Positions 1 through 64,000 of a DNA stretch of 64,000 bases are shown here, one piece after another. This DNA is from Selaginella moellendorffii (lineage: Eukaryota > Plantae > Lycopodiophyta): positions 345,700 through 409,699 of the forward strand of contig NW_003314282.1 in the NCBI RefSeq assembly GCF_000143415.4, read 5' to 3'. The notes under the pieces are model-generated. The model was not told where the DNA came from. It did not search any database and saw nothing but the letters and a program-made list of their open reading frames with translations. The translations under genes were made by a program, and so were the position numbers. How positions within the stretch are numbered: position 1 is the stretch's first letter; every line of letters begins with the position of its first letter.

Positions 1-173
1 CATTCTTTACAACTCGCTGGGGTAATAACGTGAACAACACAGGGAAAATAGAAGCTTTCGGGATGAGCACAAATGGATGCAATCCATTGAGGGCTTTTGG
101 GATGAGTATAGAAGTTACTCAAAAGGCAAAGTTGGAAGGTTTACACGTTTCAACTGTGGCATCTGGCAGCGCG

Positions 174-180
174 TATATAA
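174..180 (+). promoter_or_regulatory. TATA box upstream of GRP-like gene
   Basis: TATATAA ~105 nt upstream of ATG at 286. Confidence 0.55.
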
Positions 181-285
181 GCCGAGGCAGGCACTGCAAG
201 GCAAGGTATCTAGATCTCTTTCGTTTTTTCGCGTTCCTGGTTTCCACTCTAGTGTTTGCTCGATCGATTGATCGCTCTCTCGGCG

Positions 286-615
286 ATGGCTACTGCGATC
301 TCGCGCGCTCTTGTCATCGCGCTGCTGCTCGCGGCCGCGATGCTAATGGTCGTGGAAGGAAGTGCGAGGATGGCCGCCAAGAAGAATGCTGATCACGATG
401 GAGATGACGACGATCGGGAGTGGGACGAAATCCATGCTCAGAATCGTCACGACGATGACGATCCCCACCACTACTACCGCCACCGCCACCGCTGCCACCA
501 TGGTTACTGCCCGCACTATAGTTCTAGCGCTGAAACTGGCAAAGCTGGTGGAGCCGACGTTAACTCCAGTGGTGGTGACACCGCCGCGAAAGTCAACGCC
601 GAGGGTGACAATTGA
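286..615 (+). CDS. Small secreted His/Asp/Gly-rich protein (GRP/nodulin-like), 109 aa
   Basis: Signal peptide MATAISRALVIALLLAAAMLMVVEGSAR, Asp/His tracts, CHHGYC motif, Gly-rich tail; TATA upstream and AATAAA at ~661/673. Confidence 0.75.
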   Translation: MATAISRALVIALLLAAAMLMVVEGSARMAAKKNADHDGDDDDREWDEIHAQNRHDDDDPHHYYRHRHRCHHGYCPHYSSSAETGKAGGADVNSSGGDTAAKVNAEGDN

Positions 616-914
616 AAGTTACTCCGAAAAGTCAAGCCATGTACTGAGTTGTATATAGGGAAATAAACAATGAATAAAATCAACTGCGTTGCAATGTTTA
701 TCTTTATGGCATCTTGCTGTCCAGCATTTTATGTCAAGTTGCAAGTTTTTACATCGCCATTGTAGTCCAAATATTTATGCCATTCGGACTCTCAATAAAA
801 CCACAGATAAAAAAGAAGTTACAAGAGAGAACCACAGGAAAAGAAAAAAAAAAAACTCTCAAGAAGAGTGGAGAGAACCACAAGAAAATAAAATCGGGCT
901 CAATGACACTATCA

Positions 915-1265
915 ATGGCAATTCCTAATTCTCGTGCTCTTCTCCTTGTGCTGATCACTGCTGCCATTTAATAGTGACAGGAACTGCGAGGATGGTAATC
1001 TTCAAGCTCAAGACCACCCACACCACCACCAACACGCTCTTGCATTGGATGATCTTAGTGAAGCTCAACACGACTATAACTACTACTACTACCACTAATT
1101 ATGGAGGTGACGCCACAGCCACGGCAGCTACTACCATGGTCCTGCAATAAGAACGCCAGCGTCCACGCCAGCGGTACCGGTGGTCAGGCAGTCAACTCCG
1201 GTCGCCCCAATGCCAATGGCGGCGAGCAAGTTGCGTTGCGGCTGGCAAAAGTCAAACGGCGGGCT
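915..1265 (+). pseudogene. Degenerate tandem paralog of the GRP-like gene
   Basis: MAIPNSRALLLVLITAAI* then ..GTARM; CAC/TAC tracts; ctaccatggt, gtcaactccggt and aaagtcaa echo 286-615; stop/frameshift at ~969. Confidence 0.6.
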
Positions 1266-1351
1266 AGTCACTTGGTTTTGACTGTGAAAATAAATAATTT
1301 CAGTTCCGCGTCCCATTTCTCGTGATAAACGAGCGCGCCTGGAAGGACGGG

Positions 1352-1388
1352 ATATGCCACGTGGGCATATTCCTTGAGGAATATGCCC
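1352..1388. promoter_or_regulatory. G-box within overlapping palindromes; site-II TGGGCC motifs at ~1439-1451
   Basis: atatgcCACGTGggcatat; gggcatattcct-tg-aggaatatgccc 12-bp inverted repeat. Confidence 0.45.
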
Positions 1389-1527
1389 CAACATGCCAGG
1401 AATAAAAGGCTTTAGTATTTTAGGGTGGTCCAAAAATTTGGGGCCTGGGCCTCTGGAGTGGCGAGAGGGCAGGATCGAGCGAGAGCGAGCGAGCGAACGA
1501 GCGAGAATAGAGGAGTATCGAGGGGAG

Positions 1528-1962
1528 ATGCCAATAGCGCAGCGATTGAGGATCACCAAGAGCGACACGAGCGATCAAATTGCCTTGTTTGATCATGGCG
1601 ATGGCGGCGACAACAGTGGTAGGAGGCGATCGTTCGATTACACAAGCCTCAGCGATCTCATGTCCAGCCGCGTAAAGAAGCAGCAATCCCAGCACCAATC
1701 TCTCAAGAATCCCAGCCCCTCTCCAAGGATTCCCATCAAGAACAGGCTAGTGGAGCAGGCCGCCAAGGCCTACCTCCGCCCATCGTCTCCACCGACAGCA
1801 AAAGCGAGGAACTCCGCCAAGTGCTCTCCCTCGAGCTGCGCCTGGCGGAGCTACATCAGGATCCCGTTTGATGCCTGCCGCGCGCTCTTCGTGTGGCTGG
1901 ATCTTCGCAATCTCTTCCGGCCTCTCAAGTGGCAAGCGTTTGCGACGACGAGGATGCGATGA
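1528..1962 (+). CDS. Small uncharacterised conserved plant protein (YTSLxDL ... IPIKNRLVxQAAxAYL family), 144 aa
   Basis: Intronless ORF with motifs YTSLSDLM and IPIKNRLVEQAAKAYLRP recalled from a land-plant family of unknown function. Confidence 0.7.
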   Translation: MPIAQRLRITKSDTSDQIALFDHGDGGDNSGRRRSFDYTSLSDLMSSRVKKQQSQHQSLKNPSPSPRIPIKNRLVEQAAKAYLRPSSPPTAKARNSAKCSPSSCAWRSYIRIPFDACRALFVWLDLRNLFRPLKWQAFATTRMR

Positions 1963-2527
1963 GTCTCGACCGACGGCGCAAGAGTTTGATCGATCCAAAG
2001 TCGTGGGCTCACGAGGAAACCGCAGTGGAGGAGTTTTCCATCCATAGCTCTCTCGCTCGGCGCCGTCGAGGAGAAGGCAAAAGGTTGTCGTGTACAAAAA
2101 GACGTTTTCTCCTGTATAAATGGAAGCATTCATTAAATGATCACAGACTGTGTAGCGTGTTTTCTTTGCGGATCTGTTTCACGTACCTCTGAAGGAGTCA
2201 ATCGAAACTTCGCCAGAGCGTAAAAACCAAGTTTTTTCAGATCATCGCTGGAGAAGAAAGATCAAACTCTATAAACAAAAGAGCTTACACTCATTGGAGA
2301 TTCGCCTCAATGATCGCGCGCGCTGGAAAAACAATGGATTATACGACTTGTGGTAGCGTGAAAACTTGGAATCCCTGTTTGATTCACGGCGAGGTGTCCA
2401 AAAATCTTCAAGGCCCCTGTCACACCACACGAAACATTCAAGTCAATGGGACCCAAGACAGTTTAACAAAGTGGCACACCTCCAAAGCTCTGGCGAGAGA
2501 CGACGAAACCATCAAATCGCCGCGCCG

Positions 2528-3695
2528 CTACTTGGCTGCTGCTTGCTCGCTTTGGCTGCTGCTGTTTTCCTTGCTGCCACTGCTTCCAGAATCCAGATCC
2601 AGACCAGGAACCTCGAATCCACAGCCAAATCTGTCCACCTCCACCCGTAGCTCCATTAATTCGCTGCTGTCCTCTAGTCCCCCGAGAAACTCCCCGTGTT
2701 CTCTCTGCACGGGACGAGCTGTTTCGTGGCCGGTGTTCCTGCGGCCATGAAAGAATAAATAAAAAATACACTCCTATACGGCAACAGCGTTTTTGTTTGG
2801 ACTTCTCAGTTCTGGAAAACACTCCGGCTGCCTGGAACAAATGCGACGGTGCGTAAGTCACTGTTCGAAAAGGACTGCTGGTGCTCACCAGTGAGACCAA
2901 GACGCCGCCGCAAAAATCCCACTGCAAGAGATGGTTGCTTGTTCCATCTCTTGGGCGAGCCTGAGTGTTCTTCTTTACTTACCTGATGTAAGCTGCGTGC
3001 TGTTCACTTGCTTGAATGCGACTTGCCGCGCCGCAATATGATTTGCGAGGACAATCACAACAAACCGCGAGCAGACTTCGGCCTCGCGAGATTTTTCTTG
3101 CCGGTCGCTTTCCTCTTTGGTAAAAGACCATTCCTCCGCAGGGACCCCTGAGAGAGAGAGACTTTCATGCGCCATCAACGTAACAAAAAGTCGAAAAACA
3201 TAACGTACCTTTAAGACCAGCCATAAGATTAGCATGGATAAGCGCATCCTCGGCCAAAACTCGCAAGCTTTCTCCTCAGTCCGGCAAGCTCTCGTGAAAA
3301 AATCGATGCTCCAGACATCTTTTTGCCGCAAGTGTTGTATCTCCATGACTGAAATACATAAGTAGCAGTGGACTCCGAGTGAATGGACGAGAGAAACTCG
3401 TTCGTATAAGGTGCCTGCCAAGAGCTTCTTCTATCAGGTGAAGTTTTTGGATGAAATAAGTTACATACCTCTTCGTTGCCTGTTCTTCAGAAGTGTGGAT
3501 CATCCACACAAGAAAGCGGCCGATTCGCCCACACACCCCTGGATCATTGTGACAATGAGGAGAAAGTTCTAAGAGCATAGTTAACGGTGGCAGCATTCTT
3601 CTTTTGGCCGAGTTGTGAGCTCCTCTTCCCTGTAACTTGTGTAAAATGCGGCTGATCTTACGATCCCGGAGCCAGCGCCTCGCAAGAACCATCAA
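2528..3695 (-). pseudogene. Probable multi-exon gene or pseudogene of unknown product
   Basis: Several GT-AG pairs on the minus strand flank coding-like blocks (GVPAEEWSFTKEE..., EHGEFLGGLEDSSELMELRVEVD...); in-frame TGA at ~3276; no continuous model could be built. Confidence 0.3.
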
Positions 3696-3777
3696 TCCCC
3701 TTCTTGGAGCTCGTGAAAATCAGCCCTCCATCGCAGTGAGCGATCAATCCACGCTCTGGCGCTATCTTTCTTCCTCA

Positions 3778-3786
3778 AACCCTAAT
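3778..3786 (+). promoter_or_regulatory. Telo-box (AAACCCTAA) upstream of LIP2
   Basis: aaaccctaa ~20 nt before ATG 3807. Confidence 0.5.
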
Positions 3787-3806
3787 CCAAATATTTTCCC
3801 TCTAGA

Positions 3807-4520
3807 ATGAGAACGCTCCAGGTCTTGCGGGCGGGGACGATACCCTACAATCGAGCTCTGGCACTTCAGCGCAATCTCCACGAGCAGCGGCGCAGTGGCG
3901 GCATCGATGACACGCTCGTCCTGGCGCAGCATCCTCCCACGATCACGCTCGGCCGCCATACCCTAAGCCGCCACAGCCTCTCCGACGCCATTCTCACGCC
4001 CCAATCCGAGCTCCAGCGCCTCCAGATCGAGGTCCACCAGACGCATCGCGGCGGCGATGCCACATTCCACGGCCCCGGCCAGCCGATTCTCTACCCTATC
4101 GTCTCGCTCCGGGCGCTGGGGATTGGAATCCGGCTCTTTGTCGAGCGGCTGGAAGATCTCATGCTGGAAGTGGCGAGGGATTACAAGCTCCAGGCCGGAA
4201 GAATCCCTTCCCAGACAGGCTGCTGGATCGATCAGCGACGGAAGATTGGCGCGCTGGGGATCAGCGCTCCCCAGGGCGTGACGATGCACGGCCTGGCATT
4301 CAATGCCAACACCGATCTGGATGGATTTAAGCACATCGTCCCGTGTGGAATCCTGGACAAGGAGGTCACGTCGCTCGCTCGAGAGCTCGGGCAGGAGAGA
4401 GTGGATGAAAAACTAGTGGAAGAACAGCTCCTCCAAAGCTTCGTTCGTCTTATGGGCTACGAGAGAGTGGTTTCTACTGAAAACCTTGGGGAAGGGATTC
4501 GAACCGGGGACGTCCTCTAG
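3807..4520 (+). CDS. LIP2: Octanoyltransferase / lipoate-protein ligase B, mitochondrial type
   Basis: QHPPTITLG, RGGDATFHGPGQ..YPI, KIGALG, HGLAFN, IVPCGI LipB motifs; intronless, 237 aa; lacks a long plastid transit peptide. Confidence 0.95.
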   Translation: MRTLQVLRAGTIPYNRALALQRNLHEQRRSGGIDDTLVLAQHPPTITLGRHTLSRHSLSDAILTPQSELQRLQIEVHQTHRGGDATFHGPGQPILYPIVSLRALGIGIRLFVERLEDLMLEVARDYKLQAGRIPSQTGCWIDQRRKIGALGISAPQGVTMHGLAFNANTDLDGFKHIVPCGILDKEVTSLARELGQERVDEKLVEEQLLQSFVRLMGYERVVSTENLGEGIRTGDVL

Positions 4521-4566
4521 CTTACATAAATTCCCGCCCATTTTTTGAAGCTAGGGTCGAGTTGCA

Positions 4567-5606
4567 ATGCCTGGCAAGGTTGTGAGAATGGCGCCGCGGC
4601 AGCGGAAGAGAGAGCGCACGCCGGGGGAAGCTCTCGTCGATCGATTCCTGGCGCTGTGCTCCTCGGAAGATCGAGGTAAACTGCTGTTCAAGTTCTTGGA
4701 GCTGGAGCTCGCGGATTCTCGCAAGGAGGCCCGGATTATCAAGCGACAGATCATCCGGATGGTCCGCGACAAGATCCCGTATGCTCTCTTGTGAATCTCC
4801 TCTTTCACGACTGAAATTTGGGGGTGTTTTGGCAGCAAGTCCTCGCATCTGGCACGACACAGGTATGATCTCCATTCTTTCTTTCTGGCGCCATGGCTAA
4901 CGGTGCGATCGTCAGGAAGAATGTACCCAAGGCATCGCCGGAGGAGATCATGAAGGCAAGAACGCGAGAGGAGGCGGAAACCATCGAGAACCCCGATTAC
5001 CCCGACTGGTACTGTTTCAAACGATTTCATTGGGATGAAAACCTCTCCACTGCAGCCTTGATGACGAGGAGGACGCAAGGTTCGATGCCTGGTAAGACCG
5101 CGATTCGTAATAGGCAGACTATACAAATTTGATCCTTCTTTCTTTTTCCCTATATACTTTTCATTTGCTTGATCGATCAGCTATTGCCGTCTAAGCTGGA
5201 AAAGGCTGAGTGAGTTTGTCCGGCAAGAGAATCCAGAGCTCTACGGGAAACTCGATAAGGTGATACACGGAATGATAGGTGGCATGCCGGACAGCAACGA
5301 TTTGTACTACCACACCGAGTAAGGACTTTGCAATTTGATCAATTGTTCGATTCGAGCTCTTCATTTTGCAGCTTTTTTGAAGGACCAGAGGGACTGTACT
5401 CTGCCTACTGCTATCTTCACCTCATGTTTCACGGGTCACAGCAGCTGGAAGACCTTCGTCCGGCTCTGATGACGGCGTTGAGGAAAGATCTGCCAAACGG
5501 CAAGAACTTAACGGACAAAGGCGTGATGAAACTTTGCCTGCGTCGACTCAATGACCGCAATGCACTGATCTTCTCCGTCCGTCTGAACTCCAGTGACTCC
5601 CAATGA
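4567..5606 (+). CDS. Orphan 6-exon protein, 246 aa, basic N-terminus
   Basis: Exons 4567-4778, 4836-4862, 4916-5008, 5056-5091, 5181-5318, 5372-5606 joined by GT-AG introns give one open frame of 741 nt. Confidence 0.65.
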
Positions 5607-5675
5607 TCCCCGGGGTACGTTCTTACTTCCTTTGCCAGGAAGAAAAACTAATCGATTGTTTCTGCATCCTTCTCA

Positions 5676-5900
5676 CAGGCCGAAAATCGAATGGATCCAT
5701 CTGGAGGTAAGTTCTTCGCAATTAAACGAAGCTCATCGAATGCTTTGTATGGTTCTTCTCAGGCCGGGAATCGAAGTGGATCCATCTGGAGGTAAGTTCT
5801 TCGCGAAGCTCATCGATCTTTTTTCATGGTTCTTCTCAGGCCGGGAATCGAATTGATCCAGCTAGGTAGAGGTAAGTTCTGTGCAATTAAACGAAGCTCG
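5676..5900 (+). repeat. Three tandem ~80-nt units, each acceptor + ~29-nt micro-exon + GTAAG donor
   Basis: caggccg(aa/gg)aatcgaa...gatcca...gaggtaagttct repeated at ~5676, ~5760 and ~5837. Confidence 0.8.
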
Positions 5901-5943
5901 TCGGCTCACTTTTGCTTTCCCAGGGATTAATTTTCCAGTGTTT

Positions 5944-5974
5944 GCCACGTCATCTTGTTCTCTCTGCCACGTGG
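5944..5974 (+). promoter_or_regulatory. Paired ACGT elements (GCCACGTCA, GCCACGTGG G-box) upstream of GLDH
   Basis: Two GCCACGT motifs ~220-250 nt before the GLDH ATG. Confidence 0.45.
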
Positions 5975-6193
5975 TTTCTCGCGCATGCACATATAGCGAA
6001 GTTTTAAAGCCCTAATAGATTCTTGAGGTTTTGGCTATGGCGACGGGATTCCTGGAATGTAGGTACTGCTGAGGATGCGCGCGTCTGCTGAGGGTGATTC
6101 CATCAACTGCTAGCTTTTCCTCTGATCGTTCTCGCGGAGGTAAAAGTTTTCTCTCCTCTTCTTCTTGCGATTTAATTCTGGGTGCTTTCCAGG

Positions 6194-8502
6194 ATGAGGA
6201 GATCGGAGCTTTTTAAGCATGTTTTTGCGGCTTACAGGGCTCGCCTGGCTTCATCCGCCACTGGCGCTGGGATTCTACGCACTGAGTCCACTAGCTGCGC
6301 TGCTCAAGATGTTCTCCGGGGCCAGCTTTACAGGTTTCTCCCTTCCAGCAATCCAGGAACGCTTGGGTTTCCGCGAGGAATTAGTTCTTGCGCTACTGCA
6401 AAGCCCGATTCGAGCAAAAGATTGATTTCCGCGGTGAGACTGGGCACCGCTCACAGCAGCAACCTTCCTCCTTTGTTTGGGAATTCGTGGAGGTCTGTGG
6501 CAAGTCTTCCTCCGGTTGGCTCTCTCCCCAATTCCATACGCTACAGCTTATATGGGTTGCTGCTGCTAACGTGCGCTGTTGGGACGTACTATGGTACTCC
6601 GTGGTCTAGGACTCAAGAGGACGAGAGCATCACCAGCAAAGAAGAGGAGACCGTGACTAATTGGAGTAACACTCACGAAGCTCATCCGAGGTACTACCAT
6701 CACCCAGAGACCCTCTACGACTTGGAGAGGATTGTGAAGCTCGGGCATGTCACGACGAGGACCATCAGGCCTACTGGATCCGGCCTTTCGCCGAATGGAC
6801 TGGGATTCTCCAACGAAGGGATGGTGAACATGGCACTGATGGACAAAGTCTTGGTTGTCGACGCGACGAAGAAGCAGATAACGGTACAGGCAGGAGCTAG
6901 GATTGATCAAGTGGTGGAGGCCTTAAAGCCTCACGGGTTGACTTTGGAAAATTACGCCTCTATCAAGGAACAGCAAGTAGGAGGATTTATCCAGGTATAA
7001 TTTCTTATTGAGTTTTTCGACTTCCGCAAAGATAACACTCGAATTTTCCAGGTCGGAGCTCATGGAACTGGAGCAGCCATTCCACCCGGCGACGAGCGGG
7101 TGGTAAAGATGAAGGTTGTTACTCCTACCCGGGGGACGATCGAGCTTTCCGAAGAATCCGACCCGGAACTGTTTCATCTTGCTCGCTGTGGTCTCGGCAC
7201 ATTGGGAATCGTAGCTGAAGTTACTCTTCAGTGTGTGCCTGCCCACAAGCTTGTGGAGCAAACTCTCGTCTCCAACATGAAAGAAGTACGAAAGAATCAC
7301 AAGTAAGCTTACTTTTTTGGTTTACTCCTGACTTGCTAATTTGATTAAATGTCTTTTATAGGAAGTGGCTTCAGCAAAACAGGCACCTCAGATATATGTG
7401 GATTCCTTACACGGACGTGGTCGTCGTAATCCAGAGTAATCCTCTGCTTGAAGGCCAAGAACCTCCTACCGAGAAGGAGAAAGATGACGCTGGCAAAATA
7501 AAGTCGATGATGGACGTCTATAACGATATGGTTCGAAAGCGCGGGTATGTAGTACCAATATTTCAAATGGATCTTGTATGACTGTGAGCCGTTTTCTTCA
7601 GTCAGCCGGAAACGAAAAGTGAGATGCCCCCAAAAGTTAATGCCATGGCTGGAATATGGAGTGGCACTGCTGCTGGAAGCAAAGGATCTACCGGGACGGT
7701 ATACCAAGAGGCTATGACTTTCCCGGCAATGCGCGACAGAGTGCTGGCATTTGCACCTCTTGATCCCGAGCATGTCAAGCGCGTCAACAAGGCCGAAGCA
7801 ACCTACTGGAGACGAAACACAGGTTATCGCGTGGGCTGGAGCCACGAGATCCTGAGCTTCGACTGTGGTGGCCAGCAGTGGGTGTCAGAGGTTTGCTTTC
7901 CCGCGGGAACAGTGGACGAGCCCGACATGAGCGACATCAAGTTTATGGAGGAGCTGCTGGAGCTGATCAGAAAGAGAAACATTCCAGCGCCAGGGCCTAT
8001 CGAGCAGCGGTGGACTTCGAGTAGCAGAAGCTCCATGTCGCCAGCATCAGATCCTTCTCCAGATCGCTTGTTCTCCTGGGTAAGCAAATCTGATTTTTCC
8101 TTTCTTTCTCAAACTTGTTTGTTGTCCCATGTAGGTTGGAATCATCATGTACTTGCCGACTGAAGATCCTGCGCAGAGGCAGGCGATCACCGAGAGCTTC
8201 TTTGACTACCGTGGTGCTGTCCAAAAGAATCTCTGGGATCCGTATGGAGCGTACGAGCACTGGGCAAAAGTCGAGGTGCGTGACATTAGTTTTCAAAGAT
8301 TGCGATAGATCGATCACTCACTCTTCTTTACTTGCAGATTCGAGATAAGGAGGAAGCCGAGTGGTCCCGGGAGCGGCTCAAGAAGAGATTCCCCGTGGAT
8401 TCTTTCGTCAAAGCTCAGATTGAGATCGATCCCCGGGGAATCTTTACCAACGAGCTTATAGAGACACTCTTCCCGAAGTACCGCCATGTCCAAACCCAGT
8501 AA
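6194..8502 (+). CDS. GLDH: L-galactono-1,4-lactone dehydrogenase, mitochondrial (last step of ascorbate synthesis); multi-exon
   Basis: Arg/Ser-rich presequence, TM anchor, NWSNTHE, GSGLSPNG (Leu in place of the flavinylation His, as in plant GLDH), QVGAHGTG, CGGQQWVSE, PIEQRWT, EHWAKVE; short GT-AG introns (e.g. 6995-7051); probable 5' UTR intron ending at 6192. Confidence 0.95.
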
Positions 8503-8795
8503 GTAGATTTGCTGACAGAGAAACAAAGATGTGATAATAAGTAATAGTTAGAATTGTAGAAGTATAAGTATGGAACCTGCCTGATTATCGATCGTCAAGA
8601 CAAGATCCATCGAGAGTTTCAAAGCGAAACTTTTGTCGCTTGCTTTTTTGTTTGTAGAAGAAAAAGAAGTGTAAGTTCATACAAGCTGGTCGATCCAACG
8701 TATCCAGGGCTCTAAGATCAAGAACTCCACGGATTTTTCAATCCCCAAAGAATATTTAGCAGCGAGCTTATAGAGACACTAAACTAAGAAATAAA

Positions 8796-10943
8796 CTAAG
8801 GACTATTCGCATTTAGAGGGTGACGAATCAAGTTCATAGCCAAAACGTAAGCACCTCCATAGCCAGGATGAGATTTTACCATAAGCTTGGCTGTGTTGAG
8901 GCTGTGCTTTAGGCTGTCATGATTTCTACACGCCCCAAGGAGGCACATCCAGTCTAAACCATCAGCCGCAAACGGCATCTCATTGATCACCTCCTGGGCA
9001 TCTGTCAGATGCCCGGCCCTCGCTAGCAAGTCCACCATGCAAGTGTAGTGCTGCTTCGAGGGCTCTATGCTAAAGTCTGTGGCCATGGAAGTGAAGCACT
9101 GCATTCCTTTGACGAGCTTTCCTTGGTGGCTGCACGAGATCATGGCCATGGTGAAGTAGAAACCATCTGGGATCTCGATTGTGAGCATGAGCATGAGGTT
9201 GAGATCACAGACGAGCATAAACTCCCCCACCTGGAAGTAGGCATGGAGCATGATGTTCCAGATTACAAGGCTTTGGAGATGTGGGATTCGATCAAACAAC
9301 TGTCTTGCTTTTAACAAATGCCCTTCTTGGGCATATGCACAAAGAAGAGACGTCCAAGATACTTCATCTCTTTGGGTCATACTGTAGAAGAACGATTTTG
9401 CGTCTTTGATGTAGCCCATATGGATGTAGGCCGCGAGCATTGAGTTCCAAGTATAAATGTCTTGTGCCGGCATCTTGAGGAACAGGCACCGGGCATCTTC
9501 TAGATTCCCTGCCCGTGAGAAAGCGGCTAGCATTGTGTTAAAGGAAACCATGTCGTGCTGTGGCATCACTTCATTGAACACTTGTTTGGCTTCCTCCAGC
9601 TCCCCATTGTGAGAAAATCCAGCCAGCATTGCATTAAGAGCTGGTAGATCGTGGAATGGCATTTGCTTAAAGATAGTGGCAGCTTCAACCGGAATCTCAT
9701 GAAGCAGCATTGTGGTGCATGATGCTATATTCAGCCTTGGCATTTTACTGAAAGTATCTCTCGCAAGGCTCAGATTTCCTGCCTGTGCCACCGCTGCCAA
9801 GATCAAAGACATGGAAACCATGTTATGAAAAGGCATCTCTTTGTCAAACAAGTGTTTTGCCTCTGTCAAGCACTCGTTTTGGATGTACGCCGAGAGCATA
9901 GAGTTCCAAGAGACAATGTCCAGCTCGGGCATAGAGCCAAACACTTGCTTTGCTTTGTTGAGCTGACCACGTTGACCATACATTGAAAGCAACGAATTCC
10001 AGGAGACAACATTCCTCTGTGGCATCCGGTCAAACATTCCACAAGCATCCCGCTGATGCCCACTCTGGGCATACGCGGACACAATTATGTTCCATGTTGT
10101 CAAGTCCCTTACCGGCATTTGCCAAAACAAACTCTTACATTCCTCCAAATTGCCGGATTGACCAAATACGGTCAACATGGTGTTCCACGTCACGATGTTG
10201 GGAGAGTCAATCTGGTCAAAAGTGGACTTGGCCTTTTCAACGTTTCCCGCCTGGGCATACGCGGTCAACAAGGAGTTCCACGTCACTAGATTCCACTCGG
10301 GCATCTGGTCAAACACAGCAAAAGCGTCAACGAGATTCCAGGCCTCCACGTAAGCCGTCAGCAAGGCAGTCCATGAGATGAGGTCGCGAAATGGCATTTC
10401 ATCAAACACACGCTTTGAGCTCCGCAAATCCCCTTTCCTGGCATATGCTGTAAGAAGAGTTGTCCACAACACAATGTCCTTTTGGGGTATCTTGTCAAAA
10501 AATCTCTGGATTCTTTCCACGCAGTTATTGTGAGCTATCAGGAAAAACACTGTGGAAAAAGAGATGAGGTCGTGCTGTGGCATTTGATCAAATAATGTTT
10601 GGGTGCTTAGAAGATGCCCTGCACGGGCATATGCTGAAAGAAGAGCATTCCATGCGACCAGATTGGGCTGAGCCATAGCGTCGAACGTTTGCTTCGCAAG
10701 GGCCAGTTCGCCGTTTCTAGAGTAGGCATTCATCATTATAACCCAAGAATACGAGTTTCTTTGTCTCCCCAACCTGTCGAAGATCTCTCGGGCTTGACTC
10801 AAGCTCCCGACCCTGCCATGCATTTCAATCAGCTTGTTACCAACAAACGTATCGAGTGGGGCCTGAGATGAAGCAACGCGATCGTGCAAATCATTCGCCT
10901 CTACCAACGTCTTGCATTCCCTGATACTCTCTATGATCTCCAT
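8796..10943 (-). CDS. PLS-class PPR protein with E domain, no DYW, 715 aa
   Basis: About 19 ~31-aa repeats (FDxMPxxDxxSWNxMLxAYAxxG); HYTCMVDLLARAG...WMCLLGACR E-domain; intronless. Confidence 0.93.
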   Translation of the reverse strand: MEIIESIRECKTLVEANDLHDRVASSQAPLDTFVGNKLIEMHGRVGSLSQAREIFDRLGRQRNSYSWVIMMNAYSRNGELALAKQTFDAMAQPNLVAWNALLSAYARAGHLLSTQTLFDQMPQHDLISFSTVFFLIAHNNCVERIQRFFDKIPQKDIVLWTTLLTAYARKGDLRSSKRVFDEMPFRDLISWTALLTAYVEAWNLVDAFAVFDQMPEWNLVTWNSLLTAYAQAGNVEKAKSTFDQIDSPNIVTWNTMLTVFGQSGNLEECKSLFWQMPVRDLTTWNIIVSAYAQSGHQRDACGMFDRMPQRNVVSWNSLLSMYGQRGQLNKAKQVFGSMPELDIVSWNSMLSAYIQNECLTEAKHLFDKEMPFHNMVSMSLILAAVAQAGNLSLARDTFSKMPRLNIASCTTMLLHEIPVEAATIFKQMPFHDLPALNAMLAGFSHNGELEEAKQVFNEVMPQHDMVSFNTMLAAFSRAGNLEDARCLFLKMPAQDIYTWNSMLAAYIHMGYIKDAKSFFYSMTQRDEVSWTSLLCAYAQEGHLLKARQLFDRIPHLQSLVIWNIMLHAYFQVGEFMLVCDLNLMLMLTIEIPDGFYFTMAMISCSHQGKLVKGMQCFTSMATDFSIEPSKQHYTCMVDLLARAGHLTDAQEVINEMPFAADGLDWMCLLGACRNHDSLKHSLNTAKLMVKSHPGYGGAYVLAMNLIRHPLNANSP

Positions 10944-11005
10944 GTACTCTCATCATAAACTCTCGATAAGTATCAATCCAAAACAATGAGATACTATGCA
11001 CTATT

Positions 11006-13193
11006 TCATTCCACATCGTCCGAAAGGACGCGTTTGATCCCGTCGCTACCCTCCTCCTCCGAAGCCGTGGCATTCATCCTGGTGTTCGCCGGGCACCTCT
11101 CGCGCGGATCATCGCTCTCCTTCCTACAGAAGCACTCCGGCCAGGGATTCGTGTAGAACGACTCGGGATTCACCCGGCGGTGAGACCTTCCAAACGTTCC
11201 ACCGCTCATCACGCCTCTCACCATGGCCTCGAAGTTTGCGGCGGCGGCGCCGCCACCACTCTCGCGAGCCATGAAGATCGGTGCCAGAGCCTTCCTGTTG
11301 GGCTGGATGGACGTCCGGAAGCCGTAGTAGAGCCTGTGGCCGAGGAGATTGTTGGCAAAGTTGCTGGGACCGTCGTAAGTTGGCATGAAGATGTCCGAGA
11401 GCAAGCACACCATGTAGTCCACCGCCGGTCCCAGGAGTCCTCTCCCCTCGGCCTGGACAGCTTCCAGCTCCTCCGGAGCGGCCACGGTGGTGCGATTCTC
11501 CAGGTGAGGATACATCTCTCGCAGTGGCTGCATGAATCTCTCGCCTCCAAAGATGTCGCCCGCTGCGAGGTAGAGGCGGGTCGAGTTGTCGAAGCCCATT
11601 GCCTGGAGGATGAGCCCGACTTCTTCCGGTGTCAAGGGACACTTCCCGATTAAGCGCCTCTCGTTGTAGACGAGGCGCTTCTTGGCAAAGTTTTGCTCGC
11701 GGTACTTTCGTAGTATCTCCTGCTCTTCCGGTTTGAATATGGCGAGGCACCTGAGAGAAGCTTGTCGGTGGAGAAAGACTACGAAAGAAGGAAGTACGTA
11801 CCCAGCGAATGCAAGCATGTCCATCTCGAAACGGAGATGGATCGACATGAAGTGGCCTTCAGCGCGGAGCCTGCTCACGATCTGGTTGCTCAGCTGCATC
11901 ACGTCCGGCTTGAAACGCAGTGCGTGGAAGTTTACTCGGCACCTCAACCGCTGGTACTCGGCGTTTGGAACCTCTTCGGCTAGGCGATGGGAAAAGGGAG
12001 TGAGATATATCGCGCCGTGCTGTTTCATCTTAGCCAGCGCTTCGGTCTCGTACCAACTTGGAGGACCATCTCGCGGTGGTGCGATCTACAGCAGACAAGA
12101 GTTACGTTGGTTTGAAAGAACGAGTAACCAACCTGGAAAGCCTTCATCTTTTTCTTCTTCTTGTCGGAGACGTAAGGAAGGGACTCCACAATCTTGACGT
12201 CGTGTCTAAGGGATTTGATAAAGTGTTCTACATCATAAATGCCAGCAAAACCACTGCAACATCAAAAACAACTGTTTGCTCTTTATCATAACCAAGGACG
12301 AGAAAGCAAAAGATATACGGACCTTTTATCGTTCCAAAACGAGTTAGTATCCAACTCCGGCAACACAAGCGTTGCATTCATTATCCTCGCTGCCAAAACT
12401 GCATTACAAATCTGCAATGACACATCGATGAAGCTGGAAATAAAAAGCAAGGAGAATAGAATGTCTCTTACGGCACTACGCTGCTGGTTAAGCCCGCCAT
12501 TGCACCGAACGACGAGATAGCCATTGCTTTTCTTGGGAGGGGCTGCAAGCAAGATAGTCCACTAAGTTACATACAAGAAGAAAAGAATGATATGAGAAAA
12601 AAACTCTACTTACGCGGCCAAAAAGATCTGGGAGCCGAGGAAGGCCTCCAACCAGAAGAAGAAGAGCTCGTCCAAAGAGAATTCACATCAATCTGTCAAA
12701 AGAAAAAAAAAAAAGGAGCAAGAGAGACAAAACGCTTTAAAAACGAGGAGCAAGGAAAGCGCGAGGAATGCTTACATGAGAGTGAACGATGACACCGTCT
12801 TGCCGCAACTGCGAGACCAGCGACACCATGCACAGAAGCAGCACCAGGCCAGAGATGGACAATCGACCAGCAAATCCCTTCATACTGGCAGTCACTTGCT
12901 TCCATTGCCTCTGCCCCCTTCTTCCTAATGCCGACGCTCCACCCGTGAGAGAACGCTCATCATCGTCTTGCGAGTGGCTAGATCCCCTGGACAAGCCAAA
13001 CACAAACCCACGAATCAGGCTCCCGAAACCAGAGAATGCAGCTGCGCTAGAGCTACCACACACAGCGAGGGATCAGATCTGTTGCGCAGCACGAGCACCA
13101 TTCTTTGGTTGCGAGAGAGAGTGTGAGAGAGAGTAGATCTATCCCGCCCCTGTTGCCCTAAGCGAGGAGAGACGAGAGCGCTTACCTACGCAT
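11006..13193 (-). CDS. O-fucosyltransferase-family glycosyltransferase (DUF246/GT106), type II membrane protein; multi-exon
   Basis: TM anchor, [85 protein letters not shown]; 8-nt first exon ATGCGTAG|GTAAG inferred at 13193-13186. Confidence 0.93.
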
Positions 13194-13639
13194 CAAATGG
13201 GGCGCTTGTTTTCTACGCGTCAATGCGTCGTGTCGGGGGCCGAGCGAGCTGGATCGATGCGCTCCTCTCGCAAGAACCCTAAAACTAAACCCAAATGCCG
13301 CGAAATATTTTCAACGAAAGAGACGAGTTTATTCCCTTTTATTTTCCAAAGGGAAGACTATGTTTGACTATCTTGGACTACATTGACTAATACGAAAGAT
13401 TGGGATTTCACAAAGAGCGCCAATGCTTTAAAAGGGACTCAACACTCTTGCCCTGATTGATCTCTCCCGGTGGAGCTTTAAAGTGATTTGGATTGAAATG
13501 TAGGCCAGAATCGAGCTCTGCAAGGACCAAGGTGGGATTGAGCGAGGAGGATTCAAAGCTTAGCTCCGGCTGCGGTGAAGAGGATGAGGAGCTAAATTCC
13601 TCGACCTCTTCGAGTTCTTATGAAGTTCCATGAGAACTT

Positions 13640-13800
13640 TGAGTCGTCCCGGCAAGGCATGGATTCGAAGAAACTATTGTAGCAGCCACCACACTCCTTG
13701 GAATCAAAGAGATCCATTGCTTGTTCCGCGAATGCATTGAGAGTGTAGGCCGTGAGCATGGCGTCCCAGGACGGAACGCCACCTCTTTCCGAGATTGGTC
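13640..13800 (-). pseudogene. PPR gene fragment (also duplicated at ~23290-23440)
   Basis: SWDAMLTAYTLN..EQAMDLFD, FFESMPCRD resemble PLS motifs. Confidence 0.5.
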
Positions 13801-14055
13801 GCTCTAATACTTGTAGCAAAACTTTTCGAGAAAGCGCATGCAAATTCTTTGCTTGGAAGTTGGAAGAGATCGAAGATCGAAGAAACTTTCTTTGATTGTA
13901 GATGGTGTTTCCTTTTCTTTTCGCTTCGCAGTTGTAAGTTCTCTGTTTCCAGCGAATATCCGAGAACTATTAACACACAGCGTGGTTATTTACATTGGGA
14001 GTAAACATCAAACCGTTAGGATCAAGCTCTCGCTTTGTCAAGTTGAAATCTAAAT

Positions 14056-15639
14056 CTATCTCTCACTCTTGAACTTTTTGGATTTGTCCAGCATATCTAC
14101 CATCGCCGAAGTTCGATAGGATGTCAGCGAACATTCTCTTTTCGCAGAAGGAGCTGATTTAAACAGAGAAAATTCACAAGAGTTAGAACACAAAAGAGCT
14201 GTCCAAAATGTCTTACCTCTCGACTGGTACGTAGATCGCTGGTTGACGTGAGAATTCTCGGCCGCAAGCAGCACAGCATGTCCCCCGGAACGGTAATAAT
14301 CCCCCATCATGCACTGGATCAGCTCCTCGAGTTCGCTCACCAATCCCTTGGACAAGACATCGCCAGCTCCAAACGCTCGGGAGCTCTCAATCTTTTGCTT
14401 CACGTCCAGCAGCGCTTGCTTTGCCGACGCCAAGTCTTCCGAGCTGCGACATCCGAGCCTCCGAGCGGCAGCCATGGCCTTCGAGGCACTCACACGGTTC
14501 TTCTGCCTGTCCACCTCGATCTTTGTCGCTTCCTCTTCCTCGCCAGCTTTGAGCTCCTGGATCACCAGGCTCGAAGTTGCAAGCTGCTGGGTCTTGTCGC
14601 TGGACGGGTCTCGAAAGCTCCCTCCAACTTTGAGAAGTTCCAGCGACGAAGAGCTCGAGTCAGAGCCAGGCAGCAAGAGCTCCACCAGGATATCTCTCTC
14701 CTCTTCCGCGTACAAGGATCCAAGCTTCACTGTCGCAGCTCGATCGCCAGCCATGGCCGTTGTCCCGGCGGTGGCTTCCACACTCTTGATCCGCGCTCTG
14801 CCGCTTGCCTCCATCCAGACCTCCACTTCCTGTGCCACCACGCTAAGCAGCCCGCCAATGAACTGAGCAAACGCGTGCTGGACGGCAAACTCCTCTTGCA
14901 CGTAGCAAAAGCTGCCACCCGTGGCCTCGGCGATGCTCAGCATGGCCTCGGGATCATGGTCACTTCCAAATCCAAAAGTGTGCACTGGAACTCGCTCGCT
15001 CCCATTCTCGAGGTAGGAATCCACCGGAAGAACTTTGCATCGCTTGAACATGATCGCATTGTCCATCCCGTCCGAGAGAAGCAAAATGCTCGACACCGGG
15101 TTCCTGTTCTTGCGCCGCGAGAGAAGATCGAATCCAGCCTTTAGACCCGGACGGATCTCGGTTCCTCCCAGGCTCCGCAGCTTCTCCACTGCATTGAGCG
15201 CCGCGGCTCGACCTTCGTGGGTCATCCTCTTGAGACCGAGATGGACTTTGGGCTCGTCCGAGAAGGAGACGATCGCGAGGCGATCCTGCTGTCGCAAATT
15301 CCGGATCACAAACTCCATGGCGGTCTTGACAAGCTCCAGCTTCTGGCCGCGCATGCTGCCGCTCACATCCAGCACTGTCACCAGATCGACCGGGGCGCGG
15401 GCACTGTCGGCGGCCGAGCTCTCATCTTTGGGAGCTTTGAGATGGACCAGCGCTGTAAAGATTCGCTCTACTTGTTCTTCTCCCTTGGCCTTGATCTTGT
15501 CGACCTCGCCGATGATCTTGAGCTCTGGCTGCTCGCCAATCACTAGCCAGCCTAGCTCCTCGCTAAGATGAACAATTTCTTCTTCCTCGAGCGTGACATC
15601 CATGCCGCTTACCTCGAATTTCTCAAACCCTGCCGCCAT
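14056..15639 (-). CDS. vWA-domain protein with Vwaint-type C-terminus (WAV3/EDA40-related, lacking RING finger)
   Basis: RAPVDLVTVLDVSGSM (MIDAS), DRLAIVSFS, GGT, LLSDG, VHTFGFGSDHD, HVNQRS; probable 63-nt in-frame intron 14154-14216. Confidence 0.9.
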   Translation of the reverse strand: MAAGFEKFEVSGMDVTLEEEEIVHLSEELGWLVIGEQPELKIIGEVDKIKAKGEEQVERIFTALVHLKAPKDESSAADSARAPVDLVTVLDVSGSMRGQKLELVKTAMEFVIRNLRQQDRLAIVSFSDEPKVHLGLKRMTHEGRAAALNAVEKLRSLGGTEIRPGLKAGFDLLSRRKNRNPVSSILLLSDGMDNAIMFKRCKVLPVDSYLENGSERVPVHTFGFGSDHDPEAMLSIAEATGGSFCYVQEEFAVQHAFAQFIGGLLSVVAQEVEVWMEASGRARIKSVEATAGTTAMAGDRAATVKLGSLYAEEERDILVELLLPGSDSSSSSLELLKVGGSFRDPSSDKTQQLATSSLVIQELKAGEEEEATKIEVDRQKNRVSASKAMAAARRLGCRSSEDLASAKQALLDVKQKIESSRAFGAGDVLSKGLVSELEELIQCMMGDYYRSGGHAVLLAAENSHVNQRSTYQSRGKTFWTALLCSNSCEFSLFKSAPSAKRECSLTSYRTSAMVDMLDKSKKFKSER

Positions 15640-15896
15640 AGCTCCTGATCGATATGGGAGAACTTTATACCTTTAAGAGGTCAAGTTGGCCCTACATTCC
15701 AATTTAAATTCTTTTTTTTTTCGGACGGTTCAGATGAGGACACCTGGACAACGTTTACGTGGGTAGTGAGCACGCCACTGACGCTAAAACGATAGCATTT
15801 TTGCATCCATCAATCTCATGCTTCCAGTTGGGCACTACAAGACTATCAAAACAATATATATATAGAAAGATAGATAAATAGATAATTTGGGATTTC

Positions 15897-16875
15897 TTGG
15901 ATTTTCAGATCCTCCAAAGTGATTGGCAAGGGCGAGACTGGGGCCAGACGCAATACGAGAGGGTGATTATAATTGAGTTGCTTTGGAGCATTGCTCCTTT
16001 TTATTCTATTCTATTAGTTTCTTGGTGGTTGATAACCATTGATGGGAATGCTCTCCTTCTCTATCTCTTTTTGTCCTGCATTATCACTGCCAAGTAAATC
16101 TCTACGCTCTTTTTTTTTTGCAGTTGTCAATTCCGAATTCTATGGTTCACAGGCTGTTCCCAATCAATATTTTGCTTTCTCTTTGTTATATTGTTCTATT
16201 TCTGACACTGTCGCACCAGAAGGCCTCCTCTTTCTTGCGTAGGCAGTCTGGAAGCCATCTTCTCCGAGAAGTTCCCCATGCCAGAAACATCTGCTGGCGT
16301 CTTCTTTTTCTTCTTTTTCTTTTTCTTCTCTTACATTCTTTGTATGGCCAACGTTCAAATTTGTTTGTTTTTTACGATGGTTTTCTCAGCTTTTTCACAG
16401 GTGTTCCAATTCCAATCAAAGAAAGAGAGGTTTTGGCATTGTGTCCCAACTTTTTCTCCATCCAGATTTTGAGTATGAGATTGTTCTGATTGACCAGGTT
16501 TTCGTGTCAACGATCTTTGTATTGCTGGTGTTGAGTTCAGCAATGAGCTGAGCAAATTCATTAGATGTGACGTGCACGAGGAGGATTCCCATGTCAAGGA
16601 AATTGTTCATGTCGCTCTCATTGAGGTCTGGAGTTTTCCTCGGTTTCTCTTCACGGTTTTTAAAGGTGCTTCATATCAAGCAGGCTAAGGAGATCTTCAA
16701 GCCAATGTATGGTGTAGTTATCTCATTTCATGGAATTTTGATTTAGTTCTTTGAACAGCGCGATTCGACGAGGCTACTCAGCACAAGGCTATTGGAGCTT
16801 TAGAGAAATTTGCTGAGGCAACAGGAAACGATTTACCAGCAAATATGAAAAGCCTGAAGCCAGAATATTGTAAGC
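15897..16875 (+). pseudogene. Divergent or broken member of the half-MFS membrane protein family
   Basis: Tail at ~16768-16870 encodes DEATQHKAIGALEKFAEATGNDLPANMKSLKPEY, matching the family C-terminus; upstream hydrophobic segments contain stops. Confidence 0.5.
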
Positions 16876-17127
16876 TTACGGCTAAATATGTTACGCTTTC
16901 TTTCCTCAAATGTAGTGATGATCGAACTAGAGGAGCATTGATGCTACTTTCGCAGGCATGTAGCAGCTTAATAACCTATGTCTTAGAGCGAGCAATGATT
17001 GTTATTAGCTCATATATCAAACCAACTGCCATGGTTTGGTTTGCGTATTTAATCACATGTGGCTATGTGGAAAAATGCGATCCATGGAAATAATAAAAAA
17101 AATTGCTACGTGTTGCATGTAGCAACG

Positions 17128-17432
17128 CTTGGTTTGCTTAATACTAGTGTTATTATTACTTATTAATCCAATTGATCAAATCAAGCTTATGATTATAAGC
17201 ATGTTTGTAATTTATATATACAAGATTAATTTTATTGCATATCAACCGTTAGATGGTAGAATAAAAAAGAATATACTAGAAAAGGTTTAAGAAAGTTTAT
17301 AAATTATAAATACAAGATTAATCTAAATGAATAACAACCGCTAGATAGTAGAATATCTTAGAATATTCAAGCATATTCTAAGTATATTCACTACCATCCC
17401 AATCCCCCTATAGGTTTGCTTAAGCAAACCAA
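17128..17432. repeat. AT-rich dispersed repeat (non-autonomous TE-like); related copies at ~26540-26620 and ~63110-63305
   Basis: Shared tttataatttata..caagattaat..ctagaa..ttaatctaaatg..caacc.ttagatggtagaat; bounded by ttggtttgcttaa / ttaagcaaaccaa. Confidence 0.6.
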
Positions 17433-17989
17433 AAACGTGACATGTGATCTCTGTTGTTGGAACACTGTATGTAGTATAAATATCTTCTTGTAAGCGTAGA
17501 AATGTTGTTGATAATCGCGTGGAATCCATGGCGCCCGACGCCCACACTGGATCGCTGGAGCTGGTAGCGGAGGACCTCACCGCGCCACCGCTAGGGTTGT
17601 CAGTGCCACATCGTCGGGAGGAGCTGGGCGGCGCGGCCAGCGGCGCCATGGCGGTGATCAAGGAGGAAGGCCTTCTCGGCTATCAAATGCCTCTTACTGA
17701 GTTCTTCCATTGTTTACTTTTGGGCTTCTCTTCTTTTTCTGGAATCGTTGCTTGGATTTCTTTTAAGAACGATGGATTTTTTTCGTTGTTTGCTTGGAGT
17801 TTTTGGAAGAACGATGGATTTTTTCGATTGGAAATGTAGATCGTTTCTTTTGTGGATGCGGTGATAGCCATACACTTAAACGTTCTTATGTCTTCGTGCT
17901 CTTCCAGACGTTCATACTACGTTTGGTCTTCTCCCTCGTTTTTTTTGTTGAGGATCTGGATGGTTGCTTGGATAGCTGTATTTTTTTCT

Positions 17990-19685
17990 TTGACAGAAGT
18001 TCGTGCTGGTGTGGGAAATGCCTTTGGAAATCTCTTCTGCGTTGCAACTTTTACGGTGGAGGAGTTGGATGTGCCATCGTTGGATGCCCTCCGGCGCTCA
18101 ATCTCACCGAGGAGGGATCTAGACAGAAGGTATGCTCTTTCTTTTCTTTCTACTTTTTTGTTTCCTTTTACTTTGAGTTCTTTTTGTGTAGTTCTTCGTG
18201 TTACTCTTTGCGTGTTCTTTGTATGTTCTTTCGTTGTTTGTTATAAAGTACTATGTTCTTCGTGTCTTCATTGTATGTTGCTCATTCTCTTCATTTCTCA
18301 ACGAACAGGAGGCCGGGCCAAAGTCGGATCACAACTCCAAGGAAGGAAACAGGCACTTGCAAATTTCTCTCTGGCGTGGCACAAGGTAATGTAGCTTCTT
18401 GCTTTTCTTTTCTTCTGTAAGTTTACCAATTCTTTCTCATAGGAATGGACACTTGCTGTTCTAGTTCCAAACACGGATCAACGTAGAAGAGTAAGTTTTC
18501 GTTAACGGAAGAAAGAAAGTGAGACGCTGGAACTTAATGTGAGGTATTCTGCAGGATTGGCTCTAGCTTATCTAGCGGCCGTCTCATGCCGATGCTACTT
18601 ACGGATTCAAGTAGCTGTCCAGGTTAAATCTAAACGTTTCCTTGCAAACTCTCTCGGGTCTTAAGCTTAAAAACCTCGTGCAGGGTGGAGGAAGATCATC
18701 CACCCGAGAAAGAGTAGCATCGGGGACAATCGCAAAGAAGCTACTCAAACAGCAAGGCGGAACCGAGGTCCAGGAAAAAGAGAGGAGTACTAAGCAATTT
18801 GTGCTTTAATATTTCCTTGGTGTTCGTAATTCCCGGTGGAGAGCAACATCCGGATCAAGCTATGGCGGAAGAGACGATCGCTGCCATCGACGCTGTGAGA
18901 GTGAGGGGAGATTCCGTGGGAGGAGTCGTCAGTTTGGATTGCTAGAAACGTTCCTCGGGTAAGAAATCTACTCCCGCATTCACGCAAAGCTGTATTGATC
19001 ACCCTTCTGTCTACTTTCAGGGACTTGGGGCTCCTGTTCTTGACAAGCTAGAAGCCGAGCTCGCCAAGGCTCTCATGTCTTTGCCTGCCACCAAAGGCTT
19101 TGACTTTGAAGGTAACACAAGATGGAACCAATCTCCGTTTGCAATGTTTAGACCTTTCTGTCTACACACACAAGAAGTATGAAGGAATCTCATGGGTTTC
19201 TAGACAGGATCTCCTTTCTGTTTTTCCCTCAACTTGTGAACAAGTCATGCAGGGAAGAAGAGACGATAGTGATGAGAATAGCATTCAAGCCGACGTCTAC
19301 AATCACTGTAAAGTTCATCAATTCTCACTGCGCTGGCATTGATTTTGCTTGCGTGATTGCTTCTTACAGAAATTCCAAGAGACTGGAACGAGAGACCGGC
19401 AAGAAGAGCTCGTGTTCGTCATGATCACTGCGTCGTTCCTCGAGGTAACATCCAGGAATCCTTTCTCCTCTCGTGAATGCCTATCGATCGATTTCTTGCA
19501 GCTGTTCCAATGGTGTCCAAGGCGATGGTGGCCTTGGTTCTCGCGGATCAGCTCCTCCAACACTACGCGCAGTGCCAATTTCTCCCTCTGGCAGAGCTCC
19601 ACCCTCGTTTCTAATCCACCGGAGGAAGAACGTCTCGCTTGCCATTTTTTTTATTTGAATTCGAGCGCCAAATTTTTTCCAAAGA
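17990..19685 (+). pseudogene. Chorismate synthase pseudogene (intron-containing duplicate of 46020-48087)
   Basis: Colinear exons and introns with many small deletions and frameshifts (e.g. GESH motif deleted); lacks the transit-peptide exon. Confidence 0.9.
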
Positions 19686-19730
19686 AAACTCGGAGGGATT
19701 GCGTAGAACCCTAGCCAAAATCTTGGAGCA

Positions 19731-20963
19731 ATGGAGGAGCCTCTTCTCCCCGGGCGCCAGGAGGATCTGGAGAACCCTCCCCTGTCCGATGACGAGAATC
19801 CTCAGGTATGTCCACGCCTAGCTTTCCTGCGTGAAATTTCGCCAGGATCTGCCCCCGGAGGATCGGCGCCAGGAGGATCAGCGCCAGGAGGATCGGCTGC
19901 CAGGGGATCGGCGCCGGGAGGATCTGCTGCCAGGGGATCGGGGCCAGGAGGAGAATCAGCGCCAGCTTCAGGTAGCTACATTTCCTGGTTTTTTTTTCTT
20001 TGACACAAACATGATTCATTGACAGCACCAGGAGGATCGGCCGCCCCAGCAGGAGCCAGGGAATCAGCAGGAGGTACATTTCATTCTTCTCGTTCTTTGC
20101 CACAACGAGATTCACAGCCACAGGGATTTCCAGGAATTCACCACCAGAAAGTTTTTGGCCGCTGTACTGTCTCTTCTACTTTCTCTGATGCCTCTCATCT
20201 CGGGTGCCATGTCTGGGCCTGTCGGGATGGACATCCAGAACGCGAGCATGATCGAGAGCCTGGTCTTCTTTGGCCTTGCTGGTTTTTTTTTCTAATTCTA
20301 AGCTAGTTTTTCTCCAAACTCTAAATGTTTTTCAATGTTTGTTGCAGCTTTGAACTGCACTACCTTGGAGCTCTGTTGCTTTCTCAGTCGGGATCTTGTA
20401 ACTTCTGAAGTGAACAAGTTTGGAACGCTGGTGCAGATACTCTACACTGTCCACACCTCTGGCAGCTTCCTCTGGCCCCCGGTGATCGTCACAGCGTGGT
20501 ATGTTTCCTTCAGGCTTTTGGACCTCTCCTTTCCTACTTGGGAGCTTGTGGGTTACATCGGCATTGCGACCACGCTACTCTCCACAGCATCGCCCCTGGG
20601 AGTATAAGTTTTCTATTGTCTTCTCTTGGTTTCTAAACGTTTTCTTTTCTTCCTTTTCATGTAGTTCGCAGCCTATTATGGACGACTGCCTACTGTCAAC
20701 GTCCTCACGTCTTTGGTTGCATTCTGCTGCCGCGCTCTGTGGGCGTATCATGGTCATGTGACCAAGAACAAGAATATGAAGGTAAGGTTTAAGAATAGCG
20801 ATATAAAGTAACAAGTCTGTTTTGCTTATAATAGTGGGGAAATGGAATTGCAAGCGGCTTGGCCTTGGTGCTCCTCTCCGTCGGGTATGTGAGATTGTTT
20901 CTTTTACTTTCTAACACTTACTGTTTTTTAAGGTGCATTTCTCGACTGCTTACTATGATGTAG
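19731..20963 (+). CDS. Highly divergent SWEET/MtN3-like 7-TM protein with acidic repeat N-terminal extension (one frame junction unresolved; may be a pseudogene)
   Basis: LAAVLSLLLSLMPL, ALNC, VNKFGTLVQILY, VGYIG..ASPL, SLVAF..ALWAYHG, GNGIA align with the SWEET TM pattern; GT-AG introns. Confidence 0.55.
19846..19970 (+). repeat. 15-bp coding minisatellite (ccaggaggatcggcg variants, ~8 units)
   Basis: Direct inspection; reads QEDRR/PGDRR in the spliced frame. Confidence 0.85.
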
Positions 20964-21037
20964 AACTCGCGATCGGTTCTTTTTTTCTCTACATGTGGTA
21001 GAGTTTTGTGAACAAATCGTCTACTTTTTCCCGGATA

Positions 21038-22832
21038 ATCCACATCGTCCCAAAGGACGCGTTTGATCCCCCCTCCAAAGCAGTGATATTCATGCCGGTG
21101 TTCGCACGGCACCTCTCGCCAGCCAGGGATTCGTGCAAAACGGCTCGGAATGCACCCGACGTTCCACCGCTCATCACGCCTCTCATCAAGATGTCCGAGA
21201 GCAAGCACACCGGGTAGTTCACCGTCGGTCCCAGAAGTCCTCTCCCCTCGGCTTGGACAGCTTCCAGCTCCTCCGGAGCAGCGACGGTAGTGCGGTTCTC
21301 CAGGCGACGATTCTCTCGCCTCCAAAGATGTCGCGCGTTGAGTTGTCCAAGTCCATTGCCTGGAGAATGAGACCGACCTCTTCAAGCGCTTCTCGTTGTA
21401 GTATCTCCTGCTCTTTCGGTTTGAATACGGCGAGGCACCTGAGATAAGCTTGTCGGTGGAGAAAGAATGCGAAAGAAGAAAGTACGTACCCAGCGAATGC
21501 AAGCATGGATCGACATGAAGTGGCCTGCCTGCTCACTATCTGGTTGCTCAGCTGCATCACGTCGGGCTTGAAACGCAGTGCGTGGAAGTTTACCCTGCAC
21601 CTCAACCGCTGGTACTCGGCGTTTGGAATCTCTCCGGCTAGGAGATGGGAAAAGGGAGTGAGATATATCGCGCCGTGCTGTTTCATCTTAGCCAGCGCTT
21701 CGGTCTCGTACCAACTTGGAGGGTGCGATCTACAGCAGACAAGAGTTCCGACGTTGGTTTGAAAGAACGAGTAAGCAACCTGGAAAGCCTTCATCTTTTT
21801 CTTCTTCTTGTCGGAGACGTAAGGAAGGGACTCCACAATCTTGACGTCGTGTCTAAGGGATTTGATAAAGTGTTCTACATCATAGATGCCAGCAAAACCA
21901 CTGCAACATCAAAAACAACTGTTTGCTTTTTATCATAATCAAGGACGAGAAAGCAAAAGATATACGGACCTTTTATCGTTCCAAAACGAGTTAGTATCCA
22001 ACTCCGGCAACACAAGCGTTGCATTCATTATCCTCGCTGCCAAAACTGCATTACAAATCTGCAATGACACATCGATGAAGCTGGAAATAAAACGCAAGAA
22101 GAATAGAATGTCTCTTACGGCACTGCGCTGCTGGTTAAGCCCGCCATTGCACCGAACGACGAGATAGCCATTGCTTTCCTTGGGAGGGGCTGCAAGCAAG
22201 ATAGTCCACTAAGTTACATACAAGAAGAAAAGAATGATATGAGAAAAAAACTCTACTTACGCGGCCAAAAAGATCTGGGAGCCGAGGAAGGCCTCCAACC
22301 AGAAGAAGAAGAGCTCGTCCAAAGAGAATTCACATCAATCTGCCAAAAACCAAAAGAAAAAGAAGAGATAAACGCTTTAAAAACGAGAGCAAGGAAAGCG
22401 CGAGGAATGCTTACATGAGAGTGAACGATGACACCGTCTTGCCGCAACTGCGAGACCAGCGACACCATGCACAGAAGCAGCACCAGGCCCGAGATGGACA
22501 ATCGACCAGCAAATCCCTTCATACTGGCAGTCACTTGCTTCCATTGCCTCTGCCCCCTTCTTCCTAATGCCGACGCTCCACCCGTGAGAGAACGCTCATC
22601 ATCGTCTTGCGAGTGGCTAGATCCCCTGGACAAGCCAAACACAAATCCACGAATCAGGCCCCCGAAACGAGAGAATGCAGCTGCGCTAGAGCTACCACAC
22701 ACAGCGAGGGATCAGATCTGTTGCGCAGCACGAGCACCATTCGTTGGTTGCGAGAGAGAGTGTGAGAGAGCTTAGATCTATCCCGCCCCTGTTGCCCTAA
22801 GCGAGGAGAGACGAGAGCGCTTACCTGCGCAT
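21038..22832 (-). pseudogene. O-fucosyltransferase pseudogene, copy 2
   Basis: 5' exons almost intact; last exons carry multiple deletions and frameshifts (HLRFEMD and GKCPLTP lost). Confidence 0.9.
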
Positions 22833-23693
22833 CAAATGGGGCGCTTGTTTTCTACGCGTCAATGCGTCGTGTCGGGGGCCGAGCGAGCTGGATCGATGCG
22901 CTCCTCTCGCAAGAACCCTAAAACTAAACCCAAATGCCGCGAAATATTTTCAACGAGATAAAAGTTCTATAGGTTTTTTTCCAAAGGAAGACTATGTTTG
23001 ACTACATTGACCAATACGAAAGATTGGGATTTCACAAAGAGCGCCAATGCTTCAATAAAAATCGAAGGGACTCAACACTCTTGCCTTGATCGATCACTCC
23101 CGGTGGAGCTTTAAAGTGATTTGGATTGAAATGTAGGCCAGAATCGAAGCTCCGCAAGGACCAAGGTGGGATTGAGCGACGAGGATTCAAAGCTTAGCTC
23201 CGGCTGCGGTGAAGAGGACGAGGGGTAATTCCTCGACCTCTTCGAGTTCTTATGAAGTTCCATGCACCGAGAACTTTGAGTCGTCCCAGCAAGGCATGGA
23301 TTCGAAGAAACTCTTGTAGCAGCCACCACACTCCTTGGAATCACAGAGATCCTTTGCTCGTTCCACGAATGCATTGAGCGTGTAGGCCGTGAGCATGGCT
23401 TCCCAGGACGGAACGCCACCTCTTTCCGTGATTGGTCGCTCTAATCCTTGTAGCAAAACTTTTCGAGAAAGCGCTGCAAATTCTTTGCTTGGAAGTTGGA
23501 AGAGATCGAAGATCGAAGAAACTTTCTTTGATTGTAGATGGTGTTTCCTTTTCTTTTCGCTTCGCAGTTGTAAGTTCTCTGTGTTTCCAGCGAAAATCCG
23601 AGAGCTATTAACACACCGCGTGGTTATTTACATTGGGAGTAAACATCAAACCGTTAGGATCAAGGTCTAGCTTTGTCAAGTTGAAATCTGAAT

Positions 23694-24838
23694 CTATCTC
23701 TCAGTCTTGAACTTTTTGGATTTGTCCAGCATATCTACCATCGCCGAAGTCCGATAGGATGTCACCGAACATTCTCTTTTCGCAGAAGGAGCTGATGTAA
23801 ACAGAGAAAATTCACAAGAGTTAGAACACAAAAGAGCTGTCCAAAATGTCTTACCTCTCGACTGGTACGTAGATCGCTGGTTGACGTGAGAATTCTCGGC
23901 CGCAAGCAGCACAGCATGTCCCCCGGAACGGTAATAATCCCCCATCATGCACTGGATCAGCTCCTCGAGTTCGCTCACCAATCCCTTGGACAAGACATCG
24001 CCAGCTCCAAACGCTCGGGAGCTCTCAATCTCTTGCTTCACGTCCAGCAGCGCTTGCTTTGCCGACGCCAAGTCTTCCGAGCTGCGACACCCGAGCCTCC
24101 GAGCGGCAGCCATGGCCTTCGAGGCACTCACACGGTTCTTCTGCCTGTCCACCTCGATCTTTGTCGCTTCCTCTTCCTCGCCAGCTTTGAGCTCCTGGAT
24201 CACCAAGCTCGAACTTGCAAGCTGCTGGGTCTTGTCGCTCGACGGGTCTCGAAAGCTCCCTCCAACTTTGAGAAGTTCCAGCGACGAAGAGCTCGAGTCA
24301 GAGCCAGGCAGCAAGAGCTCCACCAGGATATCTCTCTCCTCTTCCGCGTACAAGGATCCAAGCTTCACTGTCGCAGCTCGATCGCCAGCCATGGCCGTTG
24401 TCCCGGCGGTGGCTTCCACACTCTTGATCCGCGCTCTGCCGCTTGCCTCCATCCAGACCTCCACTTCCTGTGCCACCACGCTAAGCAACCCGCCAATGAA
24501 CTGGGCAAACGCGTGCTGGACGGCAAACTCCTCTTGCACGTAGCAAAAGCTGCCACCCGTGGCCTCGGCGATGCTCAGCATGGCCTCGGGATCATGATCA
24601 CTTCCAAATCCAAAAGTGTGCACTGGAACTCGCTCGCTCCCATTCTCGAGGTAGGAATCCACCGGAAGAACTTTGTCCCGTCCGTGAGAAGCATGATGCT
24701 CGACACTGGGTTCCTGTTCTTGCGCCGCGAGAGAAGATCGAATCCAGCCTTTAGACCCGGACAGATCTCAGTTCCTCCCAGGCTCCGCAGCTTCTCCACT
24801 GCATTGAGTGCCGCGGCTCGACCTTCGTGGGTCATCCT
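23694..24838 (-). pseudogene. 5'-deleted vWA gene, copy 2
   Basis: Deletion joins 15229-equivalent to 15654-equivalent, removing ATG and MIDAS DVSGS; second frameshifting deletion at ~24675. Confidence 0.9.
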
Positions 24839-25047
24839 ATGGGAGAATTTTATACCTTTAAGTGGTCAAGTCGGCCCTACATTTCAATTTAAATTCTTTT
24901 TTTTTCCGGACGGTTCAGATGAGGGCACGTGGACAACGTTTATAGTCGATCATCAATCTCATGCTTCCAGTTGGGCACTATCAAAACAAAATATATATAT
25001 TGATAGATAATTTGGGATTTCTTGGATTTTCAGATCCTCCAAAGTGA

Positions 25048-26305
25048 CCAGAGCGGATTCTTTCGGATAATGGTCTTGCATTTATGGTTGAGGTATTTCA
25101 TGTTTTGACATCTCGGTTGGGGATACACCACACTTTTACGAGTGTTTATCATCCACAATCAGACGGTCTGGTGGAAAGGCTCGTTCGGACATTCAAAAGG
25201 ATGATTGCGAAGTATGTGAACTTTCAGCATTCGGATTGGGATGGTTATTTGCCATCTCTTTGGTATGCCTATGTCACAGGGGTGCAGAGTTCTGTTGGTG
25301 CTTCACCATATAAACTTTTATATGGTCATAATCCAATATTACCAATAGAGTTGGGTTTACCTTCGCGATTGCCACGAGCTCCTGATGCTAGGTCATGGGA
25401 TCAGTATTTGACAAGCATTCTTCCACTTGTCCGAGCAGAGTCTGCCGAACACTTAGGCCGCGTACAAGTGGGATAACAACGGCGCTACAACTCCCATCAT
25501 CGTCCACCTGCGGAGTACAAAGTGGATGATTTGGTGTTAATCCGTTTTCCCCATCTTACGGTACATGTTTTATTTCGTTAAAGTGAAATTTTTCATTATC
25601 CCACTTATAGTGTGTGGCCACATGCCATTTTTATAACAACAATAAAAAATTGAAGTTTTAGCTTTATAATTTATAAATTAAAAACTTTTTATATGATTTT
25701 GTGTTATAATATTGTGAAATATAAAAAATAAATTAAAAAACTGATAGAAATATTAATAAATATTAATTAAGTACTAGGAAATGGCATGTGGACACATGCT
25801 AATTAATGTCCCACTTTACTGAATAAGTTCCACTTTAACGAAATAAAGCATGTACACCACGTTTATCTAAGGGGCTCCTTGCGCAATGGAAAGGACCGTA
25901 TCAGGTGTTGCGGCAAGTTGGACTGCAAGTTTATGAAGTTCGGCATGATGTTCAACAAGCCGATCCTCCGGAGATTGTGCATGTGCAGCGGTTAAAACGC
26001 TTCATACAAAGGGATCAGGAGTAGTTAATACTGTCTACAGATCTGTCGATGCCTCCTCTTGACATTCCTCCAAATCCCGGCCCATCTACAAGAAAACCCT
26101 GACGGCCTTCCATTATTCCGAGAGGAGGGGATGATGTGAGGGCCAAGTGTACAGCTACGATGCCGTATACTAATATTAGTGCAGTGGATTTTGGTAGCCG
26201 TCATATTGGTTTCAATCCGGACCACTCGCTCCTGTATATAAGCTAGGGTTTTTGGGCTAATTGATATGCACATTTCTGTATTCCCTTTCCATATTCCATG
26301 CACTC
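25048..26305 (+). mobile_element. Ty3/gypsy LTR-retrotransposon 3' remnant (integrase core + GPY motif, PPT, start of 3' LTR)
   Basis: PERILSDNG, YHPQSDGLVER, SPYKLLYG, YKVDDLVL, WKGPYQV, VHVQRLKRF; premature stop at 25474; PPT agaggaggggatga at 26121-26134 followed by TGTGAG. Confidence 0.9.
25561..25856. mobile_element. MITE-like insertion inside the integrase
   Basis: Terminal inverted repeats gtacatgttttatttcgttaaagtg / cactttaacgaaataaagcatgtac; inner IR ccacatgccattt / aaatggcatgtgg; AT-rich core. Confidence 0.9.
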
Positions 26306-26705
26306 ACAAAATTTAAATTCAATTTTGTGAATAAATTCAAGTTTTATATGAAATTCAGATCTCTATTGTTACATTCACTAATAATTTTATAGTTATTAAA
26401 TTACATTTTAAAAAGTAGCAAAGTTTTCCAAAAGATATTGAATTTTTATCAAAACTATAGTTATTAAAAATTAATAAAATTTGACAAAACATATTTTAAT
26501 AACAATTTTTTTAGTGTTAAGTTGAAGTTTAGAATTATAAACATGTTTATAATTTATAAACACAAGATTAATTCTATATCAAGGAAAATTTATAAATTAC
26601 AAATACAAAATTAATCTAAATAACCTTTCGAAATAATAAAAACCTGAACTATAAATAAAGAACTATTCATAATCTAAGTTTCTTAAATGTCAAAACCAAC
26701 AATTC

Positions 26706-27518
26706 CTAGTATTGGTTTAAAAGCTTAATATATTCTGGCTTCAGGCTTTTTATATCTGCTGGTAAATCATTTCCTGTTGCCTTAGCAAATTTCTCCAAAG
26801 CTTGAATAGCCTTGTCTTGAATAGCCTCAATAACTTGCATGTCGAGCTGTTGCGTCTTGAGTTCTTCTAAACCATATCCTCTTCGCAGAATTTCAAGTGG
26901 AGACTCCAGCATGTAGACATGAACCAGTAGCGCATAGACAAGCGCAACACCTGCTCCCAAAAATTGCCATCCTCGTGCAATGGGTTGAGCATACCACATA
27001 CAAACACCATAAAGTGCAGCCCTTACAAGGAGGAGCACGCCCTCGCATCCATACCAATCGTCGAAAGGTACGATTCCTGATGGAGTTGCAAACCCCCAGA
27101 ACTGTATCGCCTGAAAAGGGAGCACCACCCACAAATTCGTGGTCGCTGTGGAACAGATACCGCTGATGCCAGCAACAAGACAGCCATACGCGATTGCCTT
27201 CTTTCGACCCACGGTAGCCAACATTCGCGCTGTTCAAAGTTTCCTCAAGACTACATAAAATAAAACAGGAAAATAAAACTTACCTGAAATGGCACAGGCC
27301 ACCATAACCGCACAGACTCCCACAAACCGTCTGAATTCAGTATCTAGAGGGGGCAGATATGTATTACCCATCCAGATCCCATATGCGGTGTAGCAGTGAC
27401 TAACGAGATTCAGAAAGAACTGGCGCCATATAATCCAGTGACGACCAAGCTTCCAACCCTGGTAGATATCAGCAAGATCATACTCACCCTTTGGGGGGTC
27501 CAACAATCCCTCCTCCAT
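26706..27518 (-). CDS. Half-size MFS (SLC22/OCT N-half-like) membrane protein, 252 aa, 2 exons
   Basis: Exons 27518-27284 and 27229-26706 splice in frame; MEEGLL, GEYDLADIY, GRKK, NLWV, GWQ, LESP, KAIQALEKFAKATGNDLP. Confidence 0.75.
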
Positions 27519-27699
27519 ACCTCTCGCCCGAAATGGCCATTTCAAGACTAGCTTTTTAACATCTTGACCGTTGGATTGGAACGGCCATTATTAGATTCTT
27601 TGTAATGGAAAAAACCACCAACAGAGGATATTTATACCCAACATTAGTATCCATGGTTTGATTATTCTGGTATATGAGCTTATTGCTCGCTCTAAGCTA

Positions 27700-28682
27700 C
27701 TGCCCCAGGGGAGCTAGGCATTGGCAAGACGACGATGATGAGCGTTCTCTCGCGGGTGGAGCGTAAGAAGGGGCCAGAGGCAATGGAAGCAAGTGACTGC
27801 CAGCATGAAGGGATTTGCTGGTCGATTGTCCATCTCTGGCCTGGTGCTGCTTCTGTGTACGCTGGCCTTGCTTTTTATTTCCAACTTCATCGTTGTGGCT
27901 TTGCAGATTTGCAATGCAGTTTGGCAGCGAGGATAATGCATGCAACGCTTGTGTTGTCAGAGTAGGATGCTAACACTTTTATCTTTTGCTCTCTCGTCCC
28001 TGGTTATGATAAAGAGCAAACAGTTGTTTTTGATGTTGCAGAGGCATTTATGATTCAGAACACTTTATCAAATCGCTTAGCGACAACGTCAAGATTCGTT
28101 TCAAACCGGACGTTATGTTGCTGAGCAACCAGATCGTGAGCAGGCTCCGCCACTTTCTCCGATTCTAGATGGGTACGTACTTTCGACTTTCGCACTGACA
28201 AGCTTCTCTTAGGTGCCTTGCCATCTTCAAACCGGAAGAACAAGAGATACTATGGAAGTACCGAGAGCAAAACTTTGCCAAGAAGCGCCTCGTCTACAAC
28301 GAGAGGCGGGAAGTGTCCACCGGAGAAGTCGTCCTCCAGGCAATGGACCTCGACAAATCGACGCGCCTCTACCTCGCAGCAAGAGGTTCAGGCAGCCACT
28401 GTAAATCCACACCTGGAGAATCGCACCACTGTCACTGCTCTGGAGGGGCTGGAAGCTGTCCAGGCCGAAGGGAGAGGGCTGCTGGGAGCGGCGGTGGACT
28501 ACATGGTGTGCTTGCTCTCGAACATAACTTTTTCAACAATCTCCTGGGCCACAGGCTCTACTATGGCTTCCGGTGTCCATCCAGCCTAACAGGAAGGCTC
28601 TGGCACCGATCTTTATGGCTCGTGAGAGTGGTGGCGGCGGCGGTGCAGCAAACTTCGATGTAATGGCGAGAGGGTGATGAAC
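27700..28682 (+). pseudogene. O-fucosyltransferase pseudogene, copy 3 (inverted, heavily deleted)
   Basis: Colinear fragments of 12990-11205 in opposite orientation; ~1.8 kb reduced to ~1 kb. Confidence 0.88.
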
Positions 28683-29527
28683 AGTGCATCTTAGCAATTG
28701 TTAAAAGCCTTTTTAATCATAGTGAAGCTTGCACAACATAAATTATATAGGTAAAGATACATTTTTATTAATTAAATTACTTTTTCTAAAATTTGTTCTT
28801 AATGACTCTGATTAAGAATGTTTATACTCTTATTAGTATACTATATATGTTATTAGTAAATTTATGAATTGTACATTTTGCATTTATTAGTCATAACTTC
28901 AACAACAAGTTATTTAACAATAAAAGAACTATTTTTTGTATTATATATAAAATTTAATGGCTAAAAATCTGTATTTACAAGTCAATTTTAAACCTTAATT
29001 GATAGTTATTCTGTACTATAAAGTATTTTTAGATATGGTAATATGGCTGAAATAAAATAAAAATATTTTTAAACCTAATTTGATTGAACTACTTAAGATT
29101 TTTCCAGTGTTAAAAATAAAAATAGTTCTAATATTTATTGGTTTAGTAATTTGGGTTAAAATAGTTTTTAATAAAGCATAACGTTATTTATATATCCAAT
29201 CAAAAAGTGTTTTTATGTATCTAATGTTATATAATCTGCTTATAGAAAAATTCGTATTATAGTCTACAATTGACTACTTCAATAAATCTTTATTGATAAA
29301 CAAGTAAAACTATACTAACAATAATTTAAGTAATAAAGCTTTACCTAACTTGTAACTATTTTGTGAAATTATGTTAGTGCTTCTCTTAATAAACATATAA
29401 ATGACTGAATTATTAGCCAAAATAATAATTTTTTTACTTAACATATGTATATTTTCAGGTTAATTTTAGGCAGTAACTATACAAAATTAACTATAAATTT
29501 AGAAATTAAATGACTCTGTCTACGCAT

Positions 29528-30305
29528 GGTGATGAGGCTGGAGGATCTGTTCTTGCTCCATCGCTCACAAATAGGACTGCTTGCGGTATCACATTTGCCA
29601 TAAGCTTGGATCAAGAATGTCCTATGACATGCGAGCGTGGAGCTGCTGCCTCGATGAAAGATTGCCTGCATTCGCACGAGATTGGTTGAGGGATGCTAGG
29701 TGTGATCGAAACATATGACAAAGTTTACGATGCTTGAGAACTATTCTTGCGCAGGAAATACTTGATCTGGAACTTAAATCCCTCTCTTTTTTTTCTCAAG
29801 CTTGTGAACACTTCATGCAGGGAGGAATTTCAAATGGAGAGACGATAGTGACGAGAATAGCATTCAAGCTGACGAGGCTCTCAGAAATTTTCTTTCGCCA
29901 TATTTGATTTTGCTTGCTTGCTTGCTTCTCAAAGAAATTCCAAAAGAAAGTACTGAGCTGCGAGCTTGTGCTCGTGATGATCATGTGTCGAGGTAATTTC
30001 CAAGAAACTGTTCTCCTTTCGTGGATCTCGTGAATGCGATCGATTTTTTACAGCTCGAGGGGATGGTGGCCTTGGTTCTGGCGGATCAGATCCTGCAAAA
30101 TTACACCCAGTGCCAATTTCTCCCTCTTTGCAAAGCTCCAGCTCCAATCCACCGGCAGCCCATGCGTGATCGTGTAAGTTGAAATTTAGCGCCAGCTTTA
30201 AGGGGCATGAAGGCTCGGCCAGTGCTAATTTGCGGTCATCTGTGCGTGGAAAAGGGTTCCGGAAAGCAGCGTCAGTCCATCTCGTCATGGAGCTGTGCAC
30301 CAGCG
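29528..30305 (+). pseudogene. Compressed mosaic remnant: STP start + PPR fragment + chorismate synthase 3' exons + CDPK fragments
   Basis: gctggaggatct..ctccatcgctcacaaatagg (STP); gggaggaatttcaaatggagagacgatag (CS); atctgtgcgtggaaaag..gtccatctcgtcatggagctgtgc (CDPK). Confidence 0.8.
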
Positions 30306-31084
30306 GGATTCACGTGGAGAACAAGATGGGAGTCACTGCTCTTCTGTATCAATTTTAATAAGTATTTAACCTTGATTATAAACGAAATAGAGAAAAACAA
30401 TTCTAAAGTATCATGAATGTTCTAGGAATTCGATATCTTAAACAATACAAAACAGTATTTTAACATATCATTCGACCATTTTCTGCTCTTAGAATGTCAT
30501 TTAAGATAAAGTTTGAAAGTCGTTGGTCACCTTGAAAATCATAGCAAAGAGCACTTAGTTTAACTGTCTTGTCTGGTGAAATTGGGATGTTAGCACCTTC
30601 ACAGCTCCATTGAAATTTAGCACCTCTTATAAGATTGCCATTATTATTTCCAATGCAATTGTTAAGAACAATAGGTGATATTTTGTTTTTGAAACGTGCA
30701 CATGTAGCTTCAAGCTGTCATCCTTTGGACTCATCATTCACATCAAGCTGTTCAATTTTTATGGTCTCAATATCACATTATCAGTAAAGTCTGCTATAGC
30801 CTAGTGAATTTGTATTAGTAAGTACAAAAAGAAAATAGAAATTTAAGGTTTACCAATGAGAAAGAGACCAACACAAACACAAATTAAGAAATAAAAGTAT
30901 AAGTAGCCATGAAATGAAAAAAAATTTTTTTTTATGTATGTTTCTGATTTATCATCAATTTATATAGTGAATCAATCAAAAGAAAAGAAAATACAGAACA
31001 ATTTGAAATTATTTGGCTGTGCATGCATTTTCAAAACTTTATCCTTTTAATTTCAATCTCTTTTTGAATTTAAGCAATATAAAA

Positions 31085-32350
31085 CAAATATTCAAATATC
31101 TTCTCGACTAAACCTTGGACCAGGACAGTGTGCTGCCTTCTGAGTCTTGTTGTTTTGTCAAGAACAGTTTTGGGTTTGTTCGTTCGTCCTCGATGGCTGG
31201 AGGATCTCTCCTTTCTCCAACGCTCACAAACAGGCAGATCGATTAATACCATTCCAGTTTTGCTGGCTTGCATCACGGCCGCCAGTAGAGGTTTGATATT
31301 TGGACATGACACTGGAATCTCAAGTACAGAAGACGCTTCAACGCTTAGCAAGTTCTATAAGATCGCCATGGACGATTTTCTCATCAGTTTTTCTATGTCC
31401 GCAAGCACGCTGCCCCCGAGAACAATTACTGTAAGTATGACAACCAGGGTCTCCAGGCATTCAAGTCCTCGCTCTATCTCGCAGCTCTCTTTGCGAGCTT
31501 TGGAGAGTACGTGACGAGCAACAAGGGGCGATGCCCAACAATGCTAATTGGTGGCCTCAGCTTTCTCATTGGAGGGGCTCTCCATGCTGCCGCAGAGAAT
31601 TTGGTGATGCTTACCAAAAGTTCTTATTAGGTAAGCTTGATATATGTTCTTGGTTTGTTTACTAAATATTTGGCAGTCAGTACCACTCTACCTGTCAGAG
31701 ATGGCACCACCAAAACTTCGCGGTGATCTCAACATAATGTTCCAGCAAGCCGTCAACTTTGGGGTCTTGTGTGCCAATCTCATCAATTATGGCACCGCTA
31801 ATCTCCAGCTCTGGGGAAGGAGGCTCTCGCTCGGCCTTGCGGCAGTCCCAGCATCACTCCTCACTTTTTGCGGCCATTTTCCTCTCCGACACTCCAAACA
31901 GAGGCCATCTCGAGCAAGGCAAATCACTCCTCCAGAGCCTCAGCTTGCAATGGCCGTGCTCATCCCATACTGTCAGCAAGTCACAGGCATCAACTACGCT
32001 CTTGTTCTGTTCCAGTCGATTGGGTTCCACACAATGCCTCGCTCTACTCGGGAGTGATCACCGTCATGATCAATGATTTTCAAAGTGGCCACTAGAATTA
32101 TTTTAGCTAGTTCGAGTTCAAGGGGAACGAAGAGCTCAAAGAGATTCGCAGTAGGCGTTCACATGATTTCTTTCGCGTGGTCTTGAGTTGCCTGGTTCCC
32201 AGCGAAGTCTTTTCTCTTGAGATCTGCTGACCAGTGCAGTAAACATGGATGACGCTCTTCGTGCATTTCTTCTTGCCTGAGACGAAGAAAATCCTAATCG
32301 AGGAGATGCGGCAGGAGTGGAGCAAGCACTGGTACCAAGATGATTCCAAG
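31085..32350 (+). pseudogene. Sugar transporter (STP) pseudogene
   Basis: Colinear with 43520-45530 including promoter, with many deletions and frameshifts. Confidence 0.92.
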
Positions 32351-32469
32351 TTCTCTTGGAGCTGGTTGTCGTCAAAGAGGAATACGCCGCAATTCATCCC
32401 AGGATCTCGTTTAAAATCTTGTACTTGAAGCTGAAAATAGTATCTCATTGGGTAAGGGGAAATTTTAGG

Positions 32470-32820
32470 GTACCCTATTGAGCAGGGATTGTTGAGCCCT
32501 GCGATCAAGATTACCTTTGTCATGGCTTCACTGCAGCTATCATACATTGGCCACCTCAGCTATCTGAAGAGGTATCTGAAACGATTGGAACCTTTGCTTT
32601 CTTAGCCAGTTTTTTTCTCTTCTTTTCCTAGAGACTTACAAGGGTGTCCATGTAGTTATGTTTTCTTTGGTGGAAAGAAAACGTACACATACGGTTTTCT
32701 TGTTGGGGGCATCTGTTCCATAACGAGCATGCTGGTGATATCATGCTGCTGCTGGTTTTCCAACAATGAGCTTGTGTTGATAAACAGCTGCTGAGGTCAC
32801 GATCCTATAAATTCAAGCAT
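32470..32820 (+). pseudogene. Half-MFS family pseudogene fragment
   Basis: YPIEQGLLSP, HWPPQL, FGGKKTYTYGFLVGGI remnants. Confidence 0.7.
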
Positions 32821-32878
32821 ATCCTTTTCTTTTTTCAAACCAAGAATGTAGACAGCATCAGTAGAAAAAAAAATGACC

Positions 32879-34765
32879 ATGGCCTGAGATGAAGCAACGC
32901 GGTTGTTCATTTGCCGACGTTCTCTCATTATAAACTAACAAGATACATGAATTATTCGATTCTTCCACCCGAACGGGCCGTCGCCACCTTCCTCCAAAGC
33001 CCTGACGTTCATGCTGGTATTCGCTGGGCACCCCTCGCCCGAGAAGCACTCCGGCCAGGGATTCGTGAAGACGACTCGGGATTCACCGGGCGGGGAGACG
33101 TCCCCTCTCACCATGGCCTCGAAGTTAGCGTCGCCGCCGCCGCCACCACTCTCGCGAGCCATAAAGATCGGTGCCAGAGCCTTCCTGTTGGGCTGGATGG
33201 ACGCCCGGAAGCCGTAGTAGAGCCTGTGGCCCAGGAGCAAAGTTGCTAAGACCGTCGTAAGTTGGCATGAAGATGTCCGAGAGCAAGCACACCATGTAGT
33301 CCACCGCCGGTCCCAGCCCCCTCGGCCTGAACAGCTTCCAGCCCCTCCGGAGCAGCGACGGTGGTGCGATTCTCTAGGTGAGGATACAGTGGCTGCATGA
33401 ACGTCTTGCCTCGAAAGATGTCGCCCGCTGCGAGGTAGAGGCGCGTCGAGTTGTCGAGGCCCATTGCCTGGAGGATGAGCCTACTTCTTCCGGTGTCAAG
33501 GGACAGTTCCCGATCAAGCGCCTCTCGTTGTAGACGAGGCGCTTCTTGGCAAAGTTTTGCTCGCGGTACTTTCATAGTATCTCCTGTTCTTCCGGTTTGA
33601 AGATGGCGAGGCACCTAAGAGAAGCTTGTCAGTGGAGGAAGAATGCAAAAGTCGAAAGTACGTACCCAGGGAGCATATCCATCTCATATCGGAGGTGGAT
33701 CGACATGAAGTGGCCTTCAGCGCGGAGCCTGCTGCATCACGTCCGGTTTGAAACGAATCTTGACGTCTGCAACATCAAAAAAAACTATTTGCTCTTTATC
33801 ATAACCAGGGACGAGAAAGCAAAAGATAAAAGGACCTTTTATCGTTCCACAGAGAGTATCCTACTTGGGCTTAACCAGCAGCGGAGACATTCTACTTTCC
33901 TTGCTTTTTATTTCCAGCTTCATCAGTGTGGCTATGCAGATTTGCAATGCAGTTTTGGCAGCGAGGATAATGAATGTAATGCTTGTGTTGCCGGCCATTG
34001 TAACGAACGACGAGATCGCCATTGCCTTCCTTGGGAGTGGCTGCAAGATAGTTCACTAAGTTACATAGGAAGAAGAGAAAGATATGAGAAAAACACTCGA
34101 CAATTACTTACGCGGCAAAAAAGATCGGGACGGCCTCCAGCCAGAAGAAGAAGCTGCCAGAAAAAGAGAACAAAAAAAGGAGACAAACACGTATAAACGA
34201 GGAGCAAGGAAATGTTGACGAATGCTTACATGCGAGTGAACGATGAGCCGCAATTGCGAGATGGACAATCGACCAGCAAATCCCTTCCACTTCAATCACA
34301 GACCTCCACTTCCTGTGCCACCAACGCGTGCTGGACGGCTGCCATCGGTAGCCTGGGCGATGCTCAGCATGGCCTCGGGATCCAAATCCAAAAGGGTGCA
34401 CTGGAACGCCCTCGCTACCACTATCACCGGAAGAACTTCGCATGATGCTCGACACGGGGTTAATGTTCTTGCGTGGAGAAAATCGACTCCCGCCTTTAGC
34501 CCGGACGGATCTCAGTTCCTCCCCGGCTCACTGCACTGATTGCCGCAGCTCGACCGGCGTGTCTCATCCTCTTGACTTTGGGCTCGGCCGATCACGAGGC
34601 GGTCCTGCTGTTGCAAATTCCGGATCACAACCAGATCGACCGGGCATTGTCCCAATCACTAGCCAGCCTAGCTCCTGGCCGAGATGGAAGATCTCGTCTT
34701 CCTCGAGCGTGAGATCCATCCTGCTTACCTCGGATTTTCTCAGACCCTGCCGCCATAGCTCCTGG
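32879..34765 (-). pseudogene. Heavily deleted copy of the PPR-start / OFUT / vWA block (copy 4)
   Basis: Colinear fragments of ~10858-15645 (4.8 kb) in 1.9 kb; internal inversion at ~33867-33994. Confidence 0.88.
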
Positions 34766-34949
34766 AAACTATGACCTAATCGAAGAGAGCGTGTGGACGA
34801 AATTTTTGAAACTTATTCGTTATTTTGGACGATCTATATGCGCCAGTCAAGAGAAGCCACCGACCCACATGAAATATTTTCAAGATGGTAGGACTATCTA
34901 GGACTATTTGTTGACCGATATTTATATCTACTACTCTAAGCCAAATCTC

Positions 34950-36330
34950 TTATAACTGGATTGCAAATTGTTATTTGTACAGGTGCCCAAATCATAGAAG
35001 AATATCTCAATGAATCTCCTCTCTTTACCATAATACATCTTTAATTATTTCTAATGTTTGAATAAGTCAGGATAATAAGATAAAAAAGGGCTTTACAATC
35101 AAGTGATCACCCTTTTAGCCAATTGGCTTAAGGTGTAAAGGATAAAATCTTAACATTGGCATGAGTGGGTAGAAATATTCATCATGGTGAAGGTTTAGTA
35201 AAACCATGGTGACTGTAAGGTGGTTTATGATTGCAAACTATCATTCCTTGCCAAGGGGAAGATTATTAGGCATCAGGTCAGAGTCATAAATTGCTGGATA
35301 TGTAAATTTTTTCTCACCCTACATTATGAAAATCTTTGTATCATAAATTGCTGGATATATAAATTTTTTCTCACTTATGAAAATCTTTGTATCCAGGGAA
35401 ATTATGAAAGTCTCTTTTTCTTACAACTAATTCTTCATTTCAAACTTGACCATTTGAAATCTCCTCTCACCTTTTTATCTATTCACTGCCACCTTTGACT
35501 CCTCATATCCCTCTACTTCTAAAGTTCATATACTTTTTTCCTCTAGTTTTGGAATTTTCATGATTCTTTTGTGGCTCATAATAATCTCCACAATCATTAA
35601 TGCTACTTATTTCCTCAATAATTGACGCTCTATTAGCAGAATCCCAAACACTTATCTGGGCTTTTTCTTATTCAATCCTTTTTTCCAAATAGCTCCTACT
35701 TTCATCCTTATCATATTTTCTCCTAATTTACAACCTTATTTATACCATAAAGGAATCTGTCTTACTTCATCTCTTCATAAAGAGGGTATTACTTTATTTT
35801 AACCCTACATTGATTTTTTATCTCCACCATGCTAAGAAAATCCTAATAGAAGGATGGAAATATTATATTATATGTTCACCTATTCCTCCTTCTATATTTA
35901 TTTTAATCTCTTGGTCACAAAATTTACATGTTTCCTCTCTTCATCCTTTAACCACTTTTTATCTTTTTTCCTTCATCTTTTAACCATTCTTTCTTTTTTT
36001 TCTTTTTCCTTATCTCTCTTCTTCCTCTCTTTATCCTTTAACCACTCTTTATTTCTCTTCATTTTTTAACCATTCTTTCTTTCTTTCTTTTTCTTTCTCT
36101 CTTCCTCTTCATCCTTTAACCACTCTTTATCTCTCTTCCCTCATCCTTAACCATTCTTTCTTTCTATTTTTTTTCTTTCCTAACCTCACAAGAGGAAGGA
36201 TGTTAAATGCTTAATATATATGATTTTGAAGTTGGGTAAAAATATACTTTGCTCAAGCATATATTATATTTTAAGTAGCCACTAATTAATGGGAATCGAA
36301 CTAATACCCCTGGCTCTAATACCATATGTA
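34950..36330 (-). mobile_element. Decayed LTR-retrotransposon 5' region (PBS + degenerate internal region)
   Basis: ggctctaatacca at ~36312-36324 is the reverse complement of TGGTATTAGAGCC, one mismatch from the tRNA-Met PBS; purine-rich minus-strand repeats at 35940-36170; no intact ORF. Confidence 0.4.
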
Positions 36331-38149
36331 GTGCACCCTACCTTTCTCCTTTTAAGTTAACTAGAAAATTTTAAACCAACTAAAAAAAAGACAATTACTT
36401 AATAAAAAAGCCCTTAATGGTTATTTTATCTCTATATATATATTCCCCAAAGCTACAGTGGTTATTTAAAGTATCTGCATTAGGTTCTTGAAATAATCCC
36501 TACCAATCCTTTATAAAACTACTTTGATATTACTACAAAACACTCTAAATGCCTTATCTTAGTCTGTTATAAATCCTCACACTATATATTCCTTGATTCT
36601 CTTATGAATTAAATGCTAATATAACCCAAATTCAAGCTAAAATCATATGCTGTGATGTATGTTGCCTCTACGTAACTAATATAACAACATTTTCGACAAT
36701 TTTCTTTTGATTTACCAATTCCATTGCCCTACTCACCTTAGGAATTTTGTTTCATAAAAGCAATTTTAGATTTCAAACTCAACCACCTGAGTCACCACTT
36801 TGCATATGAGTCATATAGTATATTTTTATATGATCCCTCAATTGAATCTTCAATTCTTCCATGAAATATTATTTTATGTGCCAATCAATGATAATGGATG
36901 GCTCTAATTGCATTGCAAGTTGACTTAGGGTATTAGCGAAAGTCCAAAATAGTCTCATTGTCCTTCTGAATCCTTGTTATAAACTCATGTAAAAGTCTTT
37001 GCCTATTTAAATTAAGGAACTAATTCCTAAACTTTTACTCAAACCAACTAAGTACAATTTTACATCCCTCTAGATAACCCAAGAATTATTCCTTTAAGGA
37101 ATTTTATTAGATTTCAGCTAGTCTAATGGACATTGCACTTCTAGCTTATAATAGTGTTTTGTTATAAAGGTCACCAACAAATTTTGATTTTTATCTAGTT
37201 TACTATCTCCCTTAAAGTTAGGCAATTTAAACTTGCTAAAGATAATGGCATTTTATTCACATGCAACAAAACCTTTTAAATTTCTAAACATCTTAGGAGG
37301 GTGAATGACTGGTCCTTTGTAAACAAACATTTCAAACATAAAACTATAAGTAGCCATGATATAAAAATCTTTCTTTTAGTGAACATTTTTATATCCAATT
37401 GATTCAGTTTTTTGCGCCCCAACCAAAATAAATACTCCCTTGTTAAGGGGTTTAGAAACAGCCCTCAAGTCCCCTTAACCCCCTTAGTCACAAACTATTT
37501 AATCACTAAGGCAAATATTTCTTTTTTTAATTATATCCTTTCTTCATATGCTTTTGTTTTTTTGACATTCTTATTATTGGAACTTTCCAAATAAATTGAT
37601 TATGATTTTTTGGCCTCCACAATCATTGCATCTACCTTAATAACCAAATTTCAAAAAACCCCCATGATTCTAACCATTTCCACTTCAAAGTACTTTTTAT
37701 TGTAACATTGTAAAATTGTTTCATCTAGAATCCATACCCTTTTCTTCTATTAAGATTTTTACTTTTGTGAATAAAGTAAAATCATTATGTAGTGGCTCCT
37801 CTTGATTGAGGAACTCAATGGGTTATTATTTCTTTACTTGGAACTCTTATTGACTTTATGCTTTTACATTATTATAAAAGCTCGTAATATAATTTGGTAG
37901 AATATTAGCTGGTGACATATGCCAGCTAAGTGAATTGAACAATTTCCCCTTTTTGGATGGTACAAACTACAAGAGTTTACATTCATGATTGAGTTATCAA
38001 GTATATATATTCCCATTTATTTATTCTTTTTATAATTTTCAAAATTTTTTATTTCTCTCATTATCATGTAATGATTAATTGCATATTTCTGATTTATTAC
38101 AATTAATTGATGGATAAGGTGGTTGTTTAGAATTTAAATATGTTTGGCC

Positions 38150-41100
38150 TTTTTTGGGAGCTATTCTACACTCTCCAAGCTCACACAGTGCTTAACAATA
38201 TCAACTATCTAATTTACATTCATTATTTGTTTCTATTTGTATATTCAAACTTTGAAAACAATTGAAATCATATTCTAATTAATGAGACTACATTAAGAAG
38301 TTTTCAAAAAAAATTAATACCATAATTTTTAGTGTTGAAATAAAGGTAGAGCAAGAAATTGAGCAACCCATTTTCTAGGATGTGAAAAATTTTCCTCCCC
38401 CAACCAATCCCTAAGCATGCATAATAAGTAAGGTTTAAATTCTCAATTACTAAATGTTATTGATTAAATGTTATCCTAGAAAGATTTAGGACTTCAAGAG
38501 GAGGTAACTAGATTCCTTTATTTTCTTTCTTTGCTACATAAAATAAATTTCTAAAGTAAGCTATTGGTATTTATTTACTCATACAGCATTTTATTAATTA
38601 TTATATTTTCATCATAATAAAGAGCATATAAACCAATAGCGTCGAGGTTTTAAAACTTACATACATATAAGATTTATTAATTATTTTCTCATCAAATTTT
38701 ATATTGACTCTCTTAAATCCTTTACAATGAATAAATGGAGAATGAAGAATATAAGCTGTTGGTAATGCTAGTATTTATTTAATCATAAATTTTTTCTCTT
38801 TTATTTTATAAATCTCTCATAATGAACAAAAGGAGGATGAACTTATAAGCTTGCCATGATGACACTTAACACTTGAGGATATAAATTTTGACACTCATAT
38901 ACTAATAAAGTAGCCAGTTATTCTAAACATAAAGATTCATATTTAATGTTTTCTTTTGTAAATCCTTTATAATGAGCAAATGGAGAATGCATCTGAGTAG
39001 TAAAAGAATGAATAAAAATGTTATTTATAAATAAATTTATAATAGATTTTATACTTATTATTTATTAAAATTTTATACAAGTGAAAAACAATGCATACTA
39101 ATAATTCAAGATGGTATGTATTGACCTCACACTCATTGAAGAATTATTATTTCTCATTATTATCTATGTCTTATGCATTCACCAATAGAAGCTAAACAAA
39201 ACAAAAAAATCTAGCTAAACATTTTATACAAATAAAAAAATGCAATACACTATTTTTGCATATCTTAAGTGGTTAGCCATGCTTTCAAGTAATATCTTTA
39301 TTATACATTTAAAAACTCTATAACATTAAAATATATTTGGATTTCATTTAGACTTATTCTACCCTTTTCACATTTCACATAATGACAATTTTAGAATGTT
39401 AGTTATCTTGTTTACATCCATTGTTATTTTTTCTCCACACCCTCAAAACAATTGAAGTTATGTTTCAATTGCGTTACAAAGTTTTCAAGAAAAATACTAA
39501 AACCTTAACTTTTATTACTAAGATAAAAACAAAATAAAAAATTGAGTAGCCCCTTCTCCAAAATGTGGAGAACCCTTCTCCCTCACTAAATACCTAGGTA
39601 TATATAGTAATAAAGTTTAAATTTATATTTGCCAAAAGCTACAGTAAATTCAAAAGGATTAATGCTAAAAAGATTTAAAGGTTCAGGAAGAAATAGCTAT
39701 ATTTTTTATTTCTTTTTTTGGCCAAGAAAAATTATTTTTTAAGGTAAACTATTGGCTTTTATTTACTCACAAATTTTCTTAGTCACTCTTCTGTTTGAAA
39801 ATCCTTCACAATAAGTAGTATTAAGAATAATAAAGTTGAAACAATAAAACTTACATAATAGTAAGTTTTATTAATTATTTTATTATGAAGCTTTATATTC
39901 ATTTTTGTAAATCCTTCATAATGAACAAATAAAGAATAAAAAATATAAGTTGTTGGTAATACTAATTTTTATTTAATCACATATTTTTATAATTTTATTT
40001 TTTACATCTTTTATAATGAGTAATGGAGGATGAGCCCTTAAGACAAAGGCTTTAATACTTACATGCTAAAAAAGTAGCTAATTATTTTACTCACAAGGCT
40101 TTATATTTAACTTATTTTTTTTATCTCTTTCATGATGAACAAATGGAGAATACTTTTAAGTAGCAAAAGAATGAATGAAAATGTTATTTGTAAGTTTTAT
40201 ACTCACTGTTGATTGAGATTCTATAGGTGAAAAATAGTCTACGCTAGTATCTCAAAATAGTATATATTGATTTTACCTTCATTGTGCAATTTTTATATCT
40301 TATTATTGTTTATATTTTTTACATTTACAAGTAGGAGTTAAAAAAAATGAAAAGATTAGTTATACTTTTCATATATTATATTTAAAAACCTCCATAACAT
40401 TAAAATATATTTAGATTCATTATGGAGCTATTTTACATTTTCCACAACTGACATAATAATAATTTAAAAATGTTAGATATTTAGGCTGCATTCATTATTG
40501 TTTTTATACTTGTGTCATGCAAACTTTGTAAACTTTGCAAGGAGGTAACTACATTTTTTTATTTCCTTTTTTTATTACAAAAAAATGATTCCGAAGTAAG
40601 TTATTTATTTATAAATTTTTTTATTCACTCTTTTGTTTTGTAAATCCTTCACAATGAGTGATGTTTATATTAGCTTTGAGAGTTATATGTAGTAAGTTTT
40701 GTTAGTTATTTGGTCACAAAACTTTATATCCACTTTCCTAAATCCTTAGTGAAGAATAAAAGTGAATTATATACTAGTAAATTATATTATGTTACAAAAC
40801 TTTATTTTCACTTTTGTAAATTCCTAATGAAGAATAAACAATAAAATTTTTTAAAAATATTATTTTTTAATCATAAAGTTTTAAACTATTTTGTTTTGTA
40901 AATCTTTCATTATAAGCGAGGGGAGGATAAACCCCTAACATTTCAAGACAAAAGACCAAGTAAGAATTTAGTGAACTACAAGAAAACTAAATAAAAATTA
41001 TTTAACAAAATTATTTAGTAAAATTAAATTTTTATCAAAACCATTAAAAACCAAGTGCATTCTCACTAGCACTTATAATCTAATTAAAAATATTCCAAAA

Positions 41101-42150
41101 ACACTTTTAACTTATTTTAAACATTATTAATCACTTCAAAAAAAGAGAAATCCCTAGCCTAACCCTTTTTTATTGTTTCTCTTATTTTGAAGCAGAAATA
41201 AATAATAATAATGAATGCAAATTAGATAGATAGCATTCTAAAATCATCATTATGCAAATTATGGAGAATGTAAGATAACATCAAAAAAAGTCCAAGCATA
41301 TTTAAATGATAGACCACCACCTTGTTGATAAATTCGTTATAATGAACCAAAGATAGTTAATTGATCACTGTATAATAAAGAGAAAATGTATACCAAAATT
41401 TTTGAGAATAAAAAAAAAGAATAAATAAACTGGAATGTATACCTAACATCTCAATCAAATTTGTGAACTCCACTTTTGAAGACATTCTCAACCATGTAGG
41501 GATTGAGAGAATAAAAAAGTTTTTGGCTGAAGGAAATATCTAAATAAAATAATGAATGCAAATTTTATTGCATTCTTACTTATATAAAGAATTTGGCGAA
41601 ATTTTTTACTTTATTTGGCTGCTATTAGTGAATGTAAAAGATTTAGACAATAGTGATAAAAAATAAACATTAAATAAGTGTGAAGTCAATATATACCATC
41701 TTGAAACACTAGTATGTGTCATTCTCCATTTATGAAATGTCAATAAATAATGAATATATAAATTAATATAACTTTACTTACAAATAGTATTTTTTCTCAT
41801 TCTTTTGCTACTCAAAGGCATTCTCCACTTTCCTATCATAAGAAATTTACAAAAAAAAACATTAAATATAAAGTTTTATGAGTAAAATAACTAATATCTA
41901 AATGTTAAAGTCTTTATTATTACGTTCTAGAGGCTTATCCTCCCCTTACTCATCATAAAAATTTATAAAGTAAAATAATGAAAAGTTTTGTGATTAAATA
42001 AAAACTTAACATTACCAATAGTTTATATTCCTTATTCTCCACTTAAATGAGGGGAGGGTTCTCCACATCCTAAATAAAGGATCATTCTGCCTCCATTTCA
42101 ACACTAGAAACTAGGTTTTAGTGTTTCTTTGAAAACTTTTTGATACAAAT
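38150..42150. repeat. AT-rich ~1.1-kb diverged tandem units (~38160, ~39350, ~40425 partial) plus an inverted copy at ~41640-42150
   Basis: Recurrent aaatcctt.a.aatga..aaatggagaat and ctatt.tac; 41678-41720 is the reverse complement of 39090-39132. Confidence 0.7.
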
Positions 42151-42889
42151 TTTAATGCAATAGAAATAAATAAATATTACTTCACAAAATTGCTCAAGGA
42201 TTTTCTATTGCTATGAGTTACAACCAAAATTCTCTAAAAAATTTCAAATCTTACTAAAACCAAATGCAATTTCACTAATACTCTATCTCTTCATTACTCA
42301 CTTGGGGGTTTGGGCCCTTAATCAGGTACATATGCAATTCCTACCCAAAGGTCTCCAAAATTATATTTATTAAAAACTTTTACCAATCAAGAAAAGATGG
42401 CATCCTATTCCTAACTTGCAAGATTTAATTGGTTTGCAACTATCATTTGAATTTAATAGGATTTTTGCTAAAACCAAGGCTAAAAGGCACTTTACCATGT
42501 AGATTCTATTATGTGCATTTCAACAAGAATCTAATGAGCTATGAGTATTGCCAACCATAAGCTATAACCAAAACTCTTCACTAATCTGAACATTTATAAT
42601 CTCCTCACTAAGAATACTCCAAAAACACTTTTAAACATTGTTAAACATTTGTAAATGCTGTTGTCACCCTCTTTTTATTGTAGGCTCTCCAACTGATTTC
42701 ATCTATATCTTTATTGTCCTTGAGTATAGATCACTCCCAAAAAATATCTATGCATCTCTATATCACACCTTAAATGCTATGTCAATCAAAACATGACTTT
42801 TGATTGTTTCCAAAGTGAGGCCCAACCTAACCATTTCTATCGCTATCCTCCTCCTTATATCTCCTACTCCCATGTTGGGTAAAGCATTC

Positions 42890-43395
42890 CATTGGCCGAT
42901 ATCTACAAGGCCTGGAATCTTGGTTGCAACTGGATTATGTTCCTCTGTATGGGTTTTATATGGCTACCATACATTCCCCTCAGCGATCTTCTCTGTAGCG
43001 ATTATGTATATTTTGTTTGGTCGAAAGAAAACGTACACATAACGTGTGTTCCATAATGACCACAAATCAATGGGTGGTGCTTCCGCTGCTATGCTGTGGA
43101 CTTTTCACTCCTTTCCTGGTATGATGGGGTTGGAGTGTTCGCGTTCATCGTGATTTCCATGGGGGTTCTTTTAGTTTGGCCACCATGGCAAGTACAAGCC
43201 CTTGTACTTGTGGGATCAATTTTCTACGCAGGGCTGCTTCATTTCTACATGTTACAGTCTCCACTTGAACTTCTATGGGTGGTTTTCCAGCAGACCTTGA
43301 TGTTGACAAACAGCTTGCTGTGATGCAAGAGAGCGCCATTCAAGCTTTGAGGGAGTTTGCTGAGGCAACAGGGAATGCTTTACCCAAGAATTTAC
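42890..43395 (+). pseudogene. Half-MFS family pseudogene
   Basis: LADIYKAWNLGCNWIM, FGRKKTYT*, TNQWVVLP, FYMLQSPLE, QESAIQALREFAEATGNALPKN with deletions. Confidence 0.8.
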
Positions 43396-43621
43396 TCAAG
43401 AAACGTGCACGATATGCTTAGCTCATAGTTGAGTTGGTTGCAAGTAATCCTTAAGAAATCCATTCTTCCTAGTGAGAATTTGTAGTTTTAAAATATTATG
43501 TGAATTTATATAAAGCTGACAAATATCCTCTTGGTCAAAGTCCACGCATGGCGACGAAAGCTTGGACCAGGACAGTGTGCTGCTTAACACAGTCTTGGGT
43601 TTGTTTGTTCGCTTGTCCTCG

Positions 43622-45536
43622 ATGGCTGGAGGATCTCTTCTCGCTCCATCGCTCGCAAATAGGCAGATCAATTACAAGGGTCGCACTACCATTCCGGTGT
43701 TGCTAGCTTGCATCGCGGCTGCCAGCGGAGGTTTGATATTTGGATATGACATTGGAATCTCAGGTATAGAAGAGGTTTTTACTTATTGCAAGTTCTACAG
43801 ATCTGCTCTCTCTCCCTCTCCCTCTCTGTTTTTTTTTTCTAGGTGGTGTTATTGCCATGGACGATTTTCTCATCAAGTTTTTCCCCACTGTCTATGTCCG
43901 CAAGCACGCTGCCCATGAGAACAATTACTGTAAGTATGACAACCAAGGTCTCCAGGCATTCACATCCTCGCTCTATCTCGCGGCTCTTTTTGCGAGCTTT
44001 GGAGCTTCCTACGTGACGAGCAACAAGGGGCGACGCCCAACAATGCTAATTGGTGGCCTCAGCTTTCTCGTTGGAGCGGCTCTCAATGCTGCCGCAGAGA
44101 ATTTGGCGATGCTTATCATCGGCCGGATGATGCTGGGTGTTGGAGTCGGCTTTGGAAATCAGGCATGAGACTCCCTTTTTGTTTTCATTCTTTTATCTTC
44201 GTCACAAACTTACAAAGGTTTGCATTTTTCTTCGCAGGTAAGCTTGATCTATGTTCTTGGTTTTTTTGGACAGAGCTAAAGTTCTGGTAAAGGAAGATTA
44301 ACCATGCGGTTTTCTCCTCCAGGTAAGACTGCATTGGGATGAAACATTTTAACTTCAAAGGGAACTTCATCATAGAGAACGAAAACAGTCTTTTATTTAT
44401 TTTTTTCTTTTTGTTGCCAGTCAGTACCAGTCTACTTATCAGAGATGGCACCACCAAAACTTCGCGGTGGTCTCAACATAATGTTCCAGCAAGCCGTCAA
44501 CTTTGGGATCTTGTGTGCGAATCTCATCAACTATGGCACTGCTAATCTCCAGCCCTGGGGATGGAGACTTTCGCTCGGCCTTGCGGCAGTCCCAGCATCG
44601 CTCCTCACCCTTGCGGCCATTTTCCTCTCCGACACTCCAAACAGCCTGATTGAGCGAGGCCATCTCGAGCAAGGGAAATCAGTCCTCCAGAAAATCCGAG
44701 GAACTCCAGACGTGGAGGCCGAGTTCCAGGATCTGGTGGAAGCCAGCAGAGTTGCGTCGACGATCAAGGATCCATTTCTTAGCATCTTTCGCCGGAAGAA
44801 CAGGCCCCAGCTCACAATGGCCGTGCTCATTCCATACTTTCAGCAAGTCACAGGCATCAATGTTATAACTTTCTACGCTCCGGTGTTGTTCCAGTCGATC
44901 GGGTTCCACAGCAATGCCTCGCTCTACTCGGCAGTGATCACGGGATTGATGCTGATCATTGGAACTGGAATCTCGATCTTCACGGTTGACAAGTTTGGCC
45001 GGAGAGTTCTCTTTCTCCATGGAGGAATTCTTATGTTTATTGGCCAGGTAAGTCATGATCGATCACAGTACTTACAAATGTTTCCAATGATTTTCAAGGT
45101 TGTCACTGGACTGGTTCTAGCATTCGAGTTCAAGGGGAACGAAGAGCTCTCTCGGGGATTTGCAGTTGTGATTTTGGTGGTGACATGCGTTTACGTGGTT
45201 TCTTTCGCGTGGTCTTGGGGACCTCTGGGATGGCTGGTTCCCAGCGAAGTTTTCGCTCTTGAGACGAGATCTGCTGGTCAATGCATCACCGTCGCAGTAA
45301 ACATGCTCTTCACCTTTGCGGTCGCGCAATCTTTTCTCTCGATGTTTTGCCACTTCAGGTTTGGGATCTTCTTGTTCTTCGCGGGCTGGGTGGTGGTCAT
45401 GACGCTCTTCGTGCATTTCTTCTTGCCCGAGACGAAGAAAGTCCCAATCGAGGAAATGCAGCAAGAGTGGAGCAAGCACTGGTACTGGCGTCGATTTGCT
45501 CAAGAACAAGAAAACCAAGATGATTCCAAGCCGTAG
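43622..45536 (+). CDS. STP: Monosaccharide/H+ symporter (sugar transport protein family); 4 exons
   Basis: [31 protein letters not shown]|[47 protein letters not shown]; intron 2 (44163-44420) begins with GC. Confidence 0.93.
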
Positions 45537-45788
45537 TGGAGGAATTTGATCGCCAAGAGAAAAGAATAATTTAATAGTCAACGCAGTCTTGTTTGACGGG
45601 TAGAAATAGTTGACGAGCCACAAAGCTTTGACTAAATCCATGGAGAATTTCCTTACTAGAAGAGAAGAGAGGTAGGGCGAGGAAGGCGAGAGGGAGAGGA
45701 GTGAGAGATTTGGATCGGGGGGGAATTCTTGCTTGTCTAGGAGGCTTTGGAGCGCGCATTTTCGATCCAGCGCCATAGTCGATCCACC

Positions 45789-48028
45789 ATGGCCGCCATG
45801 ATGCAGATGGGTTCGTCGATCTTGGCGCAATGCAGCAGCTCCGAGGCTGGGAATCAAAATCGGTCGCAAACGGATGGAGCAGCTGGGTTGCGAGTTTCCA
45901 GGCTAGAGTGCGCGAGGCTGAGCGCGTCGGGGAGGCACTCCACGAGTAGGTCATCCTCGCACAGGAGATTGGGTGAGAGGATAACCTGCGCAAAAGAGCG
46001 ATAGATTTGATATTCTTTCTCTTTGGCAGAAGTTCGTGCTGGTGTGGGAAATACTTTTGGAAATCTCTTCCGCGTTACCACTTTCGGTGAGTCTCACGGT
46101 GGAGGAGTTGGATGTGTCATCGATGGATGCCCTCCGAGGCTCAATCTCACCGAGGAAGATATGCAAGAGGATCTAGACAGAAGGTATGTTCTTTCTTTCT
46201 TCCTTTTGCTTTGAGTTCTTTGTGTGTAGTTCTTCATTTTATTCGTTGTTACTTCTTGTTACTCTTTGTGTGTTCTTTGTATGTTCGTTGTTTGTGATGA
46301 ACTACTATGTTCTTTGTGTCTTCATTGTATGTTTTGGGAGCTTTGCTTATTCTCTTCGTGTTTTAACGAACAGGAGGCCGGGCCAAAGTCGGATCACAAC
46401 TCCAAGAAAAGAAACAGACACTTGCAAAATTCTCTCTGGTGTGGCACAAGGTAATGTAGCTTCTTGTGTTTCCATTTGTTTCTTTTCTTCTCTAAGTGTA
46501 CCAATCTCTTTCTCATAGGAATGACACTGGGGACTCCTATTGCTGTTCTGGTTCCAAACACGGATCAACGTGGAGGAGTAAGTTTTCGTTAATGGAAGAA
46601 ACACTGGAGCTTAATGTGCGGTGTTTTTCTGCAGGATTACTCAGAGATGGCTCTAGCTTATCGGCCATCTCATGCAGATGCTACTTACGACTTCAAGTAT
46701 GGAATTCGAGCTGTCCAGGTTAATCCAAACTTTTCTTTGCAACATCTCTCGGGGTGTTAAGCTTAAAGTCTTTTTCAGGGTGGAGGAAGATCATCGGCCC
46801 GAGAAACAATTGGAAGAGTAGCAGCGGGGGCAATCGCAAAGAAGTTACTCAAACAGCAATGTGGAACCGAGGTACAGGAAAAAGAGAGGAAGAAAGAGTG
46901 AAAGGATTTACAAACGACATTTTATTTTCCTTCTTACTAGGTGCTAGCTTATGTGTCAAGAGTTCATCAAGTTGAGCTTCCCGAAGGAGCAATCGACCAT
47001 GACAACTTGACGCTAGAACAAGTACTAATTTGTGCTTTTATATTTCCTTGGCGTTCTCAAGTTTCGTGATTCCAGGTCGAGAGCAACATCGTGAGGTGCC
47101 CGGATCAAGATATGGCGGAAAAGATGATCGCTGCCATCGACGCTGTGAGAGTGAGGGGAGATTCCGTGGGAGGAGTCGTCACTTGCATTGCTAGAAACGT
47201 TCCTCGGGTAAGAAATCTTCTTCTGCATTCACGCAAGTTTATATGATTCAAGCTTTTTTCTACTTTCAGGGACTTGGAACTCCAGTTTTTGACAAGCTAG
47301 AAGCCGAGCTCGCCAAGGCTCTCATGTCTTTGCCTGCCACCAAAGGCTTTGAGATTGGAAGTGGCTTTGAAGGTAACACGAGAGCGCTTTTTACAAAAGT
47401 TTACAATGGTTGTGAACTTTTCTTGCAGGAACTAAAATGACAGGCAGCGAACACAATGATGAGTTCTACATTGACGAAATTGGTAACGTAAGAACACGTA
47501 CAAATCGATCTGGTGGCATCCAGGTACGTGGAACTATAATCTACTGACTTCCTCTGCTTCTTTTTTTCTAAACTTGCGAACAATTTATGCAGGGAGGAAT
47601 TTCAAATGGAGAGACGATAGTGATGAGAATAGCATTCAAGCCGACGTCTACAATCACTGTAAGTTCTCTTTCGTCATGAATTCTCACTGCGCTGGCATTG
47701 ATTTCGTTTGCTTGCTTGCTTCTCGCAGAAATTCCAAAAGACTGTAACGAGAGACCGGCAAGAAACCGAGCTGAGAGCTCGTGGTCGTCATGATCCCTGC
47801 GTCGTTCCTCGAGGTAACCTCCAGGAATCCTTTCTCCTCTTGTGAATGCTCATCGATCGATTTCTTGCAGCTGTTCCAATGGTGGAGGCGATGGTGGCCC
47901 TGGTTCTCGCGGATCAGCTCCTCCAAAACTACGCTCAGTGCCAGTTTCTCCCTCTCGATCCAGTCTTGCAAAGCTCCAAACTCGCCGCCAATCCACCGGA
48001 GGAAGAACCAGCAGCAGCCCACGCGTGA
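45789..48028 (+). CDS. aroC: Chorismate synthase, plastid-targeted; ~13 exons
   Basis: Ser/Arg-rich transit peptide; [63 protein letters not shown]. Confidence 0.96.
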
Positions 48029-48107
48029 TCGTCTCCCCCTTGTCAAATTTTTTTAAACTTGAAATTGAGCGCCAATTTTTTCCAAAAGGAACTTTAGGAA
48101 TGGGTGG

Positions 48108-48130
48108 GACACGTGGCGGAATTTAGGGTT
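48108..48130 (+). promoter_or_regulatory. ABRE/G-box (GACACGTGGC) and telo-box-like TTAGGGTT upstream of CDPK
   Basis: Motifs within the 152-nt gap between the CS stop and the CDPK ATG. Confidence 0.5.
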
Positions 48131-48180
48131 CTTAAGATTGCTCGCTAGGGCTTTAGAAGAGAATGTGGTGTAGCTAAGAA

Positions 48181-50278
<2,098 letters not shown>

Positions 50279-50440
50279 CTGACAATTTTCACGTCGATAG
50301 GTGTTCGTTACAGGATCAGGATCAGATATTTTTTCTTCTTTTTTGGCCGACGGAAGAGCTCGAAGCTTTGGTTTGTAGATACAGGTTCTTTTCCGTTCTT
50401 TGTTGATTTCGGTTTTAATCAAGCTGCAGCAATGCGATTG

Positions 50441-52807
50441 CTACCAGAAGTTGTTACAGGAGCACCTTCCGTTTTCAAAGACGTGAAACCGGCTCGAATC
50501 CCTGCAGACAATCTGACGCTGCTCGAGCTTGGAAACACCCGCAATCACCGAGTGACAGTCATCGCAGAATCTCAAGCTCTTGACGACTCGTATAGCAGTT
50601 CCTGGTGCCGTGTTGACGAGTGCACAGGCAATGGCTAGCCGCTCGCTGTGTTCACACAGAGCATCTTCTTTGTCAACGTCGGAGATGTTGTGAAAGACAC
50701 TGCTCAGGTCGGCTACGTGCCCGTTCTCCTTCAACTGAAGTGCCAGAGTTCTCAGCTTCGAGTTTATTGCTTCAATCTGAGGATGGCTCTTGTCACCAAC
50801 TTTAAAGGCGTGGACGAGTCCGCGATCGTCAGTCCACCAGCTTAGTCCGGGTTTCTTGGAGGTCTGAGCAGCGGACCTGAGATGAAGAACACTGGTTTGC
50901 TCGTCCCACATTCCCAGGCTGCCATACAGATTCGACATCAAGAGGTACGTTGAATCCTGCTTGGGGTCTAACTTCACCAGGTTCTCAAAGGCAACTCTTC
51001 CCAACTTGGCGTTCTTCCACTTTCGACAAGCACCCAGGACGGTCTTCCACGTTACTACGGTGGGTTTGAAAGGCATGACAGTGGTCACCATTTCCAGAGC
51101 TTCATCCAGATGGTTGGCTCTGCCTAGAAGATCAACCATGCAGTGGTAGTGCTCGATCTCGGGGGCTATGGCGTGACGGGTTACCATCTCTTCGAAGTAA
51201 CGGCGCCCGTGTTCAACGAGACCGGTATGGCTGCACGCAGTGAGAACGGAGAGGAAAGTGATGCCATTCACGCCGACGCCAGCGTCTTTCATGGCCTGGA
51301 AGAGATCGAAGACGCGCTGAGCATCACCCTGGCGACTGTAGCCGGCTATGAGGGAGCTCCAAGAGACCAAGCTACGCCTAGAGCTTCCCATGGCGTGGAA
51401 GACTTTCTCGGCTTGAGCCAGGCAGCCACACTTGCCGTAGAAGTCGATCAGCGAGTTTGCCACGAAGCAATCGTTCTGGAAGCCGTGGCTGGAGAGTTCT
51501 TGCTGGATTCGTTTCCCAGTCTCAAGATCAGCCAGGCTCGAGCAGGCAGTGAGTGCTGCAACGAAAGTCCGAGCGTCTGGAGAGCAGCCATGGCTCCTCA
51601 TGCAAGAGAAGAGCTGGAGACATAGCTCGGGTTCGTCATTCTCGGCGTAGCCAGTGAGGAGAGACGTCCAGCAAATCACGTCGTGGCGAGGCATGCTATC
51701 GAAGACTGCCCGAGCTTCGATCATGCTTCCACACTTGGCATACGCATCGATCAGAGAGCTGCTGATGAAGATGTTGGAGGCGTAGCCGCGAGCAAGAGCG
51801 TCGGAATGGATGGATCGAGTTTTCTCCAGGCCGAGAAGTTTGGTGGAGTCAGTGGCGCGCTCTTCTTTCTCGGCAGCGAGCGAGCAGGCCTTGAGAGCTG
51901 CGACGAGGCAGTGAGCGTCGGCTTGACAGGTATTTTGGATCTTCATTCTCTCGAAAAGTTCTAACGCCGTGGCTCCATCGCCAACGTCTACGTATCCCAG
52001 GATGAGTGACGTCCAGGACACCACTGTGGGACGAGCTATGGAATGGAAGACTCGCTGCGCTCGATCCAAGCTCCCACACTTGGCGTAGAGATCCACCAGT
52101 GTGTTTGCGACGAAGACGTCCGAGTCGCAGCCGCTGGAACGAGCTAGCGAATGGATCTTCACCGCTCTCTCGAGGTGGTGGTGGAGTTCTCCAGTGCTCT
52201 TTCGAAGGTGGCTAGAATCCAGCACTGTTCTTGGCGAGAAATCTCCTGCTTGGACAGTCTCTCCAATATCAAGATGGATAGTTCCTTCGATTGTTCTCTC
52301 CGGATCTAGCACTGTTCTTCGCGCAAGGTGATTCTCAGTTCCTTGGAAGTTTTCTCCACCCGGAAGAGCTCTGGCTATGGCGAGGCTCACACAGGCCTTG
52401 AGAGCCGCGAGGAAGGTCCTGGCATTTGGGCGGCAGCTCGAGCGTAGCATTCGATCGAAGAGCTCCAGCGCCAAATCGCCGTGGCCATTCTCCACGAATC
52501 CCAGCATGAGAGCCGTCCAGGCGACGACGCTGTCCTCGCGCATCGCCGCGAAGACCGATTGGGCATCGCTCATACTCCCGCATTTGGCGTACATGTCGAC
52601 GAGCTTGGATGCGATGAAGACGTCGCTGGCGCGATCGGTCTCGGCAGCATTGGCGTGGATCCTCTTGCCCAGCTCCAAATCCCTGGCGCTGCTACACGCC
52701 TTGAGAGCGGTGAGAAGCAGGGGTATGGTGATGATCGAGCTCGACGATTCTTTGATGCTGCAGCGATGCGCTGCCGCTGTAGATCGCGGGAAGCATCGAC
52801 AGAGCAT
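50441..52807 (-). CDS. PLS-class PPR protein with E/E+/DYW cytidine-deaminase domain (RNA editing factor)
   Basis: PLS repeats; KKPGLSW PG-box, HSERLA, CDDCH, HVFENGRCSCNNFW; likely start MLCRCF at 52807. Confidence 0.93.
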   Translation of the reverse strand: MLCRCFPRSTAAAHRCSIKESSSSIITIPLLLTALKACSSARDLELGKRIHANAAETDRASDVFIASKLVDMYAKCGSMSDAQSVFAAMREDSVVAWTALMLGFVENGHGDLALELFDRMLRSSCRPNARTFLAALKACVSLAIARALPGGENFQGTENHLARRTVLDPERTIEGTIHLDIGETVQAGDFSPRTVLDSSHLRKSTGELHHHLERAVKIHSLARSSGCDSDVFVANTLVDLYAKCGSLDRAQRVFHSIARPTVVSWTSLILGYVDVGDGATALELFERMKIQNTCQADAHCLVAALKACSLAAEKEERATDSTKLLGLEKTRSIHSDALARGYASNIFISSSLIDAYAKCGSMIEARAVFDSMPRHDVICWTSLLTGYAENDEPELCLQLFSCMRSHGCSPDARTFVAALTACSSLADLETGKRIQQELSSHGFQNDCFVANSLIDFYGKCGCLAQAEKVFHAMGSSRRSLVSWSSLIAGYSRQGDAQRVFDLFQAMKDAGVGVNGITFLSVLTACSHTGLVEHGRRYFEEMVTRHAIAPEIEHYHCMVDLLGRANHLDEALEMVTTVMPFKPTVVTWKTVLGACRKWKNAKLGRVAFENLVKLDPKQDSTYLLMSNLYGSLGMWDEQTSVLHLRSAAQTSKKPGLSWWTDDRGLVHAFKVGDKSHPQIEAINSKLRTLALQLKENGHVADLSSVFHNISDVDKEDALCEHSERLAIACALVNTAPGTAIRVVKSLRFCDDCHSVIAGVSKLEQRQIVCRDSSRFHVFENGRCSCNNFW

Positions 52808-52893
52808 TGATCGCAAGAAATTTAGGGTTCTTGGGCCGCATTTTAGGGTTCTTGGCGAGGAGGATGAATGGCGGCAAGAATGCGTGACCACCA

Positions 52894-55497
52894 ATGCGCG
52901 CGGATGGAGCTGCAAAGCATTGCATAGATTGCTGTAGCAGGAGAAGGAAGAATCGCAGCTCCTCCACCTGGAGGACGCTCGATCGGGTCAGTATTTCGGA
53001 GACTTCGTCGCGCGTCACCGATATTTCGTCGCGCGGTGCCATCGATCAGGCATTCGTGTGGATCCTGCTCGACGCACTCAAGGCCTGCATTGCCTCCAAG
53101 AATCTCGACGCAGGGAAGAGGATCCATGCCGATTCCGTGGAATCGGGAGCGTTCTTCTCTGGCGCGCACGTCCCCAATGCAATCCTCGGGATGTATTCCA
53201 GGTGTGGATCGCTGCCCGACGCTAGAGCAGTGTTTGAGACGATCGCATCGCCGGGCTTGGCCTCGTGGACGGCGCTCATGTCTGGGTATGCCAACAACGA
53301 TCAAGGCGAGGAGGCTCTCGGCATCTTTGCTCGAATGGAGGAACAGGGATTGGAGGCCGATGCTAAAGCCTACGTCGCGGCGCTCATCGCCTGTGGAAGC
53401 TTGGCCGCGAAAGAGACTCCACAGATGGTTGCGGGTGAGAGGAGTTTTAGCGTCAAGCTTGGATCACTGGAGAGAGGGATGGATCTCCACTCTCGAGCGA
53501 TGAAAAGCGGCTGTTACTCCGACAAGTTCGTGGCTGGCACGCTCGTGGATATGTACTGCAAGTGTGGGAGCTTGCTCGATGCTCGCAGAGTTTTCGACCA
53601 GATGGTGGCGAGGGACGTGGTTGTGTGGAACAGCTTGATCCTGGGCTATGCCGAGAATGGAGAGGAGGAGCTAGCTCTGGAAGTTTTCTGCCGAATGGAC
53701 TGCCCGAGCCCGCGGACTTTCCTGGCGGCCGTGATCGCGTGTGGGAACCTGGCCGCCAGAGAAGAGAGCAAGGTGGTGGACGGGAAGCTTGTCAAGGTCC
53801 GGAGCTTGGAGAAAGGATTGCTCGTCCACTCTCAGGCCGAGAGAAGCAGCGGTGGAGTGGATATCTTTATTGCTAGCGGCTTGGTCGGGATGTACTCCAA
53901 GTGCGGCAGCATGATGAATGCCGGGCTGGTGTTTGAGAAGATCGTCCGCAAGGATCTGGTGCTGTGGAACTCTCTCATTCTCGGCTACATCGACAACTGG
54001 GAGTTCGACCTCGCTCTTAAGTCCTTTGAGCGGATGCAAGCGGAGGCCTGCGCACCGAATTGCCGGACTTTCGTGGCTGCTCTCATGGCCTATGGAGGAC
54101 TCGCTGCTCGAGAAGATTACGGCAGCGAGCCAAGGAAGCAGGCCTTGAAGGCGGAGCTTCTGCGGAAAGTCGAGGCCATTCACGCGCAAGCTGCCAGATC
54201 CGGGTGTGAGTTCGACGTCTTCGTGGCGAGCACGTTGGTGGACTCGTATGCAAAGTGTGGGAGCCTGGAGAAATCTCGGGAGGTGTTCGAGAGGATGCCG
54301 CTCCATGATCTGGTGACTTGGAACTCGCTCATCATGGGACACGCCGATAACGGTGAAGGCGTGCTCGCTCTCGAGTGGTTCCAACGCATGAGGTCTCAGG
54401 GCTGTGTTCCAGACTCTCGGGCCTTCTTGGGAGCGCTGAAAGGTTGCATCGACATAGCCACCAACTCGAAAGAAGCCGAAGTGGAAGTTGACGAGAACAA
54501 GTTCGTGAAGCCTGGCTGCTTGGACAAAGCAATGGCAGTTCACTCTCAGGCGATCGAGTTTGGCTGCGAATCCGACATCTTTGTGGCCAGCGCTCTTGCC
54601 GACCTCTATGTGAAATGCGGGAGCTTGTTGGACGCCCGGGTCGTCTTCGACAGGATCCCGTCCCACAACGCGGTGCTGTGGACGACTCTTTTGATGGGAT
54701 ACGCCGAGAAGGACGAGCCCGAGCTGGCTCTGGAGCTCTACTGGAGGATGGAACCCGAGAGCCGTGCCGCCAACACGCGGATCTTCGTTGCTGGCCTCAC
54801 AGCATCCAGCGGGCTGGCAGCGATTGAGATTGGTCGGAAGATCCATGCGGAGGCGTGCCAGAATGGAGGCGAGAAGGACCAGTTCGTGGCGAACAGCCTG
54901 CTCGACATGTACTGCAAGTGTGGGAGCTTGGCCGCGGCGGAGCACGTCTTTGACTCGATGAGCTCGAGAAACGTTGTAACTTGGAGCACGGTCATCGCTG
55001 GCTATAGCCGGGAGGGCGAGACGGAGCTGGTGTTTGAGCTCTTCCAGGCCATGATCGATGGAGGGATCGGTCTCAACGGGATCACTTGCCTCTCGGTTCT
55101 CTCAGCCTGCGGTCACGCTGGCCTAGTCGATCGAGGCACCAAGTTCTTCCGCGAAATGTCCTCGAAGTTTGGAGTGACTCCGAGCTTGGAGCACTACCAC
55201 TGCCTGATCGATCTGCTGGGCCGGGCCAACCGAGTAGAGGAGGCTCTGGAGCTGGCGAGCAGCATGCCTACGAGAGCAAGCTCTTTGACGTGGAAGACTG
55301 TTCTTGGCGGATGCTGGAAGTGGAAGAACGCCAAGGTTGCCGAGGTTGCGTTTGAGAAGCTCTTGGAATTCGATGACAAGCAGGCGAGTGCGTATATCTT
55401 GATGGCAAACATCTATCGGAGTGTAGGGATGGAGAAGGAAGAGCTTAGAGTAGTGAGAATGGGAAAGAACGAGTGTAATGGTATTGACTTCTCTTAA
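52894..55497 (+). CDS. PLS-class PPR protein with E domain, 867 aa
   Basis: Repeated DxFVAxxLVDMYxKCGSLxDARxVF; HYHCLIDLLGRA...WKTVLGGC; intronless. Confidence 0.93.
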   Translation: MRADGAAKHCIDCCSRRRKNRSSSTWRTLDRVSISETSSRVTDISSRGAIDQAFVWILLDALKACIASKNLDAGKRIHADSVESGAFFSGAHVPNAILGMYSRCGSLPDARAVFETIASPGLASWTALMSGYANNDQGEEALGIFARMEEQGLEADAKAYVAALIACGSLAAKETPQMVAGERSFSVKLGSLERGMDLHSRAMKSGCYSDKFVAGTLVDMYCKCGSLLDARRVFDQMVARDVVVWNSLILGYAENGEEELALEVFCRMDCPSPRTFLAAVIACGNLAAREESKVVDGKLVKVRSLEKGLLVHSQAERSSGGVDIFIASGLVGMYSKCGSMMNAGLVFEKIVRKDLVLWNSLILGYIDNWEFDLALKSFERMQAEACAPNCRTFVAALMAYGGLAAREDYGSEPRKQALKAELLRKVEAIHAQAARSGCEFDVFVASTLVDSYAKCGSLEKSREVFERMPLHDLVTWNSLIMGHADNGEGVLALEWFQRMRSQGCVPDSRAFLGALKGCIDIATNSKEAEVEVDENKFVKPGCLDKAMAVHSQAIEFGCESDIFVASALADLYVKCGSLLDARVVFDRIPSHNAVLWTTLLMGYAEKDEPELALELYWRMEPESRAANTRIFVAGLTASSGLAAIEIGRKIHAEACQNGGEKDQFVANSLLDMYCKCGSLAAAEHVFDSMSSRNVVTWSTVIAGYSREGETELVFELFQAMIDGGIGLNGITCLSVLSACGHAGLVDRGTKFFREMSSKFGVTPSLEHYHCLIDLLGRANRVEEALELASSMPTRASSLTWKTVLGGCWKWKNAKVAEVAFEKLLEFDDKQASAYILMANIYRSVGMEKEELRVVRMGKNECNGIDFS

Positions 55498-55709
55498 ATC
55501 ACACACTATTTCCTCTAATATTTTTTTCAAACTCCAAAGCTTTTGGCTTTATAAAATAACCCTTTGCCATTTTCAACTAACCATAGATTTATTGGTTCAA
55601 GACATTTGAATCTGAGTTTCCTAGCGTCTCATAAAAAGACATTTAAATCTGAGTTTTCTATCTAGGGAATTCAGAGAGAATTAACAACTCTGAGGTTTTC
55701 TGAAGAGCC

Positions 55710-56526
55710 TCAACTTTGAGGTTTTCTGAGGCTCTTCAGATTTTTTGGTAAAGTATTCCCTGTAGCCTCGGCAAACTCCCTCAAAGCTTCAATGGCCTTC
55801 TCTTGGCGCACAGCAAGCCGCTCGTCCATATCCATTTCTCCCAACCTATCGCAGCTACCATATAGCATTTCGAGTGGAGACTGCAACATGTAGAAATAAA
55901 TCAGCATCCCGTGGACAATTGCAGCGATCGATCCCACAAGTAGAAGGGCTTGTCTATGCCATCCCAACGGTGGAGCAACGGTCCCCAAAACACAGGCAGC
56001 CATGTAACTCAAACCCCTCGTCATGTACACCACCATGAACTTGAACAATCCGGGCCCGTCGTACCAACTGTCAGGAGCTGGTTGTAATACCGGAGTGAAA
56101 AGTCCACAGCATGATATCGCCAGCAGCGGAAGCATCACCCATTGATTTGTGCTCATTATGGAACACACACCACTGAGAAAACCGCTGGTGCCTCCAACAA
56201 GAAAACCATATGCATTGCTTTTCTTTCGACCCAAAAGGGCAACGAAAAATACTGCATGGACGCACTTGTCAGTCAGTCTCGAGAGAGAAAGCAGTGAAAC
56301 ACTTACATGCTACGAAGACGGGAACCAAAGCAGAAGCTCCGCTTCCTTCGGGGAACTCAGGGGGCCAAAATATGGCACCCATATAGAACGCATATATACT
56401 GAAGCAATGACTAACAAGATTCATCAAGAACTGGCGCCGTATAATCCAGTGCCCACTGAGGTTCCAACTCTCGTAGATATCAGCAAGATCATACTCACCA
56501 TTTGGGCTCAACAATCCCTGCTCCAT
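55710..56526 (-). CDS. Half-size MFS (SLC22/OCT N-half-like) membrane protein, 253 aa, 2 exons
   Basis: Exons 56526-56307 and 56251-55710 splice in frame (762 nt); family motifs intact. Confidence 0.78.
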
Positions 56527-56979
56527 AGGGTAATCCTCTTTCCCCAAATATATCCTTGACAGTAGCTCATCCGACGGCTATTAGAAAAGGTCTTAGCTGA
56601 TGTGTGAGACTGATTTGGCTGCCATTTGGCACCCATATCAGCCCTAAACTGCCACGACGATTACACATAGTTTGTGGAAAACGAAAGAAAGAGGAAAGAG
56701 CAGAATCCCAATCGTGCTCCAGGACGCGCGTCGACTTCCCTGTGGGGCTTCATCGCCGCGCAACCTGCGATTGAGCCATCAACCAAGGACAAATGTGGGA
56801 CGAATAAGCGTAATGCCATGCACATCAACGCCAGAATCCTTTGGCTCGTGCTCTCGTGGCCCCGCGAGTTTTATATTTTAAAAAACGCGCGGGATTAGAT
56901 TTTTAAAATAGGTTACTGATGAAATATCTTTGACTTGGTTTTTTATTTCTGGCAAGAGAACTCAGGAACTACAAGCCGA

Positions 56980-57790
56980 TTACAGAAGCGGACAGCACTC
57001 AGTTTTCCTGAGGCTCTTCAAATTTTCTGGGAGAGTCTTCCCTGCGGCCTCCGCAAACCCCCTCAAAGCTTCAATGGCCATCTCTTGTCGAACAGCAAGC
57101 CGCTGGTCTATATCCATTCCTCTTAAACCCTCGCAACCACCTAGAATTTCCAGTGGGGACTGCAACATGTAGAAATGAAACAGCATCGCATAGACAATAG
57201 CTGCGGTCGATCCCACAAGTGCAACAGCTTGAACTTGCCATCCGACCGGTGGAGCAACGATGGCAGCCACAATACAGGCCAGGTTAGCCATTTGCCTCAT
57301 TATGAGGACAACCATGAAGATAACCAAACTGCGGCCGTCATTCCAAGCTTCAGGCGAAAGTATTGCTGCTGGAGTGCAAAGTCCACAGAATAATATCACC
57401 ACCGGCAGAAGCACCACCCACTGATTCGTGATCATTGCGGAAAGAACACCGCTGATGCCCCCAACAAGAAAACCGTATGTCAAAGCTTTCTTTCGACCAA
57501 AGCGAACGAGCATACTTACTGCATGGAGCTCTTGTTAGTCTTTAAAAAGGGAAGAAAGAAAACTGACCTGATAACAACATGGCCGGAAAGCAACCTACTG
57601 GAGCTAACTGAGGGGATAGCTGAGCGGGCCAATGTATGGTAGCCATATAAAACCCATATGCAGTGAAGCCATGACAGACAAGGTTCATCAAGAACTGGCG
57701 CCACATAATCCAGTGGCAACCAAGGTTCCAGCCCTTGTAGATATCAGCAAGATCATACTCACCATTTGGGCTCAGCAATCCCTGCTCCAT
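56980..57790 (-). CDS. Half-size MFS (SLC22/OCT N-half-like) membrane protein, 253 aa, 2 exons
   Basis: Exons 57790-57568 and 57518-56980 splice in frame (762 nt); tandem paralog of 55710-56526. Confidence 0.78.
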
Positions 57791-58159
57791 AGGGTAACCT
57801 AGCAATTCCTAGAGAAAGCAGCCCTTTTCTAGTATCTTTGACCGTTGGGTGGCACCTTATCCGATATTTCCAGCTCTGAGGTATAAAAATAAAACCTTTT
57901 CTTGTATTCTCAGCGTGAACTACGGCACCGATGGCGCTACGAAACTCCAATATCTTACCACCCGCTTTACTCCTTAACTAAGGATCTAAGTCCCAGCCGG
58001 GTTTTGGATCAATCAGCTACTCCAAATTCTCGGGGTAAATCAGGCACTGGAGGAGCGACCAAAGTCCAAATAGTATTGCGTTAGAGCCAGTGCCCCAATC
58101 CGGTAGAGAGACAACAGCCCTAAAAATAGCGCAGCCTTGAACCGAAACAAGCGTCCCTG

Positions 58160-58360
58160 TTTTTCTCTCCATGCCTGTGCTTGTCCGGAAGATTTGACAG
58201 AAGGAAAGCTGATCCACGCCCGTGAGGAATGCTCTTGTAGACATGTATGGAAAATGCGGCTGTCTAGAGAAAACTCGCGAACTGTTTGAATCTGAAACAG
58301 TGGAGAGGAACTTAGTCAGTTGGAGCGTCATGGTTGCGGCTTACGCACGTGATATCCATG
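58160..58360 (+). pseudogene. PPR gene fragment
   Basis: NALVDMYGKCGCLEKTRELFE..RNLVSWSVMVAAYAR. Confidence 0.75.
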
Positions 58361-59609
58361 CTGCCACTCCACGCCACCAAGAGGAATCGCAGTTTAGGGT
58401 TTGGCACAGGTGCGGGCTGATGTGGCGTTGAGACTGCTGAGGTGGCGGCCGTAGCTGCCACGCGGATATGCCACAATTGTCCTATAAATAGTTTGTGGCG
58501 GAGCAGCCCGGTAGAAACTATAAACTTTTCCAACGAGAAGATGATAACAAATTGGAGTAAAAATATATACCAATGCATTTTATATTTCCAACAATGTATA
58601 GTTTCTTTGGTTTGTTACATTGTTTTAGCAAATGGATATGATTTGTTATTTAAATATAAATTTAAAATGTCCATAATTTATGCCTTGACAAAAGTACTTG
58701 GAATCCAAAGCATCTAGGTTTTAGATATTTATTACTTTTATTGTCTATGAAGATGCCTTGCAAGTATTACTAAGGGAAAGGTGCATCAGATCCACCAGCA
58801 AGCATCACGTCCTGTGCAGAAAGGCTTTCTGCTCTTTCTTGTCTATAGAACCGATGCAAATTATGTGGTCTAGGAAGTCTTACGAGTTGAAGGATCTCGT
58901 CAAGGAAAGAGCAATGAGCGCATTCACGAGCTCGTGGATCGGAGTTCCTGGCGTCGGCCTTGCACTCTCTTCTTGGCTTGTGGAGTTTCAAAAGAGGAGT
59001 CGAGGAGAAGCTTAAGACCCATAGGGATCTTCTCGCTATAGGCCTGAATTCTCTTCGTTCTAACTGGAGTTCTCGTTCAGGTTCTTCCTTGGTACCTAGA
59101 GCGGCCTCCGTCAGGTTTTCGCCCATGTACTTTCAGGTATATGATTGGATACGACAATGAATGTTGTTTCGCAAGGGATCCTGATACTGCGTTCTTCAGG
59201 AGGTTGGAACTTGGAAGGCAGCCTGTTTCACACGTTTTTTTTTCTTTGGTTTCATGAAATGCTCGTGCACACAGTTACACCATCGAGCAAAGAACGCAGT
59301 GCAAATTGAGGACCATGTAATGGCAAAAGGAAGGAAGGTATACGTGATTTTGAAGCTCAGTACCACGACGTAGTTCTGTGAGTTCTTGTCACATTCCTTT
59401 TGGGAGATCATGGAAACAAAACGCAGCAATTCTATTCAAAGCCCGCATTTTTTGAAGAACCGGAACAAGATCCCGGAGCTCCAGGAATCGCAGGTTCATT
59501 GTCTCCGCTTCTCTGGGCTTCACCAGTGATCAGTAGGAAAACTTCATTGGTTTTTCGTCCAGAAAGAGATCTCTCTTTTCTCTGTGGCTTTGTTTAAGAA
59601 CGGATGCTC

Positions 59610-59745
59610 GCGCTAACTCCAGCAATCCTATGTGGCAGAAGGCCAGGGCAATTGAATCCACGAAACCCGGGACCTCGTTCGATCGGATGCACGAGAGCGA
59701 CATCATCAGCTGGAATTCCATCGTTACAGGCTATCCCTGGTGGGG
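59610..59745 (+). pseudogene. PPR gene fragment
   Basis: FDRMHESDIISWNSIVTGY. Confidence 0.6.
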
Positions 59746-59989
59746 AAGTGGCACGGTCTCTTTCACAAGGTGGCGGAGAAGAACACGAATGCGCCACGGA
59801 TGCCGACGCTTGCTGGTGAGATCAGTGCCTGCTGCTTGGCAATCTCTGCGACTACCTAGAACGCAATCTAACGTGGTGATAGAACAATTTTATTTCGCGA
59901 ACCCCACGTCGAGCAGAGTAAAAAAAAACAAAACTCAGCGAGCGAGCGAACTCTACAACAATGTTTGTAGAGTAAAAACTAGAAAGGCC

Positions 59990-60854
59990 TCAAACTAGCA
60001 TCAGGCAGGTAAGAATTGCTGCACAGCCCGCGGCAAACATGGTGGACATCTGAAAAACCAACCAAAGTTTTAATCCAGAACGAAGAAGATTAGAAACTTA
60101 CTAGGATGGCCTTGTTGTCATCGAGGGTCGCAAACCAAGCCCATGCCACGTTACAAGCCAGAGATACGAGTGGCACCACCCAGCTCCAACGGGCACTGCT
60201 GTGAGGGAGGGTCGCCACTCGAACAGCAAGGGGAGCAAGAATCGAGGCTGCTGTGGTCGCAGGCAGAACTCCTCCCCGTCGTAGAAGTTGCGCAACAGGT
60301 ACACTAGACAGTAGTGACTGATCCCAAGCACCGGGGGCCAGAAGAGGGGCTTCCATGTAGCCTTCCATGCATATGCAGCATAGAAAACTCCCGTGATGAA
60401 CCCCAGAAGATTCACCACCTCGACCACACGATCGTTGTGCTCACGGCCGAAAATATACCAAGATATCGAATTTATCTCTGGAGAGAAAAAAAAAAACGTT
60501 GCAAACTGGAATGAAAATGAAAAAAAGAAAACGCACCGGAGAGGCCGAAGAAAACACTCGACTGAATCCCCGTCTCAAGGAATGGAAGGGGAATCAGGAA
60601 GAGGACGACAGTGATCGAGACAGCTGCACGCTAAACAAAGAAACACACACTTGTTCCAGGACAGGCAAGCATTGGTTTCTTACTCGGATGTTCTTCTTCG
60701 GCACCGCGCCCAGGATCTTGCTTATTGCGCCTCCGGCAGTCCCTGGTGCTGCGCCCAGGAGAGTGTCGCTCGCCGCTTCACCACCAGCGCCATGATCGGC
60801 CGCCGTCACGGGGAGCGCATCGCCGCCGCCCGCCATTCCGCCGGACCCCGACAT
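59990..60854 (-). pseudogene. Second divergent SWEET-like gene, frameshifted
   Basis: AVSITVVLFLIPL..VFFGLS|, VNLLG, LFWPPV, ILAPL, SLACNVAWAWF parallel to 19731-20963 with matching intron positions. Confidence 0.45.
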
Positions 60855-61559
60855 TGCTTGTAACTAGGGTTTTTCTACCTGATTTTCTTTTCATTCGACC
60901 GCCCGAATCGCGCAAAGAGGTAATGTTCATTCCAGTCTCCAGTTCTTACAAAGGGAATCGCGCAGTGAGTGCTTCGTTCAAGCGAGCAGCTCAAAAAGCG
61001 CCTTCCACTGTCAGCATTTTTCCAAGCTCCAGGATCCAGGCGAAGCAAAGGATCCAGAAGACTAGCGAAGTGCAGTGCGCAGGGAAGAAGACGACGAGAG
61101 ATGTGTATCTTTGGCTGTTTTATATTGTTTCACTCGTGTTGGGAAACTTGAAGAGACAAGGGTGAGCATAAATATTCTGGACAGCATTTGTAGCTTCACT
61201 GTCGCTGCAGGCGAAGGAGGGAACCAGACTGTGACGGGAGAATTGGAGCCTCTGTCTGTCTGTCGACTGGGAGATAAGCATCAACATCAAGGCTGAAAGG
61301 ATAACCGTACGCACGGATGAGGTGTGCTTGACATGAACACGCGCCTGATTTACGTAAGAGTTCTTTCTTCTGATTCTACGCTGTTGTGCTCTCAAGTGCT
61401 GGAAAATTGGAGTTCCTGACCCTTCGTCTCACGGATGGATTGACCAGGAGAACGTGCTGAAGTCTCATCCAGATTGAGTGAGAAATCGTTCCAGACAGAT
61501 GGAAACATGAAGTATACAAAAAAGATGGATCTATAAAACCGGAGGAAGCTGTGTTTCTA

Positions 61560-62250
61560 CCACACGAGCAGAGGCAGAAGTCGTACATGGAAAAAGCAGT
61601 TTTCACCAAGATCTCCTTGAGTTGCGCCTTGTTCGCCACCAACCCAGTGTAAACATCGTAGCCGAGCTTATGGCGGCAACGAGCTTCTCTTTCCCACTCG
61701 CCTGGCGGCCATGGACGAGGTAGCTCCTCTTCCACGCCTTCCCAATCCTCTTGTAGTAGTCCTGAGCTCCCACAAACGCCTCCAGATCCTTGACCAGCGT
61801 CTTCTTGAGCTCGACATCCATGGAGCAATCCAGCGTCTCCAAGCTCGCGTGATGATCGAATTCGCAGCTCCCCCAGCTCATCTCTACATATCCACGGTGA
61901 AAAGGCGGCGGCGCTTGGAGGCGGTGGCGATGATGTGAGAAAAGTAGGCCTGGATCACGTCGTTGGAGTAGTGCGGCGGGAATGCCCGCACGGGAAAGCC
62001 CGAGATGAGGGGCGTGTTGTCGTCGATCAAGCTCGCCCTCAAGAGCACCGGCTGCTCCGGATTGACTGCGAGAGAGGAGAGGTCCGTTGACGTAATTATA
62101 TCGTTCTCGTACACCGCGTGGCAGACTGTGGCCACCTCATCAGTCAACGCCACATCAGCCTGCCACCTGTGCCAACCCTTGGATGCGATTAGGAACATAC
62201 AAAAAGCCATAATTCCTCTAATTCATGGGATCTCAATCTGAAAAACAAGG
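61560..62250 (-). pseudogene. BCS1-like (AATP1-type) AAA-ATPase pseudogene
   Basis: FDHHASLETL..MDVELKKTLVKDLEAF...DYYKRIGKAWKRSYLVHGRQASGKE; degenerate Walker A, in-frame stop and frameshift. Confidence 0.7.
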
Positions 62251-63697
62251 AATCTAGGCAAGATAGAGAGATATAAACATGCATACGAGGTCCACTATCC
62301 ATTATCCATTTTCCAGGTCTCAAAACTAAATAGCTACGTCCTTGCGCTTGTTTCTCCCAGCTCATATTCATTATTAAAAGTCTGCAAAGCTTCTCCAGTG
62401 TTTCACCCGTATCGAGCAGCTCCTTTGCAGAAGTAGGCAATCGATGCACAAAAGTTTGTAGACATCAAAATGCTTGGACTCACGCTTGTTTCTCCAGGCT
62501 TCCCAAGCTGAGCTTGAGCACGATCACCCATCAGGTGCGTGATATCCATGCTACCACTCCACGCCAGCCGACCCAGATCACTCTACATGGCATTCTCGGA
62601 CGATGGCCAGGACCTACTTATCAAGAGTGTGGCGGAGCAGTGTGGACTAAAAGCTGTCCATGAAGATACCTTTGAGTCTCTGGGATGCGATGAACTAGAT
62701 CTGGTGCAGTGAACTCTTGTTGTCATGCAAATGTTGTGTTATAACGTGGAACAAACAAAAGATTAGTTCGACACTGTCCATGACTATAACAAAAGTCACA
62801 ACATAAACTGTGTAGAAGTAGCATTGCTGTCCTCTACAATATGCTCAACCTTATCTATCCAGCCGTGCAGCATCTCTTTGTTGTTTTTTTCATGGCCGCT
62901 TACATTGTTTGTGACTTCATTGAAGAATCACAGCTAGAAATCATTCTTTTGTTAATTCTCTACTTGACAATGCGTTTCAGCCTATGTTCAAAATTGACCA
63001 AGTCAAAAACAGTCTTTAAAGAATAATTACACATGCAAGAGAATATTTTATATAAATGAATAATACTTTTCTGTGGTTATCTTAATAATAGTGCTTATTA
63101 TTTATTAATCATATTGACTATGTTTATAATTTATAAACAAGAGATTAATCTTATTACATAGAATAACTAGAATATACTAGGAAGTGTTTATATGTTTATA
63201 GTTTATAAATACATCATTAATCTAAATGAAAAACAACCATTAGATGGTAGAATATTCCAAAATATCAAGTATATTCTAGGTATATTCATTAACCTGTTTG
63301 CTTATAAATTTTTTAATAAAAATAAAGTATTTATAATATTAAAAACACTTTAAATAATATTTAGAATAATTTTACATATATAAACTATCCAGAAACCATG
63401 TTTTAACCATCAGTGGATCATTATAGAGCACTGAAGTTAAATCTTTTGCACTCTAGGCCTCTACCACCACCATCCTTTTTTATTGCATTTGTTGTAAAAT
63501 CTTTCTTTTCTTAGAGGCTTTGGCAATTTACAGATTCAGAATATTGAAGAGAGAGAGGTAAGATTCCCAGTCACCCTTGCATGGACAACCAAAATCACAT
63601 GACATGTTCTTTCTTTTCCTTTTTATCGAGAAAGTGTAAAAGTCAAGGTCTTCTTAGGAGCATTGAAAACAAGGTTGACAAGATACACCTGGTATAT

Positions 63698-63760
63698 CAG
63701 TAGAAACTATAAACTTTTCCAAGGAGAAAGATGATAACAAATTGGAGTTGAAATATATGA
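63698..63760 (+). repeat. ~60-nt dispersed repeat shared with 58510-58570
   Basis: gtagaaactataaacttttccaa.gag(a)aagatgataacaaattggagt..aaatatat in both. Confidence 0.7.
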
Positions 63761-64000
63761 AGATATAATGGCGAGGACACCAAGAGAAGGTTTGGTGAAG
63801 AGGACAGCAACAGGCCGGACTAGAAAATCTCGGATAACCTCCAGCACCTCCTACGACATTTGCGGCAATCACAAAGTCAACATGGCTCCAAGCTTTTACT
63901 TTTCCGATGCTCAACAGCAGAAGCAAGCCTCTCAGGTGGTGGAGAGAAGACGAACAACCTCCCAAAGTCAGCCTTCCTCGGACCTGTCTTCTCGAGAGCG

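Follow-up and report, generated by a model that had tools for sequence, protein, structure and literature searches.

Two zero-length-exon joins divide a short GC-AG intron of a Selaginella moellendorffii sugar transporter gene into three putative intron units

How is an intron removed when its own donor is weak and when it holds, inside it, two near-consensus donors that each directly abut an acceptor? The question is raised by intron 2 of a sugar transporter gene of S. moellendorffii, which lies in a stretch of 64,000 nucleotides that we analysed as a whole and call the window. An acceptor that directly abuts a donor defines an exon of zero length. In the long introns of Drosophila such sites, known as ratchet points, serve zero-nucleotide recursive splicing (Hatton 1998; Burnette 2005; Duff 2015, as cited in PMC4674806), and reviews describe them in long introns, whose removal they are thought to aid (PMC13149111, PMC5126111). 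How widespread recursive splicing is in plants has been described as unknown (10.1101/588780), and in the literature that we searched on recursive and composite splicing we came across no documented plant case of a zero-length exon. An initial annotation of this DNA had proposed that the intron, only 258 nt long, is a candidate for recursive splicing.

In this report, we examine the anatomy of intron 2, its history, and the ways in which it may be spliced. Our main finding is that the intron appears to be made of three complete U2-type short-intron units, joined head to tail without a single exon base in between. By its sequence it can be classed as a zero-length-exon composite intron, a kind already known; in this instance the organism is a plant and the intron is short. 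We further propose that it is removed stepwise, at least in part, a reading to which we give a probability of about 0.6.

The gene that carries the intron is well defined. The stretch 43622-45536 (+) is identical to positions 3001-4915 of locus L002 (scaffold GL377586.1, 386321-394235), and its product is the RefSeq protein XP_024533810.1 (P0121), a 'sugar transport protein 7' of 508 aa. This database protein was the full-length sequence used for mapping, and searches were run exon by exon. Mapped exactly onto the window, P0121 gives introns of 79, 258 and 51 nt (Table 1). The Pfam domain Sugar_tr (PF00083) spans exons 2 to 4 (profile positions 28-119, 123-329 and 343-452), and exon 2 matches the solved structures of STP6 and STP10 with E values of 2e-39 and about 3e-36, respectively. 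Full length, covered throughout by Sugar_tr and close to solved STPs, the gene has the features of a plant STP, that is, of a sugar porter of the MFS. The alleles carried by the two haplotypes differ at 17 codons, 16 of them synonymously and 1 non-synonymously, which shows that the gene works and is under purifying selection. When the protein collection was queried with exon 2 and with exons 3-4 (one open frame), the matches to the gene itself were four NCBI models only, with no transcript-derived copy of the protein among them, and the Logan-derived fragments reached 74% identity at most; a literature search on the identifiers of the gene found nothing. The Gln of the GFGNQ motif that closes exon 2 was considered as the sugar-binding Gln177 of STP10, wrongly: that Gln lies on M5 and corresponds by position to Q177, in exon 3.

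Table 1. Coordinates, in the window, of the transporter gene, its intron 2 and related features
Feature	Start	End	Strand	Description
Decayed tandem STP copy (pseudogene)	31193	32350	+	Stop codon in exon 1, many deletions; about 88% identity over 1191 aligned nt
STP/MST1 gene, sugar porter	43622	45536	+	Exons 43622-43763, 43843-44162, 44421-45047, 45099-45536; exact mapping of P0121
Upstream GT, GGA|GTCGGC	44145	44150	+	18 nt upstream of the GC donor; donor of old JGI models; use removes VGFGNQ
Intron 2, composite GC-AG, 258 nt, phase 0	44163	44420	+	Between GFGNQ and SVPVYLSE; same position as the plain introns of paralogs
Unit 1 (putative), 75 nt	44163	44237	+	GC donor CAG|GCATGA (6/9); CTTAC at 44209-44213, A at 44212 (25 nt from end); tract 12/15; CAG ends at 44237
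Join 1, CAG|GTAAGC	44235	44243	+	Acceptor abutting donor, zero-length exon; kept in haplotype B; TAG|GTAAGC in pseudogene
Unit 2 (putative), 85 nt	44238	44322	+	Donor GTAAGC (8/9); TTAAC with A at 44301 (21 nt from end); tract 12/15; CAG ends at 44322
Join 2, CAG|GTAAGA	44320	44328	+	Acceptor abutting donor, zero-length exon; kept in haplotype B; region absent from pseudogene
Unit 3 (putative), 98 nt	44323	44420	+	Donor GTAAGA (8/9); TTTAT motifs, A at 44395 and 44399; tract 13/15; CAG ends at 44420
Intron 3, GT-AG, 51 nt	45048	45098	+	Collinear weak alignment with unit 1

The outer borders of intron 2 are imposed by the protein. Exon 2 ends in ...GGAAATCAG at 44162 and is followed by GCATGA, which on read-through gives Ala and then a TGA stop; exon 3 begins with TCAGTACCA at 44421, and the 3' end of the intron reads ttgccag|TCAGTA. 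Both P0121, encoded by this copy, and P0001, encoded by the other haplotype (haplotype B), can be mapped solely with an intron 2 that has GC at +1/+2 and AG at its 3' end, and the Sugar_tr profile is continuous across the GC-AG junction, exon 2 closing at its position 119 and exon 3 resuming at 123. The exact mapping of P0121 thus bears out the initial annotation, which had deduced from protein continuity, and from the TGA met on read-through, that a GC-AG intron extends from 44163 to 44420. Any partly spliced form reaches a stop after 155-167 codons. Since the gene works and every incompletely spliced form stops early, the whole 258 nt have to be removed, and the weak GC donor has to fire.

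The strength of donors was scored as the number of matches to the nine positions of CAG|GTAAGT. GC donors usually conform otherwise to a strong consensus, AG|GCAAGT. The donor of intron 2 does not: CAG|GCATGA is off consensus also at +4 and +6 and scores 6/9, versus 7/9 for CAG|GCAAGA, the donor of a paralog whose intron 1 is GC-AG, and two much stronger donors lie downstream, within 75 and 160 nt of it. The GC is no sequencing error, a doubt attached to the first description of the site, since CAG|GCATGA recurs in the second haplotype, which was assembled separately. A U12-type intron was considered and rejected, GCATGA being unlike the U12 donor consensus as it is generally known. With its GC donor, AG acceptor and U2-type context, intron 2 resembles the GC-AG introns of U2 type described in plants (PMC6310983).

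Inside the intron, the sequence reads tttttcttcgCAG|GTAAGC at 44237/44238 and ttttctcctcCAG|GTAAGA at 44322/44323. Both AG|GT sites are where the initial annotation had placed them, and they cut the intron into the pieces of 75, 85 and 98 nt that it had listed. These had been described as being of normal local intron size, and indeed the other introns of the gene measure 79 and 51 nt, and the nine introns of three paralogs 53-114 nt. All three units display a yTnAy motif 21-25 nt upstream of the acceptor and 12-13 pyrimidines in the last 15 positions before CAG, and their signals are equal to or better than those of the nine bona fide paralog introns. The two joins have the sequence make-up of a zero-nucleotide recursive splice site, a pyrimidine tract and AG directly abutting a GT donor. 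Moreover, exon 2 ends in CAG, so that its ligation to either join would, by the logic of the sequence, read CAG|GTAAG; the anatomy behind the earlier proposal that each removal regenerates this motif is therefore real. An Rfam search of intron 2 gave no match at E values up to 1 and no hosted RNA, and the folding of the intron is no better than that of its shuffles (z = 0.21). Nothing is visible, either as a structure or as an Rfam match, that would hide the internal sites.

To what extent could two such joins arise by chance? We defined a site as at least 7 pyrimidines in 10 positions followed by YAG|GTRAG. The two strands of the 64-kb window hold five of these sites, where shuffles have 1.14. 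Intron 2 contains two of them, and one further site, at 27284 (-), is an ordinary exon-end donor. When intron 2 itself was shuffled 20,000 times with its dinucleotides preserved, one site was obtained in 73 shuffles and two sites in none. The pair in intron 2 is also the only pair of such sites in the window with a spacing of 45-150 nt. The two-join arrangement exceeds chance.

The history of the joins can be followed in three kinds of relatives: the second haplotype, the pseudogene and the paralogs. The haplotype B allele (scaffold GL377596.1, locus L001, protein P0001) has an intron of 268 nt that keeps, together with the GC donor, both joins. Indels of 9, 21, 33 and 7 nt bring its units to 66, 64 and 138 nt, and an extra, weaker AG|GT (CAAAG|GTAACT), due to a G-to-T change where the window has position 44362, divides its third unit into 71 + 67 nt. 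By our count, the differences between the introns of the two haplotypes amount to about 11 events, of which 1 falls within the joins (a C to T in a tract) versus about 1.7 expected. As this leaves no excess over the neutral expectation, the conservation of the joins would reflect their age rather than constraint.

The decayed tandem copy of the gene extends this history. It keeps join 1 at 31629-31632, in agreement with the initial annotation, which had reported a retained ttAG|GTAAGC (its AG is at 31629-31630), and its block 31629-31660 agrees at 94% with 44236-44267. It retains the first 30 nt of unit 2 and is without the region of join 2. The presence of join 1 in the pseudogene indicates that this join predates the tandem duplication. 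Conservation as seen so far is shallow: it extends over two haplotypes and a pseudogene of about 88% identity.

At the level of the gene family, the S. moellendorffii paralogs P0044, P0046 and P0017 each carry just one intron here, after GFGNQ and likewise in phase 0: a plain GT-AG intron of 59, 67 and 84 nt, respectively. All 12 homologous exon-2 fragments that were read, which come from other plants, show G-F-[GA]-N-Q; the codon after it is for Val and thus presents a GT donor. Since the paralogs and the 12 fragments have a GT donor at this position, the composite GC-AG state of intron 2 appears to be derived. No ortholog was recognisable in other Selaginella species; the best exon-2 fragments were pieces 70-74% identical, all of them followed by a GT donor.

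How, then, would this intron be removed? Local introns are short (51-114 nt in the gene family), so that splice sites probably pair over short distances, and the internal donors (8/9) and acceptors are close enough to consensus to be used, presumably, at least part of the time. From short-range pairing, from internal sites stronger than the outer donor, and from the lack of anything visible to hide these sites, we infer that the joins are used at least partly. Intron 2 would be removed in two or three consecutive reactions, for which more than one order can be envisaged. A 5'-to-3' order would produce the junctions 44162^44238, then 44162^44323, then 44162^44421; a 3'-to-5' order would produce 44322^44421, then 44237^44421, then 44162^44421; and an inside-out order would start with unit 2 (44237^44323). 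As each join combines an acceptor with a donor, every intermediate would again contain a complete intron, and all routes would lead to the same mRNA. The order put forward in the initial annotation, in which 44162 is joined to 44238 first, is accordingly possible, but it is one of several that give the same mRNA. The abutment would also render the strong internal donors harmless, as the piece left over after their use would still be a complete intron with its own acceptor. Recursive splicing gives the weak GC donor no relief, for this donor must fire on every route.

The most serious rival of stepwise removal is an ordinary one-step GC-AG intron, in which the donor at 44163 is paired with the acceptor at 44420 and the joins are silent relics of growth by duplication or insertion of intron-like sequence. 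RefSeq models a single GC-AG intron in both alleles; the joins are under no excess constraint between the haplotypes; and GC-AG introns, which represent about 1.2% of plant introns, are used normally (PMC6310983), a paralog having one as its intron 1. All three facts are as expected of a one-step intron. However, the internal donors are closer to the consensus, with a score of 8/9 where the GC donor has 6/9, and the tracts and branch-like motifs of the internal acceptors match those of the real introns of the family, so that it is hard to see how the spliceosome would be kept off them. We consider one-step removal possible but rather unlikely.

Much the same sites could be thought of as a regulated switch of unproductive splicing or retention, in which units 2 and 3 would be removed constitutively and unit 1 would be limiting, the TGA of the retained 75-nt unit setting the output of the transporter. 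The early stop that follows from retaining unit 1, or any other part of the intron, would suit such a switch. So would the weakness of the GC donor, GC-AG sites being less used than GT-AG sites in plants (PMC6310983), and the fact that intron retention is the commonest form of alternative splicing in S. moellendorffii, where retained introns average 106 nt (PMC5310277). A weak donor does not, however, make a switch by itself, and the Rfam and folding analyses revealed no conserved element or structure in the intron. The initial annotation had offered a splice-retention switch controlling STP output as one of its readings; beyond the early stop in every partly spliced form, we found no support for it, and we judge it improbable.

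Finally, it is very improbable that the mRNA uses the upstream GT at 44145 with the acceptor at 44420, which would leave the GC donor unneeded: the old JGI models EFJ25488.1 and EFJ22410.1 (P0122 and P0123; 502 aa) were built in this way, but GGA|GTCGGC is a poor donor that the later RefSeq models dropped, the Pfam profile is continuous over the GC-AG junction, and the six residues lost, VGFGNQ, are retained in all three paralogs, with G-F-[GA]-N-Q in their place in 12 of 12 exon-2 fragments. Because the lost residues are conserved, the JGI choice of 44145 is best read as a modelling artefact. The case is of some consequence for annotation, since older models that avoided the GC donor lost six conserved residues.

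Stepwise removal of intron 2, the reading that we prefer, can be compared with several known systems. As in the ratchet points of Drosophila, a tract and AG abut GTAAG, a 5' splice site would be regenerated, serial sites are possible, and the mRNA would be left unchanged. Unlike them, the Selaginella joins belong to a plant, the intron is 258 nt long (268 nt in haplotype B) instead of long as in the animal cases, its units are of normal local size, its first donor is GC, and the joins are described from the genome sequence. The closest precedent is SPNCRNA.445 of S. pombe, in which a zero-length exon was shown by spliceosome profiling within an intron of 336 nt (bioRxiv 10.1101/226894). Given this precedent, a long intron is typical of the animal cases and is not essential to ratchet points. 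Like the fission yeast intron, the Selaginella intron is short and belongs to an organism whose introns are short; in either case a 3' splice site within the intron adjoins a 5' splice site, and removal is, or would be, complete. SPNCRNA.445 is a snoRNA host RNA whose zero-length exon was shown by the ends of RNA bound to the spliceosome and has been conserved among other Schizosaccharomyces species, whereas the Selaginella host is protein-coding, has two joins (three in haplotype B), and no hosted RNA was found in it.

In plants, related cases are known where the exon between two introns is too short for exon definition. The nearest of them is an Arabidopsis exon of 1 nt, which has been explained by intron definition and sequential removal, and a 9-nt exon of potato invertase is cited in the same paper (PMC4674806). 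There, 1 or 9 exon bases stay in the mRNA, whereas the Selaginella joins would leave none. Intron 2 also resembles the complex introns and stwintrons of fungi, in that several U2 units occupy one intron position (PMC7138796, PMC5639578). Complex introns of Lipomyces are removed in one step or in consecutive steps (PMC7138796), and one origin proposed for such fungal introns is that splice elements within an existing intron were duplicated (PMC7138796, PMC5639578). Both fungal kinds are nested. The donor, the branch point or the acceptor of one intron is, in a stwintron, interrupted by an internal intron, which imposes an obligatory order; the Selaginella units abut, appear complete, and force no order. 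Indeed, a stwintron was considered for intron 2 and rejected: each unit has intact signals, and no excision of an internal GT...AG creates a GT donor at 44163.

With two consensus joins in 258 nt, the intron is small enough for a complete test and fits in a minigene. The intermediates expected in RT-PCR would be 75-183 nt longer than the mature product, and all would be resolvable. The intron would be a convenient substrate on which to study how sites are paired when acceptor and donor overlap, in which order abutting introns are removed, and how a weak GC donor fares against stronger donors downstream.

Where could the units have come from? Compared with each other, units 1, 2 and 3 show no similarity, and this dissimilarity speaks against a recent tandem duplication of one unit. 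A mobile, introner-like origin was also rejected, as the units match only T-rich low-complexity sequence in the window and in the loci. One candidate source is intron 3 of the same gene. A local alignment of unit 1 with intron 3 has z = 5.2, its score being reached by 5 of 20,000 shuffles (17 of 20,000 for the haplotype B pair). The pieces in common are G, CATGA and TCG.TCACA..ACTTACAAA.GTTT.C.AT..TTTTC, and the 3' half of unit 1 shows this likeness; relative to intron 3, unit 1 is without 5 nt at the donor, TAAGT, and has about 30 extra nt. This likeness was spotted post hoc among 33 comparisons, and a window-wide scan reaches scores as high or higher at a few unrelated places (38 at 42601 (-), and 34 at three places). 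That unit 1 is a copy of intron 3 is suggestive only.

The likely origin of the arrangement would be the addition of intron-like units at the boundary between exon 2 and intron 2, possibly including such a copy. If a copy of intron 3 had landed precisely at CAG|GT, a zero-length exon would have arisen at once, and the 5-nt gap of the alignment at the donor (GTAAGTCATGA versus GCATGA) would account for the GC donor. The combined scenario, in which intron 2 and its allele undergo multi-step splicing via zero-length exons that maybe stem from an intron 3 copy inserted at the CAG|GT boundary, is in our eyes doubtful. If it were true, intron-definition plants would be seen to remove abutting introns recursively, and the insertion of an intron copy at an existing splice junction, seen here at one locus, would be a way to make such joins. 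Weaker likenesses were also recorded for the other units: the scores of unit 3 and unit 2 against intron 2 of the paralog P0046 were reached by 174 and 293 of 20,000 shuffles, respectively.

Older JGI protein models of the STP gene, P0122 and P0123 (EFJ25488.1 and EFJ22410.1; 502 aa), bypass the GC donor of intron 2 in favor of a GT at position 44145 (+), a poor donor 18 nt upstream, and because this GT replaces the GC donor, both models are devoid of the conserved VGFGNQ. Their upstream-GT structure is probably an annotation artefact, persisting in UniProt entries D8RQP1 and D8S048. Intron 1 of the STP paralog P0044 is also GC-AG; GC donors are therefore recurrent in this gene family.

The 3' half of unit 1 (44198-44230), the 75-nt intron-like piece of intron 2, matches intron 3 of the same gene (45058-45095) at 28 of 37 aligned columns, and all 51 nt of intron 3 align collinearly with unit 1 once the 5' G and CATGA are included. 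Judging from this likeness, which is of borderline statistical significance, intron 3 may have been copied into the junction of exon 2 and intron 2, giving rise to unit 1. On haplotype B, a G-to-T difference at position 44362 creates a third AG|GT within the intron, one whose pyrimidine tract is poor, so that the number of possible joins (abutting AG|GT sites) differs between the two STP alleles.

Coordinates of features at the STP gene and related loci
Feature	Position	Strand	Remarks
Third internal AG|GT, haplotype B	L001 (second-haplotype locus) 3719-3730 = window 44357-44366		CAAAG|GTAACT
Unit 1 3' half versus intron 3, haplotype B counterpart	L001 3551-3583 versus 4430-4467		
Paralog P0044 intron 1, GC-AG	L003 (paralog locus, GL377565.1) 1149-1201		53 nt; donor CAG|GCAAGA
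Tandem STP copy, decayed	window 31193-32350	+	12.4 kb upstream of STP gene
Region containing ORF 26706-27224 (-)	window 26706-27545	-	

The decayed copy is about 88% identical to the STP gene over 1,191 aligned nt, carries a stop in exon 1 and has numerous deletions of 10 to 130 nt. Intron 2 is reduced there to a 46-nt remnant, GTAAGC...TTGGCAG, which retains a short-intron appearance on its own.

The C-terminal end of ORF 26706-27224 reads ...AIQALEKFAKATGNDLP..., and a resembling C-terminus is seemingly encoded at 43200-43422 (+), just upstream of the STP gene. This by-eye reading suggests that each STP copy is adjoined by paralogous genes. The STP gene and its neighbor are closely preceded on their upstream side by a strongly AT-rich block (36000-42000; GC 0.23-0.30 versus about 0.5 elsewhere). 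Elsewhere, the composite-looking motif tgcgattctcYAG|GTGAGG occurs twice, at 11494-11509 and 33368-33383 (+), 21.9 kb apart, suggesting duplication of a gene or element; the surroundings of the second occurrence (approximately 33000-33400) have a coding appearance on the minus strand.

What the first reader, a model, noticed from the sequence alone, without database searches (positions are those of the whole stretch)
55710..57790. Expanded family of 'half-MFS' proteins: only the N-terminal 6-TM bundle of an SLC22/OCT-like transporter
Seen: three intact two-exon genes (26706-27518, 55710-56526, 56980-57790) each encode 252-253 aa with the same phase-1 intron just before GRKK, and three broken copies lie at ~15.9-16.9, ~32.5 and ~42.9 kb. 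The proteins are quite diverged yet keep length and frame, which suggests purifying selection. Known: plant OCT/SLC22 N-halves carry GRK after TM2, NxWV before TM4, WR at the start of TM6, then ESPRWL..EA..L..A..NG..LP in the central loop; these appear here in order as GRKK, N(Q/L)WV, GWQ, (E/Q)SPLE and EAL..FA.ATG..LP. The proteins stop right after that loop and lack the large TM1-2 extracellular loop and the motif-A Asp. Inference: a lineage-specific semi-MFS family that may homo/heterodimerise into a 12-TM carrier (analogous to SemiSWEETs) or regulate full-length transporters.
Basis: partly seen in the sequence, partly recalled or inferred. Interest (0 to 1): 0.85.

Follow-up and report, generated by a model that had tools for sequence, protein, structure and literature searches.

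The report
Expressed half-transporter gene family in Selaginella
A spikemoss (Selaginella moellendorffii) carries a tandemly multiplied, transcribed family of ~253-residue membrane proteins that are only the first half of an organic-cation-type (SLC22/MFS) transporter, which is unusual because such transporters normally need both halves in one chain; what the half does is still unknown.

Summary
Three intact two-exon genes lie on the minus strand at 26706-27518, 55710-56526 and 56980-57790. They encode 252/253/253 aa and share one phase-1 GT-AG intron 7-9 codons before GRKK. Three decayed copies lie at 16.8, 32.5 and 42.9-43.4 kb.

The window is Selaginella moellendorffii. These genes are already annotated there as hypothetical proteins, and UniProt names two paralogs 'MFS profile domain-containing'.

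Spliced RNA contigs from four studies cover only the exons and confirm both introns. One shows a poly(A) tail 55 nt after the stop of the 56980-57790 gene. No C-terminal half is spliced on.

Profile-profile comparison links residues ~58-246 to TM2-TM6 plus the first central-loop helix of OCT/SLC22 proteins (94%, P~1e-7). Other MFS score far lower, and reversed controls give nothing.

The motif-A Asp, the TM1-2 loop and most gating charges are gone. Paralog dN/dS is 0.5-1.2. TM2 and TM5 evolve fastest; the cytosolic N-tail and loop helix are conserved. Allelic dN/dS is 0.16.

The family was found only in this species. No paper describing it was found. Dimerisation and transport remain untested. 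The scan flagged the same family on another piece of this genome.

The parts
56307..56526 (-). g2 exon 1 (ATG at 56526; cytosolic N-tail, TM1, most of TM2)
   Evidence: RNA contigs with 0-1 mismatches and joint 56251>56307 in 4 runs
56252..56306 (-). g2 intron, 55 nt, GT..AG, phase 1
   Evidence: skipped in RNA contigs of runs X1, X2, X3 and X7
55710..56251 (-). g2 exon 2 (end of TM2, GRKK, TM3-TM6, loop helix, stop at 55710-55712)
   Evidence: 96-98% identical to S. moellendorffii LOC9649576
57568..57790 (-). g3 exon 1
   Evidence: RNA contig 57684-57783
57519..57567 (-). g3 intron, 49 nt, GT..AG, phase 1
   Evidence: joint 57518>57568 in runs X1 and X7
56980..57518 (-). g3 exon 2 with stop at 56980-56982
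   Evidence: RNA contig 56938-57475 with 0 mismatches; ~99% identical to SELMODRAFT_416695
56925..56979 (-). g3 3' UTR ending at a poly(A) site (run of T as loose end before 56925 on the + strand)
   Evidence: table 7 (X3) and record 21
27284..27518 (-). g1 exon 1
   Evidence: product matches SELMODRAFT_413564 (P0010)
27230..27283 (-). g1 intron, 54 nt, GT..AG, phase 1 (not checked with reads)
26706..27229 (-). g1 exon 2 with stop
16770..16889 (+). remnant: only the last ~40 codons of a g1-like copy
   Evidence: 75% identity to P0010 residues 213-252
32506..32761 (+). decayed copy: two pieces (residues ~35-68 and ~82-127) in different frames, with internal deletions; GRKK changed to GGKK
42892..43415 (+). 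pseudogene closest to paralog P0005: frame changes, deletions and in-frame stops; lies just upstream of a full-length STP sugar-transporter gene

Best explanation
These are real protein-coding genes of a Selaginella moellendorffii-specific, tandemly amplified family.

Shown:
- Each gene encodes a free-standing MFS N-domain: a cytosolic N-tail, six membrane helices and the first intracellular helix of the central loop.
- The family is homologous to the N-half of SLC22/OCT-type (Sugar_tr) transporters.
- The large TM1-TM2 loop is absent.
- The mRNA ends right after the loop helix.
- The reading frame is maintained by selection.
- The cytosolic N-tail, GRKK, TM6 and the loop helix are conserved. 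TM2, TM4 and TM5 change fast. In a full MFS these three helices face the C-domain.
- The charges that drive the canonical rocker switch are lost: the motif-A Asp, the TM4 Arg, the E..R pair and the Arg of PESPR.

Inferred:
- The family arose by truncation of a full-length SLC22/OCT-type gene. No parent gene was identified.
- The protein is not a canonical carrier on its own.
- It most likely acts as a membrane subunit that pairs through its exposed domain interface. The partner could be itself, a paralog or a full-length MFS.
- The conserved cytosolic ends would provide the constant function, such as sorting or partner binding.
- The interface helices would diversify among paralogs.
For: Homology:
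- hhalign, family vs OCT/SLC22: 94.4%, P=9.5e-8, family 58-246 to OCT 128-299.
- 13-member family vs SLC22 only: P=2.8e-7, score 58.7. Vs non-SLC22 MFS: P=0.004, score 30.7. Reversed controls: score ~20.6.
- The only non-family phmmer hit among 1.84 billion representatives is an insect OCT-like model.
- Atlas feature neighbours are Sugar_tr/MFS_1, score 0.97.
- Weak MFS_1 hits fall in the N-half register.
- The next hits of the family profile are MFS proteins, E 0.25-0.41 in 5.8 billion.

Fold and topology:
- Six hydrophobic segments, with K/R clustered in the N-tail, the TM2-3 loop, the TM4-5 loop and the C-end.
- The AF2 model reaches pLDDT 78.5. It matches OAT1/URAT1/OCT1 N-domains at Z 15-17, rmsd 3.5, ~220 residues.

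Expression and 3' end:
- RNA contigs cover exons only. Both introns are spliced. A poly(A) tail lies 55 nt after the g3 stop. Intergenic depth is zero.

Selection:
- Allelic dN/dS is 0.155, p=1.3e-5.
- By region: N-tail 0.32, TM6 0.34, loop helix 0.49, TM2 1.16, TM5 1.18.
- Simulated probability of keeping an open frame without selection is 0.03 per lineage at g2/g3 divergence.
- g2/g3 similarity stops at the CDS borders.
- Unselected copies in the same window have decayed.

Lost motifs are visible in alignment A3.
Against: - No direct evidence of protein, oligomer or activity.
- The youngest paralog pairs have dN/dS ~1.0-1.3. This fits relaxed constraint as well as diversification.
- Pfam gathering thresholds are not reached, and the family profile finds no PDB sequence.
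- With family sequences alone AF2 gave pLDDT 40. The good model depends on MFS rows in the alignment, so it is partly circular for TM2-TM6.
- The per-helix dN/dS figures pool overlapping pairs and rest on small counts.
Confidence: 0.5

Rival explanations
1. True semi-transporter. Two N-domains, from the same or different paralogs, assemble in parallel around a two-fold axis into a 12-helix carrier or uniporter, as SemiSWEETs do for SWEETs.
For: - The N-in/C-in six-helix topology allows a parallel dimer.
- Separately expressed LacY halves rebuild a working permease (PMC8154325, read).
- Many co-expressed paralogs could give combinatorial pairs.
- TM1 and parts of TM4 keep invariant residues.
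Against: - The charge network that couples the two domains in MFS carriers is mostly gone: the motif-A Asp, the TM4 Arg, the E..R pair and the Arg of PESPR.
- The membrane core evolves at dN/dS ~1 while the cytosolic ends are conserved. That is the opposite of what is typical for carriers.
- No natural N-N MFS dimer carrier was found in the literature searched.
Confidence: 0.2
2. Transcribed but functionless relics. A truncated duplicate of an OCT-type gene was copied in tandem and is drifting. Expression reflects retained promoters only.
For: - dN/dS is 0.99 (g2 vs P0002) and 1.03-1.28 (g3 vs P0004) for the youngest pairs.
- Several copies in the window are already pseudogenes.
- Canonical MFS motifs are lost.
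- The family is found in one species only.
Against: - Older pairs have dN/dS 0.50-0.65, with p=0.012 to 2e-5.
- Allelic dN/dS is 0.155.
- At least six distinct paralogs, at nucleotide distances of 0.06-0.38 from one another, all keep the frame, length, intron and splice sites. The neutral expectation of an open frame is 0.03 or less per lineage at g2/g3 divergence.
- Similarity ends exactly at the CDS borders.
- The N-tail (82% identity) and loop helix are strongly conserved.
Confidence: 0.2
3. Annotation or assembly artefact. The C-terminal half lies elsewhere and is joined by splicing, or the copies are gene fragments carried by a transposon.
For: Older JGI models fuse some copies with upstream sequence (P0011, P0029, P0042).
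Against: - A poly(A) tail lies 55 nt after the g3 stop, and RNA depth is zero between and beyond the genes.
- g3's stop is 454 nt from g2's start codon. g2 is followed by a convergent PPR gene.
- No repeated flanks or terminal repeats surround the copies.
- The N-terminal extensions of the fused models have no domain.
Confidence: 0.03

Closest known systems
SLC22 / organic cation-anion transporters (OCT, OAT, URAT1, OCTN; Pfam Sugar_tr PF00083, MFS clan)
   Same: - Collinear, almost gap-free alignment from TM2 to TM6 and into the first central-loop helix.
- Shared G-R-(K/R) after TM2, N.W before TM4, W before TM6, S-P after TM6, and A..(A/I)L..A..(N/T)G..LP in the loop helix.
- The N-tail EYD...G..G motif resembles that of amphioxus and fish SLC22.
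- Best structural matches.
   Different: - Only the N-domain, 253 aa instead of ~550.
- No TM7-12 and no large TM1-TM2 loop.
- Motif-A Asp, TM4 Arg, the E..R pair and the Arg of PESPR are lost.
- A ~20-residue insertion lies after TM6.
- Below the Pfam thresholds.
SemiSWEET (3-helix half of SWEET sugar transporters, active as a parallel homodimer)
   Same: A free-standing half of an internally duplicated transporter fold, with a topology that would allow a parallel dimer.
   Different: - Unrelated fold.
- SemiSWEETs are ancestral-type bacterial proteins with demonstrated transport. This family looks secondarily truncated, is species-restricted and has no functional data.
- The analogy rests on inference and on the review read.
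Split LacY N6/C6 halves co-expressed (laboratory construct; cited in PMC8154325)
   Same: Shows that a six-helix MFS bundle can fold and insert as an independent polypeptide.
   Different: - That case pairs an N-half with its own C-half.
- Here no matching C-half gene was found near the genes, and none was searched for genome-wide.
Short MFS-like predicted proteins of 200-280 aa in other eukaryotes (ESM Atlas clusters)
   Same: Similar length and Sugar_tr/MFS_1 signal.
   Different: Their status is unknown, and many may be fragmentary gene models. Here the full transcript structure and 3' end are supported by RNA.

Membership tests
Major facilitator superfamily (MFS), N-domain | Six membrane helices, N-terminus and C-terminus cytosolic | tested here: met
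   Hydropathy shows segments at ~33-53, 60-81, 86-106, 107-127, 138-160 and 170-192. K/R cluster in the N-tail, the TM2-3 loop, the TM4-5 loop and the C-end. AF2 helices agree.
Major facilitator superfamily (MFS), N-domain | Statistically supported sequence-profile similarity to MFS proteins | tested here: met
   hhalign 94.4%, P=9.5e-8. P=2.8e-7 against reversed controls at P~0.1. Atlas neighbours Sugar_tr/MFS_1, 0.97.
Major facilitator superfamily (MFS), N-domain | Reaches the Pfam gathering score for MFS_1 or Sugar_tr | tested here: not met
   Best is MFS_1 at E=0.33, 10 bits against a cutoff of 33.4, in 2 of 6 paralogs. No Sugar_tr hit.
Major facilitator superfamily (MFS), N-domain | Motif A G-x-x-x-D-(R/K)-x-G-R-(R/K) in the TM2-TM3 loop | tested here: not met
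   G-R-K-K is invariant, but the Asp column holds V, A, G, S, F, Y, L or T in the family.
Major facilitator superfamily (MFS), full transporter | Twelve helices: N- and C-domain in one chain | tested here: not met
   ORF of 252-253 aa. A poly(A) tail lies 55 nt after the g3 stop. No RNA beyond the genes.
SLC22 / OCT subfamily | Closer to SLC22 than to other MFS subfamilies | tested here: met
   hhalign score 58.7 vs SLC22 against 30.7 vs five non-SLC22 MFS. Top structural matches are OAT1/URAT1/OCT1 (partly circular). Plant OCTs and sugar porters were not compared as profiles.
SLC22 / OCT subfamily | Large extracellular loop between TM1 and TM2 | tested here: not met
   6-10 residues in the family against ~100 in the OCT sequences.
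SLC22 / OCT subfamily | P-E-S-P-R-W-L after TM6 | tested here: inconclusive
   S-P is invariant, E is kept as Q or E, and R-W is replaced by L-E, S-E or R-E.
SLC22 / OCT subfamily | Central-loop helix E-A..(I/V)L..A..N-G..L-P | tested here: met
   The family has (K/M)A-I-(E/Q)-A-L-R-.-F-A-.-A-T-G-.-.-L-P aligned to it.
SLC22 / OCT subfamily | N-terminal signature before TM1 (F/Y-D..L...G.(F/W)G.FQ) | tested here: inconclusive
   E-Y-D plus G at +7 is shared with P0020 and P0021 by eye. hhalign on the first 60 residues gives P=0.005, 23 columns, collinear.
Half-transporters that act as dimers (SemiSWEET-type logic) | Forms a homo- or heterodimer with a central substrate path | not testable with these tools
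   No multimer prediction or experiment was available.

The most novel reading that the evidence does not exclude
The family is the first natural 'semi-MFS': N-domains of the same or different paralogs pair in parallel into a working 12-helix transporter or channel. The rapidly diverging TM2, TM4 and TM5 helices set partner and substrate specificity.
Probability: 0.15. Interest if true: 0.85.

Novelty: new variant of a known kind. Interest (0 to 1): 0.55.

Why it matters
MFS transporters are described as two six-helix bundles in one chain. Free-standing halves are known from laboratory splitting of LacY. In the literature I could search, I found no described natural, expressed gene family of halves.

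A species-specific, multiplied, transcribed N-domain-only family gives a natural system for three questions:
- Can an MFS half fold, traffic and pair on its own?
- Which surfaces are freed or re-used when the partner domain is lost?
- Can such halves modulate full-length carriers?

It also warns annotators that short 'MFS-like' models are not always fragments.

Tried and rejected
- Pfam on single exons and on six full-length paralogs gave no significant family.
- PDB sequence searches with one paralog and with the family profile gave nothing. Histone H2A.Z hits at E 0.6-1.9 on the C-terminal helix were judged chance.
- AF2 with seven family sequences only gave pLDDT 40 and was unusable.
- Foldseek E-values for the second model stay above 0.001, although all top 50 hits are MFS.
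- I asked whether older fused gene models (P0011, P0029, P0042) carry a SWEET or other domain upstream. No domain was found, so the extensions look like model artefacts.
- Transposon capture: similarity between g2 and g3 ends at the CDS borders, with no repeated flanks.
- Relatives outside S. moellendorffii: none were found by phmmer over 1.84 billion representatives or by a family profile over 5.8 billion proteins of 139-443 aa.
- The parental full-length Selaginella OCT gene and plant OCT sequences could not be fetched, because no plant genome collection is searchable here.
- Five literature searches for natural half or split MFS proteins or a Selaginella OCT study found nothing relevant. 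The Selaginella sugar-transporter inventory (PMC3355790) contained none of the search words for truncated, partial or fragmentary genes.

Full report
**1. What is in the sequence**

The region holds two tandem minus-strand genes.
- g2: exon 1 56307-56526, intron 56252-56306, exon 2 55710-56251.
- g3: exon 1 57568-57790, intron 57519-57567, exon 2 56980-57518.

A third copy, g1, lies at 26706-27518 with its intron at 27230-27283. The products are 252 aa (g1) and 253 aa (g2, g3). All three have one GT..AG intron in phase 1, seven to nine codons upstream of an invariant GRKK.

A tblastn of family proteins against the window finds three further copies, all on the + strand and all broken:
- 16770-16889: only the last ~40 codons.
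- 32506-32761: two pieces with deletions, GRKK mutated to GGKK.
- 42892-43415: frame changes, deletions and stops.

**2. Organism and existing annotation**

The proteins match Selaginella moellendorffii entries at 96-99% identity. g3 is SELMODRAFT_416695, g2 is LOC9649576 and g1 is SELMODRAFT_413564. The gene order around g3 and g2 (PPR genes, chorismate synthase) matches GL377596.1 near 1.40 Mb in reverse orientation.

All family members are named 'hypothetical' or 'uncharacterized'. UniProt names two paralogs 'MFS profile domain-containing protein'. The family forms two clusters, each present on two scaffolds that look like the two haplotypes of that assembly. I infer roughly a dozen or more loci per haploid genome from the distinct locus names.

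No relative outside this species was found. This holds for phmmer against 1.84 billion representative proteins and for a 13-sequence profile against 5.8 billion proteins of 139-443 aa.

**3.

Contigs of four runs from four studies were laid on 55300-58200. The tool only guesses that these runs are RNA. The spliced joints show that they are.

- Coverage is confined to the exons of g2 and g3 and to the neighbouring PPR gene.
- Depth is zero in 55591-55687, 56561-56851 and 57822-58112.
- The joint 56251>56307 (CT..AC on the + strand, which is GT..AG on the minus strand) appears in all four runs.
- The joint 57518>57568 appears in two runs.
- A contig of run X3 covers 56925-57475 and carries twelve T before 56925. 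That is a poly(A) tail 55 nt after the g3 stop.
- g3's stop is only 454 nt from g2's start codon. g2 is followed by a convergent PPR gene.

There is neither room nor RNA evidence for exons encoding a C-terminal half. The exact 3' end of g2 is not resolved by contigs.

**4. Homology**

Pfam gives nothing significant. MFS_1 reaches E=0.33 in two paralogs, though in the N-half register. PDB sequence searches are blank.

Three independent lines point to MFS of the Sugar_tr/SLC22 type.

(a) The only non-family hit of the exhaustive phmmer search is an insect OCT-like model.

(b) The nearest ESM-Atlas clusters by language-model features are Sugar_tr/MFS_1. The score is 0.97, and 49 of 60 hits carry that Pfam set.

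(c) Profile-profile comparison:
- Family vs OCT/SLC22 plus other MFS proteins collected: 94.4%, P=9.5e-8, family 58-246 aligned to OCT 128-299.
- 13 family members vs eight SLC22-type proteins only: P=2.8e-7, score 58.7.
- Vs five non-SLC22 MFS: P=0.004, score 30.7.
- Vs reversed templates: score ~20.6.

A joint alignment (A3) is almost gap-free from TM2 to TM6. Its invariant columns are G82, R83, W168, S195 and P196, and A222 is nearly invariant (90% or more). The loop-helix pattern A..AL..FA.ATG..LP lies over EA..(I/V)L..A..NG..LP.

The first 60 residues give only a weak, collinear match (P=0.005). By eye, E-Y-D and the following glycines mirror the N-termini of amphioxus and fish SLC22 proteins.

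**5. Fold**

Hydropathy gives six segments with a positive-inside pattern that fits N-in/C-in.

AF2 with family rows only failed (pLDDT 40). With MFS N-half rows added it gave pLDDT 78.5 and pTM 0.75. The N-tail and TM1 scored 82-84, although they were covered by family rows only.

All 50 best Foldseek hits are MFS, with OCT1 first at E=6.5e-3. VIA-align gives Z 15-17, rmsd ~3.5 and ~220 aligned residues to OAT1, URAT1, OCT1 and OCT3. In rows whose alignment stays within the N-half, model 12-253 aligns to chain residues 1 to ~320.

This model is partly circular for TM2-TM6, so I use it as a consistency check and not as proof.

**6. What has been lost**

- The ~100-residue TM1-TM2 loop.
- The Asp of motif A.
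- The Arg of the TM4 R-F-(F/L)-x-G motif.
- In most paralogs, the Arg of the E..R pair.
- The Arg of PESPR.

By established knowledge of MFS carriers, these charges couple the two domains during alternating access. That is my inference and was not tested here.

**7. Selection**

Nei-Gojobori dN/dS between paralogs:
- Older pairs: 0.50-0.65 (Fisher p=0.012 to 2e-5).
- Youngest pairs: 0.99 (g2 vs P0002) and 1.03-1.28 (g3 vs P0004).

By region, pooled over four pairs that overlap, with small counts:

| Region | Identity | dN/dS |
|---|---|---|
| N-tail | 82% | 0.32 |
| GRKK | invariant | n/a |
| TM6 | 65% | 0.34 |
| Loop helix | 72% | 0.49 |
| TM2 | 22% | 1.16 |
| TM5 | 34% | 1.18 |
| TM4 | 57% | above 1 |

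Three window-versus-reference allele pairs give 15 synonymous and 8 non-synonymous differences. That is dN/dS 0.155, p=1.3e-5.

Random substitution alone leaves an open frame with probability 0.03 per lineage at g2/g3 divergence and 0.003 at 0.25 substitutions per site.

Similarity between g2 and g3 stops within about 20 nt of the CDS ends. The unselected copies in the same window have frameshifts and deletions.

The genes are therefore maintained by selection. The membrane core, especially the helices that face the C-domain in a full MFS, is either relaxed or diversifying.

**8. Interpretation**

What it is: a free-standing, SLC22-derived MFS N-domain family, real and expressed. I hold this with high confidence.

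How it works is inferred. The pattern combines conserved cytosolic ends with fast-changing interface helices and lost gating charges. This fits a subunit that pairs through its exposed interface and whose constant function sits in the cytosolic N-tail and loop helix. It fits an autonomous carrier less well.

Drifting relics is the other serious rival (0.2). An annotation artefact is essentially excluded.

**9. Novelty**

The genes and the MFS-profile label are already in public databases. The scan's first stage flagged the same family on another piece of this genome (s1-385155).

I found no paper on natural half-MFS proteins or on this family. The MFS review I read mentions only the laboratory split of LacY.

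I rate it a new variant of a known kind and moderately interesting. The interest would rise sharply if pairing or transport were shown.

**10. Limits**

- Plant OCT sequences and the parental Selaginella gene could not be fetched.
- No multimer prediction and no site-model tests were possible.
- Read evidence comes from contigs, so expression levels and exact transcript ends are not measured, apart from the one poly(A) end.

Noticed in passing
window 43562-45536 (+): A full-length STP-type sugar transporter gene (Sugar_tr) in at least three exons lies immediately downstream of the decayed half-MFS copy at 42892-43415. So a complete 12-helix MFS and a half-MFS relic are neighbours.
   Followed up: partly
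window ~59950-60850 (-); L003:6953-7845: A 216-aa gene with a faint MtN3/SWEET signal sits ~2.1 kb upstream of g3 on the same strand. Another first-stage note (s1-403003) proposes a SWEET-like unit fused to a half OCT elsewhere in this genome. The fused models I checked (P0011, P0029, P0042) show no such domain.
   Followed up: partly
window 57109 (g3, linker after TM6): One RNA contig of run X7 lacks 15 nt here. This is an in-frame five-codon deletion, from an allele or close paralog.
   Followed up: no
window 57502>57615: A second joint in runs X1 and X7 skips 112 nt with non-canonical ends (CG..GG on the + strand). It may be a paralog-derived contig or an alternative or aberrant splice. Unexplained.
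   Followed up: no
window 56092 and 56526: Contigs match g2 and then run on into different sequence. The loose end before 56092 translates to the F-M-Q-P-I-P-D-D-W stretch of paralog P0005, so other family members are also transcribed. The 5' UTR sequence beyond the ATG at 56526 differs from the window.
   Followed up: partly
window 52894-55497 (+): An intronless 867-aa PPR protein with an E motif lies convergent to g2. An RNA contig of run X7 shows C>T at 55331, 55332 and 55371. This is more likely allelic than editing, but no matched DNA run was compared.
   Followed up: no
protein P0014 (Homalodisca vitripennis, not in the window): An 891-aa insect gene model holds about ten tandem copies of an OCT TM2-TM3 unit before a normal OCT N-half. 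It is probably an assembly or annotation artefact. Its repeats inflated its phmmer score against the family.
   Followed up: no
family residues ~175-248 (C-terminal part): The family profile gives sub-threshold hits (E 0.6-1.9) to histone H2A.Z, along L-A-(V/I)-R..E..(A/S)L.....A.G..LP..KSL. Judged chance.
   Followed up: partly
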